Origin: a virus
Reading direction: 5' to 3' (one strand)
Length of the DNA: 64,000 nt
IMG/VR virus record: IMGVR_UViG_3300005253_000015
Span: 47,457-111,456 of that record
Shown: piece by piece, positions 1 through 64,000 of the stretch
Numbering within the stretch: position 1 is the first letter of the stretch
Layout of the letters: the number at the start of each line of letters is the position of its first letter
Position numbers and translations under genes: made by a program
The notes under the pieces: generated by a model
Databases searched by the model: none
Seen by the model: only the letters and a program-made list of their open reading frames with translations
Told to the model about the DNA's origin: nothing

Positions 1-924
1 CCAATTATTAGCACCCGCAGCCGCAGTGACTACCACCCCAGTTAAATCGGCTGGAGCAAGTGTAGCATTTAGAGAATCAGCATTAATATCAAAAAGCTCA
101 GTTGAAGTACCATTATCATCAATATTAGCAGTACAACCGTAAAGATATATATGAAAAAAGGCGTTCCCAGTCGAACCAGCATTATCAATCTGTATTCCCA
201 TAACACAATCGTCTATTTCAAATATCTCAAAATGGTTGTCATCATCATCTGCATTGTCTAAATGAATACCAATTAAACAATCGTCAACCTCATTATCCTT
301 AAATAATCCATCAGTACAATCATCCAAATGTATTCCCGTAGTATTGGTAACAACTCCATGAAAAAAGCAATCCCTAATCTTAGGATACTTAACACCACCA
401 TCCAACATTAACAAATCCATAGCTCCAGTGGCAGTATCACCTTCAAAATGGACATTCTCAGCCTCAAATCCGTTAGCCCCAGTTCCATTGACTAAAATAC
501 CATCAATAGAAGTAGCTCCAACATCAATTTTAAGATTACTTAAAATTGCACTACCAGTAAATTTTAAAATACAAGTAGCCCCACTATTACTATTAGTTAT
601 GGTTGTTAAGTTTCTACCCATACCCACAATAGCAATATTTTCATCATAGGTCGGATTTCCAGTAGTGTCAATATCGAAAGAGCCCACACCAGTTACTATC
701 AAATGAAACTGTCCAGATGATTGATTTGAAGCAATCCAATCGAGAGCTGTAGTTAATGATGTGTATGCTTTAATCCAGCTACTTCCATCAGAATTATCTC
801 CAGCACTTGATACAAAAAGAGTATCCTCAAAACCAAGAGCTTTAGCTAATGATTTGAGGAGGTTAATAACTTTAATATCTACAGTTTCCCCTAGCATCAC
901 ATTCTTTAAGCCCATTAATGACAT
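1..924 (-). CDS. Partial (runs off window start) right-handed beta-helix adhesin/spike protein
   Basis: Not in the ORF track; my translation from ATG 924 (GGGAG RBS upstream) is open to base 1: MSLMGLKNVMLGETVDIKVINLLKSL...LFVSSAGDNSDGSSWIKAYTSLTTALD...GIHLDDC...GIHLDNA...GIQIDNA, a pectin-lyase-like cap plus beta-helix rungs. Confidence 0.75.
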   Translation of the reverse strand, partial: MSLMGLKNVMLGETVDIKVINLLKSLAKALGFEDTLFVSSAGDNSDGSSWIKAYTSLTTALDWIASNQSSGQFHLIVTGVGSFDIDTTGNPTYDENIAIVGMGRNLTTITNSNSGATCILKFTGSAILSNLKIDVGATSIDGILVNGTGANGFEAENVHFEGDTATGAMDLLMLDGGVKYPKIRDCFFHGVVTNTTGIHLDDCTDGLFKDNEVDDCLIGIHLDNADDDDNHFEIFEIDDCVMGIQIDNAGSTGNAFFHIYLYGCTANIDDNGTSTELFDINADSLNATLAPADLTGVVVTAAAGANNW

Positions 925-941
925 TATTTAGTCTCCCTTTA

Positions 942-1127
942 TTATAATTCTTTTAGTAATTTTTCATATTTTTCTTTATATTCTAAATATTTCTGATGAT
1001 GTTTTTCTGTCACTTTACAAGCAGCTTCAATATGATGATATTGACAATCGTGAAAAGCCATACGTTCTTCTATTTTAAAGATTAAAGTCGAAAATAAAGT
1101 ATCAAAGACTTTCTTGATTTCACTCAT
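942..1127 (-). CDS. Hypothetical small protein
   Basis: ORF overlapping the stop of 1124..1612, GGGAG RBS. Confidence 0.55.
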   Translation of the reverse strand: MSEIKKVFDTLFSTLIFKIEERMAFHDCQYHHIEAACKVTEKHHQKYLEYKEKYEKLLKEL

Positions 1128-1612
1128 TTTGTCTCCCTTCCCTCTCTTAATGTATATTTACATAGAGCTACTGTTAATGTAGTGGCTGTACCACCAGTTA
1201 ATTCAATTACAAAACCTTTCTTAAAGTATAAATTTCTAATACTAAAAACAAAAAACGCTCCACTTGGAAAAGCAGATAAATTATCTAACCAATCATCATA
1301 GGTTTGAAACCATGAGAATAGTTCATTAAATAATTCAGTATCATCAATAATAATTCTAATTCTATAATCAGACTGGTCATTATATATAAATATCTGGTCT
1401 ATTAAACCATTTCCACCAACGGACAGAAACTTATAGTAAGTATTAGCCCCTATACTATGTGATTTGTCTAATTCTGTTTTTGTGGTAAAATCGTGCCTTT
1501 CAGAAGTTGTTATAGCTCTACCATCAGTCAATAAGTCTAATATCGTCTTATTCTGTTTCTGAAACTCAGAATTGAGATACATTTGTAAATTTGCTTTCTT
1601 ATCTTGAGACAT
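1124..1612 (-). CDS. Putative virion beta-sandwich protein, paralogue of 13204..13722 and 1954..2643
   Basis: GGNGLIDQI...DYRIRIIIDD...NLSAF...FSIRNLYF...KYTLRE aligns with GGKGLINQI...DYTVQIFLDN...NISAY...LSIRTLNF...KYTIRD. Confidence 0.65.
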   Translation of the reverse strand: MSQDKKANLQMYLNSEFQKQNKTILDLLTDGRAITTSERHDFTTKTELDKSHSIGANTYYKFLSVGGNGLIDQIFIYNDQSDYRIRIIIDDTELFNELFSWFQTYDDWLDNLSAFPSGAFFVFSIRNLYFKKGFVIELTGGTATTLTVALCKYTLREGRETK

Positions 1613-1730
1613 TATAATTTATTATTCATTTCTAATTATATAAATTTTTATTTGTTCCTTAAATTTTATAAAACTAAAGTACATAAATATACATATAGAT
1701 TTATATAATTAATATTATTGAGGTTATATA

Positions 1731-1931
1731 ATGCCAAGTGAAGAAAAACTAGCTCTTATTAATGATATAAAAAGGATGATGAGTGTTAATACTCAGAGAA
1801 GGTCAAGCTACGATTCACTTGGCACTCATAAGCTTTTAGACAAGTTATTTATGCGATTGGGTTTAGTTATTATAATTGGCTTACTTGGATATCTTGCTAT
1901 AAGAGATTCTAATCGAAATAAGAAATGTTAG
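1731..1931 (+). CDS. Small C-terminally anchored membrane protein, paralogue of 12973..13197
   Basis: Hydrophobic LGLVIIIGLLGYLAI followed by NKK; GAGG RBS. Confidence 0.65.
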   Translation: MPSEEKLALINDIKRMMSVNTQRRSSYDSLGTHKLLDKLFMRLGLVIIIGLLGYLAIRDSNRNKKC

Positions 1932-1953
1932 ATGTGATAAGTGGGGATTATGA

Positions 1954-2643
1954 ATGAATTCGGTTGACTTTAGTAAATATTCGCTTGAAGAGTTAAAGAA
2001 TTTAAAAAATAACCTAGAAAAGAAACCTAAACCTAATTTTGCTCCAAAATTAAATATTATAGATAAATTTACTAATATTGATGAGTTATTAATAGAAACT
2101 ATTAGAGCTCTAAAAGATTTGACTCAAGACCAGAGGGAGACTAATCGCCAATTACAAATATCAAATAAACTTTTACTTGGTCTCTTAATTGAAGAAGCTG
2201 CTGATGGTACTATTAGTTTGAGGGGTGAGTCTGGTATTGATACTGCTGCTATATTAGAGGAAATAGGTGGGGGGGGAGCAGTAATTACTCGAAAAATTGA
2301 TTTAGCTAATACAACTGTAGAGGGGAATAAAATAATTTTTCAAGCTGAGTTTGAGGGTGGCTTAGCTGAAGTATTATTTACAAGTTCAACATCAACTACA
2401 GATAATAAGGATTATTCTGTTAGAGTTTTAGGTGATGATGAAATAGCATATCAAGGTACATTTGCTGAATTTGAAGCTCGTGGTGGTACAGAAACTGATA
2501 TGGCTTGTTTTGAAGATGAGATTAATAATTGGTATCTTTTGCAATTCCAAAATGTGAATTTTGCTAATAAAATTTTAATAGAGGTTTATGATTCTTCAGC
2601 TACATTTTTAAGAATTTATGTAAAATACCATAAATCTACTTGA
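1954..2643 (+). CDS. Putative virion protein: N-terminal coiled coil plus beta-sandwich domain
   Basis: FSKYSLEELKNLK start; C-terminal DYSVRVLGDD...LLQFQNVNF...IYVKY resembles 13204..13722. Confidence 0.65.
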   Translation: MNSVDFSKYSLEELKNLKNNLEKKPKPNFAPKLNIIDKFTNIDELLIETIRALKDLTQDQRETNRQLQISNKLLLGLLIEEAADGTISLRGESGIDTAAILEEIGGGGAVITRKIDLANTTVEGNKIIFQAEFEGGLAEVLFTSSTSTTDNKDYSVRVLGDDEIAYQGTFAEFEARGGTETDMACFEDEINNWYLLQFQNVNFANKILIEVYDSSATFLRIYVKYHKST

Positions 2644-2697
2644 GATTTAAAATAATAAATAGATAATATTGTAATATATATAATAAACATTTAAAAA

Positions 2698-2946
2698 ATG
2701 GGAAATATCAAAAAGTTTAAAATCATTACCGATTTGGTAGGCTACACTGTTGGGGCTATATCATCATTGTGGATGGGAATATTGGTTCATCACTTCTTTA
2801 GATATGGTGGTGTAATATTCTATGAAGAGAGTAGGGCTATCACTATCATAGAAGGTATAGCAGCTGCTTTTGGTGTATCATATTTTGGCTATAAGATTGC
2901 GAAAATGATGACTAAAAAGGAAATAGATAAATATATTAGAGAATAG
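2698..2946 (+). CDS. Small two-TM membrane protein
   Basis: Two hydrophobic segments, basic C-terminus. Confidence 0.6.
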   Translation: MGNIKKFKIITDLVGYTVGAISSLWMGILVHHFFRYGGVIFYEESRAITIIEGIAAAFGVSYFGYKIAKMMTKKEIDKYIRE

Positions 2947-2949
2947 GAA

Positions 2950-5900
2950 ATGGCTGGTAAAGGTTCAAAACAACTTGTTCGGGAACTCATTAATTTCTAT
3001 AAGGTAAATAGAGGTGGATATCCATACGAGATTATTTATAAATTAATCCAACTCTATCAAGTAATAGAAGATGTATACTCCGTCTCCACTGTGATAGAAC
3101 TCCAAGAAGCTATTGATAATATAGGAACTGATGCTGGTACTATTTTTATAGCTTCTGGAACTTATGATGTCACTACAACAATAGATATTGATAATTGTGG
3201 TTCACTTGTTATATATGGGCATGGAGACAATACAATTCTTAAAGCCGCTGATGGTATTACGATATTTAATATAACATGTGTTGCTTCTTGTCTAATAAAG
3301 ACATTAAAATTGGATATTACTAACTATACGGGAGATACTCAAGCCGTTTTAATTAATGAAACTAATAATAATATTGTTGGTTTTGAAGATGTATCTATTC
3401 TTGGAGCAGCGGCAAATGGTATAGGCATTGAAGTTCAATCCGATAACTGTTATATTGACCAATGTAATATACTACAAATGAAAACGGGCATTTATTTGAA
3501 TGGAGCTGAGAAAACAAAAATAACTGGAACTCTCTCTGGTCTTCATGTTAATTACGGGCTTCATTTAAATCAAGCAGATTTTAGTATTATTACTGGAAAT
3601 TCTTTTACTGCTAATACTTCTTATGGTATATATATTTATAATAGTGATTATTGTATTATTTCCAATACTGGATGTACGAGTAATCTTACTGGAATGTATT
3701 CGGATATTTCAAATTATAATACAATATCATCATGTTTATCTAATAGTAATTCGGAAAATGGTATATTTATAACTCAAGGCAATTATAATACAATATCAAG
3801 TAATACATTAAACAACAATGACTCTAATATAGCTGGTAATACTGCTGGATTATATATCACTAATAACTCTGATTTTAATACTATAACTGCTAACTCTATT
3901 AATAATAACAATAATTCTGGTGCTGGTACTGCTTACGGTATCTATATTGCTACAGCTGATTGTGATGAGAATGTAGTTGCCTCTAATAATGCTAACGGGA
4001 ATGATGTAGATTATCAAGACTCTGGAACATCCACAACTGTAATATATTATGTTCAAAATAGTGATGAGCTTCAAGACGCAATAGACTCTATTGGTTCTAG
4101 TGCTGGGACAATATACATTAATTCTAGCTTTACTGTATCAACTACTATTGATATTGATGGTGGTGGAAGCTATCTTATCGAAGGCGAAGGTAGTAATACA
4201 GTTTTAACTACTGGTATTGATATAAAATGTTTGAATGTAGACCTAGCTCGTCAATGTATATTACGGAACTTCAGAATTGACGCTAGTGCGTATACTGCTG
4301 CTGGTGTGGCACTGGAAATAATAGATGTTAATGAGAATAATAATGATTTAGTTATATTAGATAATGTATCTATTACTGGAGATGGTACTAATGGATACGG
4401 AATTGAATTAAATTCTAACAATTGTAGGATTGAAAATTGTGAGATAGATAATATAAGTATCGGTATTAATATTTTATCAACTAATAATATAATCTCTGGT
4501 AATAATGTTAATAACTGTAATACATATGGGATTCAAATAAGCTCAGCTAATACTAACAATGTAACAACAAACATCGTAGATAGCAACACAACTGGTATAT
4601 ATTTATCATCATCTGATTATGTTTTAGTAAGTGGGAATTCAGTAAACACTAATACTGAAAACGGTATAGAGCTCACTGGTAGTGATTATACTAATATTAG
4701 TGGGAATTCATGTATAGGGAATGATTCAAGTACAGCAAATCCTCAAGCTGGAATGTATATAAGCACAGACTCTAACAATAATAGTATTATTGGAAACACT
4801 ATTATCAATAATAATAATGCTGGTGCTGGAATTGGATACGGAGTATATATAGGAACAGCTACTTGTGATGAGAATATAGTTCGCTCTAATAATATTTCTG
4901 GAAATGATACACAGTGGGGTGATACTGGTACTAATACTCAAATAGAATATTTCTGTCTAACTGAGGGTCATATACAAGATGCTGTAGATTCTATAGCTGG
5001 TAAGGCTGGTACGATAATTATTGGAGAGGTTACCATTGCTATTACAACTGGCATAACTGTAGATAATGCTACCGCAAAGATACGCATTATTGGGAAAGGA
5101 CAACCATCTATATTACAACCAACTATTGGTATCACAGTATTTACATTTACAAATGCTTATGAGCTTCATTTAGAAGCCTTTTATATAGATATGGATAATT
5201 ATACAGCAGATACTACAAAAGCAATATTCAATAATGGTGCTAATTGTTTAAGACAAACTTACGAAGATATAACATTCGAGGGAACAGCTGATGGGATTGC
5301 GATATATAATTCTGGTGATTCTATTACTGTTAATAATTGTTATTTTAACAATGTATTTAATTGTATATACATTACGGGTTCTGTTGTAGCTTTTAAAATC
5401 ACTGGTAACGAATTCTGGACTATTAGAGATAGTTCTGTTTATATTGATTATGGTGAACAAGGTGTTATTGCCAATAATATAGCTGATGCTACTGGTGGTA
5501 AACCCGTTATAGATGTAATTCGAGGTAAATATATATCTATATCAAATAATCAAATCATTACGGGTGGAAGTACAGCTACTAATGGTTCATCAATACAAAT
5601 AACTGGTGCTGTTGCCAGTAGTGATATTCAGATAGTAGGTAATACCATCAGAAGTACAAATTCAAGTGGCACTACTAATAGTATGGTATACATGAGTGGT
5701 ACTGTTTCTCGAATAACAATATCTTCTAATGTAATCATTTCCTATACTAATAGTGATGATTCTTGGGGTATAATAATAGAGGATGCTACAGTTATAGATT
5801 GTACTATCACTGGGAATAGTATTTATGCTTTCGGGGGTATTAAAGTAGTAAATGCTGATAATATGGTTATCTCTGGGAACAAAATTACTGGTAATACTTC

Positions 5901-6411
5901 TTTAAAACAATCTGGTATATTATTAGAAGGGTCAATTGGAAATGCAATAACATCAAATATTATTGATGGAGTATCTGTTAACTTTGGTACGGATGTCAAT
6001 GGGATATCATTAACTTCCGTATCGACTGATAATATTATTGCGAACAATCGAATACTTGATATGGCTAATGCGGGAGCTGGAGATGGTTATGGAATAATTA
6101 TAGCTGCGGGATGTAATAATAATGTTATATCTGGAAATGTAATTACGAGTTGTGATACTAACTTGTCTGATGCGGGGACTGGAACTATATTATTTGGCGA
6201 TGATACTGCCTACGGAGCTGGTTGGAACGGGGACTTAGGCACTCCGACCAAGAATGTTATATATGACCAATTTGTAGCTACTTTAGCTGCTGCTGTTGCT
6301 TTAATATCTGATACTGCTTATGCGGCAAGTTGGGATGGAGTCACTACAATTGCTCCGAGTAAGAATGCTGTATATGATAAAATACAAGCTCTTATTGCTG
6401 TATGGGGTTAA
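2950..6411 (+). CDS. Large beta-helix (pectin lyase/NosD-like) spike or adhesin with three tandem beta-helix modules
   Basis: Three caps (ELQEAIDNIGTDAGTIFI, ELQDAIDSIGSSAGTIYI, HIQDAVDSIAGKAGTIII), Asn-ladder GIY/ISGN rungs, two C-terminal APSKNAVYDK-type modules. Confidence 0.8.
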   Translation: MAGKGSKQLVRELINFYKVNRGGYPYEIIYKLIQLYQVIEDVYSVSTVIELQEAIDNIGTDAGTIFIASGTYDVTTTIDIDNCGSLVIYGHGDNTILKAADGITIFNITCVASCLIKTLKLDITNYTGDTQAVLINETNNNIVGFEDVSILGAAANGIGIEVQSDNCYIDQCNILQMKTGIYLNGAEKTKITGTLSGLHVNYGLHLNQADFSIITGNSFTANTSYGIYIYNSDYCIISNTGCTSNLTGMYSDISNYNTISSCLSNSNSENGIFITQGNYNTISSNTLNNNDSNIAGNTAGLYITNNSDFNTITANSINNNNNSGAGTAYGIYIATADCDENVVASNNANGNDVDYQDSGTSTTVIYYVQNSDELQDAIDSIGSSAGTIYINSSFTVSTTIDIDGGGSYLIEGEGSNTVLTTGIDIKCLNVDLARQCILRNFRIDASAYTAAGVALEIIDVNENNNDLVILDNVSITGDGTNGYGIELNSNNCRIENCEIDNISIGINILSTNNIISGNNVNNCNTYGIQISSANTNNVTTNIVDSNTTGIYLSSSDYVLVSGNSVNTNTENGIELTGSDYTNISGNSCIGNDSSTANPQAGMYISTDSNNNSIIGNTIINNNNAGAGIGYGVYIGTATCDENIVRSNNISGNDTQWGDTGTNTQIEYFCLTEGHIQDAVDSIAGKAGTIIIGEVTIAITTGITVDNATAKIRIIGKGQPSILQPTIGITVFTFTNAYELHLEAFYIDMDNYTADTTKAIFNNGANCLRQTYEDITFEGTADGIAIYNSGDSITVNNCYFNNVFNCIYITGSVVAFKITGNEFWTIRDSSVYIDYGEQGVIANNIADATGGKPVIDVIRGKYISISNNQIITGGSTATNGSSIQITGAVASSDIQIVGNTIRSTNSSGTTNSMVYMSGTVSRITISSNVIISYTNSDDSWGIIIEDATVIDCTITGNSIYAFGGIKVVNADNMVISGNKITGNTSLKQSGILLEGSIGNAITSNIIDGVSVNFGTDVNGISLTSVSTDNIIANNRILDMANAGAGDGYGIIIAAGCNNNVISGNVITSCDTNLSDAGTGTILFGDDTAYGAGWNGDLGTPTKNVIYDQFVATLAAAVALISDTAYAASWDGVTTIAPSKNAVYDKIQALIAVWG

Positions 6412-6462
6412 GAGTTATATTTATTAATTTAATATCTATTTTATAATATATAAAACTAGGTT
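6311..6462 (+). repeat. Left arm of inverted repeat (partner 14007..14158)
   Basis: 6358..6462 matches the reverse complement of 14007..14111 at 103/105 nt; the further ~47 nt differ mostly at synonymous sites. Confidence 0.95.
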
Positions 6463-6468
6463 GAAAAT

Positions 6469-7389
6469 ATGAAGAAAATAGAGTTTAAAAGACAGTTTTT
6501 TATAAAAGATTTATTCATACCTGAAAGAGTTATTAATTGTTTTAATTGTATTGAATTTGAATCTTATCAAATATTTAGTTATTGTATTGAGAATGATTTG
6601 TTTATAATCCCAGAGAATGGGTTTATATTTATACCAATAAAGAGTATATCTGATTATAAAAGTATGGTTAAGATATTTAACGAAACTAATATATGTAATA
6701 ATAGCTATTTATATTTAATAATAGAAGAACAATCCCTTCTTGATGCGGTACTTTCCACTATTGTAGATAAAAGGTTTAGTATTTTAATCACTAAAGATTT
6801 AAAAATAGATTTTGTTAAGTACTGGAATAATACAATTGGAAAAGAATGGATTTCTAAAAACAGAATCATTAAAAAGATAAAAATAGACTATCCTAATTAT
6901 GATAGACAAATTAATGAAATGATTAGTATATTCAATGAGGAATTTATAAGATTTTTCTTATTAGATTTTGATTATGTATCATTTGAAAAGATAAAAATAG
7001 AAGAGATACACAAACTAAAATTCTGGATACGTAATTTTATTGGCTGGACAAAATTAAAAGATGTTGATTCAATAGAAATCATATCAACTCCATTTGTTAG
7101 AAAGATTTTTGTTTCTGATGAGTTGGTCTTATATATGGATAATAAGAAAAAAGACATATGGTCATTTGATTTAATGTTATATTTAAAAGACGATGGAGAA
7201 AGTATGCCAATGAGAGAGCTCAATCTTCTTAGGAAATATATTGACTTTGTACCAAATGCTATGTACACAGAATCTAAAATAACAAATTGGTTTTTAATGG
7301 ATTATGCTCAATGTAAAGAAATTCAGGGAAGTTTAAATGAAATACCATTAATGATGGGATTAATAAATAGGTGGTTATATGATTTTTAA
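6469..7389 (+). CDS. Putative inactive radical-SAM-like partner (no CxxxCxxC)
   Basis: Translationally coupled to the rSAM gene; alternating beta/alpha pattern and RKIFVSDELVLY resemble an rSAM barrel end and SPASM hairpin; inference. Confidence 0.45.
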   Translation: MKKIEFKRQFFIKDLFIPERVINCFNCIEFESYQIFSYCIENDLFIIPENGFIFIPIKSISDYKSMVKIFNETNICNNSYLYLIIEEQSLLDAVLSTIVDKRFSILITKDLKIDFVKYWNNTIGKEWISKNRIIKKIKIDYPNYDRQINEMISIFNEEFIRFFLLDFDYVSFEKIKIEEIHKLKFWIRNFIGWTKLKDVDSIEIISTPFVRKIFVSDELVLYMDNKKKDIWSFDLMLYLKDDGESMPMRELNLLRKYIDFVPNAMYTESKITNWFLMDYAQCKEIQGSLNEIPLMMGLINRWLYDF

Positions 7390-8554
7390 TGTTGTGTGTC
7401 CAGATATTTTGATTTCAACAAATTGTAATATGAGATGTAAGTATTGTTTTGAGAAGGATAAAATTAACGAGGTTATGGATGAAGAAAGAATATTAGAATA
7501 TTATTCACATAATCCCTGTACAGGAACATTTCCTATTGGTGGTGAACCTTTTCTAAATTTAGATTTACTCTTCAAAATAATGGATACAGTAGAAAATAAT
7601 AAAATTATACAAGAGAAAAGAAAAAAAACGTTATTACAGAATTTAAAATGTGTTATTACTAATGGAACTTTAATTAAACAAAACATACAGAAGATTAAGG
7701 ATTATGGATTAATATTACAGATAAGTTTCGATGGTTCTAAAAAAGTTCATGATACTTATAGGGTTTTTCCTAATGGAAAGGGAACGTATGATAAAATCAT
7801 TGAAGGATTAGAACTTTGCGTAAAAGAAGGAATTGAATGGTCTATTCATGGTGTTGTAGCTAAAGATACTATTAAATATTTCTATGATACGTTTGTATGG
7901 TTTTTTGAGATATATAAAAAATACAAAGAATTAGATATAGCAATAGATTTTATGAAGAATAACGTATTTCAAGTAATATTCGAACAAGATTATTCTGATA
8001 AAGATGTTGATGAACTAGTCAGACAGTTTCATAAAATTGCTGAATGGATTTATTCAAGAGATTATATGACTATTAAACAAAAAGACCAATTATTTCATAA
8101 CTTCTTAGAAAGACGTGGTGGTGTTTGTTCAGCTGGAACAACATTAATAGCTTTTGATAATAATTTAGATATGTTTCCATGTCATAGACTTGCTGTTGTA
8201 CCAGAGAAAGAAAATTATTACCTAGGAAATGCTATGGATATTAAGACTATTAAAAATTTCAAACAATATAACTCTTACTATAATATTGGGAGAGGTTATA
8301 AATACATGTATTCAGCTATACAACATAACCACGATTACAAAGACAAGGAGAGTTTGAGATGGTTTATGTGGTGTCCTGCTACAAATTTACAAACATCTGA
8401 AAATGTTTATTATCAGAATGCTAAATATAATGTGATGTTTGTTGAAGTAAATAGAATGGTTAGAGCACTTAAGAAAATATATTATCAAAATAGTGATTTA
8501 ATAAAAGAAAAGGATAATGCCAATAAGCTCAGGAAGCCCGATACTAGCAAGTGA
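7379..8554 (+). CDS. Radical SAM peptide/protein maturase with Twitch/partial SPASM domain
   Basis: CNMRCKYC, GGEPFL, ITNGTLI, ISFDGSKKVHD.YR, CSAG...FPCHRL, WCPATN. Confidence 0.93.
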   Translation: MIFNVVCPDILISTNCNMRCKYCFEKDKINEVMDEERILEYYSHNPCTGTFPIGGEPFLNLDLLFKIMDTVENNKIIQEKRKKTLLQNLKCVITNGTLIKQNIQKIKDYGLILQISFDGSKKVHDTYRVFPNGKGTYDKIIEGLELCVKEGIEWSIHGVVAKDTIKYFYDTFVWFFEIYKKYKELDIAIDFMKNNVFQVIFEQDYSDKDVDELVRQFHKIAEWIYSRDYMTIKQKDQLFHNFLERRGGVCSAGTTLIAFDNNLDMFPCHRLAVVPEKENYYLGNAMDIKTIKNFKQYNSYYNIGRGYKYMYSAIQHNHDYKDKESLRWFMWCPATNLQTSENVYYQNAKYNVMFVEVNRMVRALKKIYYQNSDLIKEKDNANKLRKPDTSK

Positions 8555-9293
8555 TGTAAATGCTATTATCGCTAAGATAAATTCAGAGGAAAATAATAGA
8601 ACTGGGTTAGGTCTGTCTGATTTACCAGATATGATTGTTAGTAATCCTTGTTTGGCTTCAGACCACGATTCTTGGAGAACTCGTAATGATGCTATTAATG
8701 CTTTTCATTGTTATTGTGAAGCAGATGGAGGGCGTGATGCTGGTGATACTACTAAGACAGGTACAACATTAGGTCTAACTGCTCCTAATGTTACTTCTGG
8801 TAATTCAATGTTAGCTTCTCAACTTACAACTTTAGAAACAGATATAGATAATTTAGTAGCTCAATGTGATTGTGATACTTATGTTTGTAGTTGTGTAGGT
8901 AATTGTACTACTGTTTGTACTTGTAATACAAATGTATGTACTTGTGTAGGTAATTGTACTAGTGTCTGTTCTTGTAATACTAATGTTTGTACTTGTGTTT
9001 CCCAATGTGGTTGTAATACTAATGTATGTACTTGTGTAAGTCAAGGGTGTGCCTGTAATACTATTAGAACACCTGAATGTCTTGATTGGACATTCATATG
9101 TGGTTGCCAAAGTCAGGGGTGTAGTTGTAATCAATTATGTACTTGCGTAAATCAAGGCTGTGGTTGTAATCAATTGTGTACATGTGTAAGCAATGTGATT
9201 GCACAGTGTACTTGTAATCAATTGTGTACATGTGTAAGTAATGTGATTGCACAGTGTACTTGTAATAAAGTCTGTGGGTGTGAATATAACTAA
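8517..9293 (+). CDS. Cys-rich CxC-repeat protein, probable radical SAM target and possible virion fibre
   Basis: 39 Cys in residues 117-255 (18 CxC plus 3 single); Cys-poor leader with three xxxLASxxxxxxxxIN-like segments; overlaps the rSAM 3' end. Confidence 0.85.
   Translation: MPISSGSPILASDVNAIIAKINSEENNRTGLGLSDLPDMIVSNPCLASDHDSWRTRNDAINAFHCYCEADGGRDAGDTTKTGTTLGLTAPNVTSGNSMLASQLTTLETDIDNLVAQCDCDTYVCSCVGNCTTVCTCNTNVCTCVGNCTSVCSCNTNVCTCVSQCGCNTNVCTCVSQGCACNTIRTPECLDWTFICGCQSQGCSCNQLCTCVNQGCGCNQLCTCVSNVIAQCTCNQLCTCVSNVIAQCTCNKVCGCEYN
8892..8993 (+). repeat. 51-bp tandem duplication in the N-proximal arm of the Cys ladder
   Basis: TGTGTAGGTAATTGTACTA... at 8892 and 8943 (CVGNCTxVCxCNTNVCT twice). 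Confidence 0.85.
9165..9260 (+). repeat. 48-bp tandem duplication in the C-proximal arm of the Cys ladder
   Basis: TGTAATCAATTGTGTACATGTGTAAG(C/T)AATGTGATTGCACAGTGTACT twice, one mismatch. Confidence 0.92.
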
Positions 9294-9709
9294 TGGTAGA
9301 TAAAGAAACTTATTGGAAGAAAGTTAATTTTATAGTAGATACTTCCATCTTTATTAGAAACGGAGCTTGTAATCGTTGTGGTAAATGTTGTTATGCGTAT
9401 GATGAAGAACATCCCCCAGAAGAGGGAATAAAAGTTCCATGTACTAAATTAAGTTATGATGGTGCTTTAGCAATATGTGGAATTCAAGAAAATAAATATC
9501 AAATCTGTAAAGATAATCCGATTTATCCTACACCATGTATGGTTTCAGAAGCTGTTGATACTTGTGGATATTCTTGGGTAGTTGATAATAGTTTAACAAA
9601 AACAAAAGCATTGGATAAGTTTAATATTATATGTGATGTTTGTCATAGAAAAGAACCATGTACTTATTACGATAAAATAGTTAATGAAATAAATGAGGTG
9701 TGTAAATAA
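9293..9709 (+). CDS. YkgJ/CxxCxxCC family putative Fe-S or Zn-binding protein
   Basis: CNRCGKCC...PCTKL...CGIQENKYQICKDNP pattern; extra CDVCHRKEPC; TAATG coupling to the Cys-rich gene. Confidence 0.75.
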   Translation: MVDKETYWKKVNFIVDTSIFIRNGACNRCGKCCYAYDEEHPPEEGIKVPCTKLSYDGALAICGIQENKYQICKDNPIYPTPCMVSEAVDTCGYSWVVDNSLTKTKALDKFNIICDVCHRKEPCTYYDKIVNEINEVCK

Positions 9710-9777
9710 TAATTCTAAAAAATGCGTCTATAATAACTTTTAACGATTCTACTGTTGAAGTAGAGGATACTGATATT

Positions 9778-10080
9778 ATGGTGAATTCTGATATTCATAT
9801 GTATTATTATCATATAAGACCCCCTAATTTTGACTTTACATCTAAGTCTATACATTTTATAGTTAAGTTTATGAAGAATATTATGGATTTTATACATGGT
9901 ATTGAATCAGGTTATAGGCTTTGTTGTATTATATCATACCTACGAGGAAAGGCTAAGTTCATAAGACCAACACACCAGTATTTTTGTTATAAATGCCAAG
10001 ACAAAATTAAAAAAGGTATTTATAGACATCGTAAGAGACTACTTAAAATTAGAAAAGAATGGAAAGGTCTAGGTAACTAG
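9778..10080 (+). CDS. Hypothetical protein
   Basis: GAGG RBS; GYRLCCI and CYKC motifs. Confidence 0.5.
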   Translation: MVNSDIHMYYYHIRPPNFDFTSKSIHFIVKFMKNIMDFIHGIESGYRLCCIISYLRGKAKFIRPTHQYFCYKCQDKIKKGIYRHRKRLLKIRKEWKGLGN

Positions 10081-10272
10081 TACTTTTTTGTACTACATGC
10101 TTATATGTCTATAAAACAATAGTTATTTAATTCTCTAATATCACAAAATCGGAGAGAAGAGTGTAGAAATGCCCTTTTTTTTGAAGTTATGTGTATTTAG
10201 AGACTAATCTAAATAAAAATTCAATAAAAAAACAACTATTAAAAATTAAATATAAAATTAGAGGAATACAAA

Positions 10273-10800
10273 ATGATAATTTTTATAGATGGCGAGAGAA
10301 AATTTAAATTTATGAAAGGTTACAATATTAAACTCGGGGCTAAGATGTTTAAGATTATGGGAATCGAAGAGTTGCGATGGAAAGAGGCTATTGGTTCTGT
10401 AGCAACTGGAATTGCAACAACTAAAGACTGGGATACATATATGAAACCACTTGATAACTATATATATTTTGTTGAGTATATGGGAATAGACGGGTTCTGT
10501 GGGTTCGCATTACAATTTCCTAAAGGAATTGTTCATGGAGCTCCAAGAGGGCAAACTGAATATGTATATAAAGATGAGGCTGGAAAGCTAAATCCTATGT
10601 TCTATCCGTTTCTAATTTCCTCACCCGACTATCCAACATGGGCTGTATTTAATGCTGCTGCTATCGCTAATAACTCTGATGCTTACTTCTTTGGGGAAAG
10701 ATGGAGAGTTAAAATACTTAGTGGTACTGAGATTCAAGAAATAGGCTCTAATTTTACCGAAATGACTGACTATGCCAATAGTGGTATAGGTCAAGGATAA
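10273..10800 (+). CDS. Putative structural protein (single jelly-roll candidate)
   Basis: GAGG RBS; beta-rich with Gly/Pro turns, FFGERWRV end; first gene of a structural-looking operon; fold is inference. Confidence 0.45.
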   Translation: MIIFIDGERKFKFMKGYNIKLGAKMFKIMGIEELRWKEAIGSVATGIATTKDWDTYMKPLDNYIYFVEYMGIDGFCGFALQFPKGIVHGAPRGQTEYVYKDEAGKLNPMFYPFLISSPDYPTWAVFNAAAIANNSDAYFFGERWRVKILSGTEIQEIGSNFTEMTDYANSGIGQG

Positions 10801-10811
10801 GGTGATTAAAG

Positions 10812-11294
10812 ATGACACGAAAAGTTAGAAATCTGACTCAAGTTATCCAGATGGCGGAAGACGCAGACGGTAAAATTAAATTTGGTGGTCAATTTCCTAT
10901 GGATATAAGTGCTAGGGTTGCTGCGTGGACTGAAGCTGAAGGGCTCGAAGTTGTAGGAGATGGTGTTGCTAATGGTACTACGGTAGTTTCCTTATCTATA
11001 GCTACCCTTACTAAGTTTGCTTGTATGAGCATTTCAGGCAGCACTAATATATCAGCTGTTATAGCTATTGCATCTGGTACTTTAGCTTCACACACAGATA
11101 TATATCATATTGATTTACAAAATGCTGGTGGATTTGTAGCTGTGACTGAAAATACTCCGATATTTGTATATAATAATTCCACTGCTGCTGCTGTGACTCT
11201 TTTGATGTTAGTTCCACAAACAGCAATGGGAGCGGCTACTAACAATGATGCTAATCATTACTTTAATGGTTATATGGGAGGAATACTGATTTAA
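10812..11294 (+). CDS. Putative minor virion protein (beta-rich)
   Basis: GGTGA RBS; Ala/Thr/Val/Gly-rich beta pattern. Confidence 0.55.
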   Translation: MTRKVRNLTQVIQMAEDADGKIKFGGQFPMDISARVAAWTEAEGLEVVGDGVANGTTVVSLSIATLTKFACMSISGSTNISAVIAIASGTLASHTDIYHIDLQNAGGFVAVTENTPIFVYNNSTAAAVTLLMLVPQTAMGAATNNDANHYFNGYMGGILI

Positions 11295-11295
11295 A

Positions 11296-11574
11296 ATGTC
11301 TCAAAACGAAGCTGATAAGGATAAACCTACTATTATTAATAGTCAACCTCGGCAAGTTAAAGAAAACCCTTTGGTAGCTATAGGGAAAGTTATTAATAAT
11401 CATGCCCTGTCTATCAATGAAATAAAGAATGCTTTTGGTCTTAGCCAAATTGATATTAAGGCTAATAAAGCTACTGCTGAGATATTTGATAAACGGTTTA
11501 CCCTTTTCGAGAGACAACTTGACAATTTAGATAAGGAACTCTCTCGATTAAGAAAACAAATTAACGAAGAATAA
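11296..11574 (+). CDS. Coiled-coil hypothetical protein
   Basis: Heptad pattern FERQLDNLDKELSRLRKQI; GGAGG RBS. Confidence 0.6.
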   Translation: MSQNEADKDKPTIINSQPRQVKENPLVAIGKVINNHALSINEIKNAFGLSQIDIKANKATAEIFDKRFTLFERQLDNLDKELSRLRKQINEE

Positions 11575-11588
11575 AAGGTGAAATAAAC

Positions 11589-12869
11589 ATGGCTATAATT
11601 CAAAGAAGTGGGGCTTCAAGAATAGACCCAGACACTATTAGATTTGTTGATAGACTAGACACAGACTTATCTCATTATTTTGAGATTAATGTTGACGATA
11701 CTAATAATTTGATTGATTTTCTTGCCAAGATAGGCGATTTTAGGTTTAAGGATGCTGATGATTCAGATAACTCTGATACCTTTCAGATAGTAGCTGATGA
11801 TGCTGGTGGCTCAGTAATACAGAAAACATCAATGATAACTGATGGAACAGTATACGATATAATAGCGACTGGTACTATTACTGGTGCTGTTGCTACTGTT
11901 GATATTGATTATATATCAATAGATTTAGATTCTTTAGTTCTTAATGATGCTGCTACAAGTGCTCTAACTATTGTTGGTCAGAGGATTGATTTTAATGGAG
12001 CTACTTTAACTGCTATAACATTATCTACTGTATATGGTCTATATATTGATATGCCTACTGGTTTAGGTGTAGCATCGAAGACTATGGAAGGAGCATATAT
12101 TATAGATGGTGAAGGACATATAGCTCATTTATGTAATGGTTCTATGGCTGTTTCTGCTATGGGTATAAACGAAGAAAAATATTATAAATGCGAAGATTTT
12201 GACGAAGAGGCTGCTGCTGTCACCCTAGAAGCTGGGTTAAGAACTGATGAATGGGCTCCTGGTGGTCTTAATGATACTGCTGCTGATGTAACTTATATTC
12301 AAGACCAAGGCGGAGTTATTCAATTAAAGTCACGAGCAGCAGATAATGACAGTACAGAGATTACTTGGTTAAGCACTGCTGTTAATATCGCATCTAATCC
12401 GATTTTAGAATTTCGAGTGAATGTTGATGCTATAACAGCTTCTCTTACTGGATTCTTTGTGGGAATAACTGAAACGGCAAATATTCAAAATATAAATGAT
12501 ATTGTTGGTGCTGTTGATGATTTCTATGTCGTTGGTATGAACAGCGATTTGGGTACTCCAGCAAATCTCAGAGCCTTTTCTGAGGATAATAATGGTGGAT
12601 TAGTTACTGATAATTTAGGTGTTGCTATTGCAGCTACTTGGTGTACCATAAGAATGGACTTTACTGATACTGAACAGCCTAGAGTATGGATTAATACCAC
12701 TGGTGGAGCAATTGACTCAAGTCATGAAATTGCTGCGGCAACTATTACTGGTACTGTACAAGACTCTATATATGTATTTCCAGTTATATTTGTTCAATGC
12801 TTAGATGTCACCCCAACTCAACGAACTTTACTAGTGGACTATTGCAAAATCTGGCAAGATAGAAGTTAA
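11589..12869 (+). CDS. Putative spike protein with C-terminal ConA/lectin-like domain
   Basis: GGTGA RBS; acidic and beta-rich; WCTIRMDF...VWIN and terminal LLVDYCKIWQDR. Confidence 0.6.
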   Translation: MAIIQRSGASRIDPDTIRFVDRLDTDLSHYFEINVDDTNNLIDFLAKIGDFRFKDADDSDNSDTFQIVADDAGGSVIQKTSMITDGTVYDIIATGTITGAVATVDIDYISIDLDSLVLNDAATSALTIVGQRIDFNGATLTAITLSTVYGLYIDMPTGLGVASKTMEGAYIIDGEGHIAHLCNGSMAVSAMGINEEKYYKCEDFDEEAAAVTLEAGLRTDEWAPGGLNDTAADVTYIQDQGGVIQLKSRAADNDSTEITWLSTAVNIASNPILEFRVNVDAITASLTGFFVGITETANIQNINDIVGAVDDFYVVGMNSDLGTPANLRAFSEDNNGGLVTDNLGVAIAATWCTIRMDFTDTEQPRVWINTTGGAIDSSHEIAAATITGTVQDSIYVFPVIFVQCLDVTPTQRTLLVDYCKIWQDRS

Positions 12870-12972
12870 AATTTAATATTAAATTCTTTTTTTGTTTTTT
12901 TTCCTTAACTTTTTTATAGTCTCTAACCGATATTGTATTAAGAGCATAAAATATTTCTAACGATTATATATA

Positions 12973-13197
12973 ATGAGTGATAAGTTTAATTTAATACGAG
13001 AGCTAAAAGATAGTTTAAACGAGCTTAATTCACTTAATAGACCTCAACACACCCGATATAGTAATTATGGTTTTCCCTCTAAATATGAAATATCTGATAG
13101 TGTAGTTAAAAAACTCAGTTTTATTGGAATATTTTTTATATTAGGAACTTTACTTGGTCTTGCGATTAGTTTAATTGCTAAACAAAATAAGAAATGA
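12973..13197 (+). CDS. Small C-terminally anchored membrane protein, paralogue of 1731..1931
   Basis: KFNLIRELK vs KLALINDIK; TM segment followed by NKK. Confidence 0.65.
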   Translation: MSDKFNLIRELKDSLNELNSLNRPQHTRYSNYGFPSKYEISDSVVKKLSFIGIFFILGTLLGLAISLIAKQNKK

Positions 13198-13203
13198 TGA
13201 TGT

Positions 13204-13722
13204 ATGGAAGATGCTGGTTTTGAGAATCTTACTGTTGAACAGTTGCAAAAATATATAAAACAGACTAAAGATAGAATAGCTATTATTACTAATACTGAAA
13301 AAATTAAAAATACAATAAAAAAAGATGAAGCTCCCACTAATATTACTGTAAACATAGAGGACATCTATACAACTAGAACCGTAATAAAAACAGAAGAGAC
13401 TATTACTGCTTTTTATGAAATCGCTAGAGCTGGTGGGAAGGGGTTAATCAATCAGATATTATATAAAACGGATTCTAATGATTATACAGTACAGATTTTC
13501 CTAGATAATTATACTTTATTTGATAGAGATTATTCATATTTCTATGATTATTCATCCATATTAGAAAATATTAGTGCCTATGACCTAGCTGGTTATTATT
13601 ATCTAAGTATTAGAACCCTAAATTTCTTAGAGAAATTTATTATAAATGTAGTTCCGAATTCGAGCATTACCTTTAATGAGATTCATGTGAAATATACCAT
13701 TAGAGACGAGCATTATATATAG
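13204..13722 (+). CDS. Putative virion beta-sandwich protein (paralogue family)
   Basis: N-terminus FENLTVEQLQK like 1954..2643; C-domain like 1124..1612. Confidence 0.65.
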   Translation: MEDAGFENLTVEQLQKYIKQTKDRIAIITNTEKIKNTIKKDEAPTNITVNIEDIYTTRTVIKTEETITAFYEIARAGGKGLINQILYKTDSNDYTVQIFLDNYTLFDRDYSYFYDYSSILENISAYDLAGYYYLSIRTLNFLEKFIINVVPNSSITFNEIHVKYTIRDEHYI

Positions 13723-13723
13723 A

Positions 13724-13999
13724 TTACTTATTCTCTAAAGCCATTATACGGGCTTCTAAATCTATATTTTTAGCTTCTAATTCTTCTATTTTTATTTGTT
13801 CGGGAGTTTTTTGAGGGATTATATTTCTATTTGGCGAGTCTTTCAGACTTATATTGTTTATAGAATCCCAAGAATCATAACTAACCCAATCTCCCATAGG
13901 TAAATCTAAATAATCCTTATCATCAATAGAATTATCTCTTTTATTTATTAATTTTGAACAAATATCGTGTATTTTTCCATCTTTTATTCCTAATTTCAT
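13724..13999 (-). CDS. Putative fibre assembly chaperone
   Basis: Directly downstream of the fibre gene; TPEQIKIEELEAKNIDLEARIMALE coiled-coil end. Confidence 0.5.
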   Translation of the reverse strand: MKLGIKDGKIHDICSKLINKRDNSIDDKDYLDLPMGDWVSYDSWDSINNISLKDSPNRNIIPQKTPEQIKIEELEAKNIDLEARIMALENK

Positions 14000-14006
14000 T
14001 ATTTTT

Positions 14007-14158
14007 AACCTAGTTTTATATATTATAAAATAGATATTAAATTAATAAATATAACTATTAACCCCATACAGCAATAAGAGCTTGTATTTTATCATAAACA
14101 GCATTCTTACTGGGAGCGATTGTAGTCACCCCATTCCAAGAGGCAGCATAAGCAGTAT
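14007..14158 (-). repeat. Right arm of inverted repeat (partner 6311..6462)
   Basis: Includes the fibre C-terminal codons, the stop and the intergenic region. Confidence 0.95.
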
Positions 14159-16952
14159 TAGAAGGAGCAGTATGTAGAGCAGTAACTTGTGCTGCTGTTA
14201 AGTGTTGTTCATTAACATTTCCATTGGGAAGTGTAATACTATCGTGTGTTAAATCTCCCCCTACAGTAGCAGCATGGTCTCTTGCCGCAATATCAACTCC
14301 GTCTACAGTTCCACTAACAGTTATATTACCAGTTATATCTAGACTTGCTACTCCAGCACCACTATTATTAATCGAAAAAACAGTAGCACCAGCATTCACC
14401 ATGTCTATAGATATACTCCCAGTAGTTGCAAAAGCAAAAGCTCCACCATTGCTATTAATACCATCAAATTGTAATGTATCTCCATCATGAACATGAGCTA
14501 CGGGGGCTGGTTGTGCTTGAAAGCTTGGGGCTGCTGCGACACCATTCCCAATCAGTATTGTTGCTGCTGCTCCAGTCGCTATTTCAGTCATAACACCAGC
14601 TCCATTAGTACAATATACCTTCCAATTATTAACTGCTGTAGGCATATTTGTGATACTAAGAGCAGATACATCAACGCCATCAACAGTCTCAGCTCCAGCC
14701 ATCGTAATATTAACGCCATTCATTTGTAGACCACCTGTTATTACTAAGGCATTAGCTTCTATATAAGCATGTGCCTCTGCGTCAGTATATTTTTGACCAA
14801 AAGCCATAGCATCTTGAGCCGCAGAACCATTACCAAGACCAGTTATTTTAGAAGTTCCCATAACGATTGGAATACCCATTGTTAATTCAGTGGCAGTCAT
14901 AGTCATTTTAGCAGAATTATTAATTCTAAAAACAACACTTTGACCAGTAGCAGCATTCAATAAAGTAAGTCCAGTAGCATTTTGTGCTAAAGCATAATTA
15001 GTTCCAGATAACATATCTCTATGACTAAAAACCATCCAATCAGCAGTCGTACTTCCTAATGCTGCTCTTCCAAAAGTAAAGGTTAAATCCTCATCGGCAG
15101 AAGTAATAACTTGAGTGCCGTGAAGGGTCATACCAGCCGAGTTGATTAGCGGAGTGTAATTATCCCCGACAGTATAATTAGGGTCTTCCTTCTCTCCATA
15201 AGCATCTAAATAAAAATAATCAGTAGAATCTCCAAAACATTTAATATGTATTCTATTTACACCAGAAACCATATTATCATCAGTAGAGACATTATTGGCT
15301 TCTAATACATCATTTACATATATATCTTGAGTGTTATCTGCTCTCCATACTAACTGAACATGATATAAAATATTATTTGAAACAACAATAAGAGCAACCC
15401 ACGCAGCTCCGTTATAATAATCCATACTACTTGCTGTTATACGGAGGCGATTTATATAACCGACGCCTCCTTCAAAAGTATAAAACTCCCAATATTTTGT
15501 TACATCATTAGTTCCAATCCAGAATTCATGAGTTCCACTTGTAGCCTGAGTTATGCTATGATATATGGTTGGATCTTCTCCTCCAGTAGCATCATCTTGT
15601 AATCGTAATACTTTTTTATGACCTTGCCATTCATCAACAATAATACATTCTCCATCATAGAGAGTTGCTGCATCTATAAATGGTATATCTGTACCTTCCG
15701 TACCTACAGGCACATCCTTAAAATTATATGTAGCCCAGAATATTCCAGCTTCAATCCCACCTTTTATATTTCCTATGCTCTTTATATCGTTTCCATCCAT
15801 AACAATATTGCCACTCATCTGTCCGCCAGTAAGGGGTAGCATTAAGTCTGCATATTCCTTTACTGTAGTATTTGTAGGAACTTTTACATCACTGTTAGCT
15901 AATGCGGCAATATCGCCCAACGTAGTTATAGTAGCCCCAGTACCTATTTTTATACTTGATTTAACGGTTAATATTCCACCTGTGGTAAGACTCATAGCAC
16001 CATCATTTTGGGCATCATCAGAATCTCTCCAAACAAATCCTCTATCAGCATCAGGGTTCATAGTAAAGGTCATAGCCCAGTCATTAAGTCCTCCATAGGT
16101 CATAGCACTATGCATACCAATAGTATAAACACTCAAATTATATACTCTAAGTTTGTCGTAATCTGATTCGGCTCGAGTTGATATTCTATTAACATTGTTG
16201 ATATCATAAAAACCCATATCAATATCACCATTCATAGTATCCCCAACAAGTTTAAGATAAACATCTGCTGCCGCTATTGCTGCAACAGCTTCAGCATCTG
16301 TATAGACTGCATGAAGTGCAGCCACTTGAGCAGCAGAAATATGTTCATAGACAGTACCAGCATTTATATTAGCTAAGTCATTATGATTTAAATCTCCTGC
16401 TACTGTCGCAGTATGATGTGCAGTAGCAACCCCTGTATGAGTGGATATTAAAGCATCTATTGCAATATCAATAGTACCAGCGGGATTAGTATTTTGCACA
16501 ACAATTCTTGCATCTACTTCTGCATCAGTGTATTTAGCATGATGGTCTCCAGCTATTGCTTTATGTGTTGCTATTAGTGAATCTATAGCATTATCTATGG
16601 ATTGACCATCTACTATTTCTGCTATAATAATAGTTTCTACTTCTGTAGTTGTGCTATTAGCATCTATTAATATATCCATTGCAGCTATCTTGTCATAAAC
16701 AGCATTTTGACTTGGAGCATGTGTAGTGTCTCCATTCCAACCAACTCCATAGACATCATCCTCTATTAATGCTACGGCAGCAGCGGCTATTGATTCGATT
16801 TTGTCATATACAGCATTCTTGCTGGGTGCTACATCAGTAATAGCATTCCAAGCAGCAGCATATACATCATCGGATATTAATTCGTCAATAGCCTTAATTA
16901 TCTCGATGTCTACATTCTCATTTAGCATAAGTCGTCTAAAATTATTACTCAT
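14058..16952 (-). CDS. Mosaic fibre/adhesin with His-rich shaft repeats and an internal lectin-like domain
   Basis: YTDAE x3, TVDGVD x2, H(I/L)xAAQVxALH x2, YLKLVGDTMNGDI/LPLTGGQMSGNI fibre motifs, APS(K/Q)NAVYDKI x3. Confidence 0.8.
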   Translation of the reverse strand: MSNNFRRLMLNENVDIEIIKAIDELISDDVYAAAWNAITDVAPSKNAVYDKIESIAAAAVALIEDDVYGVGWNGDTTHAPSQNAVYDKIAAMDILIDANSTTTEVETIIIAEIVDGQSIDNAIDSLIATHKAIAGDHHAKYTDAEVDARIVVQNTNPAGTIDIAIDALISTHTGVATAHHTATVAGDLNHNDLANINAGTVYEHISAAQVAALHAVYTDAEAVAAIAAADVYLKLVGDTMNGDIDMGFYDINNVNRISTRAESDYDKLRVYNLSVYTIGMHSAMTYGGLNDWAMTFTMNPDADRGFVWRDSDDAQNDGAMSLTTGGILTVKSSIKIGTGATITTLGDIAALANSDVKVPTNTTVKEYADLMLPLTGGQMSGNIVMDGNDIKSIGNIKGGIEAGIFWATYNFKDVPVGTEGTDIPFIDAATLYDGECIIVDEWQGHKKVLRLQDDATGGEDPTIYHSITQATSGTHEFWIGTNDVTKYWEFYTFEGGVGYINRLRITASSMDYYNGAAWVALIVVSNNILYHVQLVWRADNTQDIYVNDVLEANNVSTDDNMVSGVNRIHIKCFGDSTDYFYLDAYGEKEDPNYTVGDNYTPLINSAGMTLHGTQVITSADEDLTFTFGRAALGSTTADWMVFSHRDMLSGTNYALAQNATGLTLLNAATGQSVVFRINNSAKMTMTATELTMGIPIVMGTSKITGLGNGSAAQDAMAFGQKYTDAEAHAYIEANALVITGGLQMNGVNITMAGAETVDGVDVSALSITNMPTAVNNWKVYCTNGAGVMTEIATGAAATILIGNGVAAAPSFQAQPAPVAHVHDGDTLQFDGINSNGGAFAFATTGSISIDMVNAGATVFSINNSGAGVASLDITGNITVSGTVDGVDIAARDHAATVGGDLTHDSITLPNGNVNEQHLTAAQVTALHTAPSNTAYAASWNGVTTIAPSKNAVYDKIQALIAVWG

Positions 16953-17058
16953 AATAATTTATGGGGCGTTAAAATATTTTAAACTTACTTTTTTATAGTT
17001 TTTTACCAATATTATTATGGAATGAAAAAAGTGGATATTAATAACCTAACTATTATAT

Positions 17059-17361
17059 TTGAGTAATACTGGTATGAATATGACTAATGTAGAATATAAG
17101 GTATCGCTATATCCATCTAAGTATGTGGGTTATCAATCTAAAGCACAAGGAGATGGAATAGTTAAGACTTATATTAGTACTATATGGAAAATGTGTGACT
17201 CTGATTTTTTTAAATTTGTTTTTTGGTTAGATTTTATAACGGTTTTAGAAAGGGTTTGCTTAGAAAGGGGATTTCAAAAGATTAAAATGATAAATAGGTG
17301 TAAACCATATAAAAAACATAATTGTAAAATGGAATGGGTAGCATATAATCTATGTTTTTGA
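17059..17361 (+). CDS. Hypothetical protein
   Basis: ORF divergent from the fibre gene. Confidence 0.5.
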   Translation: MSNTGMNMTNVEYKVSLYPSKYVGYQSKAQGDGIVKTYISTIWKMCDSDFFKFVFWLDFITVLERVCLERGFQKIKMINRCKPYKKHNCKMEWVAYNLCF

Positions 17362-17367
17362 GAGATA

Positions 17368-17428
17368 TGGTGGGTATGGGAACATTGCTGCTCCAGCTAG
17401 CTTCCAGTGTAAACTCACTTTCACACCC
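17368..17428 (-). ncRNA. Putative miniature tRNA-like RNA with encoded 3' ACCA
   Basis: GGGTGTG...CATACCC 7-bp stem + A + CCA; GGAGCA-GCAA-TGTTCC hairpin stacked on it; GC-rich island in an AT-rich intergenic region. Confidence 0.45.
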
Positions 17429-17580
17429 ATTATAAAAATTTATTATTTGAAATAATACATTTTTCACTTATTAGTGTAAAGCCACCTTTAAATACATTAT
17501 TAGATATAACGGCTCTACCTCTAATAATATTCCAAATTAGTTTTAATTTTAAAAATCTCATAAATAATTAAATATCTGTA

Positions 17581-17595
17581 TGTTAACTTTATAAA
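17581..17595 (-). promoter_or_regulatory. Conserved promoter motif TTTATAAAGTTAACA (copy 1)
   Basis: Identical 15-mer at 38120..38134 and 41099..41113, each ending about 16-20 nt before a minus-strand ATG. Confidence 0.65.
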
Positions 17596-17818
17596 CTTAT
17601 GGTTTACACTTATAAATCTATATGCCCATTATTATTTTGATGACTGTTAAAAAGAATACTAAAAAAAGGAATTCATATTCTGGAAAGCTTTATATAAGAC
17701 GTACTAGTAATCCCTTTTCATATAGTAAAAGTTCAAATCTTTTTAAATGTAAATGTAGTAAAAAGTAGTTTTTTACCACAAACTAACTTTTTTATAGACT
17801 TAATCCTAAGTTATTATT

Positions 17819-18601
17819 ATGACTAAAGGAATTTATACTAAAAGGAAAGGAATAGGATTCTCAAGTACAGTTATTATATATCTTAGTCTTATAGTGTTTT
17901 ATGGCGTTTTTCATCCAGCATCCCCAAGTTCACCACTAACCCTAAACACAATGATAATGCTTGGTGTATATATGCTTATTGGATTGGCTTCTGTTGATTA
18001 TAAACCAATTAGTATGATGATAGAGAGAGTCTGGAATATGAACTGCCAAGATGGTGTTAGTGATAATTCAAAATTCCAAACTATTAAGTCTTATATTGCT
18101 ATGAATGTTAACCAATGGAATAAGTATAATACGTTATATGCTAATATTGTTGAGGGTAATACTAAAGCAGTATGGAGTACAAAAGATAGTATTAAAGAAC
18201 ATTTACTCAGAATTCCGAAAGGGCAGCTTAATATAAAGCAATTTATATGGATTGTTGTATATGTTGGCTATAATGTCATAAAGGGTAATGGATATTTACC
18301 ATTTCTAACTCCAGATTACTCAGATATAGATTTCCTAATTGATTTTGTGGGAGTTGGGTTTTTCTCATTCACAAGTGGTACTATTATAGGGCTTGGAAGT
18401 TATATGGAAAAACTGTTTGAGTCAATTAAACCAGATAAACTAATTAAAGTAGAAGAAAGCTTAAGATTAATTGAGCAAAATATTATATTTGGAGCACGAC
18501 ATTTTGGGTTCTTGCGAGATGTTGTTGAAGTTGAATGCGAAAAATGTGTAGATGAAATAGTACCAGTAGCTAGTACTAAAAAAGCTACGGCAAAAACATA
18601 G
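17819..18601 (+). CDS. Membrane protein with apparent internal duplication (2 x [2 TM + helix])
   Basis: Two pairs of hydrophobic segments, each followed by amphipathic helices. Confidence 0.65.
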   Translation: MTKGIYTKRKGIGFSSTVIIYLSLIVFYGVFHPASPSSPLTLNTMIMLGVYMLIGLASVDYKPISMMIERVWNMNCQDGVSDNSKFQTIKSYIAMNVNQWNKYNTLYANIVEGNTKAVWSTKDSIKEHLLRIPKGQLNIKQFIWIVVYVGYNVIKGNGYLPFLTPDYSDIDFLIDFVGVGFFSFTSGTIIGLGSYMEKLFESIKPDKLIKVEESLRLIEQNIIFGARHFGFLRDVVEVECEKCVDEIVPVASTKKATAKT

Positions 18602-18663
18602 AGATATGAGGGTATATAAAATAGCCAATTTTATTCCTCTGCGAATTTAACCCTCTATCTCTA
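18599..18663. terminator. Inverted repeat between convergent genes
   Basis: TAGAGATA-T-GAGGGT ... ACCCTC-TATCTCTA spanning both stop codons. Confidence 0.4.
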
Positions 18664-18987
18664 CCTTCTTATTGTTTTCTCCATCATAGCATTACTACGA
18701 TTACGGTGTATATTTATAAGTTGTTGCTTTCTTTTATGACTAAACTTCTTTATTTTAAGTTCACGTTTATGTGATATATGTCTTGCCTCTTTCTTACCTC
18801 TATGCTGAAACTCTTCTAAATATTCCATATAGAGATTTCCATGAAAACGTTTTGTAAATTTAGCTTGAGACTTTTTATGCTGCATATACCTTCTTTTAGG
18901 ATTATCTGTCATACCAGTGTAATATATGGAACTTCCATTATTACAACATCTTAAGATATAAACATAATGACTATAAATTTTATTCAC
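18661..18987 (-). CDS. GIY-YIG nuclease (YhbQ/Slx1-like)
   Basis: YVYILRC...YYTGMTDNPKRRYMQH...AKFTK...RELKIKK. Confidence 0.88.
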   Translation of the reverse strand: MNKIYSHYVYILRCCNNGSSIYYTGMTDNPKRRYMQHKKSQAKFTKRFHGNLYMEYLEEFQHRGKKEARHISHKRELKIKKFSHKRKQQLINIHRNRSNAMMEKTIRR

Positions 18988-19045
18988 CTAAAAATGAGAG
19001 TACATCAAACAAAATAAAGAAAATAATTATTTAAACTTATTTTAT

Positions 19046-19234
19046 TTAGTCCACTTCAGTATAAATTGGGTCGAATGTTCTTATAGGTTTTAACTCATCT
19101 TTATCTATTATTTGAAGACTGTGATATCTATGCTTACGCTCAAATCTTTTTAGTTTCTTATTAGCTACAAAATTATGTGCGTGAATAGGCACATATGTTT
19201 TACAATCGAGGCACACACGGACACGAAGGCTCAG
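19046..19234 (-). CDS. Small CxxC...HxxH Zn-finger protein with CTG start (not in ORF track)
   Basis: GGAGG RBS; CTG overlaps the EndoVII TGA; MSLRVRVCLDCKTYVPIH...FERKHRYHSLQIIDKDE, 62 aa. Confidence 0.6.
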   Translation of the reverse strand: MSLRVRVCLDCKTYVPIHAHNFVANKKLKRFERKHRYHSLQIIDKDELKPIRTFDPIYTEVD

Positions 19235-19848
19235 AATAGATAACCTCCCTCTTTTTTTAAATATTCTACTGCTTTAATTAATATTAATGGATTATCATTT
19301 GATAAACCTATTACTGAGTTACATTTAGCACATAATAATCCTCTTACTAATACTTTATTATTATAACTAAAATTATGGTTATGGTCAATGGTAAATTTCC
19401 TTCCATTATTATTTGATGTACCACAAATAGCACATCTTTCTTTTTGTATATTTAATATAGCCTCATAATCTTCTAAAGTCATATTATAATATCTTTTCAA
19501 ATTAGCTTTTCGTAGATATCCTCTAAATTTATCTTTATTTTCACTCCTGATTTCGCCTCTCCGTTTCTTTATTCTCTCTTTATTTTTATGATAATATCTA
19601 TTATATGTTGATTTTGTCTGCTCCCTATGATGATTAATATATTCTCTTTCTCTTTTTAGAAATCTTTCTATATTGTTCTTACGATGCTCTTTAAGATATT
19701 TATTACGACACTTCTTACAACGTGAAGCGAAACCACCCTTTCTTGATTTATCACTATGAAAGTATTCTACTGTTAATGGTAGATTTCTGTTACACCCCGT
19801 ACACAGTCTTGTTTTTATATCATCAATACATACTTTTACTCTTATCAT
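19231..19848 (-). CDS. Endonuclease VII family (probable free-standing homing endonuclease)
   Basis: YNMTLEDYEAILNIQKERCAIC...IDHNH...VRGLLCAKCNSVIG; N-terminal CxxC...CxxC. Confidence 0.9.
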   Translation of the reverse strand: MIRVKVCIDDIKTRLCTGCNRNLPLTVEYFHSDKSRKGGFASRCKKCRNKYLKEHRKNNIERFLKREREYINHHREQTKSTYNRYYHKNKERIKKRRGEIRSENKDKFRGYLRKANLKRYYNMTLEDYEAILNIQKERCAICGTSNNNGRKFTIDHNHNFSYNNKVLVRGLLCAKCNSVIGLSNDNPLILIKAVEYLKKEGGYLF

Positions 19849-20448
19849 CTAATCATCTCCCGTGTAATATATTTTATTTTTATATTTTCATCTTTTACCC
19901 TCTCTTGCCATGTTACCCAAAGGTTCTTATTTAACCCATATGATAGATTTTTTAATTCCACTTCTTTTTCTTTAGTTAAATATACACATTTCTCTCCACA
20001 TACGTGACAGAGAGTAAAATAAAAATCACTCTTATCTGGAATTGTTAATGTAAGAAAATCACAATTTGGACATTTTTTCATTATCATTATCAATAGTCTT
20101 AATCATCTCTCACTAATTCTTTAAAATATCTATTTATAAAATTGATATAGCTTTCAAGATAGCTATGTTTTCTACCAGATTTAGCTCTTCTAATTATAAT
20201 ATCGTATATAGGGAAGTCTTTTTCATACATAGAACGCAGTTTCATATAGACCTTATTTGAATCAATCTCTATCTTTCTTTCCATTAATGCCATTTTTTCA
20301 AGTCTTTCATTCTCTTCCCTATCTCTTTCCCTAAGCTTTCTTTTTATTTCATCAGTATATGCTTTAGTCTTTTCTATAGCCAAGCCAATAGGTATGATTT
20401 TAGGTTGTTTCTTAGATTTACCCAAGCTACCGAAGTCAAATTCTGGCA

Positions 20449-20688
20449 TTATTTATTTAATTCCTCAGAATATATTTTTATAATTCTAATTTCTTCATCT
20501 GTTAAATCTATTTTAACTCCCTTTTTTATAAACGTTGATACAACCTTTGGCATTATACTGAATAATATACTTCTGAAAAACTCACTTTTATTAACAAATT
20601 TATCCATTAATTCCTTTTGTTTTTTATTTACCGTAAATGAATATCTGTGTTCTTTCTTATACTCTTCTGGTAATTTAGGTCGTGTCAT
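20449..20688 (-). CDS. Ribbon-helix-helix-like DNA-binding protein
   Basis: RYSFTVNKKQKELMDKFVNKSEFFRSIL. Confidence 0.55.
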   Translation of the reverse strand: MTRPKLPEEYKKEHRYSFTVNKKQKELMDKFVNKSEFFRSILFSIMPKVVSTFIKKGVKIDLTDEEIRIIKIYSEELNK

Positions 20689-20759
20689 ATTTTTATATCT
20701 TATTTATACTATATTTATTCGATAATTATATTAAGTAATAATGATTTAAAAGTATTACT

Positions 20760-21158
20760 ATGGTAGAATGGTTAGCAATTAATTTTGTAACGGGAGACCA
20801 AAAAGAAGAAATTAGAAATAGAGATAAATCTGCTTTTTTTCGTATGGAAAATGATAATTTAAAGAGGGCATATAAAAATTTTAATAATAATAAAGAAATC
20901 GTTATTTATACAAACATAATAGCGAAAGTTGCTGAGTTAGAAGGGTGGCTCTATCTTAGTTATATAGATTTTTTTAAATGGAATTCTATAACATATTTTG
21001 CTGCTATAATAGAAAGGGCTGGTTTTGGTGATAAGGATGAATTGAAGGAATTCTTAGTTAAACTATATGGTATGGAGCTTTTTGGAGACCATTTAGATGA
21101 AAAACCTTTCTTATATTATATAGAGTTTGACTATACACCATTTCCAAAACACATATGA
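20760..21158 (+). CDS. ASCH-like domain protein
   Basis: AINF...ERAGFGDKDELKEFLVKLYG...YYIEF pattern. Confidence 0.4.
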   Translation: MVEWLAINFVTGDQKEEIRNRDKSAFFRMENDNLKRAYKNFNNNKEIVIYTNIIAKVAELEGWLYLSYIDFFKWNSITYFAAIIERAGFGDKDELKEFLVKLYGMELFGDHLDEKPFLYYIEFDYTPFPKHI

Positions 21159-21572
21159 AATTTTTTATAGTAGAAAATAAATATATTATTCATAATGGAA
21201 GAACAGAAATTTAGTGTGTGCAATCTTGCTATGGATACTGTAATATTAAAAATAGCTGCACTGAAATCTAAAGGTGTTGAAAGTATTCTTAGAGAAATAC
21301 AGATGAATGATGAAGATTTAACAGAAGGTCGTATAGCTTTGGAATTGGACGATATTTATGAATATTGTGTATTAAAAGAGCCAAGTGACCCCGACCAACC
21401 TTATATGGAAAAAATAGTTAAAGCTTTTATGATTGAGCTTCCTAATAGCGATGATTATATAAAATTATATAATTGGGATATATAATATTTTCTCTTCAAA
21501 ATATTTCATCTATATATTACTCTTTTTGTTGTATTAAAATTTTTATATGTAGAAAATAATTTAAATAGTATA

Positions 21573-22091
21573 ATGGCAAGAACAAAAAGTGATGATATCC
21601 AAGAAATCATTGATGATATAAAATCTGGTAAAAGGGATTGGCGAAGGATGATGTCAACATTCCCTCAACCAACTTCATGTCCTATTAATAATAAAGATAG
21701 ATAGTGTTGGTGCATAATGGTAAGAGGTGTAGAGTATCAGACTGATGAGGCAACTGACGCACTATATATATGTGAGATTGAGTTTGATAAAAAGTTTTGT
21801 GTGCCACAAAAAACAGATATGGTTGGAGAAAGATGTTTAAATCATTATTTTTCTGATGGTTTTGACAGAGACGGTATATCTTATGTAGTGAGGAATTATT
21901 CATTAGGAATCCCGCAAGAAGAAGCTGAAGTTGACAATAAAGATATTATTGATATTGGTATTGTAACGGATGGTGAAAAGTGTTGGTGGTTTTATCCTGA
22001 ATATGAAGGTGCAATAAGAGGGCTTGCATCCCAAAGTAGAATTTTTTATGAAAAAGAAGTGTTAACAATGAGGGAATGGTTGGGAGAATAA
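21573..22091 (+). pseudogene. ORF interrupted by a single in-frame TAG (21702..21704), or a read-through gene
   Basis: ATG 21573 follows a TATA box; 43 codons, TAG, then CWCI continuing in frame into 21717..22091. Confidence 0.5.
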
Positions 22092-23795
22092 ATGGTAGAA
22101 GATGTAGATAGGATACCAATGAAACAGAATGATGAAAAATATGAGGACTTAATAGATAAATGTCTTTATGGTGGTATGCATAATATAGGACGAGGTGCTG
22201 CTTGTAGAATGTTAGCAGCGGAATGTAGTAAACGTATGAAGACCTATAGTGAAAAGGATAGGGAAGCATATCGGGAAACCATGATTAATGATGCTGGTAT
22301 CGAGAACTATTATCTTGAGTACGATACTTTTCAAATTAAGGGGAGTGATGAAGAGTATCAAAAACAGTACGGTTTTAATTTACTATATGACCCTAATGTA
22401 AGCGTAGATGAGTATGTTAACAAGAAACTTGAACACCCTTTAGGAATATGTGATATCGCTCTTTTTGGTGTTGAAACCCAGTTCTCTGAGCTTATAGTAG
22501 AGGAATATTTCCAACCTATAAGTAACGATGAGGATTTTAGAATAATCGAGAACTTAGTCTTTAAAGATAATATTGAATATAAATATATTCCCAACCCAGC
22601 AAGTATTAAAAAGCATTTTGATAATGTTCTAAATGATGATGAGCGATATAAGATAGCAGAATCGTTAATTCATGTCATAGATATAGAGGACTATTATAAA
22701 AAAGAAGTAGCGGCTGCTACAGAGCGTGGTGAAATTATATCTCATAATGACCTAGAGATGAAATTAATAGATACAATAGCTACAAAAGGCTTTAAAGCTA
22801 TATATCGAAAGCATTATGGAAATATTGCTCAATATTATGAAGTAAATTATCCAGATGTAGTTGAATATATGCCAGATTTAATAAATGCACGGGGTTCACT
22901 AAGGATATCAGTTCGGACTGATATAAATAACCCTTTATTACCAAAAAATAAATATAAAATAGAGTCCACAGCTAGTACAGCTAATACACAGAGCTTTAAG
23001 CTTATTAGGAATTTGCAAGTTGATGATGGATTTTCTATTGATACTTATGAACAAGTCTTAGGATTACCTGTTAGAGAGTTCTGGAATGAAATTAAGGATG
23101 ATAAAAAGGATGAAGTTATGCAAAATGCCCTTATCGAAGCTGATAACATGGGTTTTGGTCAACAAGTTAAAGACGAATTACGTAATGCAAAAAGTTTTGA
23201 TGATTTGAAGTCAAAAGAGGTTATAAATGCCATAAAAAGTGGAATTATAAATTATTATAATAAAGACGAAATTGTTAATCTATTAGGGAAACGTCCACCT
23301 AAATACGAATGGAAACGTAAAAAGTCACTTAGTTGTTATCATAATCAATTAGGATGGACAAATTATCCACAGAAGGTCTGGGAGAGATGGGTTGAGATTG
23401 AGGAAGCAAGGGACAGAGGCGAGATAACAGACGGACAGGCAAAGGAATTATATAAATCAATGCAACATATGAAAGAAATGGCTAAAATACAAGGTACGGA
23501 GAGGACAGATTTAGATTCATCAGAGAAAAGAGTAAGTGGTACGGCTTTCATAAAGCCTTCTACCTACCAACCAATACGGCTTAGATTATATGGTTCTCAT
23601 AAATATATTAATGATATAATGAATGGAACTTCACCTTACACACCTATTCAAGAAGCAGCCTATTGGAATACTCAGGTTTTAGATAATATAGAGAGTGCTG
23701 TTGATGATTGGGAATGGACACAGCTAAGAAAGAATGAGATTATACACCCCGAAAAATATGAAGATATTCCGTATACAAAAATGAAAGATGAATGA
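22092..23795 (+). CDS. Hypothetical 567-aa protein
   Basis: Long ORF with GGGAG RBS; no motif recognised. Confidence 0.7.
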   Translation: MVEDVDRIPMKQNDEKYEDLIDKCLYGGMHNIGRGAACRMLAAECSKRMKTYSEKDREAYRETMINDAGIENYYLEYDTFQIKGSDEEYQKQYGFNLLYDPNVSVDEYVNKKLEHPLGICDIALFGVETQFSELIVEEYFQPISNDEDFRIIENLVFKDNIEYKYIPNPASIKKHFDNVLNDDERYKIAESLIHVIDIEDYYKKEVAAATERGEIISHNDLEMKLIDTIATKGFKAIYRKHYGNIAQYYEVNYPDVVEYMPDLINARGSLRISVRTDINNPLLPKNKYKIESTASTANTQSFKLIRNLQVDDGFSIDTYEQVLGLPVREFWNEIKDDKKDEVMQNALIEADNMGFGQQVKDELRNAKSFDDLKSKEVINAIKSGIINYYNKDEIVNLLGKRPPKYEWKRKKSLSCYHNQLGWTNYPQKVWERWVEIEEARDRGEITDGQAKELYKSMQHMKEMAKIQGTERTDLDSSEKRVSGTAFIKPSTYQPIRLRLYGSHKYINDIMNGTSPYTPIQEAAYWNTQVLDNIESAVDDWEWTQLRKNEIIHPEKYEDIPYTKMKDE

Positions 23796-24213
23796 TATAT
23801 GTGAAGCAGAGGTTCTCCCCGAACCTATTAGCTATGTTGATGCCGTTGTCAAGGTAATGGGATTTACCAAAGAGACAAATAAAGAAGCTGGTTTTATTTT
23901 TATATTTGAAGAACAGAAAACTGGTAGAGAACATATTGATAAAATATTTTATGGTGATTGTAAGAAAGTTTATATGGATGATATAAAGGGGGATAATAAT
24001 GCTAACTTTCATACCCATCCAAAGCAAGATTATTGTCATCCAAGTCCTAGAGATATAGTATTATATACTGGACACCGTCTTGTTATAGGATGTCCACATA
24101 AAAGGTTCAAAAATACATTTAGTACAAACGATTTACGTTTTATAAATGATGAGAATATAAAAAGCTATACAGATGCGATAGAGTTTGAATGTAAGGAGAT
24201 ATATAAAGATTGA
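23788..24213 (+). CDS. JAB/MPN (JAMM) metalloprotease domain protein
   Basis: KEAGF ... FHTHPKQDYCHPSPRD = E...HxH-x8-S-x2-D. Confidence 0.75.
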   Translation: MNDICEAEVLPEPISYVDAVVKVMGFTKETNKEAGFIFIFEEQKTGREHIDKIFYGDCKKVYMDDIKGDNNANFHTHPKQDYCHPSPRDIVLYTGHRLVIGCPHKRFKNTFSTNDLRFINDENIKSYTDAIEFECKEIYKD

Positions 24214-24421
24214 TATGTTATAATTGTGGGAATGATATTCCAATGGGATGTATGTTTTGCCAAGATTGTTATAATAAACTTATAAAGAAAGGTACGATAA
24301 GATATACTGATAGTCATATTATACACCAATCTAAATGTATTAAATGTGGAAAAGAAATACCATGCTCATGCATAGTGTGTGAAGTATGTTATAAAGAATT
24401 ATTAGAGGAGAAAAAAGATTA

Positions 24422-24925
24422 ATGACGAAAAAAAGGTCAACTTATATTGCTATAGATGAGGCATGGTTAAGGAAGGAATATAAAAAAGGTCGTACCATGA
24501 TAGACATTGGTAAGGAGTTAGGGGTTAGTAAGTCTACCATTGGCTTAAGAATGAAGGAATTTGGAATTAAAACCAGATTTGCTCCATGTGGCGAGGATAA
24601 TCCAGTTTGGAAGGGTGGTAAAACTATACATGAAGACGGATATATACAAATTCGTTGTACTACACATCCAAGAGCACATCAAAGTGGCTATGTATTTGAA
24701 CATATACTTGTAATGGAAGAGCATCTTGGTAGGTATATAACACTAGATGAGAAAATACACCATATAGATTATGATAAAAGTAATAATAATATAGGAAATC
24801 TAGCGTTGTTAGAAAGTAGAAGTGCTCATAATAAGATAGTTAAATCTCTCTATAATTTAATACCAAAATTATTAGATAAATGTTTAATATATAATAAAAA
24901 AGATAATAAATATTATGAAATATAA
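24422..24925 (+). CDS. HNH endonuclease with N-terminal HTH (paralogue 1 of 3)
   Basis: WKGG...GYI...HPRA...GYVFEHILVMEEHLGR...HHIDYDKSNNNIGNL. Confidence 0.88.
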   Translation: MTKKRSTYIAIDEAWLRKEYKKGRTMIDIGKELGVSKSTIGLRMKEFGIKTRFAPCGEDNPVWKGGKTIHEDGYIQIRCTTHPRAHQSGYVFEHILVMEEHLGRYITLDEKIHHIDYDKSNNNIGNLALLESRSAHNKIVKSLYNLIPKLLDKCLIYNKKDNKYYEI

Positions 24926-25352
24926 AAATCATTTTCTTATTACAGTAATCATTTTTATAATATTATGGCTCATAGTCCCAGAAGTTCAGATAACAGAGAT
25001 TATATTTCCAAGTGTATTAGCTACGTTTCCTGATATTGATAAACAGTTCAAGATTTTGGGGCATAGGTCAGCTGTAACACATTCTATAATAATTCCCTTT
25101 ATAGTGTATTTATTTAACCCATACATGGACTATCTTTTAATTATGTTATCAATAACGATACACGGTTTACTTGATATTAGGATTAGTAAAAAAAAGCAAG
25201 TGGGATATTACACTATTAAATGGTTTGGCTATAGTATTGGTGCTGGTAAATGGCGTTATAAGGGTATGAATGGTAAAAACTCTACTATATGGTTGAGCCT
25301 AAATTTTTTTATATCACTTAGTCTATTTATATATGTAATAGGTGCTAATTAA
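24915..25352 (+). CDS. Membrane-bound metal-dependent hydrolase (YdjM-like)
   Basis: H...FPDID...GHRSAVTHS...HGLLD motif with TM helices. Confidence 0.78.
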   Translation: MKYKNHFLITVIIFIILWLIVPEVQITEIIFPSVLATFPDIDKQFKILGHRSAVTHSIIIPFIVYLFNPYMDYLLIMLSITIHGLLDIRISKKKQVGYYTIKWFGYSIGAGKWRYKGMNGKNSTIWLSLNFFISLSLFIYVIGAN

Positions 25353-25715
25353 TGAATAAAAAAGCTAGAGATGTATTATGGAGAAGAGTAATAGCACAAG
25401 GTCTGAAAGAGGAATCAGAAAAAAGAAGTCAATATTTAGCATCAGAAGAGGGAAAACAACATATTAGTGATATAGGGGTAAAACATCGAGAAAGTAGGGA
25501 AAGATTAAAAGAAAAACAACGTATAGTTAGAGAATTAAAAAGTAAATGTGATAAAGACGAACATGGACATACATTGTATCTATCTACAATTAGCTTACAA
25601 ACAAAAGTAGAGGCATATCATTATAAAAATGAGAGATTCCCCGTAGGTTTCTACTGTCCTATATGTGGGGAGTTATACAACTTAAAATGTAAGAAATGTG
25701 AATAGGTGCTAATTA

Positions 25716-26075
25716 ATGCCGACTAGAATGGGGAATATATCTGCTGATGAGCTTGATATTAATGAGATAAAGAAATTATATTATGGTCAATGTCGAACTA
25801 TTGATGAATTAGCAGATGAACTTAATGCTGATTATAGTGCTGTTAGGAAGCGTATGGGTATTGAGGGGATGTATATTAGAAATAAAGATGATGCTAAGAA
25901 GCATAGACGATATGCTGAATGTCGTTGGAGAGTACCATGTTATAAATTGAAGATAGATTATAGGGATAAAGTCAAGTCAATTAGTAAAATTTCAAAAGAG
26001 TCTGGATTAGGAAAACACAGACTTAAACAATGTTTAGAAATATGTAAAATACCATTATATAAAGAGGATAGATAA
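25716..26075 (+). CDS. HTH-like DNA-binding protein
   Basis: TIDELADELNADYSAVRKRM and SISKISKESGLGKHRLK. Confidence 0.55.
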   Translation: MPTRMGNISADELDINEIKKLYYGQCRTIDELADELNADYSAVRKRMGIEGMYIRNKDDAKKHRRYAECRWRVPCYKLKIDYRDKVKSISKISKESGLGKHRLKQCLEICKIPLYKEDR

Positions 26076-27545
26076 TGTCTAATATAAAAGAGAAGTTTAT
26101 TGAGAATACTATCAATCTAAGTCTTGGTGCTTTAAAGGCAAGAGAGATATTTGAGGGGTCTCGAAGGGTTGCTAATGATAATCCTTTAAGAAAAATTCAG
26201 AATATTATTTCTGTTGTTATAGGCGAAATTAAATATTATATTGATAATAATATATTAGGTAAGTATCAAGAGAAAGTTCACGATTTTTTAAGTGATTTGT
26301 TTTTAGGTAGTTATAAATAATGAGGGAATTAGATGGCTGATTTAGATAAATGTGTTAATGACTTATTGGATATGTATTTATATGCTCATGAAGTAGTGGA
26401 ATTAACCACAATTGAAATGGAGAAAGGTGTGCAAGACTTTTTTCGTGAGACGGAGATTAGTATTGAATCAATGGAAGAGAGTGAAGCCTTTTCAAGAATG
26501 ATTGGTGATAATATAGCTGAACTTATTAATATCACCAATAATTTAAAAAAGTGTGTTCTTAATAATAAAGTTATTACTCCTCTTATCGCTGGTATGAAAC
26601 ATACATGTATACCATTTAATAATACTCTCGACACATTGTTTAATAAATATGTTAAAAATCTTAAAGATAATTATAATAGTAATTCAAAAAGGTCAATGGA
26701 GAGTTTAGATATATTAGTTAGGGCTCAAATAATTAAAGAAACTGCTATAGGAGCTATATCAAGCTATAGATGTAAAAAATGAATAATGAGGTGATGACAT
26801 CATGACGGCTGAGGGAGTATTAAAAAAAGCAATAAATATTTTTGGTATTACGGATAAATGTTTAATAAGTAGTTTCATCCTTCCCGATGGAAATGTTCTA
26901 GATATAAGAAGTAGCTATGATGGTCATCATCAAGAGCATAGTGCTGTAGCCGAAATATACCCCTCTAGTCTTGAATATCATGCTCCTTTTATATTCATGC
27001 AAGATGCTTCCGCTTTATCTTTGTACACTTTTAAGAATCAGTTTGGACTTGATATAAGTATACAGAATGATGTATCTAAAAAGCAATGGGATAAATTGGA
27101 AGAATGTATATGTTATTATGATTCAGAGAAAACTAAGAAAGTTCATTATGGTTTTTTGGATGAAATCTCTAATTTATTTCCAAAAACTATAGTATATGAA
27201 ATATCTTCTACTACACCGAAGGAATGCATTGATATGATTAAAAAGATTAAAAGACACCATAAGGATATAATGATTGAAAAAGGTAAATAAAGAGGTGATG
27301 GCATCATGACTGGTACAACGTGATGTCAGTTATATATAAAAGAGACCATAAAAAAAAGAAAAAGTTTCCACGAGTCAATCACCGAAACTATCATATCGCA
27401 AATCGTAATAAAGCGAAACGTAGAATCTATCGTAGAAGTGGATGGAAAATTTTAAGATTCCCAGATTATTTTATGGAAATAGATAAATTTCCATATATAG
27501 TTAAAAGAAAGTAAAGTTTATAATTATTAATTCATATTATCCAAT

Positions 27546-28028
27546 ATGAGTGAGTTCAATAAACTTTACCATGAATATATTACTAAAGGGAAGTCTTGTA
27601 AAGAGATTGCAAAAGATATTGGGATGTCTGCATCTGGATTATATAAAAAACTCGCTAAACTTAGAATAAGGAAGGTTAAGGGAAGCTTTGTAAGTGGTAA
27701 AAACCATCATCAATGGAAGGGTGGTAGAGTTATCAAAAATGGTTATATTAGAGTATATTCCCCAGAACATCCATATAGAGACTATGATAGATATGTAGCA
27801 GCACACCATTTGATTATGGAGAAAAAGATTGGGCGATATATATTAAAGGGTGAGGAAGTACATCATATTAATGGTGATAAATTAAATAATAATATTGACA
27901 ATCTCTTTCTTTCAACTAAAAGGGAACATGCAGCCTTACATCAACAACTTCAATGTATAGGAAAGGAATTATATAAAAGAGGAATAATCGGTTTTAATAA
28001 TAAAATCGGTCAATATTATATCAAATAA
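27546..28028 (+). CDS. HNH endonuclease with N-terminal HTH (paralogue 2 of 3)
   Basis: WKGG...GYIRVY...HHLIMEKKIGR...VHHINGDKLNNNIDNL. Confidence 0.9.
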   Translation: MSEFNKLYHEYITKGKSCKEIAKDIGMSASGLYKKLAKLRIRKVKGSFVSGKNHHQWKGGRVIKNGYIRVYSPEHPYRDYDRYVAAHHLIMEKKIGRYILKGEEVHHINGDKLNNNIDNLFLSTKREHAALHQQLQCIGKELYKRGIIGFNNKIGQYYIK

Positions 28029-28050
28029 GATTTACCCATATATTATTAAA

Positions 28051-28080
28051 AAAGTCCAAAAGGACTAAATTTTTTTTCTT
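28051..28080 (+). terminator. Hairpin plus T-run
   Basis: AGTCC-AAAA-GGACT followed by AAATTTTTTTT. Confidence 0.45.
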
Positions 28081-28118
28081 TATTAAAATTTATATAATCT
28101 GGTGTTGTATTATACATT

Positions 28119-28538
28119 ATGGATTTAACAAAAAAACAAAAAATTGCATTGGGTGTTGGTATACCCGTTGGCTTACTCTCTATTTTAGCAATAAGTAAAA
28201 TGTCGGGTACATTTACTAGACGTGGAATAGGTCAACCAGCACCGAGAAAGAAAATCCTACCATCTATATTAACAAGACGTAGGAGAGGATACAATTCTGG
28301 AGAATGGGTTACTACACCTCAATATCCTATTAGAAACATTGTTGACTTGCCTAGACAAATTAGGGGTAGAGGTAGTATAATTGAAGGTGGTAGAGCTTCT
28401 CAATTCAGTATTACTCCCCCTGACATAAGAGCTGCTACTACTAAGGATGAACTAGAAGCATATTTAGAAAGAAAAGAAGCTAGACGAATGCTTAAAATAT
28501 ATGATAGAAATAGAGCATTAATACAAGCCGCAGGGTGA
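28119..28538 (+). CDS. N-terminally anchored Arg-rich protein
   Basis: IALGVGIPVGLLSILAI TM segment followed by an Arg-rich tail. Confidence 0.65.
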   Translation: MDLTKKQKIALGVGIPVGLLSILAISKMSGTFTRRGIGQPAPRKKILPSILTRRRRGYNSGEWVTTPQYPIRNIVDLPRQIRGRGSIIEGGRASQFSITPPDIRAATTKDELEAYLERKEARRMLKIYDRNRALIQAAG

Positions 28539-28996
28539 GATTAATTATGCCATTTAAACATAAAGCTTGGAAACTTCAAGAAGCACAAGCAGAGGAAAAA
28601 CGTCATGATATTTTAGACCAGCAATCTTTGGCTGAGAGCAATAAGGCAAGAGTAGCTGGAGCATTAGAGACAAAAAGAAATTGGCAACGTAATCAACAGT
28701 TAAAGACAGATAGAGAAGTTGCTGAAAGATTGGCTCGTGATAAAAGGGAGGCTGTACGAAAGGAAGAGAGAAAACGTAAGAAACATGATTCTAAATATTA
28801 CACAGATAAAAAAAGGTCTGAGAAAAATGTTGGTCGTCAAAGGGATGTGGGTATTACAGAGCATAGGTATCGTGGCGAGAGTAATCTACGACCACAACCA
28901 GCACCAAGAAGGAGAGCTATTCCTAAGTCCATAGAAGAAAGACGTGCTATTAATAGGAAGCAAGTCCATGATATGGGTATAAATGGTCAGCGTTAA
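28535..28996 (+). CDS. Highly basic coiled-coil protein
   Basis: Arg/Lys/Glu-rich; overlaps the previous stop. Confidence 0.6.
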   Translation: MRLIMPFKHKAWKLQEAQAEEKRHDILDQQSLAESNKARVAGALETKRNWQRNQQLKTDREVAERLARDKREAVRKEERKRKKHDSKYYTDKKRSEKNVGRQRDVGITEHRYRGESNLRPQPAPRRRAIPKSIEERRAINRKQVHDMGINGQR

Positions 28997-29448
28997 AAAG
29001 TAATGGAAAAATCTTTAGTTGGCTTATTTTCTATTTTAAAATCCATGAAGCAATTAGGGCATCTATAATGAAAATAGTCTGGGTCATCATTCTGAGAATG
29101 TAATGAAAATATTGATATCATACTACCATCTACTCCCTTACATTTAGGGCATATATATACACCATTTATTATAACTGGGTCATATTTATTTCCAGATAAA
29201 TCCTCGAATTGCTCCTCTTTATTAGTCCAATCTTCTTTCATAGTGGTATATCCAGCTGAAGCCAGTTCTGTTTTTATATCTGGAATATACATTCTCATTG
29301 AAACACTTTTTCTGTCTGTGGCACATACATATCTAAATATCACGAGTTTGTCATACCCTTCTTTATCACTAGCAATTACTGCTGGTTTGGATACCATCAT
29401 TGATTTACCACATTCGTTACACAAAATCTCTACTATTGGAAAAGTCAT
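28993..29448 (-). CDS. Zn-ribbon protein
   Basis: CNEC, CPKC, CPNC motifs. Confidence 0.55.
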   Translation of the reverse strand: MTFPIVEILCNECGKSMMVSKPAVIASDKEGYDKLVIFRYVCATDRKSVSMRMYIPDIKTELASAGYTTMKEDWTNKEEQFEDLSGNKYDPVIINGVYICPKCKGVDGSMISIFSLHSQNDDPDYFHYRCPNCFMDFKIENKPTKDFSITF

Positions 29449-31691
29449 GCTAACACCAATTTACCTCTATATATTTTTATCATTATTGGAAATTCTATGA
29501 TTCATCACCTTCTTTTTTGAAAGGTCGTTTAAACCATGTTTTTAATATAAAAGGTATTACATCATGCATATCAATAATATCTTCTTTCTTTATTTTTATT
29601 ATATATGTGCTATTACATGTAGTAGTTTTACCTAATAATGATATACTTATTTTACCACATTCATTTGTTGGATAATGAAAAACTTGTCCACATTTCTCAC
29701 AAGCATAATATTCTTCTTGATAATTCATATTATTTCTCAACAACTCCTTTTTTTAATCCTATTATTAATATAAATTTGAAAAGCTCTTTTATTGTAATAT
29801 CTCCAAAAGGAGAAAAATATATAAATTCAGATGTTAATTGATTAGCAATTATTTTAAAGTCTGCTGTTTTTATGAATATTTCCATTCCTATCATATTATC
29901 TTTTTCTATTTTAATAATATTTGTAGGAAGTATTTTGCTTTTATTAAGTAAATTAATGGTTTTGTCTAAAGCCTCTCTGTTTTCTTTTGTATCTGGAACA
30001 TACTCATTATATTTTTCATACCAAATACCATTTTCTTTCCATATTGAAATATCCCATCTCTCTGGTTGTATTATATCCATTTTTACATTACTCTGTTTCA
30101 ATCTTTTTCTTTAGTATTATTTCTAATCTATCTAACATTCTCATACTATTATTCCTAACCCCTTCATGCTCTTCTGCTTGAAAATAACCCCGAAGTTGAT
30201 TTATTATATTTTCTACTTCTTGCATATCATTTAAAACCATTTTTTACATCAACTCCCTTCTTTTTTTAAAATAACTATCTCTTTTTTTTATATTATCTGG
30301 ATGCCTACACCATTTTAAAGGATAGAAAACGTCTTCTTTATTACCAGTATAGTACCGACAGAAAAGACATACATCCTCTACATTTATCTCTCCCTCATGG
30401 ATAGGACATCCCGTAAATATTAAACTCATAATTCTATCTCTATTTTGTATGTTTCTTTTATAGGACACATTTTTTCAAAGCAAAAATAACAACACTGCCG
30501 ACCACAAGAACAGCAAATATCTCTATCTTTATTCCATATTGTACATATATTCATACAGCCCATTGATGCTGGTATAAGTTTAGTTATAACCGTTTTAACA
30601 CCACCCCTTTAAATCATAGTTTCCTTCTTCAATCCTATTTCTTAACAGTTTTATATAAGCAATCATCGCTTCATACTTAACTTTATCTTCATAATTTGGT
30701 GGTGGTATTGTATAGATTGACTTCAAACACACATCTGTATTTATATCAAGCCATTCTAATAACAGTTCTTTATTGAGACTCATTTTAATATTTACACCCT
30801 ATGCATATTGGTTTTTCTTTCCTTTTATTTGATAATTTCCAGCGAATCCACCATTTAAATGGCATAACAAGATTTATACCGCATATTCTACATTTTTCTT
30901 TTATATCCATTTTAATATTGTTCCTTCTTCTTTTTGTTTACTTCTTTCATAACAAATATCACAAATTCCATCCTTATTATTTTTTCTCATATTTCTTGGT
31001 AGACTCTCATAAGTAAGCCCACACTGTTTACAAGTAAATTCTATTGATTTAATCTTTATCTTTACTGTCATACCAATCCTCTATGTTTGATAACATATCA
31101 CATTCCCAACACTCAACTATTCCCCCAGTTAAATGTCTTTTAACAGATTCCTTTTTACATTTTGGACATGTTTCAGTCATTATTATTCCTTATTTACCTT
31201 TTTAAGTATTTTACCACAATAAGGGCAGTATTTAATTTCTGAAGTTTGACAATCAGTTGTACCACAATAATGTCCATGAATCTCCCACTTTCCAAAATAC
31301 CCTTTTTGTATAATATCCTCATCATAAGCATTTGTAAATTCTTTACAACAATATCCAGTCATTATTTATGTCTCTCCGTGAGTTTTTGAGTTCTTTATAT
31401 CCCAATCAATAACAATTACAGCATTACTATTGGGATATTCAAGTCTGATTTTTCTATGAAAATAAATGTTATGGTCTTTATTACATATCCAATACATTCT
31501 ACCGTGATTATAGTTAGTACACTTAATACAGTTATTAGAGAGCCTAAGTGTATTTATATAATCAATAACAGTCCTTTTAGAGTACGCATTTAGATAAACT
31601 TCGATTAGCTGTAATATGTCTCTTTTTATCTTATCAAACTCTTCCTTAGATATTATTTCATACAATGCTTTTTCATATTCGTTCTCGTTCA

Positions 31692-32609
31692 TTATTCCTT
31701 ACTCTCCTTTGTTATATTATTCATAAAGATACTTATTCCCTCATTAGATGTTGGTTTTTTATTGTCTTCTACTTGTCTTTTCATTTTTGTACCAAAATGA
31801 ACACCACAATAATTACAATAATTAGAACTAAACACTCTCTCTATCTCAGAACCGCAAAAACCACATACCTCATTATTCTTTAGAGTCTCTATCCAACTCT
31901 TATAGTTAGGGTCAAGTTTAGCTCGTATTTCATCATGCTCGATATTATTTTCATCCTTTACCCTAACGATATCCATAGGAGTGGGATTTAGATAAGCATT
32001 AAGCATATCCTTTATAACTGATATATCACTATTCTGTGAAGGGATTTTAATATCATTATTGACTTTTCTATCTGATTTTTTAAATAGATTTAATGCAGAT
32101 AAATGTGCTATTCTATATAGTATAGGTATAACATTAGCAGTAATAATATTTTTGTTATCATTGTAAACTCTAAATTCTATTCTACTATTTTCCCTTATTG
32201 ATATAATATTTTGAATATCAATAAATGTATGGGCTGGATTCTCACAATTATATACAAATGTAGAGCTAATCTTTGATTTAAGAACCCCTTCATGGTAGAA
32301 AGAAAAATCACTATTTATTCCCAAGTCTGTATCAGTAAACCACCCAAAATATACCCATGCATTACTTGCTGGTACTGATAACAGTTGTCTTGATTCTCCT
32401 ATATCACCTACAGAATTACTCATCTTAGGTTCATATGTATTCTCCCATGTAGAGCCGTTAATACCTACATCATCTAGCCTAATTGGTCTAAAACCAAAAC
32501 TCCCTTTTGTTTGATTAGCTCTTATCTCTGTCTCTATCACGGCTTCCTTTAGTATATCAATACATTGATTATACAAATTTGGATTTGAATTTAATAACAT
32601 TTCTAACAT
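31692..32609 (-). CDS. Beta-rich (jelly-roll candidate) domain fused to a C-terminal Zn ribbon
   Basis: GFRPIRLDDVG...WVYFGWF...IRENSRIEFRVYN; CGFC...CNYC. Confidence 0.5.
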   Translation of the reverse strand: MLEMLLNSNPNLYNQCIDILKEAVIETEIRANQTKGSFGFRPIRLDDVGINGSTWENTYEPKMSNSVGDIGESRQLLSVPASNAWVYFGWFTDTDLGINSDFSFYHEGVLKSKISSTFVYNCENPAHTFIDIQNIISIRENSRIEFRVYNDNKNIITANVIPILYRIAHLSALNLFKKSDRKVNNDIKIPSQNSDISVIKDMLNAYLNPTPMDIVRVKDENNIEHDEIRAKLDPNYKSWIETLKNNEVCGFCGSEIERVFSSNYCNYCGVHFGTKMKRQVEDNKKPTSNEGISIFMNNITKESKE

Positions 32610-33292
32610 TTTCTATCCCTCATTTATATCTATTAGTGAGTTTTTGAGTTCATAATTTCATAAATTCTTTTTCTAATTTACCGTCAAGATTTACTTCCAT
32701 TAACATATCATCCAATAGTCCAGATAAATGATTGCATATATATTTCTTCGATGCCCATTCCTCTGTTTTAAGATGCTCTGTGAGCTCTATTAATTGTTCT
32801 AATCTATTAACTAAATTTTTCTTTTTTATCATTATTCATCCTTAAATAAATCTGTATATATTTCTTTCATCACTTTATTTTCTTCTGTAGTTAAACCAAA
32901 TGGATTATCTGATTCATGATTTGGGTTTACTTCTATTAGTGAGTTTTTTAGTTCTTTATATTTCTCAAGCCTTTTTTTGTACATGTCATGCCAGAATATA
33001 TAACCAGCCTTAAATACATTATCGAGTCTTTTTTGTAGTCCTTTCTGTGCCTCTTGATGACTTATTCGATTCATCATATCTACTGGAATATCAGTACCAG
33101 CATAACTAAAATCTCTAGCCGTTATTTTATTCACCCTTTTCAATCTTTTCCACAAACTCATCAAGATATGTAAGGCATAGCTTTACTCCATATAGTTTAT
33201 CATAACCAGAACCATCAAAACTCTTAGGGTCAAACTTTATCTTCATTTCTTCAATCCATTCTTTTAATATTGTTATTTTAATTACTTCTGTT

Positions 33293-33760
33293 TTAACCAT
33301 TTATTATCCCTGCTTCTATATTTTTTTGTTTAATTTCTAGTAAATGTTTATTGGCTATATGCCTTCTTTCTTCTTTCCATTTCTTTTTTTGTTTAATATC
33401 TTTTTTAGGGATTGGTTTTAGGACTCTACTACCATGAGCTCTCATTTTTATACTATTATGGAGTTCACCTATTCCCCCACTTTTAGAAAATATCTTCATA
33501 TTATCTAATCTGGCTTGTTGATAAGGGGCTATATAGGCTTCTTTACCAGCCTTTATTCTCTCAATCACTTCTGGAGCTGCTTTATATGGAATGATAAGTT
33601 CTCTTTTTGTTTCTACTTGTTGTTGTATACTTCCAGTCGGAGAAAATAGATGCCAACGAATATAATCAGCAATTTTTAGATGAGCCTTGTTAGCTCTCTG
33701 TACTATTTTATCATACTCAGTACTGTTAAAGCCGACTGAGATTCTATTTTGGCGAACCAT
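33293..33760 (-). CDS. Ribbon-helix-helix protein
   Basis: RISVGFNSTEYDKIVQRANKAHLKIADYIR. Confidence 0.6.
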   Translation of the reverse strand: MVRQNRISVGFNSTEYDKIVQRANKAHLKIADYIRWHLFSPTGSIQQQVETKRELIIPYKAAPEVIERIKAGKEAYIAPYQQARLDNMKIFSKSGGIGELHNSIKMRAHGSRVLKPIPKKDIKQKKKWKEERRHIANKHLLEIKQKNIEAGIING

Positions 33761-34058
33761 GCTTTACAATACTCTTTATTATTTCTGTTGTTTTTCTTAT
33801 TCGCTGACCGCAATTTGTACAGTATTTAGAGAATGGTTCTACTATCTCCTTATGACATATCTTACATATAAGAGCATATTTAACTGATGGTATATCAGAT
33901 AAACCCTCTACTCCATTGCCACAGTTCGGACAGTAATGGTACTCTCCATGTAGCTTCATACCACATTGTACACATACTATACTTGTAGTAGAGCTAAGTC
34001 TGAGCTGTTCTAATTGCTCTTTAATCTCGGCTTGGGTTGGTATCGGTTTCTTCCACAT
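33744..34058 (-). CDS. Double zinc-ribbon protein
   Basis: CVQCG...YCPNCG and CKIC...YCTNCG. Confidence 0.75.
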   Translation of the reverse strand: MWKKPIPTQAEIKEQLEQLRLSSTTSIVCVQCGMKLHGEYHYCPNCGNGVEGLSDIPSVKYALICKICHKEIVEPFSKYCTNCGQRIRKTTEIIKSIVKHGSPK

Positions 34059-34455
34059 CTTTTTCTTCTTTAATATCTTGCATTTCGTTGATTTTATCTA
34101 CCACAGCCTTAAATGTTTTAGTTATAGTTTCCATATTGCTATCAAAAAGGCTAATCATATTTACTATAACCCATAAACTACCTACTACAGTGTCTTCTAG
34201 TTGACTTACTCTTTTTTTTAATTTCTTTACTTTTTTTTTTGATGATGCCACAATATCACCTATTTTTATCTAATTTATCTAATTTATCACTTAATTGTTT
34301 GATGGCAGTTGTGAATGTAGCCATCATATTTTTTACTGTAATTTGAAATTCTTTAACTGTTTTATCAAACATTTCATTAACGTGTTTTAGTTCCTTAATT
34401 GTGAGATTGTAGAGCCTATCGCTCATATCGTGTATAATGTCTATATCAATGGGGC

Positions 34456-34977
34456 TCATTTTAATACCTCGTCAACAAATTTCTTTTCTTTATTAATCTC
34501 CCGATATTCTATAAGGTCTCTATACTCCTCTTCGTAAGTTTCCCACCATTTATTGATAATCTTTCTAATTTGTTTTTTTTTAATATTCAGCTTTGTCGTA
34601 TATTTATATAATCTTAGCTTCTTTAGACCTGTATATGTGGCTTGTTCCTTTGTTATAGGCTCAGTACAGAACATAAGTGTAGTACCCATAGGAACTTCAT
34701 ATGCTCCAGCATCCCTTTGGATAAATGTTAATATATCATTGTTATTTGATATATCATTCATCAATGCAATTAATTTATCTAAGTTTTTTATTTGTAAAAT
34801 TATTTTAGTTTGTCCACTAGAATACCATCTATAAATTTTACGTTTTAAATCTATTGCATCATGTTGGTAAGCCATAAAAAACATTTTTGATATTACATGC
34901 CCAGCATGAACCATTAATTTTCCTACTGATGCTGGAAAATGTTGACTAACAACTATATATACTTTTAGGTCTCTCAT
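34456..34977 (-). CDS. pth2: Peptidyl-tRNA hydrolase, Pth2 family
   Basis: YIVV...GKLMVHAGH...W...GQTKIIL...RDAGAYEVPMGT...LRLY. Confidence 0.85.
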   Translation of the reverse strand: MRDLKVYIVVSQHFPASVGKLMVHAGHVISKMFFMAYQHDAIDLKRKIYRWYSSGQTKIILQIKNLDKLIALMNDISNNNDILTFIQRDAGAYEVPMGTTLMFCTEPITKEQATYTGLKKLRLYKYTTKLNIKKKQIRKIINKWWETYEEEYRDLIEYREINKEKKFVDEVLK

Positions 34978-35996
34978 CTTATCATCTCTAATAATTTTTT
35001 TATATCTTCTTTATTTAAATTATATCCCCAAATATGGTCATACTTATAATTCTGAGTATTCTTTAGATTCTTTATAAAACATTCAAAACTACAGAAGTCA
35101 AACTTCCAATCATCTCTACCCATATGGCTATTACACTCTGGTTGTTCCTCTTTAACCATTCTCATAGTGTATCTCCAACTATCTGAATCTTTTGGGATTT
35201 CCTTATCACAACAGTCGCATAGTGTAATATACTCCTCTTTGAACGTGACTTTCTTACATTTATCACATACTTCTTTCTCTCTTAATACTTCATGCATAAT
35301 TTTTATCCCTCTTGATTTTTGTCATATCAATAATTCCAACGGTATCCCAATCATGTTTCTTATTTCCAGTAAAATCTAAAAAAAACATCCAACAATTAGG
35401 TTTTATATTCTTAATAAATTTAGTGTCATTATATTTGTCAATATATAGTCTATTGATTTTTTGTTGTTCGTATTGATGAATAGCTGCTTGTAGTAAAAAC
35501 TTAAAACTGTAAGACATTAAAGATGGAAAAGTCCCTACTCCTATTTCACGACTCCATAATTCATAATGTATTGATGGTCTAGTGTCTATTAATTTGCCTA
35601 AAGGCTTTGTAATCATCCAATCTGGTACTGAGTCGGTGTTATGTATACCAACATTATGACTATTCTTATCATTCTCTAATTTCATATGAACTAACTCAAC
35701 TATTTTAATCTTTAAGCATTTTGAACATTTATATGTTATAGGTAAATTCTTATCATTGGGTACAGTAACCCATTCATGTTTACAAGGTGGCTTCGAGTCG
35801 GTCATTTTATCTATTGCTTCATATACTCCATCTTCAAATTTCTTATCTGTTATTTTCTCGCCATCTTTTATCTTTTCTAATTCTTTTATTATTTCTTCTG
35901 TTGACCAAATTAATTGAAGTTGGGTTTTGAAGAATTCTATTGACTCATCATTTATACTAGGCTTTAATGTTTTACTTAACTCTTTTTTGTTCATAA

Positions 35997-36404
35997 TCAC
36001 ACCTCAAAATAGTTTACTGGTAATAATTTTTGATTATATTTTAGAACATTTTTAATAGTTTGTGCTGTACCATCTGGTAATGATACTAATAATTCGGGCA
36101 TAAATACCTCTTGTAGTGTGAATAGCCCAAAATCTACTGCTTCTAAACGTGATTTTAAATGCCAATAGAAAGCCCTAAATTTCTGACGAGCAAATTGAGG
36201 ATTATCTGGTGTTATTATTTCAAATTGAAAGGCATATTTCTTACCATTATTTTCTAGGGCAAATACTAATCTGAATATCTCTCCATATTCCGTAATTTGA
36301 ATACCAATTAAATTATATTTACGTAATAATTCCTTTATTTTTGCAATTGTATCTCTAATAGATACTTTAGTCCCATAATAGGGAAGTTTATTTGGTTTCT
36401 TCAT
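35997..36404 (-). CDS. Conserved viral hypothetical protein
   Basis: YYGTKVSIRDTIAKIKELLRKY...RAFYWHLKSRLEAVDFG; pattern familiar from phage proteins, function unknown. Confidence 0.55.
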   Translation of the reverse strand: MKKPNKLPYYGTKVSIRDTIAKIKELLRKYNLIGIQITEYGEIFRLVFALENNGKKYAFQFEIITPDNPQFARQKFRAFYWHLKSRLEAVDFGLFTLQEVFMPELLVSLPDGTAQTIKNVLKYNQKLLPVNYFEV

Positions 36405-38119
36405 TTTCTTATTATCTTAAGCTTTCCTTTCATTACAATTTTTACTAATTCTGTGAAATATTCTCGTGTATCTGAGTCTAATAGGAGATACATTTCATCA
36501 TAATCAATTCTATCTTTAATCTTCATCATATTTATGAAGTCTGCCATAATTCTGCTGGTTTTGTCGGTATTATAGTTACTCTTTTCAATAACGGCACTTC
36601 CAGCTGCCCATATTATTATTGTCAAATCGGGGGGATATATTTTATTTTTCTTAGCCCACTCTGCTACATCTCTTAATGGATTATTCTTTATTATCCTTCG
36701 CCTCTTTCATTTCCTTTCTATATTCCTCTTCCATAGCTTTATTGAGTCCCTCTATCTCTTCTTCTTGGTTTCTCCTATTTGTCCAATAATTCTCTTCTTT
36801 CTGTAAGAATTCTTTTTTCCATTCCATATCTTTATCCCATCTTATTTCTAATGCGATACGCCCATTTTCCTCTATACGATAAAATGTTTTTTTATAGTGT
36901 TTAATATGCATACCACATTTAGGGCATTTTGTATAGAAATGGTCTTCGTCTACTTGATATGGTTCGTTCCAACGCTTCATAAGTATATTACAATCACCAC
37001 ATATAACATTTATGGCGTTTACATTAAATCGTTTCTTTCGCTTAGGGTTATTACTCATATATGTTGACCATTTTTCTCAAACATTTCTGATATAATTTTA
37101 AATACTATTGGGATATTTTTTATTAGATTTTCTAAACATTCTTCTTCTTTTCCATAAAGACAAGTTCCATCCCAGTTTGAATTTGAGCATGGAGTACACA
37201 TTCTATTATACCAATAAACTAAATCAGTTTTATGTTTATTACCTACCTTTATCCAAATTCTTGTATCATCATCAGACATATTATTTACCCTTTTTTGCTT
37301 GTTTCCATTCTTTATAGTCTTCTTTTTTTAATAATCTTAAAGTTGCTTGACTACCACAAGACTGACAGTTAGGTGATACTTTGTAATGGAGAGTATTACA
37401 TTTTCGACATATATATTGATATGTTAGCTTCCACATCTTATAACTCATTATTTTTGGGCTCAAAATTCAATCACCTTAGCTCTTCCAGTTTTATGCTTAT
37501 TTTCATATTTCTTAAAATCATGGCATTGTTTTGTACAGAATCCTTTTAGTTTAGAATACTTATCATTTTTCATTTTAACGTAATGTTTACACCTATCAAT
37601 ACAGCGTTCCTCTAAACCTTTCCAACAATCGGGCATATCATCAACCTCTCCCCTACAATATGTTCGGTCTAATATTCGTAATGTGCCAACTCCACCTGAC
37701 TTATCTCCAAGAATGGAGTTTACCTTCTCCTCATTCCAACAAGCTACAAATACATCTCTAAGAGGTCTAATCCATTTACATGGTAATCGTGGGAAGTCTT
37801 CTAATATATGTATCGTTTCTCTCTTTGCTTCCCTTTCTTTTCTCCACACATCATATTCTTTTGTCATAACTGGTGGAGTATATTTATCTGCTTCAGTCAT
37901 TTATCAAATTCCCATGTTTTTGTTATTTCTTTATATTCTGGGCTATTCTGTATATAGTATTCGGGTGAATTCATATTAATTTTAATGTAATTCCATAGAA
38001 AGAAAGCATCACTAAATAATTTTTTAAAGGTCTCTTCTAATTCTCGGTATTTTTGTATTGCTTCAGCTTTATCTATTTTTAAATTCTCTATTTCAGACAT
38101 TAATTAATAATATTTCATT

Positions 38120-38134
38120 TGTTAACTTTATAAA
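38120..38134 (-). promoter_or_regulatory. Conserved promoter motif TTTATAAAGTTAACA (copy 2)
   Basis: Upstream of 37897..38100; a second GTTAAC lies at 38140..38145. Confidence 0.65.
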
Positions 38135-38178
38135 CTTTTGTTAACATTTAAAAATTTTAATGGGATATAATTCTTATA

Positions 38179-38469
38179 ATGACTGATTTAGATGATTTTT
38201 TAGATAAAACTCATATGAATTTGGGAAATAAGTATGTTCTTAATGATTGCCATAAGATTTTAAGAATAATAAAGGGACATCAATACAGAAAGAAGCATAT
38301 AAGAAAGAGACTAAAGACGAGTAGGTTCTTAACTGAATGGTATATTGACGGTCTTATGATGTTTGGATTATTATATAATTTCTATATTAAAAACTCCTTT
38401 AAAAGTAGATATAGTTATTATGAATTAAGCAAGATAGGAAATCTATACGTAAAAAAATTCGATATATAA
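38179..38469 (+). CDS. Winged-helix-like protein
   Basis: KILRII...YYELSKIG wHTH-type ending. Confidence 0.5.
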   Translation: MTDLDDFLDKTHMNLGNKYVLNDCHKILRIIKGHQYRKKHIRKRLKTSRFLTEWYIDGLMMFGLLYNFYIKNSFKSRYSYYELSKIGNLYVKKFDI

Positions 38470-38471
38470 AA

Positions 38472-38546
38472 TTGCGGATATTCGATTTGAACGAATAACT
38501 TCGAGATTATGGGTCTCGTGGCATAACCAGATTAGCCTAATCCGCA
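38472..38546 (-). tRNA. tRNA with CAU anticodon, initiator-like Met but atypical
   Basis: Cloverleaf TGCGGAT/ATCCGCA, D arm GGC..GCC, CGAGA-CCCATAA-TCTCG, ATTCG-TTCAAAT-CGAAT; discriminator A; no encoded CCA; no intron. Confidence 0.88.
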
Positions 38547-38567
38547 TTAAAATAAAAGTAGTATGAC

Positions 38568-38600
38568 GGCTCAGAGACAAAGGGGTATCTCTTCATAGCC
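38568..38600 (-). promoter_or_regulatory. Kink-turn hairpin (candidate L7Ae site)
   Basis: GGC-UAU-GA-AGAGAUA-CCCCUU-UGUCUCU-GA-GCC. Confidence 0.5.
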
Positions 38601-38620
38601 TTTAAGTGTTATTAATATGT

Positions 38621-38965
38621 TTATGATACTATGCTTGGAAGTATATCCGAATCATCCTCTCCCTCAGATTCGTCTTCTTCATCAGTTTCTTCTCCTTCAG
38701 CTTCCTTTTCTATTATCTCTTCAACTTTTTCTAATATTGATGCTTTATCTGCTGAATACAAAAATATTTGTGAACTTGCTTCATCGAAGAATGATTTATC
38801 TTCATCAAGACTTAAACCAGCTTCTTTAGCTGCTGCCATGATTGTATTAAAGACATCCTTACTTCCTTCGGCTACTTCAGCTCTTACCATATAATATCCC
38901 TTGGTAATAACATCCTTATTAACAGCATAACCACTATCAGTTAGAAATTTTCCTATTTTTGACAT
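38621..38965 (-). CDS. Acidic-tailed hypothetical protein
   Basis: C-terminal EAEGEETDEEDESEGEDD; own TATA-like element. Confidence 0.65.
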   Translation of the reverse strand: MSKIGKFLTDSGYAVNKDVITKGYYMVRAEVAEGSKDVFNTIMAAAKEAGLSLDEDKSFFDEASSQIFLYSADKASILEKVEEIIEKEAEGEETDEEDESEGEDDSDILPSIVS

Positions 38966-40207
38966 TTTTTTCTACCTAATTTTTTATTTATAATTTAAAA
39001 TTGTATATCAACTTAATAAGTTTTTTGTAAAGAAGGAGTGAAAAGAGATAAAAATACCATTTTAAATAGTGTGGAAGGATTAGAAGTAAATCATGTTAAA
39101 ATGTATATTATTTGATTTTTAATAGTATATTATCTCTAAAGGGGTTGTTAATAAAAAAAGGGTTAATAGAATATTTAAATATTTGCGTTAGATTTTGGTT
39201 TGTCTTCAGTTTTATTTTTACCTATGACCGCTTTCATTATATTCTCCGCTGTTTTTAGAACGATATTACTATCCTTATTTAACTCATTATCACAACATTT
39301 CTCGAAGTTATCACTACCTAAACCCTCAGTTGTGGCACACTTTTTAAATATATTAGTGTATGAGGTCTTATTTTCTTTTTTTTCTGACATATTATTCATT
39401 ACTTAATTTTTCTTTTAATTTTGCTATCTCATCTTTTAAATGTTGTTTTTTCTCTTTCTTTCCTTCTCTGAGCTCTTTACGCATTATATTACCTGCCATT
39501 TTAAGTATGCGTTTCTTCATTTTACCCATAATAATCTCTTCATAGAGATGTTTTATTTCAATATTAGTTAGGGTATTAATATTGGCGGCAGCGTACTTCA
39601 CTCGTTCATTAAAAGTTCTTTCGGAGCTTAGCATATCTTCTTTTTCCATAAGTATATTTATTCCTCGTTTTTTTTTTGTTCATTATCTATTTTTTTGACA
39701 GTTGAACCATCATTAGAGTAGTATATATCTTCTGATGTCGTATTATTTTTACTTGGTGCTTTAGTTGTTTCTGCATCCCATCCATATGGCTCACCACTAT
39801 TGTTATAATGAATCTTATCAATATCGACAGCAGTTCCTTGTTCATAATCGTTTATTCTTATGGGAGCAGTACCAGTATTCAAGTCTGGTTTAGCATTTGG
39901 GTCTATATTAACTTGTACTTTTTCTTGAGGTATTCTTTTAATTAACTCAAATATAGATTGTATTAATAATGCGATATCTCCATCTTCTAGTTTTATGCTA
40001 ATATTTATTTCCATAGTCATTATATTATATTCTCATTCCATTATATAATTTTTTCGATAGTTATAGTTAATTTTTTAGTGCCCGAATCATGTATAATTTT
40101 CATCATATCACCACTAATTTTCTTTTCTAACTCCTCAAATGAATCATACGCAAAACTTTGTGTAAAGTCCATACCTTCACCAATCCGAAAGTAATGTATT
40201 AAGAATT

Positions 40208-40543
40208 TCATGATTTAGCTCCTTTACGATGAATGTGCCCATGACAGGCAACACATATAGTTATTAGAAAGTCTGGATGTAAACAAATCTCTGGAAATAC
40301 TCTCAAGCTTCTTATATGATGTACATAATTGGCGTATTTATCACCACAGAATCTACATATAAAGTTGTCTCTTTTTAATATCTCAGCAGACCTAATTCCC
40401 CATTCTAATGTTGAATAGAAACCATTTGCGAATTCATTGATTCCACGAAACTCATCTTGTATCTCCTCAAGAGTATATCCCAATACTGATACACAACTAT
40501 CCATTAATAGCTCTTGTGCCTTATCACTAACAGTCATTATCAT
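40208..40543 (-). CDS. HNH endonuclease (McrA-like)
   Basis: W...ILKRDNFICRFCG...VHHI...LITICVACHGHIH. Confidence 0.88.
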   Translation of the reverse strand: MIMTVSDKAQELLMDSCVSVLGYTLEEIQDEFRGINEFANGFYSTLEWGIRSAEILKRDNFICRFCGDKYANYVHHIRSLRVFPEICLHPDFLITICVACHGHIHRKGAKS

Positions 40544-41098
40544 TATTACCAGCCGTTATAATATCACGTAAATCTTCTGGTGTTAATTCTTGTGCTTTTT
40601 CGTATGCTATTATTTTATCCTTAAATTCTTGTAGTTCTTTATTTTCTTTAAGTATGTCCGTTATACATTTTCCATTATTAATATAGTAATCAACGAAATC
40701 TCTAATCGGTTTTTTCATTTCCTCAAGCATGGATTCTGGGACTCTGATTCCTATAACTTTAGTTACTTCTCCGTATTTATGTTTTTTTGCGATTATAATA
40801 CGCCTCTAAGACCTTTATTGCCTCATCAAGTAATTCTGCCCTTTCTCTCTGGTGTTGATTCATTATTGCGTATATAGTATCTTTTTTTTCAGCGTATTCG
40901 TTTTTCTCATCATCCCAAGTACCAGTAGTCCATCGACAATTACAATTGGCTCTGTACGTTCTAAGAATTCTTAAAGTATATTCTTTATCTGGAGTGGAGT
41001 CTATATGTAGAACGGGTTCTTGTGTCAATGGTGATAAATTAAATTTTTCAGCAGTTTCTATTAATGATTCTTTATCTGTCATTAGTGTAAATTTGATG

Positions 41099-41113
41099 TG
41101 TTAACTTTATAAA
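41099..41113 (-). promoter_or_regulatory. Conserved promoter motif TTTATAAAGTTAACA (copy 3) at a major divergent strand switch
   Basis: Upstream of 40777..41082; shares a GTAAACCATAA upstream element with copy 1. Confidence 0.65.
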
Positions 41114-42361
41114 TATTATGGTTTACCGTAAATTTTTAAATGCGTAAATCTAAGATTATGTATATAACATTATATTTTTAAAGCTTTAATAATGCCTCAG
41201 CCTAATATTACTACTGGTGATAGGTCTGCTAGAAGAGTAGCGGATGTTCTATTTACGGCATTAACACCTTCTAATGCGGATAAACTATGTGAGGCTATAA
41301 ATATTGCGGTGTGTGATTATAGGTTTGTTATATTGGATAACATGATTGATGACAGCCCAGACATATTTAATGCTAGTCTGAGAAGAACCCTTACCGATAT
41401 TGCCACTGCCTCTGATATGGCTCTGGGCGGTAAATGTGTTATTAAATGTAAACTAACACCCGAAGCTAGAGATGATTTAATAACAAGATTGGGACAAGTA
41501 TGATAGAAATAAAAAAGGAAATTGAAATAGAAGATATTAAGAACGAGGTTGTTGATGTTAAGGAACTAAGAAAGCTCCTACGGGATTTTATGTTATGGTA
41601 TGACGGCTATACTCGTGGAGAACCTACACCAATAAGAAAGTTAATTACTCTATATGTAAATATTGAGACATTACTTTTTGGAAAAATAAAAACACCTTCA
41701 TGGAAATAACATTATAGAAAGAAAAAATGTCTTTCATCATAATTCTTTTTTTTATATTTTAAAACTTTCTTAAGTTCACTCTTCACTTCTCTAGAAATAT
41801 AGTCTTTTAAGGTTAAAAATACCCTTTTCTCGATATTTTTTATCTCTAATTCATCTAATTGTATCATCGAAAAAATGATGGTTTAAAATACGTTTAAATG
41901 AATGGTCTGAAATAGTTTACTAATATGTATAGAAAGGCTTAAAAAGTTAATATCCAATTTAATAATTACTATGAACGAATTAAAAGATAAGTTGGAAGAA
42001 TTTTTTTTAAAGGTATTAGAAGAGAATATAGCGGATGATATTTATATTCTTTTATAACACTCATATTTTTTAACTTTTATTTAATTATTATGTTTTTTAT
42101 AAATAATGTTAATAATGCACATCTTATAAAAGTTTAGGAGTATAAGAAATTACTAAAGTGTCATACCCTTTCATCATATTTATAAAGTGTATATCTTTAT
42201 TATTAATTGAATAATATGGTATCAATTAAGATAAATGACGACTTAATTAAGAAATTAAAGGATAAATGGCTTGAAATACATACTTTAGATACTGATAAAA
42301 AAATTACTCATATTATTATTGAAGTTATAAAAAAATATATTTTAAATAAAGGTGAAAAATC

Positions 42362-42685
42362 ATCGCAAAAAGACCAATAGACCATGATAAATCGGCTTTT
42401 GTTAATAAGCAGATAAATTCTAATTTAAAACTTAAATTTATAGATGGTAGGATTAATGAAACAAAAAAAGAGGGTGTCAAGGATGTATTGAAGATTACTC
42501 TTGTCAATCCTAATGATGGAATTACCGTCATATTAACGGGTAAGAAGGCTACTCATATAGCTAGGGAATGGGATAGACGAATGTTTAGTTCAAAAGAGCC
42601 TATTCATATGGTACTTTCAATGCCCACCATCAAGCAAAGACATATAACCGATAAATTTAATGGTGAAGAAGAACAAGAGGAATAG
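42362..42685 (+). CDS. Hypothetical protein, probable non-AUG (ATC) start
   Basis: AAGGTGA RBS then ATC GCA AAA AGA; open and in frame with the track ORF 42488..42685. Confidence 0.45.
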   Translation: MAKRPIDHDKSAFVNKQINSNLKLKFIDGRINETKKEGVKDVLKITLVNPNDGITVILTGKKATHIAREWDRRMFSSKEPIHMVLSMPTIKQRHITDKFNGEEEQEE

Positions 42686-42687
42686 TC

Positions 42688-42915
42688 ATGACAAAAGTGC
42701 CTAAGAAGATACCTATTGGTACTTCTCTTCTTGAAGAAGATAGAATTAAGCTTGAGGCTTTGAAGGAGAGGTCTTATATCAAGTCTATAGCTGAGGGTAT
42801 TAGAAGGGCTACTAATGAATGGCTACACAAACCAGAAGTCGTTATTAAACTTAATGAAGATGTTAATCAAAAAAGGATTGTTGATTATGCCCGAAAACAA
42901 AAGAAAGACCAGTAG
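42688..42915 (+). CDS. Ribbon-helix-helix protein
   Basis: IGTSLLEEDRIKLEAL...SIAEGIRRATNEWL. Confidence 0.65.
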   Translation: MTKVPKKIPIGTSLLEEDRIKLEALKERSYIKSIAEGIRRATNEWLHKPEVVIKLNEDVNQKRIVDYARKQKKDQ

Positions 42916-43059
42916 TGATGCTATAGCGTCTCTGGAAGAGGCATATAAAAGATTAGCTGAGAAATATAAAATTGTTATAAAGACTCTGGACTTGATTGGA
43001 AGTAAATTAACTGAAATACAAAAAATTATACCAGAAACTATAAGTGAGTTAATGGAATT

Positions 43060-44121
43060 ATGACTGACCAGAAATTAGCAATATTAGAAGTAAAGGTAGA
43101 TGTCCGTGAACCAGATGATACTCTCGAAAAAGTTTTAACATTTTGTCCGTTAGCTAAAAGAGAGCAGCTGGAGATTGGTGATATCGTCTATAAACATGTT
43201 GCTATAGAACTTAAATCTTGGGTTGATTTCATTAATGCCTTTACATCTAGGAGTGATGATAGATATAGAAGGCAATTATATAATTTTCTTATCAATAAGG
43301 AAATTGAAGGTTATTATGTTATTTATGGGGATTGGGAAGAAATTAATGATTACTCTCATGTAAAAATGACAGCTGTATTAGGAGCAATTGCTTCAATCCA
43401 AGCCCGTTATGGTATGAGATTAATGATTTTACCTAATAAGGATTATGCTATCTATACTTCTCTTAAAATAATTGAGAAGACATTTGACCATAAAGATGTT
43501 AGACCAGTTGTTTATAAAGTTGGCACGGATGAGAGGGCTATAGATATGCTCGTTGCTGCTGGTAATCGTATTGGTAGTAGTGATGCCATTAGATTACTTA
43601 GCCATTTCAAGACAGCTAAAAATGTAGTGAATGCCACATCTAAACAATTACAAGAAGTTAAAAAGGTTGGTAAGGTTAAGGCTGATAATTTAATAAAAAC
43701 ATTTAATTATGATTTTAAAGCTAAAAAAGATTTCGAAGATAATATGAACGATTTATCAGAGGAAGCTCCAAAAAAAGAGGAGAAAGTAGAGAAAAAAGCT
43801 CCTAAAAGAAAACCGCCTATAAATAGAGTTATAGAAGAGGCAATACCAATTGATGTAGAAATGGATATAGATATTATTGATATTGAGGCTGATAGGGTAG
43901 ACTTCATAAAAGAGCATTATAAAGATTTTGATAAGCAGAAAAGGCTTGTTATGGAAGCTATAGACATGTATACTAAGAAAATAAAAAAGCCAGTTCCTTT
44001 AGCAAATCTAGTTAGTGCTCTTCCAACGATTGGTAAGGAAAGAGTATTTGAGGTAATACAAGATTTAATTAGAGAGTCTATGATATATGAGGCTGAAAAG
44101 GATAAATATGAAGCATTCTAA
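43060..44121 (+). CDS. xpf: XPF/ERCC4 structure-specific nuclease with HhH2 and a C-terminal wHTH-like domain
   Basis: VDVRE...LEIGDIV...IELKS..DF...RYRRQL; ATSKQLQEVKKVGKVKA HhH. Confidence 0.88.
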   Translation: MTDQKLAILEVKVDVREPDDTLEKVLTFCPLAKREQLEIGDIVYKHVAIELKSWVDFINAFTSRSDDRYRRQLYNFLINKEIEGYYVIYGDWEEINDYSHVKMTAVLGAIASIQARYGMRLMILPNKDYAIYTSLKIIEKTFDHKDVRPVVYKVGTDERAIDMLVAAGNRIGSSDAIRLLSHFKTAKNVVNATSKQLQEVKKVGKVKADNLIKTFNYDFKAKKDFEDNMNDLSEEAPKKEEKVEKKAPKRKPPINRVIEEAIPIDVEMDIDIIDIEADRVDFIKEHYKDFDKQKRLVMEAIDMYTKKIKKPVPLANLVSALPTIGKERVFEVIQDLIRESMIYEAEKDKYEAF

Positions 44122-44238
44122 AAAAAATAAGCATTTTAAAAAGTTTAATATCCCCAAAATCGTTTCTAATATAGATAAGGGTATTATTATCGGAACATTA
44201 AAAAAATAATATAAATACATGATAAAAAGGGTGTTATA

Positions 44239-44460
44239 ATGGGAATAGGGATAAAGGAAAAGTCGACATTTAAGACTTATGACCAAATGTTATTAGACAA
44301 GTTAGAAGAGATTGGTAAATCTACATTATTAGAGTGGGCTAAAGCAATGGGGTATGATTATTCTAATACTATGGCAAAGTTTGCCAAGAATTTATCTGAT
44401 AGATTGATTATAACACGCTATAAATCAAGAAGAGTAAAATATTACGAGGTTAAGAAATAA
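44239..44460 (+). CDS. Winged-HTH protein
   Basis: STLLEWAKAMGY...RRVKYYEV. Confidence 0.55.
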   Translation: MGIGIKEKSTFKTYDQMLLDKLEEIGKSTLLEWAKAMGYDYSNTMAKFAKNLSDRLIITRYKSRRVKYYEVKK

Positions 44461-46106
44461 TGGGTCTCCTTACATTAATATGTGTGGGGACATTGTTAAT
44501 AGTTAATATATTTCAGGATTTTCCAGAGGATTAAAAATGAAGTTAGAAAATGTTAGAAAAATATTGGATATCAGCATAACTTATGAAGATTTATTAATGT
44601 ACACAAATGCTATAAGTACCATCATTCCTCATATTAATGGAAATGGTTTGGAAGAGGTAATAAATAGATTAAAAAGACTTACTTTAGAATTAACAAAAAT
44701 AGTGACTAATGTGAGGGATTATGAAAGATGATTAGTATTAGAGTAGATGGAATGATTACATGCGATTGTGATAAATGTTTTTATATCATACACTTAAAAG
44801 ATGATAATGATAATAATATAGTAGATGCTTTGGGTATGAATTTCCATTTCTTTAAGCAAAAGGGTAAGGTTGTACATAAGTGTTTATGCAAAAAACATTC
44901 TATTGAAAAAGATAAAATATCAATTTCTCGTGAAGATATAATGAAGATTGTACAAAATATAAGGAAGTTCTCTAGTAAAAATACTGAGTTTAAGGGAGCA
45001 GGAATATCCCTAAATATAAGAAAGATTTTTGGTGAAAAATTGAGATTATAATTAAAATAAAAGAGTTGCAAAATGAAATGAAATTAGAAAGTGTTGATAA
45101 GATATTAAATGTTAGTATAAATGCTAAGGCTTTATCTAATAGTGTCTCAGCTTTACAAAGAATTATTAGCCATTTAGAAGGGGATAGTAACGAAGATATG
45201 AGAAGAGATTTAAAAAATTTAGAGGACTTCTGTGGGCGATTAGATAAAATGCTATTAGATGCGAGGGATTATTAAAATGGCAAAAGAACCAGATATGATT
45301 ATACATCTTAATAATGAAAAAATATTTACTAAAATGGAAACGGTAATAGCGAAAATATCATTTTCAAAACGTAATTCAAATGATACAAATATACTATTAT
45401 GTGGTGTCATAGCATTATTAGTTGATATAGATAAAAATTTACGGAAATTAATAGGTGAATAATAATGGCAGAAAAAAAGACTACAATACATAAAATAAGC
45501 ACTCTTGATGATGCTATATTTATATATGAACCCAATAAGCCTAATAGCGATTTAGAGGATATTGTGATTCAATTTGGGCATGAACCAGAGTTTATTGAGG
45601 AATCTAAGGCAACTTATGTTGATATATATCTTAGAGATATTCCATATTTCTGTTCTAAGTTATTAGAAGTATATCATAAATCAATGAAAATAATAAGAAA
45701 TAAAAAAGAGGTAAAATAGTATGAGCATAGATAATATAAATGAAAGATTAGATTTTGTAGAAAGATTTGATAAATTAAGTCTCGATGGAAAGAAAGCTTT
45801 TATATTATTTCAACGAACATCATTATCAAATTATAATTTTGGGGAGATTGAAGACCAAAGTAATGCAGAATTTGGTAGATTTCTTAGAGATGTTTTAAAG
45901 AATCAGAGAGAAATGATGAAGTATAAAGTTCAAGAATGGTATTTAAAATTGAGAGATATGGAATTACAATATGACCCTCTTACTGATTATGATAGATTTA
46001 AAAATGATGAAAAGACTTTAAAAGATATTATTGAACAGATGGGGGTCTGGGCTGGTAATGAAGAATGTATAAATAAACAAGTTGATGAAATAAGGGGTAA
46101 AATATA

Positions 46107-46859
46107 ATGGCAGAAGGACATAATTATCAATTATTAACGGCAATAGTAAAAATTGTACGACCTAAGAACTCCCCAGTTCTAGGAATCGCTGATGGTATTG
46201 GAAAGTTTATGTGGCTTCCAACTGATAAGATTATTATATCACATCCACAACAATTTGATGTATGGCAAACGACTATATTTGCTATTGACCATACTTGGAA
46301 GATTACTTGGAAGGAAGAGCAAAACTGGGAGCAATATAAAAATACATACTCAAATACTAAACCAATTATACAACCAGTACCTTCAATGTTTATACAACAA
46401 ACCGTACCACAAGCACAAATGCCACCTACTCAATCAACAATGCCCATAAATCAACCGATTGTTCCGACTACAGCAACTCAACCAGCCAACCACCCAGAAC
46501 CATCAACCACAACTGCTCCACCAAATATGTTTCAACCATCACAAACAATTCCAGAACCACTTCAAGGCTCGATTCCTAATACATCATCGGATAGTATCAT
46601 ATCACCCCCACAAGTGGGAAAAGATGTTTATTTAGCAATAATAGCGAATGAATTAACATCAATTAGAAAATTGTTTGAGTTGTTTATAAACCCGCCTAAG
46701 TTAATCACTGCTGATGAATTAGTGGTTGAGAATATGAAAGTAAAAACTATGGAGCAAATAACAGAGGAGTTTGGAGCACCCCCTGCCGAAGAAGAGGCAC
46801 TTATTAATAAGCAGTTAGAGAGTAAAACTAATAAAGGCAAACTACCAAATATATTCTAA
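46107..46859 (+). CDS. Hypothetical protein with a long Pro/Gln/Thr linker
   Basis: Beta-rich N-domain, PQ/PT low-complexity centre, helical C-terminus. Confidence 0.65.
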   Translation: MAEGHNYQLLTAIVKIVRPKNSPVLGIADGIGKFMWLPTDKIIISHPQQFDVWQTTIFAIDHTWKITWKEEQNWEQYKNTYSNTKPIIQPVPSMFIQQTVPQAQMPPTQSTMPINQPIVPTTATQPANHPEPSTTTAPPNMFQPSQTIPEPLQGSIPNTSSDSIISPPQVGKDVYLAIIANELTSIRKLFELFINPPKLITADELVVENMKVKTMEQITEEFGAPPAEEEALINKQLESKTNKGKLPNIF

Positions 46860-47379
46860 GGTAATAATTTTTGAGTATGAAAAAATCTAAATCGTATGAA
46901 AAATTAGAACAAGAAAAGCTTATATTAGAAGGAGAACGATTCTCCGTTATAAGGAATTGTGTAATTAATAAGCTTGAATTATATAATTGTCAGAATTGTT
47001 TGATTTTATCAAATACTTTAGGACGGTTATATATTGGAGATAAAATCCCAGATTTTAATGATAAGAGATTCTTTAGAAAGATTCGGAGAAAGCGTTATCG
47101 CAATAAGTATGGAAGTAATAATAATATTATTACTAATAATATAGTAAAAGGATATGATATAATATAATGTTAGAATATTGGAATGTTTTTTTGGCTTTAG
47201 GGGTAGTAATGTTTTTTGCTATAATGTTTTTTACAGCATTTTTACCATCTTTAAGTGATATGAAATTCAGATTTCGATTTATATATAATATGGGATATCT
47301 ATTCCTATGGGTAAGTTTCATGCTCTTAATATGGGGTAGTATTGCCGAGACATTCTTTTGACTGATTGGAAAGTAATAT

Positions 47380-48717
47380 TTATCGCCTTACTCCACGCCC
47401 AATCCGTGCTTGTTGTTGTTTTCTTCTTTGTTCTTCTCTAAGTTTTTCATCTCTAAGCATTTTTTCTCTGGCTGCTTTATCTCTGGCTTTTTTAGCTGCG
47501 ATTGCTTTTGCTCGTGCTTGTGCTGCTCTCTTAGCCTCGTTCTGTTGTTTTGGGGTGAGTGGCGATACACCTATTGGGGGCTTTGCTCCTTGTGGCATTC
47601 TTGCTGCTGGTGGTGGTGGTTCTACTGGTATAACTCTTCCCCCTCGTACTCTTATCACTTGTGGTTTCGGTGCTGTTTCTACGACTGCTTGTTTTTTTGC
47701 TGTTTCTATTGCTTTTAATACTTGTCCAGCTCCTCCATTAATTCTAGCAGACATATTCTGAAACATTTTATTAAAATTAGATAAGAAGGCATCCATATCA
47801 GTATCAATATTAACTCCAGTAGCTTCTATTTGATTTGCTATGTTAGTGGATTTAGTTTTTATAGTATCACCAAAAGATTTAAAATTAGTTTTTAATGTAT
47901 CAAAAGCATCTCCGATTTGTTGGTATGCTTCCATCATTTCTGGTAATGCTGCCCCTGCCCCTGCTGGAGCGTTAGGTGGAGTTAGATATAATAAATATGC
48001 TACAGAATAAAAAGCATCAATCCCCATAGCAATAAAGTCTAGCCTTCTCGCATGATTAGGTATCCTTCTTGCCCAATTAGCAGATTCTATTATTGCTGGT
48101 TTTATTTCTGTTACGGCATCATTCATCTGTGTGGCAACACCTCTAATACCATCACTTAATGCTGTTGTTTTTTCTTTAATGTCAGTTCCAAATGAAATAA
48201 AATTATTTTTCATCTTATTTAACTCAGTACTTATAGTATCGGAAAGCTTCTTGCCTTGATTAGCAACTACACTAACGTCATTTCTTACACCATCACCTAC
48301 AGATATAAAAGTATCCTTCATTTTTGTTATAGGTGGCATAACATTTCTATCTACAAACCCCTTAATTTCGACCTTCATTTTAGTTAATAGGTCTGGTACT
48401 ACTACAGTATTAAGATGGTTTTCTATCTGTGCAGGGAGTGCCTTTATTTCATCTCTAGCGGCAATTATTTTATCATGTATAGTTGTTATTTCAACTTTAA
48501 GTTTTTCAAGTTTTTCGATATTTTCAGTTATACTAGCAAGATTTTTTATTATAGTAGGATTGGCATCACGTTCTTTCCATGACTCTATTGCTCCGAGCCT
48601 AGCAGAAATAGTACTTATATCTTCATATCCTGTTCGTACTCTTGTAATGATTTTTGGAGCTTGTTGATTACCCTCTTTATTATAAATAGCATTCTTAAGT
48701 TTCTCTATATAAGTCAT
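47380..48717 (-). CDS. Long helical protein with a central hydrophobic segment and basic tail
   Basis: KxxFxS(V/F)G repeats x3; FIAMGIDAFYSVAYLLYLTPPNAPAGAGAAL; Arg/Lys-rich C-terminus. Confidence 0.7.
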   Translation of the reverse strand: MTYIEKLKNAIYNKEGNQQAPKIITRVRTGYEDISTISARLGAIESWKERDANPTIIKNLASITENIEKLEKLKVEITTIHDKIIAARDEIKALPAQIENHLNTVVVPDLLTKMKVEIKGFVDRNVMPPITKMKDTFISVGDGVRNDVSVVANQGKKLSDTISTELNKMKNNFISFGTDIKEKTTALSDGIRGVATQMNDAVTEIKPAIIESANWARRIPNHARRLDFIAMGIDAFYSVAYLLYLTPPNAPAGAGAALPEMMEAYQQIGDAFDTLKTNFKSFGDTIKTKSTNIANQIEATGVNIDTDMDAFLSNFNKMFQNMSARINGGAGQVLKAIETAKKQAVVETAPKPQVIRVRGGRVIPVEPPPPAARMPQGAKPPIGVSPLTPKQQNEAKRAAQARAKAIAAKKARDKAAREKMLRDEKLREEQRRKQQQARIGRGVRR

Positions 48718-48765
48718 AAGTAAAGATTAGATTGGAAACATAAAAATTTAGTGTTAAAAAAAAGA

Positions 48766-49749
48766 TTATAAAAATTGTTTGAAATGGACTTTAAATATAT
48801 CTCTTATACAGTATGCTGATACATTAGTTATTTTTGCTAATTTATTTTGTATCATAATAGTTTTTACTTTATATTGTTTAGATAGTAATAACCCAGCGAA
48901 GTATACACAAGCAGCTGAAGTATCAAAAGGATTAAGACTTCTTTTTCCGAAATATTTCTCCGTTTTATCACATATACAATAACATAATGATTCTAATTTA
49001 GAAATATATTTTTCTGGTTTCATAGAAAGTTTTTTTGTTTTTAATCTATTTTTAATATAATCTATGTTATTACTAAGTGCTGCGATTTGACGAGCAATAT
49101 AGTCTCTCATATTCTTAGGACTGGTTTTTCTCATTCCTTTTTTATATAATGTCTCACGATATATACATCCGTCTCTTATGATTGATTTTCCATTTACTCT
49201 ATGACCAGTTTTCCTAAATATCTTCAGTATTTCTTTCAATGTTGTTTTATACTTAAAGTGCCTAATACTATCCCACAAACAGAAACATAAACAAGATACT
49301 CTATTAATTATATGAATTTCTGTGCTGTTAATTTTTTTATACCTAATTGCACAATCATTTAGTATATAATATGGTAAATCGAGAAGAAATCCTACTTTAT
49401 GTAATATCTTTAGAGTATTATTTACTTTTAGATGTTCTTTACTAAGAAATAACACATTCATTCTCTTCAATCTCCTAAATTTTGAGAGGTTTTTCACTCC
49501 TTTTAATGATTCTTTATCAATATGAATGATAGTTCCTAACCCGTCATAATAGCTCTGTTGGTATGGACTACCTACATATTGCCTACTAAATCTGCTTTTT
49601 TGTGTATATTTCCCCGTTGTAACCATAGAATTCACATAATGTTCTCCTATTTCAAGACCACATTGTTGACATACTATTTTGCCACTTATTATTATCTCTC
49701 TCATATGGTCGCACGTATGTTCTATAGCTCCTAAAATTGATTGGTTCAT
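48766..49749 (-). CDS. tfb: Transcription initiation factor TFB/TFIIB homologue
   Basis: Zn ribbon C.H...VCQQCG, DGLGTII, RRLKR, two cyclin-like repeats (AACVYFAG...QNKLAKITNVSAYCIR). Confidence 0.85.
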   Translation of the reverse strand: MNQSILGAIEHTCDHMREIIISGKIVCQQCGLEIGEHYVNSMVTTGKYTQKSRFSRQYVGSPYQQSYYDGLGTIIHIDKESLKGVKNLSKFRRLKRMNVLFLSKEHLKVNNTLKILHKVGFLLDLPYYILNDCAIRYKKINSTEIHIINRVSCLCFCLWDSIRHFKYKTTLKEILKIFRKTGHRVNGKSIIRDGCIYRETLYKKGMRKTSPKNMRDYIARQIAALSNNIDYIKNRLKTKKLSMKPEKYISKLESLCYCICDKTEKYFGKRSLNPFDTSAACVYFAGLLLSKQYKVKTIMIQNKLAKITNVSAYCIRDIFKVHFKQFL

Positions 49750-52700
49750 AATTTTCTCCCCCAGCAGAGCCTTACCACCGTTATATCTTTCTCTAGCTTT
49801 TTGACATTTTTATAGCCAATCTCTTTATTACCTACATACCCATCTTCTAAATGCTTAATATACGCATGTTTACCAGATTGGATGAGTACTTTAATTTTAT
49901 GTCTGCCTCTAAAATGTCTGATATCACTCATTATATTATATCTTTATCGTTTTTGAACATTTTTTGCAATAGGTACAGTTCTTACTTTTTATATACAAAT
50001 CATAATGAAGATTCTGTCCATGATTTATCATACGTTTATTACATTTAGGACATCTTTCAAATCTTATCTTAAGAAACCATTTCATTAATTCTCACCATTT
50101 CGGATACTTATTTTCTTTATAAGATTCGAGTTCTAAACTATCTCGTTCATCCGAATCTATAATGTTTTTATTCTCAAGTATTTTGAGTAATTTATGCCAT
50201 TTCTGCTCTAATTCTTTCATATTATCAATTAAACTTAATTTCCCTCATTATCAATTCATAAATTCTATTTCTCTGTCTTATATTAGAAGAGGGATACATA
50301 CATTTGAAGTCTGTATAAAGAATATTAAATTCCCCTTCGTCAATTTTAATCATATATGATATCTTAAATTCATTATAAGGATTATAACTCACAATTTTTT
50401 ACCTCTTGCCTTTATTTCTTGTAGAACCTTAGTCTTTAAATGCTGTCGATTAGGCATTTCATATATCTCTTTTGACACTTTATCTAAGTCAATCCTATAC
50501 TTACATGATAGGCATGTATACTTCCGAGTTCTCTCTAACCCTTTAGTGCTATAACGCCATGTATGGCACTTGGGACATCTGAAGAAAGCTACACGCATAA
50601 TCTATACACCCCCCTTATCAAAACCAATTAACTTCATGATATCTTACCGAATATATTTTTACAACTCATACATAAATGTATATCAATGTTCCAAGTATAA
50701 TCATCTTTTGTTCTATAACCTTTTTCAATTCCAGAGGTATTTCTTAATAGAATACTCTTATCATTGTTACATACTGGACAACTCATATAATACTCCTCTA
50801 TTATTTTTTATTTCTCAGTTTTTCTAAGTATTGAACTAAAACCCATTTAGATAATTTAAAATCTTCACATTCAAAGCCTAATAATTCTGAAGTTATTTTA
50901 TTATCAATTTCACATACATCTTTAGTTTTGTATTTCTCTATAAAGAAAGTATCTTCTAAATGCTTTTTACATAATTCACAATTTATAGGTATCATATTAT
51001 TGCCTCAATATCCTCTTTATATAGATTTATGACCTTTTCTATTAATAACCTCATGGGCATAATATATTCTGTAGCTCTAAGTATTAACATTTCCCTACTT
51101 CTATCCATCCCCCAGTCTTCTTTATGGATTTTCAATGTTTTATTAAGGAGTCTCGTTAGGTCGTTCCAAGCCTCATATAGTTTAGCCATCACTTCTACTC
51201 GACCAATTATCTCCTTAGTTGATTGTGGTCTATGAATCATTATTTATTGCTCCTAATTTTATTATTCCACCATAGTCACATTGAGGACATTCATACAAAC
51301 AAGCAATCTGGGTTATAATTAAAAAAGGTTTTCCTATTTCACATTGTACCTCACACTTAGGACATAAACGTGGTGAGGGTTTAATTACCTTAATTTTCTT
51401 AATTTCTTTTTTAGTTAACTTCATTTAAATCCCCTAAATTCTGGTCTTATAGTTTCTATAGACTCTTTCATCACATTTTTTATATCCCATCCTAAATACA
51501 CAATATTAGTATTGAGTGCCTTTATTGATGAATCTATATTATCTAAAGCTCGAATTAATGCTTTCTTAAATAATAAATCCTCATTAAGAAGATATGATTC
51601 CATATTGTTAAGATATTTATGTATCTCACTCATTTTTAATCCCCAGTGTTTTATATAATTCTTCTACACCTTTTCCATATATATGATAAATCGCAAGTGG
51701 AAATATCTGAATAATGCCTTTATATTTCATTGTATGTTTAAAGCATTTATTTAATGCGTCTTGTACCTTTTTTTTATATTCGCTCTCGGATTTCTTAATT
51801 GTATTTTCTATGAGTTCTTTTAATATTTCCTTCTTATGACCTAAAGAATGTATTTTACATTTCGGAATTAATCTATTGGCATAATGGTACATTTTGTCCA
51901 GTTCTTCCATTATTTTCATTAACTCTATATCATTCATTTTATTTTCTCGAATTTGTAAAATTTAGTTATTGGATTAAATTTAACATAATAATTATTTGGG
52001 TCTTTCAAAAAGTTTTTAATTTCATCTAAAATTTCTTTTTTAACGGTTTTTACGTCCTTTTTTCTGCACTTTATACAGCTCTCCATTTCTTAAAACCACC
52101 TTCCTATTGTTTTTTTTTATATCATGTTTCTTTACATGATTCCAATTTTTAATACCACCTCACATTTTAAAATTAAAAAAAAAGGGATTTAAATATATTT
52201 TCTTACTATACTAATTGCTCCCCGTATCTGCCCCGTTTCTTCACTACTAATATTATCTATTCTCTTAGATATTCTAATGAGTATATTATCAACCAATACT
52301 TTCTCTCTGTCACTAAGATGTTGATATAATGTATTAGCAAATCTACTAGCAAAACGAGCCTCTTTTCCTTTAGGATGTTTACTAAATTCTATAAGTACCA
52401 ATTCATTCACTAACCATTCAAAAAAGTCTTTAGCTCTCATTTATGTTGAAACATCTCCGTATTTATAATCCCTAAATCAATTAAATACCATATCTGTGAA
52501 CGCAATGGTCTTGTATCTTTTTTATGTTTATCATTAATAGCCTCTCGTAATGTTTCAAAATTGACTTCTTCGATTTTATTAATAAATTCCATAATCTCAC
52601 TTTCGCAGCTGAAACATATTATATTCGATTTCTTATCATACCACAGCTTCCACGCATTGTATTTATCATCTTTTTTGTGACGACCTATAAAACATTTTTT

Positions 52701-53241
52701 AGTAATAACATCCCTTCTACAACATTTACACTTTCTTACTTTCATGATTTTAATCCAATTTCTCTTTTTCGTCATCTTTTTTCATTTTCCATAAGTAATA
52801 CTTATATTTTATGTATTGAAATAAATTTAACTTCATTATTTTACTGTTACAACCTTCCCAGCATTCTGGATAGTAACAATTTCCATCATTATCGTAATTA
52901 CAATGAACCTTCATTTTCTTTTTCCTTTTTTATTGGATATTTCAAATTTTCGTTCACTTTCTTTTTCCTTTTCTTCTGGATATTGTTTATTAAGCTTTCT
53001 TACAGCTTTATCATAAGCAGCAGCAATAATGCCCCCTAATTTAAAATGATTAGACTCTATAATAATAGTAGCCCATCTTCCCTTTATTGTGTGTTTAAAT
53101 CTCCACTTCTTTTTTGGAATTATACTCCCCTCATATTTACTTCTACTCTATAGGTTTTACATTTTGGACAGTTTAATGATTCATTAGCATCTTCTGATTC
53201 AAAAACACAACCACAAACAAGACACATCATTTCATATTTCA

Positions 53242-53925
53242 TTATAACCCTTCTATATTATCAAATACTATCGGTATTTTCTCTCTGAAGTCCTTTAATA
53301 TTCCTAACATTATGTCTCTGATTTGTGGATGTGCTGCTTTAGAGCATCGCATTTTGAATATATGTCTCCATTGAGTAGGATTAGTAGATATATTGATTTC
53401 CGTTTTTATATCTATTGGAAGTACCCCTCTTGCTATTTGTGCTGGTACTCCAAATTTCCTAAGTCTAAAATAAGATATCTCGGCTGCATCCATAGCTTCA
53501 CACCACGCAAAGTATTCTTTAGAAGTATCCTCAATTACAAAACCATCCTTAGTAACAAAATCTACTTGTTCTTTACTAAACCATAATGGTTTTATAACAG
53601 TTATTTCATTTCCATGCTTATCTTTAGTGTAATCACAATATCTCGTAGATTCTTGAGCATAACTACATAATCTATGTCTTACAAGTTCATGTGTAAATCC
53701 CCTATTACTAATTATTAATACATGAATCATTCCACCAAATTCAAGCATAGCAGTATGCCCTCTTTTAACTAACATTTTACACATTCTTTTAGCAGATTCA
53801 CCATCTTCAGTTATCTTACCCTCAGATTTATAACATGTTCTTGCTACCAACTCGATATTTTTCAATATCGCTAACCCATCAAGTTTACTCATTATTTTAA
53901 AACTCTGTTCGATTATTTTTACCAA
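53242..53925 (-). CDS. thyX: FAD-dependent thymidylate synthase
   Basis: GHTAMLEF; RGFTHELVRHRLCSYAQESTRY; ARGVLP; AHPQIR. Confidence 0.96.
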   Translation of the reverse strand: MVKIIEQSFKIMSKLDGLAILKNIELVARTCYKSEGKITEDGESAKRMCKMLVKRGHTAMLEFGGMIHVLIISNRGFTHELVRHRLCSYAQESTRYCDYTKDKHGNEITVIKPLWFSKEQVDFVTKDGFVIEDTSKEYFAWCEAMDAAEISYFRLRKFGVPAQIARGVLPIDIKTEINISTNPTQWRHIFKMRCSKAAHPQIRDIMLGILKDFREKIPIVFDNIEGL

Positions 53926-54111
53926 TTTTTATTAACTCACTATTCTCTCATTTTTAATATCGGAGATGATTGCATTGTAAGTAAAGTATACTTCAAGATG
54001 GGTAGTATCTATTTTTTGTGTTTCTTTGAAATTCTTACTAATCATCATTATAATAGAATCTCTCCTTACCTTCAAATATTTTAACATGTCCTCTATATTT
54101 ATCATAATAAT

Positions 54112-54768
54112 TTATACTCCATGTGCCCAGTAATATTCACTCTTTTCTTTATCGAATTTGATAATACCATTTTTATATAGGGTTCTTGTTAATTTTAACA
54201 CCGAATTATGAATCTTTCTATGAGAGCTTTTATCACATAGATATAAGTTATTTTTATCATTATTGAGCTTATTTCCATCTATATGATGTACTATTTCTTC
54301 TGTTTTCAGAAATCTTCCTATCTTTTTTTCCATAATTAATATATGCTCTGCTATATATCCATTAGAATTAGCTCTCGGATGTTCATACTTCTTTATGTTT
54401 TTATAACCACCAGTTATTACAATTCCTTTATAAAATGGTGATTCTGCTCCTTTAGCATAGGGACTAGATAACGGAATGGCAAATTTATTAGCCCATTGAA
54501 TGACATTAGCTTGGGAGCATTTTAATTCTATTGCAATATCTTTTGTCTTTCTTTTTTTTTCTATTATTTGTTTATACATCCAATTCTTATCTTGATATCT
54601 TGGTATATCTCTATGAATACCAAATCTTCTTCTGATAGACCCAATAGTGCTTTTGGCTTTTCCTACTTCCTTTGCTATTTGACTATCTGGTTTTCCTAAA
54701 ATATTAAAATGTATATATAACCAAGCTCTACATTTATATGGCATGTGCAAGATTTCTAGACCTGTCAA
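54112..54768 (-). CDS. HNH endonuclease with tandem N-terminal HTHs (paralogue 3 of 3)
   Basis: HPRANSNGYIAEHILIMEKKIGR...VHHIDGNKLNNDKNNL. Confidence 0.9.
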   Translation of the reverse strand: MTGLEILHMPYKCRAWLYIHFNILGKPDSQIAKEVGKAKSTIGSIRRRFGIHRDIPRYQDKNWMYKQIIEKKRKTKDIAIELKCSQANVIQWANKFAIPLSSPYAKGAESPFYKGIVITGGYKNIKKYEHPRANSNGYIAEHILIMEKKIGRFLKTEEIVHHIDGNKLNNDKNNLYLCDKSSHRKIHNSVLKLTRTLYKNGIIKFDKEKSEYYWAHGV

Positions 54769-55747
54769 TTTTTCTTAACCTCACATTTTGAATATTCTCT
54801 TTAAATTCTAACATCTTTTTTACTAATGGTATAATATGGTCAGCTTTAACTTTCCAATTCTCTTCAAACCATTGTACGCAGTTATTACTGTCAGTCTCAA
54901 TAACCACATTCTTATAACCTCTTTTAATGCTTATATACATAGCGGATATTACACCCTTTAACTCTGCGGCATTACTCGTTAACCACACTTCCTTTCTCTT
55001 CCACCGTTCATCCGTATTTTTGAGTACCACGCTATAATGTCCATAATCCTTAAACGGTTTATTAGATGTAATATTGGCACTACCATCAACTTGAAAGGTA
55101 TAGACTGCTTCTTCCCGAAAATTGGCTTCATCATTTCTTTGCTTATTATTATATTTACCTTTCTTTTTAATAGCCACAATATTTTTTGTTTTTTCTTCTT
55201 TCTTAACATAATCCTTTACCATATCACTTACTTTTTTTTTTTCAATTTTTTCAATAATACTTCTATAAGGTGAATATAAATACATTGGAGCATTGTCCCA
55301 TGCATCTGTATCATAATAATTGAGCATTGATTTCATTCTTTTTCCCCAGTCCTCATAAACTTTATTTATAGGTAGCATATAACAATTTTCGTAGCACCAT
55401 TCCGTTATCGTTATTTCTTGGTCTATAAACATCTCATCAGTTTCGAATTTTATTAATTGAGATTTTGGTATTGAGAAGTTTAATGGTGGATAGTATGAAA
55501 ATCCAAGTTGTAATAATCCAGTATCAATTCTAAAGAATACTGCTCCTTTATCTACAGTACCCTTATCTGTTTTAACATCCTTAACAGAATATCCAGAGAC
55601 ATATACATCTCTAAGAGTATAATTCTTTCCATCTCTATTATTCATGACTGGCATATTACATTCAAATAAAGGATTTTTAAGTAGTTTTTTTGCGAACATT
55701 ACGTGTTTCATTTCCACTTTTATATTCCAGTCATTCATCCAATGCAT
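54734..55747 (-). CDS. rnhA: Ribonuclease HI domain fused to an unknown N-terminal domain
   Basis: VDGS...TSNAAELKG...IETDS...WKVK...IDRSRN. Confidence 0.8.
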   Translation of the reverse strand: MHWMNDWNIKVEMKHVMFAKKLLKNPLFECNMPVMNNRDGKNYTLRDVYVSGYSVKDVKTDKGTVDKGAVFFRIDTGLLQLGFSYYPPLNFSIPKSQLIKFETDEMFIDQEITITEWCYENCYMLPINKVYEDWGKRMKSMLNYYDTDAWDNAPMYLYSPYRSIIEKIEKKKVSDMVKDYVKKEEKTKNIVAIKKKGKYNNKQRNDEANFREEAVYTFQVDGSANITSNKPFKDYGHYSVVLKNTDERWKRKEVWLTSNAAELKGVISAMYISIKRGYKNVVIETDSNNCVQWFEENWKVKADHIIPLVKKMLEFKENIQNVRLRKIDRSRNLAHAI

Positions 55748-56148
55748 GATTATTCTTCTTCCTTCTCCTTCTGTACAAATTCATTAAAATGTCTTTCGCA
55801 TAAATCTAATCGGTATATCAGCTCTTTGGAGTTAATAAGTGCTGACCCCTTAGTATATATACCACAAATCTCAATATACTCTTCTTCATTATCTACCTTG
55901 ACCCTATTTATTACTTTACTACACCGTGTCTGAAACGACCTTCTCTCTTGTATGATTTCCCCTTCTGTTTTTACATCAACAAGCATTCCATTTAAAATGC
56001 CTTTCTGCCTTTTAGCCATCTCTATAATCTGGTCTATTTCCACAATGCTTTTTTTGACATCATCATCTTTTTTAATATTCATAACCCTTTTTCTTTATTG
56101 AAATCACTATCACTCCTTATTGTTCTTTTTTATTGAATTTTTCATTCA

Positions 56149-56493
56149 TTATTTTACTAAAATCTCTAATAATCTGTTTTTATCTGATAAAATATGATTT
56201 AGATTTCCTTGCCATACAACATCCTCTATGGCTTTATCCCACTTCTTTAATATAATTTTTCGTACTTTCTTAATAGATATCTTAAACCATTCGCCTCTAA
56301 CTTTATAATCTATTAGTATATATGTAAGTATAGTTTCAATTATTCTGTCGGCATTTGGTATTTCAAACATTAATTCTAATCTACGTGGATTTCCAGTCTG
56401 GATAGAGCTTATTCTCTTATCAATATCCCATTGTTCAGTATATCCTATTTTGAAATATTTAGTACCTTTCTCTTTAATAAAATAAACGGTCAT
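56149..56493 (-). CDS. T5orf172/MUG113-type GIY-YIG protein
   Basis: VYFI...FKIGYT...RISSIQTGNP..L...E...RGEWF. Confidence 0.85.
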   Translation of the reverse strand: MTVYFIKEKGTKYFKIGYTEQWDIDKRISSIQTGNPRRLELMFEIPNADRIIETILTYILIDYKVRGEWFKISIKKVRKIILKKWDKAIEDVVWQGNLNHILSDKNRLLEILVK

Positions 56494-56970
56494 TCTTTTT
56501 TTTCTTCCTCTTTTTGTTTTAAATATTGATTAACTCTAACAGCTAAAATATTTTTAATAAAATCATCATAAATACCAATTATTGTTTTTCTATTTGTAAT
56601 ATACTGTATTGTCTTTAATACTTCATGCTCTCCCTCATCCTCTAAGATATGGGGCATCATCTCTTCAATCATTGTTTTCTTACTGTTTGAAAAGGTTTCC
56701 TTAGCGTGATTTGATAAATTGATAAGCTCTTCTATTTTCTCTTTTGTGTAATAATATGGCTTAATTTTTTCATTTCCCTCTTCGTTAGACATTTTCTCTG
56801 AAATACCATTCCCCCAATATTCACATAATTCTGTTAGTATTTTACTCAGTCCCACGTTCCAATCTTGAGTTTTATCTTGTAGTTTACTTCTGATATTGGA
56901 CAATATTCTTTTGCAATATCGTTCGGCATCCTTATCTTTTTCAGCAAATCGAATTGATATCAAACCCAGA

Positions 56971-57180
56971 TTATCCACCTTTCTTAAATAATTTTACTGG
57001 TATATCACCACTATTTTTCTTAAGTAATTCTGTTAATGTCTCAGAAATAGTCATTCTCTTTCCTTTTGCTAGTTGTATACTTTGATGTCCCTTGATTTTT
57101 GAAACAACAAAATTATAATTATCATTATCTAAAAACCTAATTGTTAACATCCTAGAGTTGTTTTTATTTCTTTCAGTCAA
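56971..57180 (-). CDS. RHH-like DNA-binding protein next to the repeat region
   Basis: MLTIRF...RMTISETLTELL. Confidence 0.45.
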   Translation of the reverse strand: MTERNKNNSRMLTIRFLDNDNYNFVVSKIKGHQSIQLAKGKRMTISETLTELLKKNSGDIPVKLFKKGG

Positions 57181-57333
57181 AATTAACCCAGCTTTAATAA
57201 TTTCTATAAATTATTTAATTTTATTAAAAATTCAATAATAAAATTAATATTTTTCGTACTCTTAAATTTATTGTTTTTTTGATGAAAACCCCACAGACTA
57301 TACTCGTGAGTCCCTAAAGCCCCGACAAAAACC

Positions 57334-57388
<55 letters not shown>

Positions 57389-57540
57389 GCTAGTCAAGTT
57401 AGACAAGTTAGTTAACTCCGTTGACTTAGTAAACATGGTTGACAAAATTAACAAGGTTAATAAAATTGACAAAGTTAACTTAATCAACTAAATTTACTTA
57501 GTCGACAAAGCTAGTCAAGTTAGTTAACTTAAATTTACTT
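57389..57540. repeat. Degenerate 9-bp tandem array with GTYRAC-like cores; candidate origin iterons
   Basis: GTTGACAAA ATTAACAAG GTTAATAAA ATTGACAAA GTTAACTTA ATCAACTAA ATTTACTTA GTCGACAAA; GCTAGTCAAGTTAG twice. Confidence 0.75.
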
Positions 57541-60500
57541 TCCTAAAATTTTTAATATATCCGACAAAAATCTTGTTATATATAACATGTTACACAATAA
57601 AGGACGAATTATATCATCTGTCATAATTCCCCACTAAACACTATAATCTCTGATTTATCCAAAACCCTTATATCATATTTCATTATTTTATGATAGCCTG
57701 TACGGTTACGATTTATATAATGAGTAAACTTAATATGAGCATCATCTATATTTTCAGCCTTAGTTAACAAACTATATTCTCCATTATTAACATAAAAGGT
57801 CTTAAACATTATAGAATACCCCATTTAGTTAGATTTTTAATGATTATATTATTAATGAAAAAGAATTTATTCATTATCTTATCCAGCATATATTTATCCT
57901 TATCAGCCTCTGTGTAGAAAACTCTCTGAGAGAAAATTCTATCATAATGATAATTTACCCCTATTACTGCTGTAGCACGGAATAAAGTATTAAAATTCTT
58001 TTCTATCATTTCTATATAGTTAATTAAATTTATGCACTTACAACATGAAATTGCAAGTCTTTCATCACACCACATATCATATGGTATTCTCCTTGCTAAA
58101 TCTATACCTTGATAATATAATTTGGTATAACAAATAGGACAAATCCTACTGACTGTGCCATCATCATCTACTTTAATACAATCTAAAATATATCTTAGCG
58201 GCATTTACATCCTCTTCAAATTAAAAAAAAAGTTTTAAAAGTTTTTATATCACTTTTGGTTTATTCTTAGTTCTAGGAGTCCATTTATCACAAGAAACAT
58301 TAAAAGGCACTATAGTAGTATTTCCTTCCTCACATGGAGTGCCACGTTTCTTATAAGAATCACACTTAGCACATAAGACCTCAATAATCATCTGACTACT
58401 GCATGTAGGACATATAATATAAGTTTTAGTAGCACCATTAAGATATAAATTAGTTTTATGTGGTTTTTCAAATCTATTATTACATTTAAGACATTCGTAC
58501 ATTAAAATTCCTCTTTTGTCGTTGACGGTATATCTTCCATATCCTTATAGTCTTCAAATAACTTTTTTAGCTCCTTATAGTTATCGCAGATAAATTCATA
58601 TATAATATCCTTATGTTCTAAAGTTGTATCGTTTTCAGCAATAATTTGTAACTTTTGAGAAAAATTAATATACCTTTCCCATGCCCTAGCTTCTTTAACA
58701 GTATCAAAAACCCCCCCATCCTCAGTTTCCCATTTTGTTATTTGTTTTACCATGATTTAATCAATACTCCCCATTTTATAAATATAAGGATACATTAACT
58801 TTCCATCTACATAAGTACCATCTTTCTGTTTAATTTGATGCCGCCTAGAAAGATTATATGGTATAAAAGGAATCTCTATTTTTACTATGGGATTACCATT
58901 ATCATCCAACTTCAATCTTTTACGCATTATTGTTTTTGGTTTGTAGATTTTTGCACCCGTTGTTTTATCAATCCAAGAATATAGAGTAATTGTCTTTTCA
59001 AACCACTCAGTTTCATAAACTATCTCTTTAATATCGCCACGCATCCTTTTAATTCTACCGACAACTATGTCTTCTCCTATCTCAATATCATAATCATCAA
59101 AATGAGTATGACAAATAGATATAACTTCAATATGTTTATCGGAGTCTCTACCAAGTATAAAAGGGACAAACTTTACATTATACTTAAGAGAAAACTTTAT
59201 ACCTTTATTCATTAGATATCTTCTAAGTTTATTATTTATTGGGAGATATTGTTGTGTTTCTTTATTGAAATACCCTTCCAAACAATATACATAATTCTTA
59301 CTAATATCATATACTCCATGCCAAATTCTTATTGTCATTTTGTTGGTATCACCTCTTTTTTAAAAAATCTTTTTTGTAGTTCTCTTAATAATGAGTTAGA
59401 AATTTCTTTTCTTCCGACATCATCTAGGAATATTTCCAAACCAAGTTTCTTTTTTAAATCCCTAATATTCTTGAGGAAACTATTAAGAGTATAATGTAAT
59501 ACCTTAAATAGCTGTTGCCTCGACATATGGGGGAAGTCCCCAGTAGTCCATTCATCACTATAAGGATTCATCTTTCTTATTTTCTCTTTTAATAATCCCA
59601 TTCCATTATCCATATCTATTACAGATGCTCGGTCATAACTCATTGACTTTTCCCCGTATTAAGTATTGTATTTATTCCATCTTTAATAGAATTCAAGAAA
59701 CTAAAATATGGTCTACGGATAGTTAATGCGATATTCTGGGTGCTAATAAAATCCAGTATTTTTGAATCTTCGACCATATTTAATAGTTTATATAATTTCT
59801 TTAACTCATAAAAATTATCATTTATTTCTTCTACCATTTTTATTTCACTTTTTTATTAGATGTTTATCTACTTTTATAGTAATTCTATTCTAAGTTAGAC
59901 CATCTTCCAATAATTTAACAAATAATTCCCATGAATCTTTCCAAGTATCTTTATTATCCATCCACTTATAATATAAAACCTCATTAAAACCTAGTCTCTT
60001 AACTCTTGAAAGAAACTCGCATAAATCCACCCTTTTTACAATTAGTTTCATCCCACCACACCTACTAAGCTGGTCTTTAAATGGACTATCTCTATAAGAT
60101 AATATAACATTCATTTAAGAAAATCTCTCCTAATATGCTCATATATACAATCAAAATCTTCCATACAATCTCCATTTAATTCACAACGATTACAAGCAAC
60201 CTCAACCATAATTCTGATTATTCGTTTTTCGATAGTAATCATTTCTTTAGTCATTTCGTTTCGTTTCCCTCTTCTTTTATGCTTAATTTCTATCGTACAA
60301 CCTTTACATAAACATTTCATTATAAAACTAAACTCAACACCATCTGGCACTTCTATTTCATATGAACGCTTACACAACAAACATTCTATCTTTTTTTTCA
60401 TTCAACTAATCACTAAATTCTATTAAATTCATAATAATAAAAAAAACTGATAAAATTAAAATTATAAATATCTCTTTTCATGAGCTCCTATATTCCATAC

Positions 60501-62089
60501 ATTTATATCATCTAATTCTGGTATCGCTGACAATACATTATGAATATGTTCCATATCTGGTGGGCAATTTATTTCACTTACTACTTCACCCTTCCAATAT
60601 ATTAGAAACTTTGACCGTGATGTATCGTGGTTGCCATTGCTCCATATTGTTATATCGAGCTTATCCCTTAGTGCGTTTGCGTCTAATATACCATCAAAGT
60701 ACAATATTCTATAAACTCTATAATATGTATCATTATTTGTTGGTATCTGTTCATTAGTAAGCAGGGCTACTCTACAATATAAAACCTCAAAAAAAACTCT
60801 AAAGTCTTCAATATCAAATATCTTCTTATAATTATCATTTGTTTCCATTACATATTCTCTTAGCTTACTAACATAGTCTATTAAGTCCTTATTGGGTTTT
60901 TCTATCGGTTCTTCGTCATATACACATCCTTCATCCAATTTGATAATCATATTGTATAAACATGTGCATAGATTAATATCCGTTTTATCTTGGTCTTGTT
61001 TAATCTTTTCCATTATATTCACTTAAATTTCTTTCTTTTACATTTACTAATATCTATTAAATTAATATCAACTTTATATGCTTTACAATAAGTCCTAAGC
61101 TTGTGTCTACAATCAACACATTTATTCTCTGGAATAATCCAATTATCATTCATAATAATTAAAAAAAAATTTATATATTAGATACATTGAAATTTATGTA
61201 TTTTGATAAAATCCTTCGTCATATTAAGTATGTCGTCATCACTTAACGACTCAGCATTTATTCTAACTGAATCCAAAAGTTCATATAACTGACTTCTTGA
61301 TATGCGAATTTGGTTTAATATTGGTGTCATATCTTTTTTTGTATATTTTTTAACCATATATAATATTCACCTTATTTTCCTAATTCTGATACTTGCCATG
61401 CTACTTTCTTATATGTCTTTTTCTTGATTAAATCCCTACAATACTCTTCTGCCTCGTATCGCATTTCAAATGATTTTAGTATACAAACTGAATCAACCTT
61501 ATCAAATATAGTATAACATACAAAAATCTTCATTCAATCAATCAGCTCCTTTAAATCATGAACTAAATCGTCAAACTTATCTACAACGGTTCTAAAGAAT
61601 TTTTTTATGTTTTTAACTTCAGTATTATAATCAACTTGACTATAATCTTCACCTACTTCATAATCATCTAAATTATTAATTGCTCTTTCAAGTTCACTAA
61701 AAGCATTGCTTACATCATCAGTAGAATTAAAGCTTACCATTTAATCACCTATATCTATTGTTTAAATCCCATCAACTTACTTATACCACAATTCATACAA
61801 CTATATTTGTCCCCATCTTTCCAACAGTCAAAATCATTATTCAAGTCAATATCTCCACCACATATAATACACTTGACTATATTAACTCTCTCACCTTTTA
61901 GTTTAGCCAATGCTGATTTCACTTGCCCAAAGAATATCTCTGCTTGAAGTGTGAAGACTCCTTTTTGTTGCCTACCTTTTACTAGCCACTCCTCTACTAT
62001 ACCTCTAATACGCTCTAGGTCTTCTATACTATCCCAATAGAATTTATGTTCAACATTATTTATTGTTATACGTCCCATTATCTTTACCT

Positions 62090-62830
62090 TTATATTTGTT
62101 GTCTAACGGGGCACGAGCCATCAGCATATGCACAATTCATACAACGCCAATGTTCTCCTGTTGACTTGTTTATCTCTGGTCGCATCTTATTAGCACATTG
62201 CTCAGCAAGTTTCTCTGGAGTCATATGACCTAATATAGTTTTTTTAACTGGGTGGTTGATTAAAAAGTTCCTAATAAATTCAATATCAAATAAGTCAGTG
62301 ACTAATTGAAGTTGATTTAATGGTTCTTCTTTATCAATCTTCCTAATAACTCCCTTATATCGTTTAGTTCCAGTAATAACATACTTCATATAGGCATATA
62401 TGCTCATCTGTCCTTTGTCCTCTGGTTTTACTTTTTCCTTAAGAAAGAAGAAGAATCCACCAATTTTAGTAGATTTCATATCCTCTATATACTTACCAGA
62501 GGAGAAATTGAACTTATCATAATCTAAAAGACCAGAAACACCCCAAGTCTCAGACACATGAATAATACGCATATATTCCTCACGCTCAAGTATATTCCTA
62601 GCTCCCTCACTAAGATAATTATCATCTAAATGGACTTCATTACCTAAGTCAAATATCTTAGAAAGGTCATCTGTAATCGGTTTCTTAAGCTCTGGAACCC
62701 TATCAGCATAATGATTCCAATCACAACTGGAAAATCTACTCGCACCAAAAATCGGAATAGGTTCACCAGATTTATCCAATACTTCTTCATCTCTATCACT
62801 TTTCCTAAATGGCTCGTTTATGATTACCAC
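62090..62830 (-). CDS. Cas4-like PD-(D/E)xK exonuclease with four Fe-S-type cysteines
   Basis: ASRFSSC...GNEVH...SGLLD...EDMKS...QMSIY...CMNCAYADGSC. Confidence 0.8.
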   Translation of the reverse strand: MVIINEPFRKSDRDEEVLDKSGEPIPIFGASRFSSCDWNHYADRVPELKKPITDDLSKIFDLGNEVHLDDNYLSEGARNILEREEYMRIIHVSETWGVSGLLDYDKFNFSSGKYIEDMKSTKIGGFFFFLKEKVKPEDKGQMSIYAYMKYVITGTKRYKGVIRKIDKEEPLNQLQLVTDLFDIEFIRNFLINHPVKKTILGHMTPEKLAEQCANKMRPEINKSTGEHWRCMNCAYADGSCPVRQQI

Positions 62831-64000
62831 CTTTATCTTTTTTTAATCTATAGTTAAAATATAATAATTGAAGTTTCTTATGCAATTTCTCTGCCTTATT
62901 CTCTATTTTAATAATCTGTTTATCATATTTCTCAAGTTTTGATTCCATTCCATCAAACTTTTTGTTTTGTCTTCTATCATTCATTATTTCCACCATATTT
63001 TCATGGTTATATATACTGAAACAAATATTAAAATACCATATGCTATTATGAATAAAATTTGTATTATTCTATTGCGTATGCTAATTATTCTCTTCATCCT
63101 TATATTCCCACCATGGTTTCATGATTATATATGTCCATATTACTGTTAATAAGCATAACATAATCCATAAATATAGAATGTCCATACTAATATTAAGCCA
63201 TCCTGATATAATTAAAATAATAATAAACATCATAATCATCAAAAATAGCCAACAAATAAATCTATTAACATTTTTCTTCATTCTTTATTCATCTCTATTA
63301 ATTCATTTATTAATCCAAGACTATTTATTTTTATCAATGCATTAACTAAAAGCTGAAGAACACCCTTTAATAACATTGAATCTTCCATATCCATATTATA
63401 CTTTATGGCAAACTTAAGTGTCTCCTTTATTTGTTCTTGTATGTCATTCATAATTACTCATCCCTATCTAATCTATACCATATTACTGTTAATAAAAATA
63501 TGATATTACAGAAAAACAGAAGATATATATCAATATCAAGTAATTTTGAAAGAAATATATTAATAATTAACATTAAAGACATCATAACTAATCCATATAT
63601 CATATCCCAAATATATCCCGTCATTTTATATGTTTCACCTCACTCTCGGTATTATTTTCTATCATCACTATTCTTTTGCATATTTCTCTTATAATTCTAT
63701 CTTTACCTTGTTCACTAAACTCGTGAAATTCTAATTCTCCTTTTATAATATCATCAAAATGTGTCATTATTTCCAATCCTCATCTCGTTTTGCTTGGCTA
63801 CCAACACAGCTTTTACACCATTTCATTTCCTTATCCTCTTCAGTCTCTAAAGGTTTATGACATACTTGGCACTCACCCCCAATAAACTCTACCTCTGCTA
63901 TTTCTGGTCTAAATTCTCCTCTAAGAATATCTCTGGTAGCTACTTCTAATGTCAGTAAATCACCAATGCTTTTAGGATTATAACTTGGAAAATGCTTCTG

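Follow-up and report, generated by a model that had tools for sequence, protein, structure and literature searches.

What would a virus gain from a radical SAM maturase whose gene lies directly beside that of a protein packed with cysteines, in a neighbourhood of tail and fibre genes? The question arises from the genome of an uncultivated virus recovered from a marine sediment metagenome, of which we analyzed a 64,000-nt stretch (the window; IMG/VR record IMGVR_UViG_3300005253_000015, positions 47,457 to 111,456). A first-pass annotation had read four genes there as one unit that crosslinks or metallates a virion appendage. The four open reading frames were borne out where it had placed them, overlapping on the + strand across 6469-9709:

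6469-7389, + strand: gene for the 306-aa partner (ORF)
7379-8554, + strand: gene for the 391-aa radical SAM enzyme (ORF, CX3CX2C and Pfam Radical_SAM)
8517-9293, + strand: Cys-ladder gene, 258 aa with 42 Cys (ORF)
8517-8864, + strand: N-terminal domain of the Cys-ladder protein, 116 aa (AF2 model, conservation)
8865-9293, + strand: repeat region of the Cys-ladder protein, 18 C-x-C units (spacing analysis)
9293-9709, + strand: CxxCxxCC gene, 138 aa, motif CNRCGKCC (ORF, motif)

Successive genes overlap by 11, 38 and 1 nt, which indicates that they are translationally coupled.

Recurrence of the cassette

The same gene order is found in 14 further independent virus or metagenome loci, at protein identities of 31–70%, and the arrangement is therefore far beyond chance. 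Of the independent loci whose contig contains that DNA, 15 of 15, the window included, have the radical SAM gene directly upstream of the Cys-ladder gene, and wherever a locus has sufficient DNA it also encodes a homologue of the 306-aa protein. The 306-aa family amounts to 20 clusters among 5.8 billion, some of which share contigs with the Cys-ladder family. The CxxCxxCC gene comes after the Cys-ladder gene in the window, L002 (in two copies), L006, L008, L011 and L019, and before it in L005. Linkage across loci and the gene overlaps thus support a single functional unit of four genes, as first proposed. A scan of 185,579 species genomes returned many generic radical SAM proteins and, among the matches listed, no close homologue of the enzyme (best identity 28%).

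A Twitch-like enzyme and a cluster-less partner

The enzyme carries the radical SAM motifs first noted in it, C16/C20/C23 (CX3CX2C), C250-SAG and P-C268-H, and belongs to the superfamily by its match to Pfam Radical_SAM (PF04055; 55.2 bits against a cut-off of 29.5). SPASM domains are recognized by a seven-Cys motif, including CX2CX5CX3C, that ligates two auxiliary [4Fe-4S] clusters, and Twitch domains, of the SkfB, BtrN and MoaA type, are truncated SPASM-like C-terminal domains that ligate one. Only C16, C20, C23, C250, C268 and C332 are invariant among the cysteines of 12 family members, and CX2CX5CX3C is absent from all 12 sequences, which places the enzyme outside SPASM. Because only three invariant cysteines lie beyond CX3CX2C, the C-terminal domain appears Twitch-like, with one predicted auxiliary cluster site of three cysteines; this assignment uses the Cys count and the fit to CteB, in which C250...G...P-C268-H aligns with the first SPASM/Twitch element. 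The enzyme has no N-terminal RRE and no extension ahead of CX3CX2C.

The best NCBIfam matches are PapB (NF047865; 111.7 bits, E 4e-32, cut-off 340) and the CXXX-repeat maturase (TIGR04115; 79.4 bits, 3.5e-22, cut-off 350). The CrpC-type model TIGR04463 gives 49.6 bits over core residues 13–163 only (cut-off 525), and the QhpD model TIGR03906 gives 45.2 bits (cut-off 453). The enzyme passes no NCBIfam family cut-off, PapB coming closest, and homology therefore does not tell which reaction it catalyses. Profile matches in the PDB are led by CteB (1.1e-29) and anSME (7.7e-21); SkfB is also among them, and among the structural comparisons of the partner. The enzyme sits in the SPASM/Twitch peptide-maturase clade, where its nearest named and solved relatives (PapB, the CXXX-repeat maturase and CteB) form thioethers, in keeping with the thioether-type kinship suggested at the outset. 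The second-best structural relative, anSME, oxidises Cys and does not form crosslinks.

The 306-aa partner had been called motif-less, which holds for matches in Pfam, NCBIfam (E ≤ 0.1) and PHROG, where there are none, and fails for its predicted fold, that of a radical SAM maturase. A Foldseek search with the AF2 model (pLDDT 87.6, pTM 0.87) ranks CteB (5why) first at E 4.4e-4, and VIA-align superimposes the two with Z 14.0 and rmsd 3.7 over 252 aligned positions. Z scores are 13.2 for TigE, 10.5 for ChlB and 9.8 for anSME, compared with about 7–8 for generic TIM barrels. A nine-member alignment of the partner contains no invariant Cys and no conserved cluster cysteines. The partner is thus predicted to be a pseudo-enzyme, with the fold of a radical SAM/SPASM peptide maturase and none of the Fe-S cysteines.

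A complex model of partner and enzyme scores 0.78, the best of three controls 0.00; in calibration runs, which differ from this job in that it had its own alignments and three chains, 58 of 80 solved complexes and 2 of 110 mismatched pairs attained that score. The runs share at least 96% of contacts, with the partner at pLDDT of at least 87, and the modelled interface sets the partner's most conserved N-terminal segment against conserved C-terminal helices of the enzyme. The model supports the prediction that the partner binds the active enzyme. No pairing of an active maturase with a cluster-less, paralogue-like partner was found among solved or described systems.

The Cys-ladder protein and the CxxCxxCC protein

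The 42 cysteines first counted in the 258-aa protein are correct, and its folded part lies at the N-terminus. In an AF2 model from 60 sequences, residues 1–120 mostly have block-mean pLDDT of 87–97 (falling to 57–68 at residues 61–80), with helices at residues 11–27, 47–62 and 100–120. Three similar segments seen earlier in the first 116 residues are real: each begins one of these confidently predicted helices, so that the N-domain is three helices built from three similar strand-helix segments. A motif H-C-Y-C-E is nearly invariant in the family alignments. A profile search of 1.84 billion representatives with the N-domain returned 80 proteins at E ≤ 0.001, nearly all of the same family with a Cys-rich C-terminal region, which leaves the supposed likeness of the segments to anchor motifs of viral structural proteins without support. 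Structural comparison of the N-domain brought up nothing informative (best Z 6.9), and the protein has no NCBIfam match at E ≤ 0.1. As originally suggested, what the maturase is predicted to act on is a whole protein, not a short peptide.

The repeat region holds 18 C-x-C units, nine on either side of the loop NTIRTPECLDWTFI. Across the family the repeat is a hexad, C-[T/S/G]-C-[N/D/E/Q]-x-x, and ends in a conserved C-x-C-E-[Y/F]. The residue three positions past the first Cys of CxC is N, D, E or Q in 87% of 1042 units, compared with a background of 31%, and degenerate repeats in P0005 have lost the second Cys and kept C-x-x-N or C-x-x-Q. Tandem repeats in the DNA, of 51 nt (2.5 copies, 87% matches) and 48 nt (2.1 copies, 98% matches), show recent duplication of ladder units. 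Among the relatives, lengths extend from 159 to 1120 aa and Cys counts reach 320; tandem unit duplication accounts for the range in length, as in fibres and rulers.

The CxxCxxCC protein (138 aa, CNRCGKCC) is present as described, with eight cysteines invariant in the family alignment (C26, C29, C32, C33, C50, C62, C72 and C91). PF03692 CxxCxxCC matches four of eight family members (best E 1.7e-4), though not the window copy at E ≤ 1. Probably it is a small YkgJ/UPF0153-type protein that carries Fe-S or Zn.

Genomic surroundings

Three genes near the cassette bear on its setting:

2950-6411, + strand: 1153-aa right-handed beta-helix protein, tail-spike-like, upstream neighbour (Pfam NosD 6.9e-37, Beta_helix 2e-34)
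9709-10080, + strand: small conserved Cys-containing protein (70% identity to a 119-aa ORF of L019)
11589-12869, + strand: 426-aa receptor-binding/fibre-like protein, a lead only (ESM Atlas)

The 9709-10080 protein has no Pfam match; the L019 ORF, which matches it by tblastn, lies two genes 3' of the CxxCxxCC gene there. The 426-aa protein has no Pfam or PHROG match and in the ESM Atlas adjoins viral Mtd_N, DUF2793 and SO2946-like_C clusters (scores 0.88–0.89, TM by row 0.69–0.80). The placement among tail and fibre genes that had been noticed in the window therefore stands, with the beta-helix gene upstream and the fibre-like lead downstream, and extends to the relatives. There a tail protein (phrog_11660, 2.5e-13) flanks the cassette on one side and a gp25-like sheath initiator with Baseplate_J on the other. 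The baseplate genes match phrog_6 (1.3e-43) and Baseplate_J (70.7 bits against a cut-off of 21.1), and Sheath_initiator reaches 26.7 bits, under its cut-off of 32.9. On these matches, the cassette of the relatives is within a contractile-tail baseplate module.

A proposed stapled ladder and its alternatives

We propose that the four genes form a maturation unit for serial thioether crosslinking of a tail- or baseplate-associated Cys-ladder protein, a reading that we rate as an even call. Gene linkage, folds, motif conservation and genomic position are what the analysis shows; the thioether chemistry, what the two helpers do and whether the ladder enters the virion we infer from these. A Twitch-type enzyme, held in a heterodimer by its cluster-less look-alike, the 306-aa partner, would work repeatedly along the Cys-ladder protein. 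Most likely, within each C-x-x-[N/D/E/Q] motif, it would take a hydrogen from the last residue and link that acceptor, through a non-alpha carbon, to the Cys before it, giving a thioether of the ranthionine type; the auxiliary cluster with its three Cys would present an open iron to the substrate thiolate. Such links, in ranthipeptides and sactipeptides alike, connect a Cys sulfur to an acceptor carbon, cost 2 Da each and resist reduction. The CxxCxxCC protein may act as a small accessory in metal or redox chemistry, perhaps by donating electrons, and the folded N-domain would stay attached, escaping cleavage. What results would be a rod or ladder of variable length, stapled by covalent bonds, in the tail/baseplate apparatus or assembling with it; its membership of the virion is suggested by gene position alone. 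More tentatively, and with the balance tilted against it, the ladder could be the shaft of a tail/baseplate appendage (a needle, whisker or fibre), stapled once per hexad by the active/dead radical SAM heterodimer and ranging from about 10 to more than 150 hexads through gain and loss of repeats.

The cassette could instead be a Crp-like island with an auxiliary, non-structural product, the modified Cys-rich protein acting in or on the infected cell, outside the virion, which we consider somewhat unlikely; metal, iron-sulfur or sulfide handling and redox buffering are example roles. Genes around the cassette in relatives make this thinkable: sulfotransferases (L002 8828-9481 and 10165-10848; L014 3835-4548), together with SDR and nitroreductase genes, could mark an auxiliary enzyme island within the tail genes, not a virion component. 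The cassette has shifted from one neighbourhood to another, and a tblastn search of the window's own virus did not find the relatives' baseplate genes. Marine sediment as the source fits as well, as does the cellular precedent CrpA, a suspected metal binder induced on pyrite (PMC13692751). However, in many diverged viruses the cassette lies inside co-directional tail/baseplate blocks, between the tail protein and gp25/Baseplate_J, and it was not found among the matches listed from cellular reference genomes. A range of 159–1120 aa reached by repeat gain is also more typical of structural rods than of cofactor handlers.

The repeat region, which is 26% Cys with CxC spacing, rich in Asp, Glu and Asn and nearly devoid of Lys, Arg and aromatic residues, also fits metal-thiolate binding. 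The hexads might bind metal ions or clusters in an oversized metallothionein-like or cluster-carrying rod; this we regard as improbable, and no less so the corollary that the work of the radical SAM enzyme and its CxxCxxCC companion is cluster insertion or some other, minor modification in place of serial thioether formation. AF2 leaves the apo sequence of the repeat region unfolded (pLDDT below 50), the annotation of the CxxCxxCC family is that of a zinc- or iron-chelating domain, and with two Cys per hexad but a single conserved acceptor, crosslinking accounts for only half of the thiols. Metallothioneins and cluster proteins, however, need no dedicated SPASM/Twitch maturase, and the closest named or solved relatives of the enzyme act at peptide C-H bonds beside Cys. 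The 87% N/D/E/Q exactly three residues after the first Cys moreover matches the acceptor geometry of CrpA (PMC13692751). Finally, although cysteines confined to the C-terminal part and an adjacent maturase recall the leader-plus-core layout of a diffusible RiPP, whose long Nif11/nitrile-hydratase-type leader would be removed to free a toxin or signal, this is most improbable for cores of up to about 1000 residues behind a confidently folded, well-conserved N-domain with no double-glycine or other conserved cleavage motif at its boundary, and, as first observed, neither the window nor any scanned neighbourhood of its relatives has an adjoining protease or exporter.

If the ladder is indeed the stapled shaft of an appendage, the locus would specify a new class of post-translationally crosslinked virion structure, with covalent stability gained without oxygen or disulfides in sulfidic sediments. 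A compact, possibly processive enzyme pair acting on a simple six-residue repeat could serve protein stapling, and the 'auxiliary' radical SAM genes of sediment viromes may be morphogenetic rather than metabolic.

Comparison with known systems

The closest solved structure for the enzyme by profile, and for the partner by predicted fold, is the SCIFF sactisynthase CteB (PDB 5WGG/5WHY), which differs in having an N-terminal RRE and two auxiliary clusters and in acting alone on a peptide of about 45 aa. A Twitch-type thioether synthase with a single auxiliary cluster has a precedent in SkfB (PDB 6EFN). The CXXX-repeat system shares the three-gene logic of a maturase, an accessory protein and a Cys-repeat target; its targets are short peptides. 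PapB has a full SPASM domain and a short peptide substrate with Cys-X3-Asp motifs. In one report (PMC9413430), it installs serial Cys-to-Asp/Glu non-alpha thioethers in repeated short motifs. PapB and freyrasin differ from the window, where the motif is C-x-x-[N/D/E/Q] and the protein belongs to a family of 159–1120 aa. The radical SAM/SPASM enzyme QhpD places several Cys-to-Asp/Glu thioethers into QhpC, the gamma-subunit of quinohemoprotein amine dehydrogenase. QhpC is a small, non-repetitive enzyme subunit, unlike the Cys-ladder protein, and yet remains, as proposed for the ladder, in a larger assembly after modification.

The nearest parallel, which itself names QhpD/QhpC as precedent, was described in 2026: in Methanococcus voltae, the Cys-rich repeat protein CrpA (28.8 kDa) receives ranthionine crosslinks from CrpC at motifs, CAVD among them, with Cys ahead of the acceptor (PMC13692751). 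As in the window, a radical SAM maturase gene stands beside the gene for a large repeat protein rich in Cys, so that a protein and not a peptide is made, and a third protein, perhaps a helper, is adjacent. CrpA also resembles the Cys-ladder protein in confining its cysteines to C-terminal repeats after a conserved N-terminal part, and in repeats of the C-X-X-(Q/D) type with Cys before the acceptor. The two systems differ in that CrpC has a seven-Cys SPASM domain and an RRE where the window enzyme has one three-Cys auxiliary site and no RRE, CrpB is a substrate paralogue where the partner is a cluster-less protein of maturase fold, and the CrpA repeat is a 17-residue unit rather than a six-residue C-x-C hexad. 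CrpA and CrpC are cellular, whereas the window cassette is viral and lies among tail genes. Whole-protein thioether crosslinking by radical SAM enzymes, demonstrated only in 2026 in this methanogen, has until now been seen only in cells, and placement in a tail/baseplate region suggests a role, that of a stapled virion appendage, for a modification so far without one. Because CrpA ranthionines sit at C-X-X-Q/D motifs, the cassette is, by analogy, most likely a viral counterpart of this Methanococcus-type crosslinking, with an enzyme family of its own, a dead-paralogue-like partner and up to 320 cysteines in its target.

A conserved four-gene cassette

The radical SAM enzyme and its Cys-ladder target are functionally linked, as the enzyme gene lies directly 5' of the Cys-ladder gene in 15 of 15 independent loci, the window included, wherever the contig reaches (tblastn and ORF clustering). 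The first-pass annotation had proposed that these genes form a single maturation cassette, and this survey of gene neighbourhoods bears the linkage out. The window covers the last 64 kb, at the 3' end, of an IMG/VR virus record of 111,456 bp for which direct terminal repeats are recorded, and the stretch is contained in marine-sediment metagenome runs. The four genes were described accurately at first pass in their ORFs, motif and Cys count, as was the beta-helix gene upstream.

Features of the window around the cassette
Upstream of the cassette: 1153-aa right-handed beta-helix protein (Pfam NosD, 6.9e-37; Beta_helix, 2e-34)
6469-9709 (+): cassette of four ORFs overlapping by 11, 38 and 1 nt; in order (+), partner (306 aa), radical SAM enzyme (391 aa), Cys-ladder protein (258 aa, 42 Cys) and helper (138 aa, CNRCGKCC)
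9709-10080 (+): small conserved Cys-containing ORF downstream of the cassette, 70% identical to a 119-aa ORF of a related locus, L019
11589-12869: 426-aa protein, downstream; ESM Atlas neighbours are viral receptor-binding-type clusters (Mtd_N, SO2946-like_C; scores 0.88-0.89)

The Atlas neighbours of the 426-aa protein offer a lead, and only a lead, to a receptor-binding-type function. The ORF at 9709-10080 has ATA at the position of the L019 ATG start, and a canonical start first occurs 23 codons in, at 9778; the ORF has either lost its start or uses a rare start codon. In BLAST clustering, a 964-aa protein at 14058-16952 (-) groups with the 1153-aa beta-helix protein, and two spike-like paralogues therefore flank the region. 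The same virus genome (G000, L104) also carries a transposase gene outside the window (phrog_4285, 1.1e-42; genome 4654-5568, -).

Viral and metagenome contigs were scanned by pattern with the enzyme and with a Cys-ladder alignment, which gave 19 loci. Their proteins are 26-70% identical to the window counterparts, which points to conservation rather than to recent copying. All loci with sufficient DNA encode a homologue of the partner 5' of the enzyme gene, except L023, where it lies downstream, after a second radical SAM gene. The CxxCxxCC gene adjoins the Cys-ladder gene in seven loci, the window included, and L002 has two copies. It was not found at L017 or L023, two distant relatives, where a second, different radical SAM gene takes its place (Radical_SAM, 1.2e-09).

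Second radical SAM genes directly 3' of the Cys-ladder gene
L023:7664-8683 (+): radical SAM protein, 13 Cys
L017:2101-3054 (+): radical SAM protein, 13 Cys

The partner family comprises only 20 clusters among 5.8 billion, some of them on contigs shared with Cys-ladder members, and a scan of viral contigs found no more distant Cys-ladder subgroup. A search with the enzyme against 185,579 species, one genome apiece, listed mostly generic SCIFF-like maturases; among the matches listed, the best had 28% identity. On the 2148-bp contig of L010, the enzyme gene falls into two ORFs (L010:369-1502; 272 and 104 aa), whether through a frameshift or through an error of assembly. A second deposit of this short contig is labelled Candidatus Bathyarchaeota archaeon (protein RLI44861.1), a label that may reflect a binned viral fragment.

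The radical SAM enzyme and the CxxCxxCC helper

The enzyme scores above the Pfam Radical_SAM cut-off, and its family profile places CteB, the solved SCIFF sactisynthase (1.1e-29), and anSME nearest among solved structures. Its closest NCBIfam models are PapB, with 111.7 bits against a cut-off of 340, and the CXXX-repeat maturase, with 79.4 bits against 350. Weaker matches follow to DynA, CefB, CcpM, anSME, the SCIFF maturase, QhpD and TIGR04463, and every one of these scores is far under its curated cut-off. Only six Cys are invariant in a 12-member alignment: C16, C20 and C23, which form the SAM cluster motif, C250, C268 within P-C-H-R, and C332 within W-C-P. Because the CX2CX5CX3C motif is absent from this alignment, the C-terminal domain is taken to be Twitch-like, with one auxiliary site of three Cys, and because the sequence begins at the cluster motif, the enzyme lacks an RRE. 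In CteB and in CrpC, the maturase of a Methanococcus voltae Cys-rich repeat protein, the substrate cysteine is proposed to bind at the open iron of an auxiliary cluster ligated by three Cys (PMC13692751); by analogy, we infer that the auxiliary cluster of the viral enzyme may also have an open iron and bind a substrate cysteine.

In the 138-aa helper family, eight Cys are invariant. The CxxCxxCC family PF03692 is matched by four of the eight members (best E 1.7e-4) but not by the window copy. It is a reasonable guess from the sequence that the helper is a small Fe-S or Zn protein that would feed electrons to the enzyme.

The Cys-ladder protein

The Cys-ladder protein has no match in Pfam, NCBIfam or PHROGs. 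Its Cys region, which AF2 leaves unfolded (pLDDT <50), is built from the hexad C-[T/S/G]-C-[N/D/E/Q]-x-x, and the spacing between Cys is overwhelmingly 1 and 3 residues. The residue at +3 from the first Cys is N, D, E or Q in 87% of 1042 units, compared with a background of 31%, and a member with degenerate repeats (P0005) has lost the second Cys while keeping C-x-x-N or C-x-x-Q. In the window protein, the count of 9 + 9 CxC motifs was confirmed. The longest stretch free of Cys falls in the centre in 17 of 54 family proteins versus 9.3 +/- 2.8 in shuffles, a modest excess among related sequences. A hairpin with mirrored long spacers was rejected as a family feature (13 coincidences, 14.6 expected, P 0.79).

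Family members range from 159 to 1120 aa in length. The window gene contains DNA tandem repeats at 8870-8998 (51 nt x2.5, 87% matches) and 9164-9266 (48 nt x2.1, 98% matches), and this level of matching indicates that repeat units are still being duplicated and were gained recently. The longest homologue (L006:2441-5803, +) has 320 Cys in about 150 hexads and shares the N-domain and the C-x-C-E-[Y/F] end; the L005 form has 417 aa and the L007 form 449 aa or more. In L014 the gene is apparently split into a 159-aa N-terminal part (3147-3626) and a 70-aa ORF with the conserved C-terminal end (3635-3847).

AF2 run on 60 sequences folds the N-domain (the first ~115 residues) confidently, with helices at 11-27, 47-62 and 100-120. 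Three similar segments had been noticed here at first pass and they are real, as one of them introduces each predicted helix. Their proposed resemblance to anchor motifs of viral structural proteins found no support. The N-domain profile matches 80 proteins at E <= 0.001 among 1.84 billion cluster representatives (50% identity), and nearly all are of 150-350 aa with a Cys-rich C-terminal part and a C-x-C-E-[Y/F] end. The N-domain is therefore family-specific rather than an anchor common to virion proteins. Fold searches returned only generic helical matches (best Z 6.9; three-repeat BARA domain, 6.1), which we judged uninformative.

A predicted maturase fold in the partner protein

The 306-aa partner has no family match in Pfam, NCBIfam or PHROGs, and it had been described as motif-less. 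Its AF2 model is confident (pLDDT 87.6, pTM 0.87): CteB is the top Foldseek match (E 4.4e-4), and VIA-align Z scores reach 14.0 for CteB (RMSD 3.7 over 252 residues), 13.2 for TigE, 10.5 for ChlB and 9.8 for anSME. The match spans both the barrel and the C-terminal domain, whereas generic TIM barrels reach only Z 7-8. The family has no conserved Cys, and we read the partner as a cluster-less protein with a maturase fold, a putative pseudo-enzyme. Profile-profile comparison detects no similarity to the active enzyme family (probability 0.3%), and no sequence link was found to the second radical SAM protein of L023, so it is the predicted fold that carries this reading.

Modeling of the partner with the enzyme and the substrate N-domain gave a complex score of 0.78, with 0.00 for the best of three controls. 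Of 80 solved complexes in the calibration, 58 reach this mark, as do 2 of 110 mismatched pairs; our run was set up differently, with its own alignments and three chains. Contacts agree by at least 96% between runs, and partner pLDDT is at least 87. Binding of the partner to the enzyme is therefore supported by the models, short of being shown. The modeled interface involves partner residues 1-15, the most conserved segment, and 243-291, and enzyme residues 202-222 and 295-368, including the invariant K349-Y350 helix. The three-chain model reported no interface between partner and N-domain and gives no verdict on their binding.

Genomic setting

In relatives, the cassette lies within one co-directional gene block, which is a contractile-tail baseplate module.

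Gene order of the block in relatives
1: protein near Prophage_tail and Phage_base_V clusters (Atlas, a lead)
2: tail protein (phrog_11660, 2.5e-13)
3: cassette
4: gp25-like sheath initiator and Baseplate_J (70.7 bits; phrog_6, 1.3e-43)

These baseplate genes have no BLAST-detectable copies in the window's own virus. Gene position makes it plausible that the Cys-ladder protein is in the virion. The earlier proposal of RiPP-type modification of a virion appendage is partly supported, keeping its enzyme-target linkage and losing the shared virion anchor in the N-domain. The position would also fit an island of auxiliary enzymes set among the tail genes, and the sulfotransferase, SDR and nitroreductase genes found around the cassette in several relatives agree with this. 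In L002 and L014 such genes are interleaved with the cassette, and they may be further tailoring enzymes or part of an auxiliary island.

Sulfotransferase, nitroreductase-family and short-chain dehydrogenase genes interleaved with the cassette
L002: 8828-9481, 10165-10848
L014: 485-1192, 3835-4548, 5458-6369

Comparison with known systems

Our literature search turned up no account of a viral or phage version of the cassette, and nothing relevant on the CXXX-repeat system. The nearest functional precedent, a very recent one, is CrpC/CrpA of Methanococcus voltae. CrpC (TIGR04463), which combines an RRE with a full SPASM domain, crosslinks the Cys-rich repeat protein CrpA (28.8 kDa) through ranthionine thioethers; the motifs that it modifies, CAVD among them, place the Cys ahead of the acceptor (PMC13692751). 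The viral hexad has the same C-x-x-acceptor geometry in every repeat. Given this motif, the precedent and the homology-level resemblance, the best-supported reading is that the Cys-ladder protein would be serially stapled by thioethers.

The systems differ in several respects. Unlike CrpC, the viral enzyme family falls under all curated cut-offs, has a three-Cys Twitch-like site in place of the full SPASM domain, and has no RRE. The repeat unit is different, the carrier is a virus with the genes among tail genes, and the viral system adds a CxxCxxCC helper and an apparently dead maturase-fold partner. The cassette is of high interest: it offers a concrete structural hypothesis for protein-level thioether stapling, and its enzyme would be a new architecture built from two proteins.

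Follow-up and report, generated by a model that had tools for sequence, protein, structure and literature searches.

Results

The ladder gene and its cassette

The window (the whole stretch of DNA analysed here, 64,000 nt) is part of IMG/VR record IMGVR_UViG_3300005253_000015, a complete virus record of 111,456 bp with direct terminal repeats, which carries a single copy of a gene for a cysteine-ladder protein (8517–9293, + strand; 258 aa, 42 Cys). This gene belongs to a cassette that is positioned behind a 1153-aa beta-helix spike. It is preceded by the gene of a radical SAM enzyme of 391 aa that carries a single auxiliary-cluster motif of three Cys (7379–8554, + strand), the end of which overlaps the ladder gene start by 38 nt, and by the gene of a 306-aa partner, a radical-SAM/SPASM-fold protein without Fe-S cysteine motifs (6469–7389, + strand). 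Downstream lies the gene of a 138-aa Cys-rich protein with the sequence CNRCGKCC, a CxxCxxCC motif (9293–9709, + strand), which matched no Pfam or NCBIfam family. This protein is a frequent cassette companion, as its homologues adjoin the ladder gene in loci L001 (two copies), L004, L005, L007, L010 and L018. The presence of a radical SAM gene overlapping the ladder gene start, conserved in every locus with upstream DNA, had not been weighed in the first-pass annotation of this DNA.

The cassette was seen amid tail-fibre- or baseplate-like proteins in L001, L002 and L003, as read from ORF size and sequence motifs, and in four independent phage contexts it is found among tail-fibre, spike or baseplate-like genes. 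A virion or fibre location of the ladder protein is about as likely as not. A blastn search with the cassette found nothing in the phage collection. No variants in repeat number were seen among the contigs of the probable source sample, a marine sediment, and one identical piece of 207 nt from a second study.

The radical SAM enzyme and its partner

The enzyme encoded at 7379–8554 matches Pfam Radical_SAM (1.2e-14), and in NCBIfam it comes closest to maturases that form thioethers or act on Cys repeats, namely the PapB family (4e-32) and, at 3.5e-22, TIGR04115, the family of CXXX-repeat maturases, followed by DynA, CefB, CcpM, anSME and SCIFF. All of these scores fall far short of the curated cut-offs (NF047865, 111.7 versus 340 bits; TIGR04115, 79.4 versus 350; TIGR04463, 49.6 versus 525). 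Across 13 enzyme sequences, the only conserved cysteines are 16, 20, 23, 250, 268 and 332, from which we infer a SAM cluster bound by the first three and a single auxiliary cluster for which the other three are the protein ligands. The C-terminal half conserves 250, 268 and 332 only, with no CX2CX5CX3C in the 13 sequences, and thus a second auxiliary cluster, or the seven-Cys SPASM motif, is absent. As the enzyme scores far below every named family cut-off and lacks this second cluster, its chemistry could differ from that of the named families.

The partner is predicted by AF2 with a pLDDT of 81.6 and its top structural matches are CteB (Z 14.0 over 260 aa), TigE (13.0), ChlB (10.4), PqqE (10.1), SkfB (9.5) and anSME (9.2), every one of them a radical SAM peptide maturase. 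It contains no CxxxCxxC and there is no conserved Cys among eight homologues. We regard it as a cluster-less radical SAM paralogue, perhaps serving as a substrate-holding subunit.

A radical SAM gene lies directly upstream (≤~420 nt) of the ladder gene in 14/14 distinct related loci with upstream DNA, besides the window, and the ladder identity across these loci falls to 31 %. The partner gene was found in 12 of these loci. Because the pairing of the ladder and radical SAM genes is conserved, it is likely that the ladder protein is a substrate of the radical SAM enzyme.

Layout of the ladder protein

The N-terminal domain (residues 1–116; 8517–8864, + strand) is predicted by AF2 as three helices (11–27, 47–62 and 100–115) with a pLDDT of ~90, and carries a conserved HCYCE motif, in which the HCYC at residue 65 is the 19th CxC of the protein. 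Fold searches with this domain (Foldseek PDB, BFVD and VIA) were uninformative, yielding uncharacterized phage proteins and helical matches of a generic kind with Z below 7. The remaining 142 aa form the repeat domain, which starts with QCDCDTY and ends with C.CNKVCGCEY. The first-pass annotation had described this region, at 8865–9281, as nine CxC, a 14-aa loop and a further nine CxC, and the ORF translation confirms every spacer that it gave. Arm 1 (8865–9056, + strand) holds its nine CxC units over 64 residues, with CxC starting at residues 117, 124, 134, 141, 151, 158, 164, 171 and 178, separated by spacers of 4, 7, 4, 7, 4, 3, 4 and 4 residues. The central loop, NTIRTPECLDWTFI (residues 181–194; 9057–9098, + strand; 14 aa), is followed by arm 2 (9099–9281, + strand), which holds its nine units over 61 residues (64 with the EYN tail), with starts at 195, 202, 208, 215, 221, 231, 237, 247 and 253 and spacers of 4, 3, 4, 3, 7, 3, 7 and 3. 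Single cysteines outside CxC occur at residues 130 and 147, both in the 7-residue spacers of arm 1, and at 188 in the loop. Throughout the ladder domain N-type units (CxC-N..) alternate strictly with V-type units (CxC-V..), and the alternation stays in phase across the loop. In 18/18 units of the window protein an N, Q, D or E stands ≤3 residues after the CxC.

Each arm was said to have grown by a tandem duplication of its own, and this was corroborated by TRF, which reported a 51-bp unit (×2.5) at 8870–8998 and a 48-bp unit (×2.1) at 9164–9266. The arm-1 duplication (8892–8993, + strand) comprises one N-type and one V-type unit and its 51-bp copies are identical at 46/51 positions, whereas the 48-bp copies of the arm-2 duplication (9165–9260, + strand) are identical at 47/48. 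The two events therefore differ in age (90 % versus 98 % identity) and were not simultaneous, even if one compensates for the other. A duplication of a whole arm was considered as a source of the equal arms and rejected for this protein, since the unit dialect differs from one arm to the other and the best arm–arm DNA alignment covers 46 nt with gaps.

A Cys content of 27 % and the CxC-xxx-CxC grammar may recall segments of metallothioneins. A globular thiolate cluster of that kind, non-structural and devoted to metal or sulfide handling, would suit hosts that live in sediment rich in metal and sulfide, and the CrpA operon of Methanococcus voltae responds to growth on pyrite (PMC13692751). Such a cluster predicts neither matched arms nor a conserved base motif, and the linkage of the gene to fibre genes and to a radical SAM enzyme also counts against it. 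No metallothionein model in Pfam or NCBIfam matched the protein, which has a folded N-domain of 116 aa and aromatic residues in its loop. We consider this explanation highly improbable.

Relatives of the ladder protein

Sequence searches found ~35 divergent relatives, every one of them from a metagenome or an uncultured viral contig, with marine and estuarine sediments and the anoxic layer of a lake (hypolimnion) as sources, all of them anoxic; a viral-contig search for P0012, one of these relatives, gave no match. The relatives share the N-domain of ~116 residues, marked by I-x-A-x-D-[IV]-N-x-I, HCYCE and a helix ending D-I-D-x-L-x-A-Q, and in all of them the Cys-repeat domain starts with QC[DS]C[DN]x[YF]. 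A C-terminal motif, C.C[DN].VC.CE[YF], is nearly invariant across the family. Between these fixed ends the repeat domain ranges from about 40 to 1002 residues, the largest being that of L005 (1122 aa, 320 Cys), the N-domain of which is 83 % identical to that of L006 (417 aa).

The canonical unit is a hexapeptide, as 479 of ~700 internal spacers are of three residues. Within CxC the middle residue is mostly T, S, G or D, and in 89 % of hexapeptide units the motif is followed by D, N, E or Q, giving the grammar C-x-C-[D/N/E/Q]-x-x. The window protein is of the amide type (N/Q), whereas its relatives are mostly acidic (D/E). The 7-residue spacers of the two arms, previously thought to be unrelated in sequence, proved to be the same family module, V-[G/S/D]-N-[C/V]-x-x-x (relatives have, for example, vsncvte, vgncvsh or vddctse), arm 2 having Val in place of Cys. 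Nor is the loop a unique or hypervariable tip, as the motif RTPxCLDWT[FY] is common to the window protein, P0012 and L012, and the loop is partly conserved in L011; aromatic residues and one or two Cys mark the other loops as well.

Neither the ladder protein nor any of ten relatives matched a family in Pfam, PHROGs or NCBIfam, and matches of acidic relatives to MSCRAMM SD repeats were dismissed as compositional. A lead from the ESM Atlas pointed to viral clusters annotated as Cys-repeat targets of radical-SAM modification, in which 40–53 % of members carry PF27846 (rSAM target Cxxx repeat; cosine 0.88, TM 0.47). The copy of Pfam in which the 11 family members found no match possibly lacked the PF27846 model.

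A leader-plus-core layout, an adjoining PapB-like maturase and a neighbourhood like that of ranthipeptide clusters would also be expected of a RiPP precursor, in which the N-domain is a leader and the modified Cys-rich core is cleaved and released as an antimicrobial or a signal. This is very unlikely for the present family, as cores reach 1002 residues and the N-domain is a conserved and confidently folded 116 aa. In the contexts inspected the gene lies in phage tail-fibre regions, and no protease or exporter was recognized in the cassette in the loci inspected.

Matched arms around a central loop

The comparison of arm lengths used a rule set beforehand, by which the Cys domain starts after the last gap of ≥30 residues and the loop is the longest inter-CxC spacer, and was applied to complete proteins with ≥8 CxC from which near-duplicates had been removed (n=23 lineages). 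The longest spacer was the single most central spacer in 10/23 lineages, with arms of 64|61 (window), 50|47, 41|41, 101|99, 145|142, 76|73, 36|35, 56|65, 67|58 and 22|27 residues. Compared with loops placed at random among the spacers, the mean arm asymmetry gave P=4e-5, and an asymmetry of ≤0.05 was seen in seven proteins where 1.0 was expected. Two proteins fetched later fit the same layout (68|75, rank 1 of 21; 65|65, rank 1 of 18), bringing the total to 12/25 independent relatives with a central longest spacer (P<1e-5 versus random loop placement). Post hoc, L011 was seen to have arms of 71|71 around an aromatic loop resembling that of the window protein, and L010 arms of 63|68 around a K-turn loop. 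The equality of the arms in the window protein (64|61, or 64|64 with EYN) is significant at the level of the family only.

Co-variation of the arms among homologues, which the first-pass annotation had named as a check on its hairpin, was found in part. In four sister pairs both arms shift in the same direction (+12/+10, +25/+14, +22/+27 and +446/+262), but about half of the family lacks matched arms around the longest loop. Two of these proteins combine unequal arms with the conserved loop, which is the case that the first-pass annotation had named as refuting its hairpin: L012 (115|51, with a loop as in the window protein) and P0012 (64|9, with a foreign tail), in addition to P0002 (125|48), L001 (137|48) and P0009 (107|48). 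L005 has arms of 591|404 around a loop homologous to that of L006. In several of the unequal-arm members there is another long loop, perhaps a nested side hairpin.

The finer symmetry proposed for the window protein held up less well than the equality of arm lengths. An exact register in which each CxC faces another is no better than in shuffled spacers (window P=0.76), and unit counts can differ even where residue lengths match, as in P0003 (8|7). The mirrored placement of the 7-residue spacers is indeed present, but by chance it would arise with a probability of 0.03 when the spacers are shuffled freely, of 0.11 when shuffling preserves the alternation and of ~3/18 when the two long units have to be tandem neighbours. 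With P values of 0.03–0.17 this placement is weakly above chance, and because the alternation runs in phase through the loop with nine units in each arm, V-type spacers oppose V-type spacers automatically.

AF2, run on a 32-row alignment, gave the ladder a pLDDT of 26–50, and the arms are unpaired in this low-confidence model, which is not usable as a structure of the ladder. The evidence for a fold-back comes instead from the comparison of relatives. Equal arms over a fourfold size range, maintained despite separate duplications, are most readily explained if the ends of the repeat domain must meet and the chain folds back, and with a loop of only 10–15 residues between matched arms, any pairing of the arms would have to be antiparallel. 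We therefore retain from the proposed hairpin the matched arms around a central loop, seen in 12/25 lineages, and not the facing CxC. The length-matched, two-arm fold-back appears to be a genuine, if partly supported, feature of about half of the family, and actual pairing of the arms is, judged from sequence, somewhat probable.

A single continuous solenoid or beta-helix, with the loop as an excursion and the arms unpaired, has to be weighed against such a fold-back, and would be comparable to the disulfide-cored antifreeze helix of insects. The hexapeptide unit and the N-type/V-type alternation in phase through the loop are what a solenoid would show, each tandem duplication adds a self-contained block of two units, the domain can reach 1002 residues (L005) and the arms of some relatives are very unequal. 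A beta-helix has also been reported for CrpA in a low-confidence AlphaFold3 model (PMC13692751). Yet a solenoid would leave unexplained why the longest loop lies exactly at the centre in 12/25 lineages, whose arms differ by 0–3 residues. A fixed super-period of two or three units per turn was sought and rejected; the super-period is 2, 3 or 5 units depending on the relative, and there is hence no evident fixed number of units per turn. We regard the continuous solenoid as unlikely.

Discussion

A proposed covalently stapled fold-back

The overall explanation that we favour, with middling confidence, is a radical-SAM-modified, thioether-stapled fold-back repeat domain encoded in a tail-spike region. 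In this proposal, the protein would consist of the 116-aa helical N-domain and a 142-aa cysteine-repeat domain built of C-x-C-[N/Q/D/E or V]-x-x units, the latter being the dedicated substrate of the radical SAM enzyme (7379–8554), which would act together with its cluster-less partner (6469–7389). The repeat domain would turn at the central aromatic loop and place its length-matched arms side by side, so that its conserved start (QCDCDTY) and end (C.CNKVCGCEY) would meet at the N-domain. The enzyme would convert part of the cysteines into thioether bridges of the ranthionine type to nearby Asn or Gln (Asp or Glu in relatives). As each unit offers two Cys but one obvious acceptor, the second set of thiols may serve arm-to-arm contacts, disulfides or metal. 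The product would be a non-reducible, covalently stapled rod, the length of which is set by tandem duplications in both arms.

The first-pass annotation had instead read the arms as a hairpin in which facing CxC form up to nine Cys4 metal sites or a crosslink ladder, a Cys analogue of the iron-stapled HxH needle in T4 gp37. Extended, this reading would allow for Cys-lined sites along the axis of a trimer and for a needle that binds a receptor, and the radical SAM enzyme would then be irrelevant or of minor importance. Matched arms around a central loop fit this idea as well, as does the position of the ladder gene amid spike and fibre genes, and the CxxCxxCC protein is a frequent companion. 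On geometric grounds, a CxC in a strand would have both thiols on one face, so that two facing CxC could form a tetrahedral site. Against this idea, the mirror register of the cysteines is not above chance and the arms often differ in unit count despite matched lengths. Pure metal stapling also leaves unexplained the enzyme pair that is conserved with the ladder, and nothing in our analysis speaks for Cys4 sites. A conserved radical SAM enzyme next to the ladder indicates covalent cross-links, and this context, the C-x-C-[D/N/E/Q]-x-x grammar and the precedent of CrpC/CrpA make covalent thioether stapling likelier than Cys4 metal sites. The metal-held hairpin is accordingly quite unlikely, while thioether chemistry as such we hold to be an evenly balanced proposition. 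Taken together, the most probable reading of the ladder protein is a rod that folds back and is cross-linked by an enzyme, rather than a version of the T4 fibre tip stapled by metal.

Thioethers should be stable in reducing, sulfidic sediment, whereas disulfides should not. If the proposal is true, a virion-associated protein is hardened by radical chemistry, which would explain how phages keep their extracellular proteins stable in reducing, sulfidic habitats where disulfides fail. A broader and tentative suggestion, possible though doubtful as it stands, is that phages of anoxic sediments use a thioether-stapled fold-back ladder as a rod or needle associated with the tail fibre, of ~40 to ~1000 residues, with tandem duplications that selection would keep in balance between the arms, as a non-reducible substitute for disulfide or metal staples that is made by a minimal radical SAM enzyme and its cluster-less paralogue. 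The matched-arm rule offers a concrete structural hypothesis in this respect, namely a two-armed rod of programmable length. Enzymatic thioether stapling of a whole protein, rather than of a short peptide, was shown experimentally only in 2026 (CrpC/CrpA, PMC13692751), and our literature search found no paper describing it for a virus.

Comparison with known systems

A proposed out-and-back course of the chain, i/i+2 motifs on both arms and a setting among fibre genes link the ladder protein to the long tail fibre of T4. In the tip of gp37, a homotrimer, the chain extends outwards and doubles back at a loop, and both arms carry HxH motifs as i/i+2 ligands of iron on the fibre axis. The kinship with gp37 that had been suggested for the window protein could not be upheld, as the 258 aa contain no HxH, the repeated motif is CxC and there is no detectable similarity in sequence or fold. 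Unlike gp37, which needs none, the ladder gene is also accompanied by a dedicated radical SAM enzyme.

Retention of a cross-linked protein in a larger assembly is known from QhpD, which installs several Cys-to-Asp/Glu thioethers within QhpC, the gamma subunit of quinohemoprotein amine dehydrogenase. The enzyme of the window matches the QhpD family TIGR03906 at 5e-12. QhpC is an enzyme subunit of 80 aa that is non-repetitive and has three cross-links, whereas the ladder is a repeat array.

Many short repeats of a Cys plus an acceptor, each presumed to yield a single small thioether ring, are shared with PapB/PapA (freyrasin) and with the substrates of TIGR04115. The CX3D units of PapA make up only a short peptide, whereas the proteins described here have two Cys per unit, a folded N-domain of 116 aa and up to 153 units. 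The enzyme differs from PapB, CteB and CrpC in that it has no second auxiliary cluster.

The closest parallel is offered by CrpC, a member of the TIGR04463 family reported in 2026, which puts ranthionine cross-links on the Cys-repeat protein CrpA in M. voltae (PMC13692751). CrpA has a leader-like N-terminal part and C-X-X-Q/D repeats, and its ranthionine thioethers were shown by mass spectrometry (PMC13692751). The ladder system resembles CrpC/CrpA in its protein-sized substrate with a leader-like N-terminal part and C-terminal Cys repeats with residues of the Q/D type, in the adjoining radical SAM enzyme of the peptide-maturase branch and in a repeat part that has no confident structure prediction. 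CrpC combines an RRE with a complete SPASM domain that binds two auxiliary clusters, whereas our enzyme has no N-terminal extension, three conserved C-terminal Cys and a match to TIGR04463 over the SAM core only (2.5e-13). The repeat is a CxC hexapeptide rather than the 17-residue motif of CrpA, and this viral system is encoded in a tail-fibre region together with a cluster-less partner of radical SAM fold. On the evidence of its sequence, the ladder protein belongs with the recently established radical-SAM-modified Cys-repeat proteins, to which the matched-arm architecture, a layout not reported for CrpA, is a new element.

Genomic context and gene order

The virus sampled by the window is highly divergent, with a GC content of 30 %. 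PHROG or Pfam matches were rare among the ORFs of the window and comprised a beta-helix spike, an RNase H and weak tape-measure-like and nuclease matches. An inverted repeat of 163 nt, with 92 % complementarity between its copies (6307–6469 and 14000–14162), encloses 7.5 kb that includes the entire radical SAM cassette, and its arms overlie the 3′-terminal parts of two spike genes that converge on each other and encode 1153 aa (plus strand) and 964 aa (minus strand). No recombinase was seen; the enclosed 7.5 kb is possibly a candidate invertible segment.

At the related locus L003, a second radical SAM gene (6664–7683, 339 aa), different from the first, sits between the ladder gene and the gene for the partner, a radical-SAM/SPASM-fold protein without Fe-S cysteine motifs, and the partner gene lies downstream rather than upstream. 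At L001, the CxxCxxCC protein is represented 3′ of the ladder gene by two tandem paralogues (6948–7804), followed by three genes of 217–233 aa and then by ORFs that, judged by sequence alone, were taken for baseplate-like proteins.

Variation in the Cys ladder

Two antisense ORFs overlying the repeats of the window, of 93 aa (8853–9134, minus strand) and 52 aa (9094–9252, minus strand), were rejected as genes, as TGT-rich repeats produce them.

At L005, the ladder homologue is a giant of 1120 aa (2441–5800) with 320 Cys and 153 CxC units, most of which are accounted for by CTCDDV/CTCETV/CSCESD triplets. Its N-domain shares 83 % identity with that of the 417 aa protein from L006, which indicates a threefold change in repeat-domain size among close relatives.

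A small extra Cys ladder was also observed within an N-domain loop of some relatives, namely P0011 (residues about 96–132), P0010, P0038 and P0039. The P0011 insert consists of 9 residues, an aromatic loop of 15 residues and a further 9 residues. As an insert in such a loop has to come back to its start, the extra ladder fits a fold-back module, in which two length-matched repeat arms would pair in antiparallel fashion.
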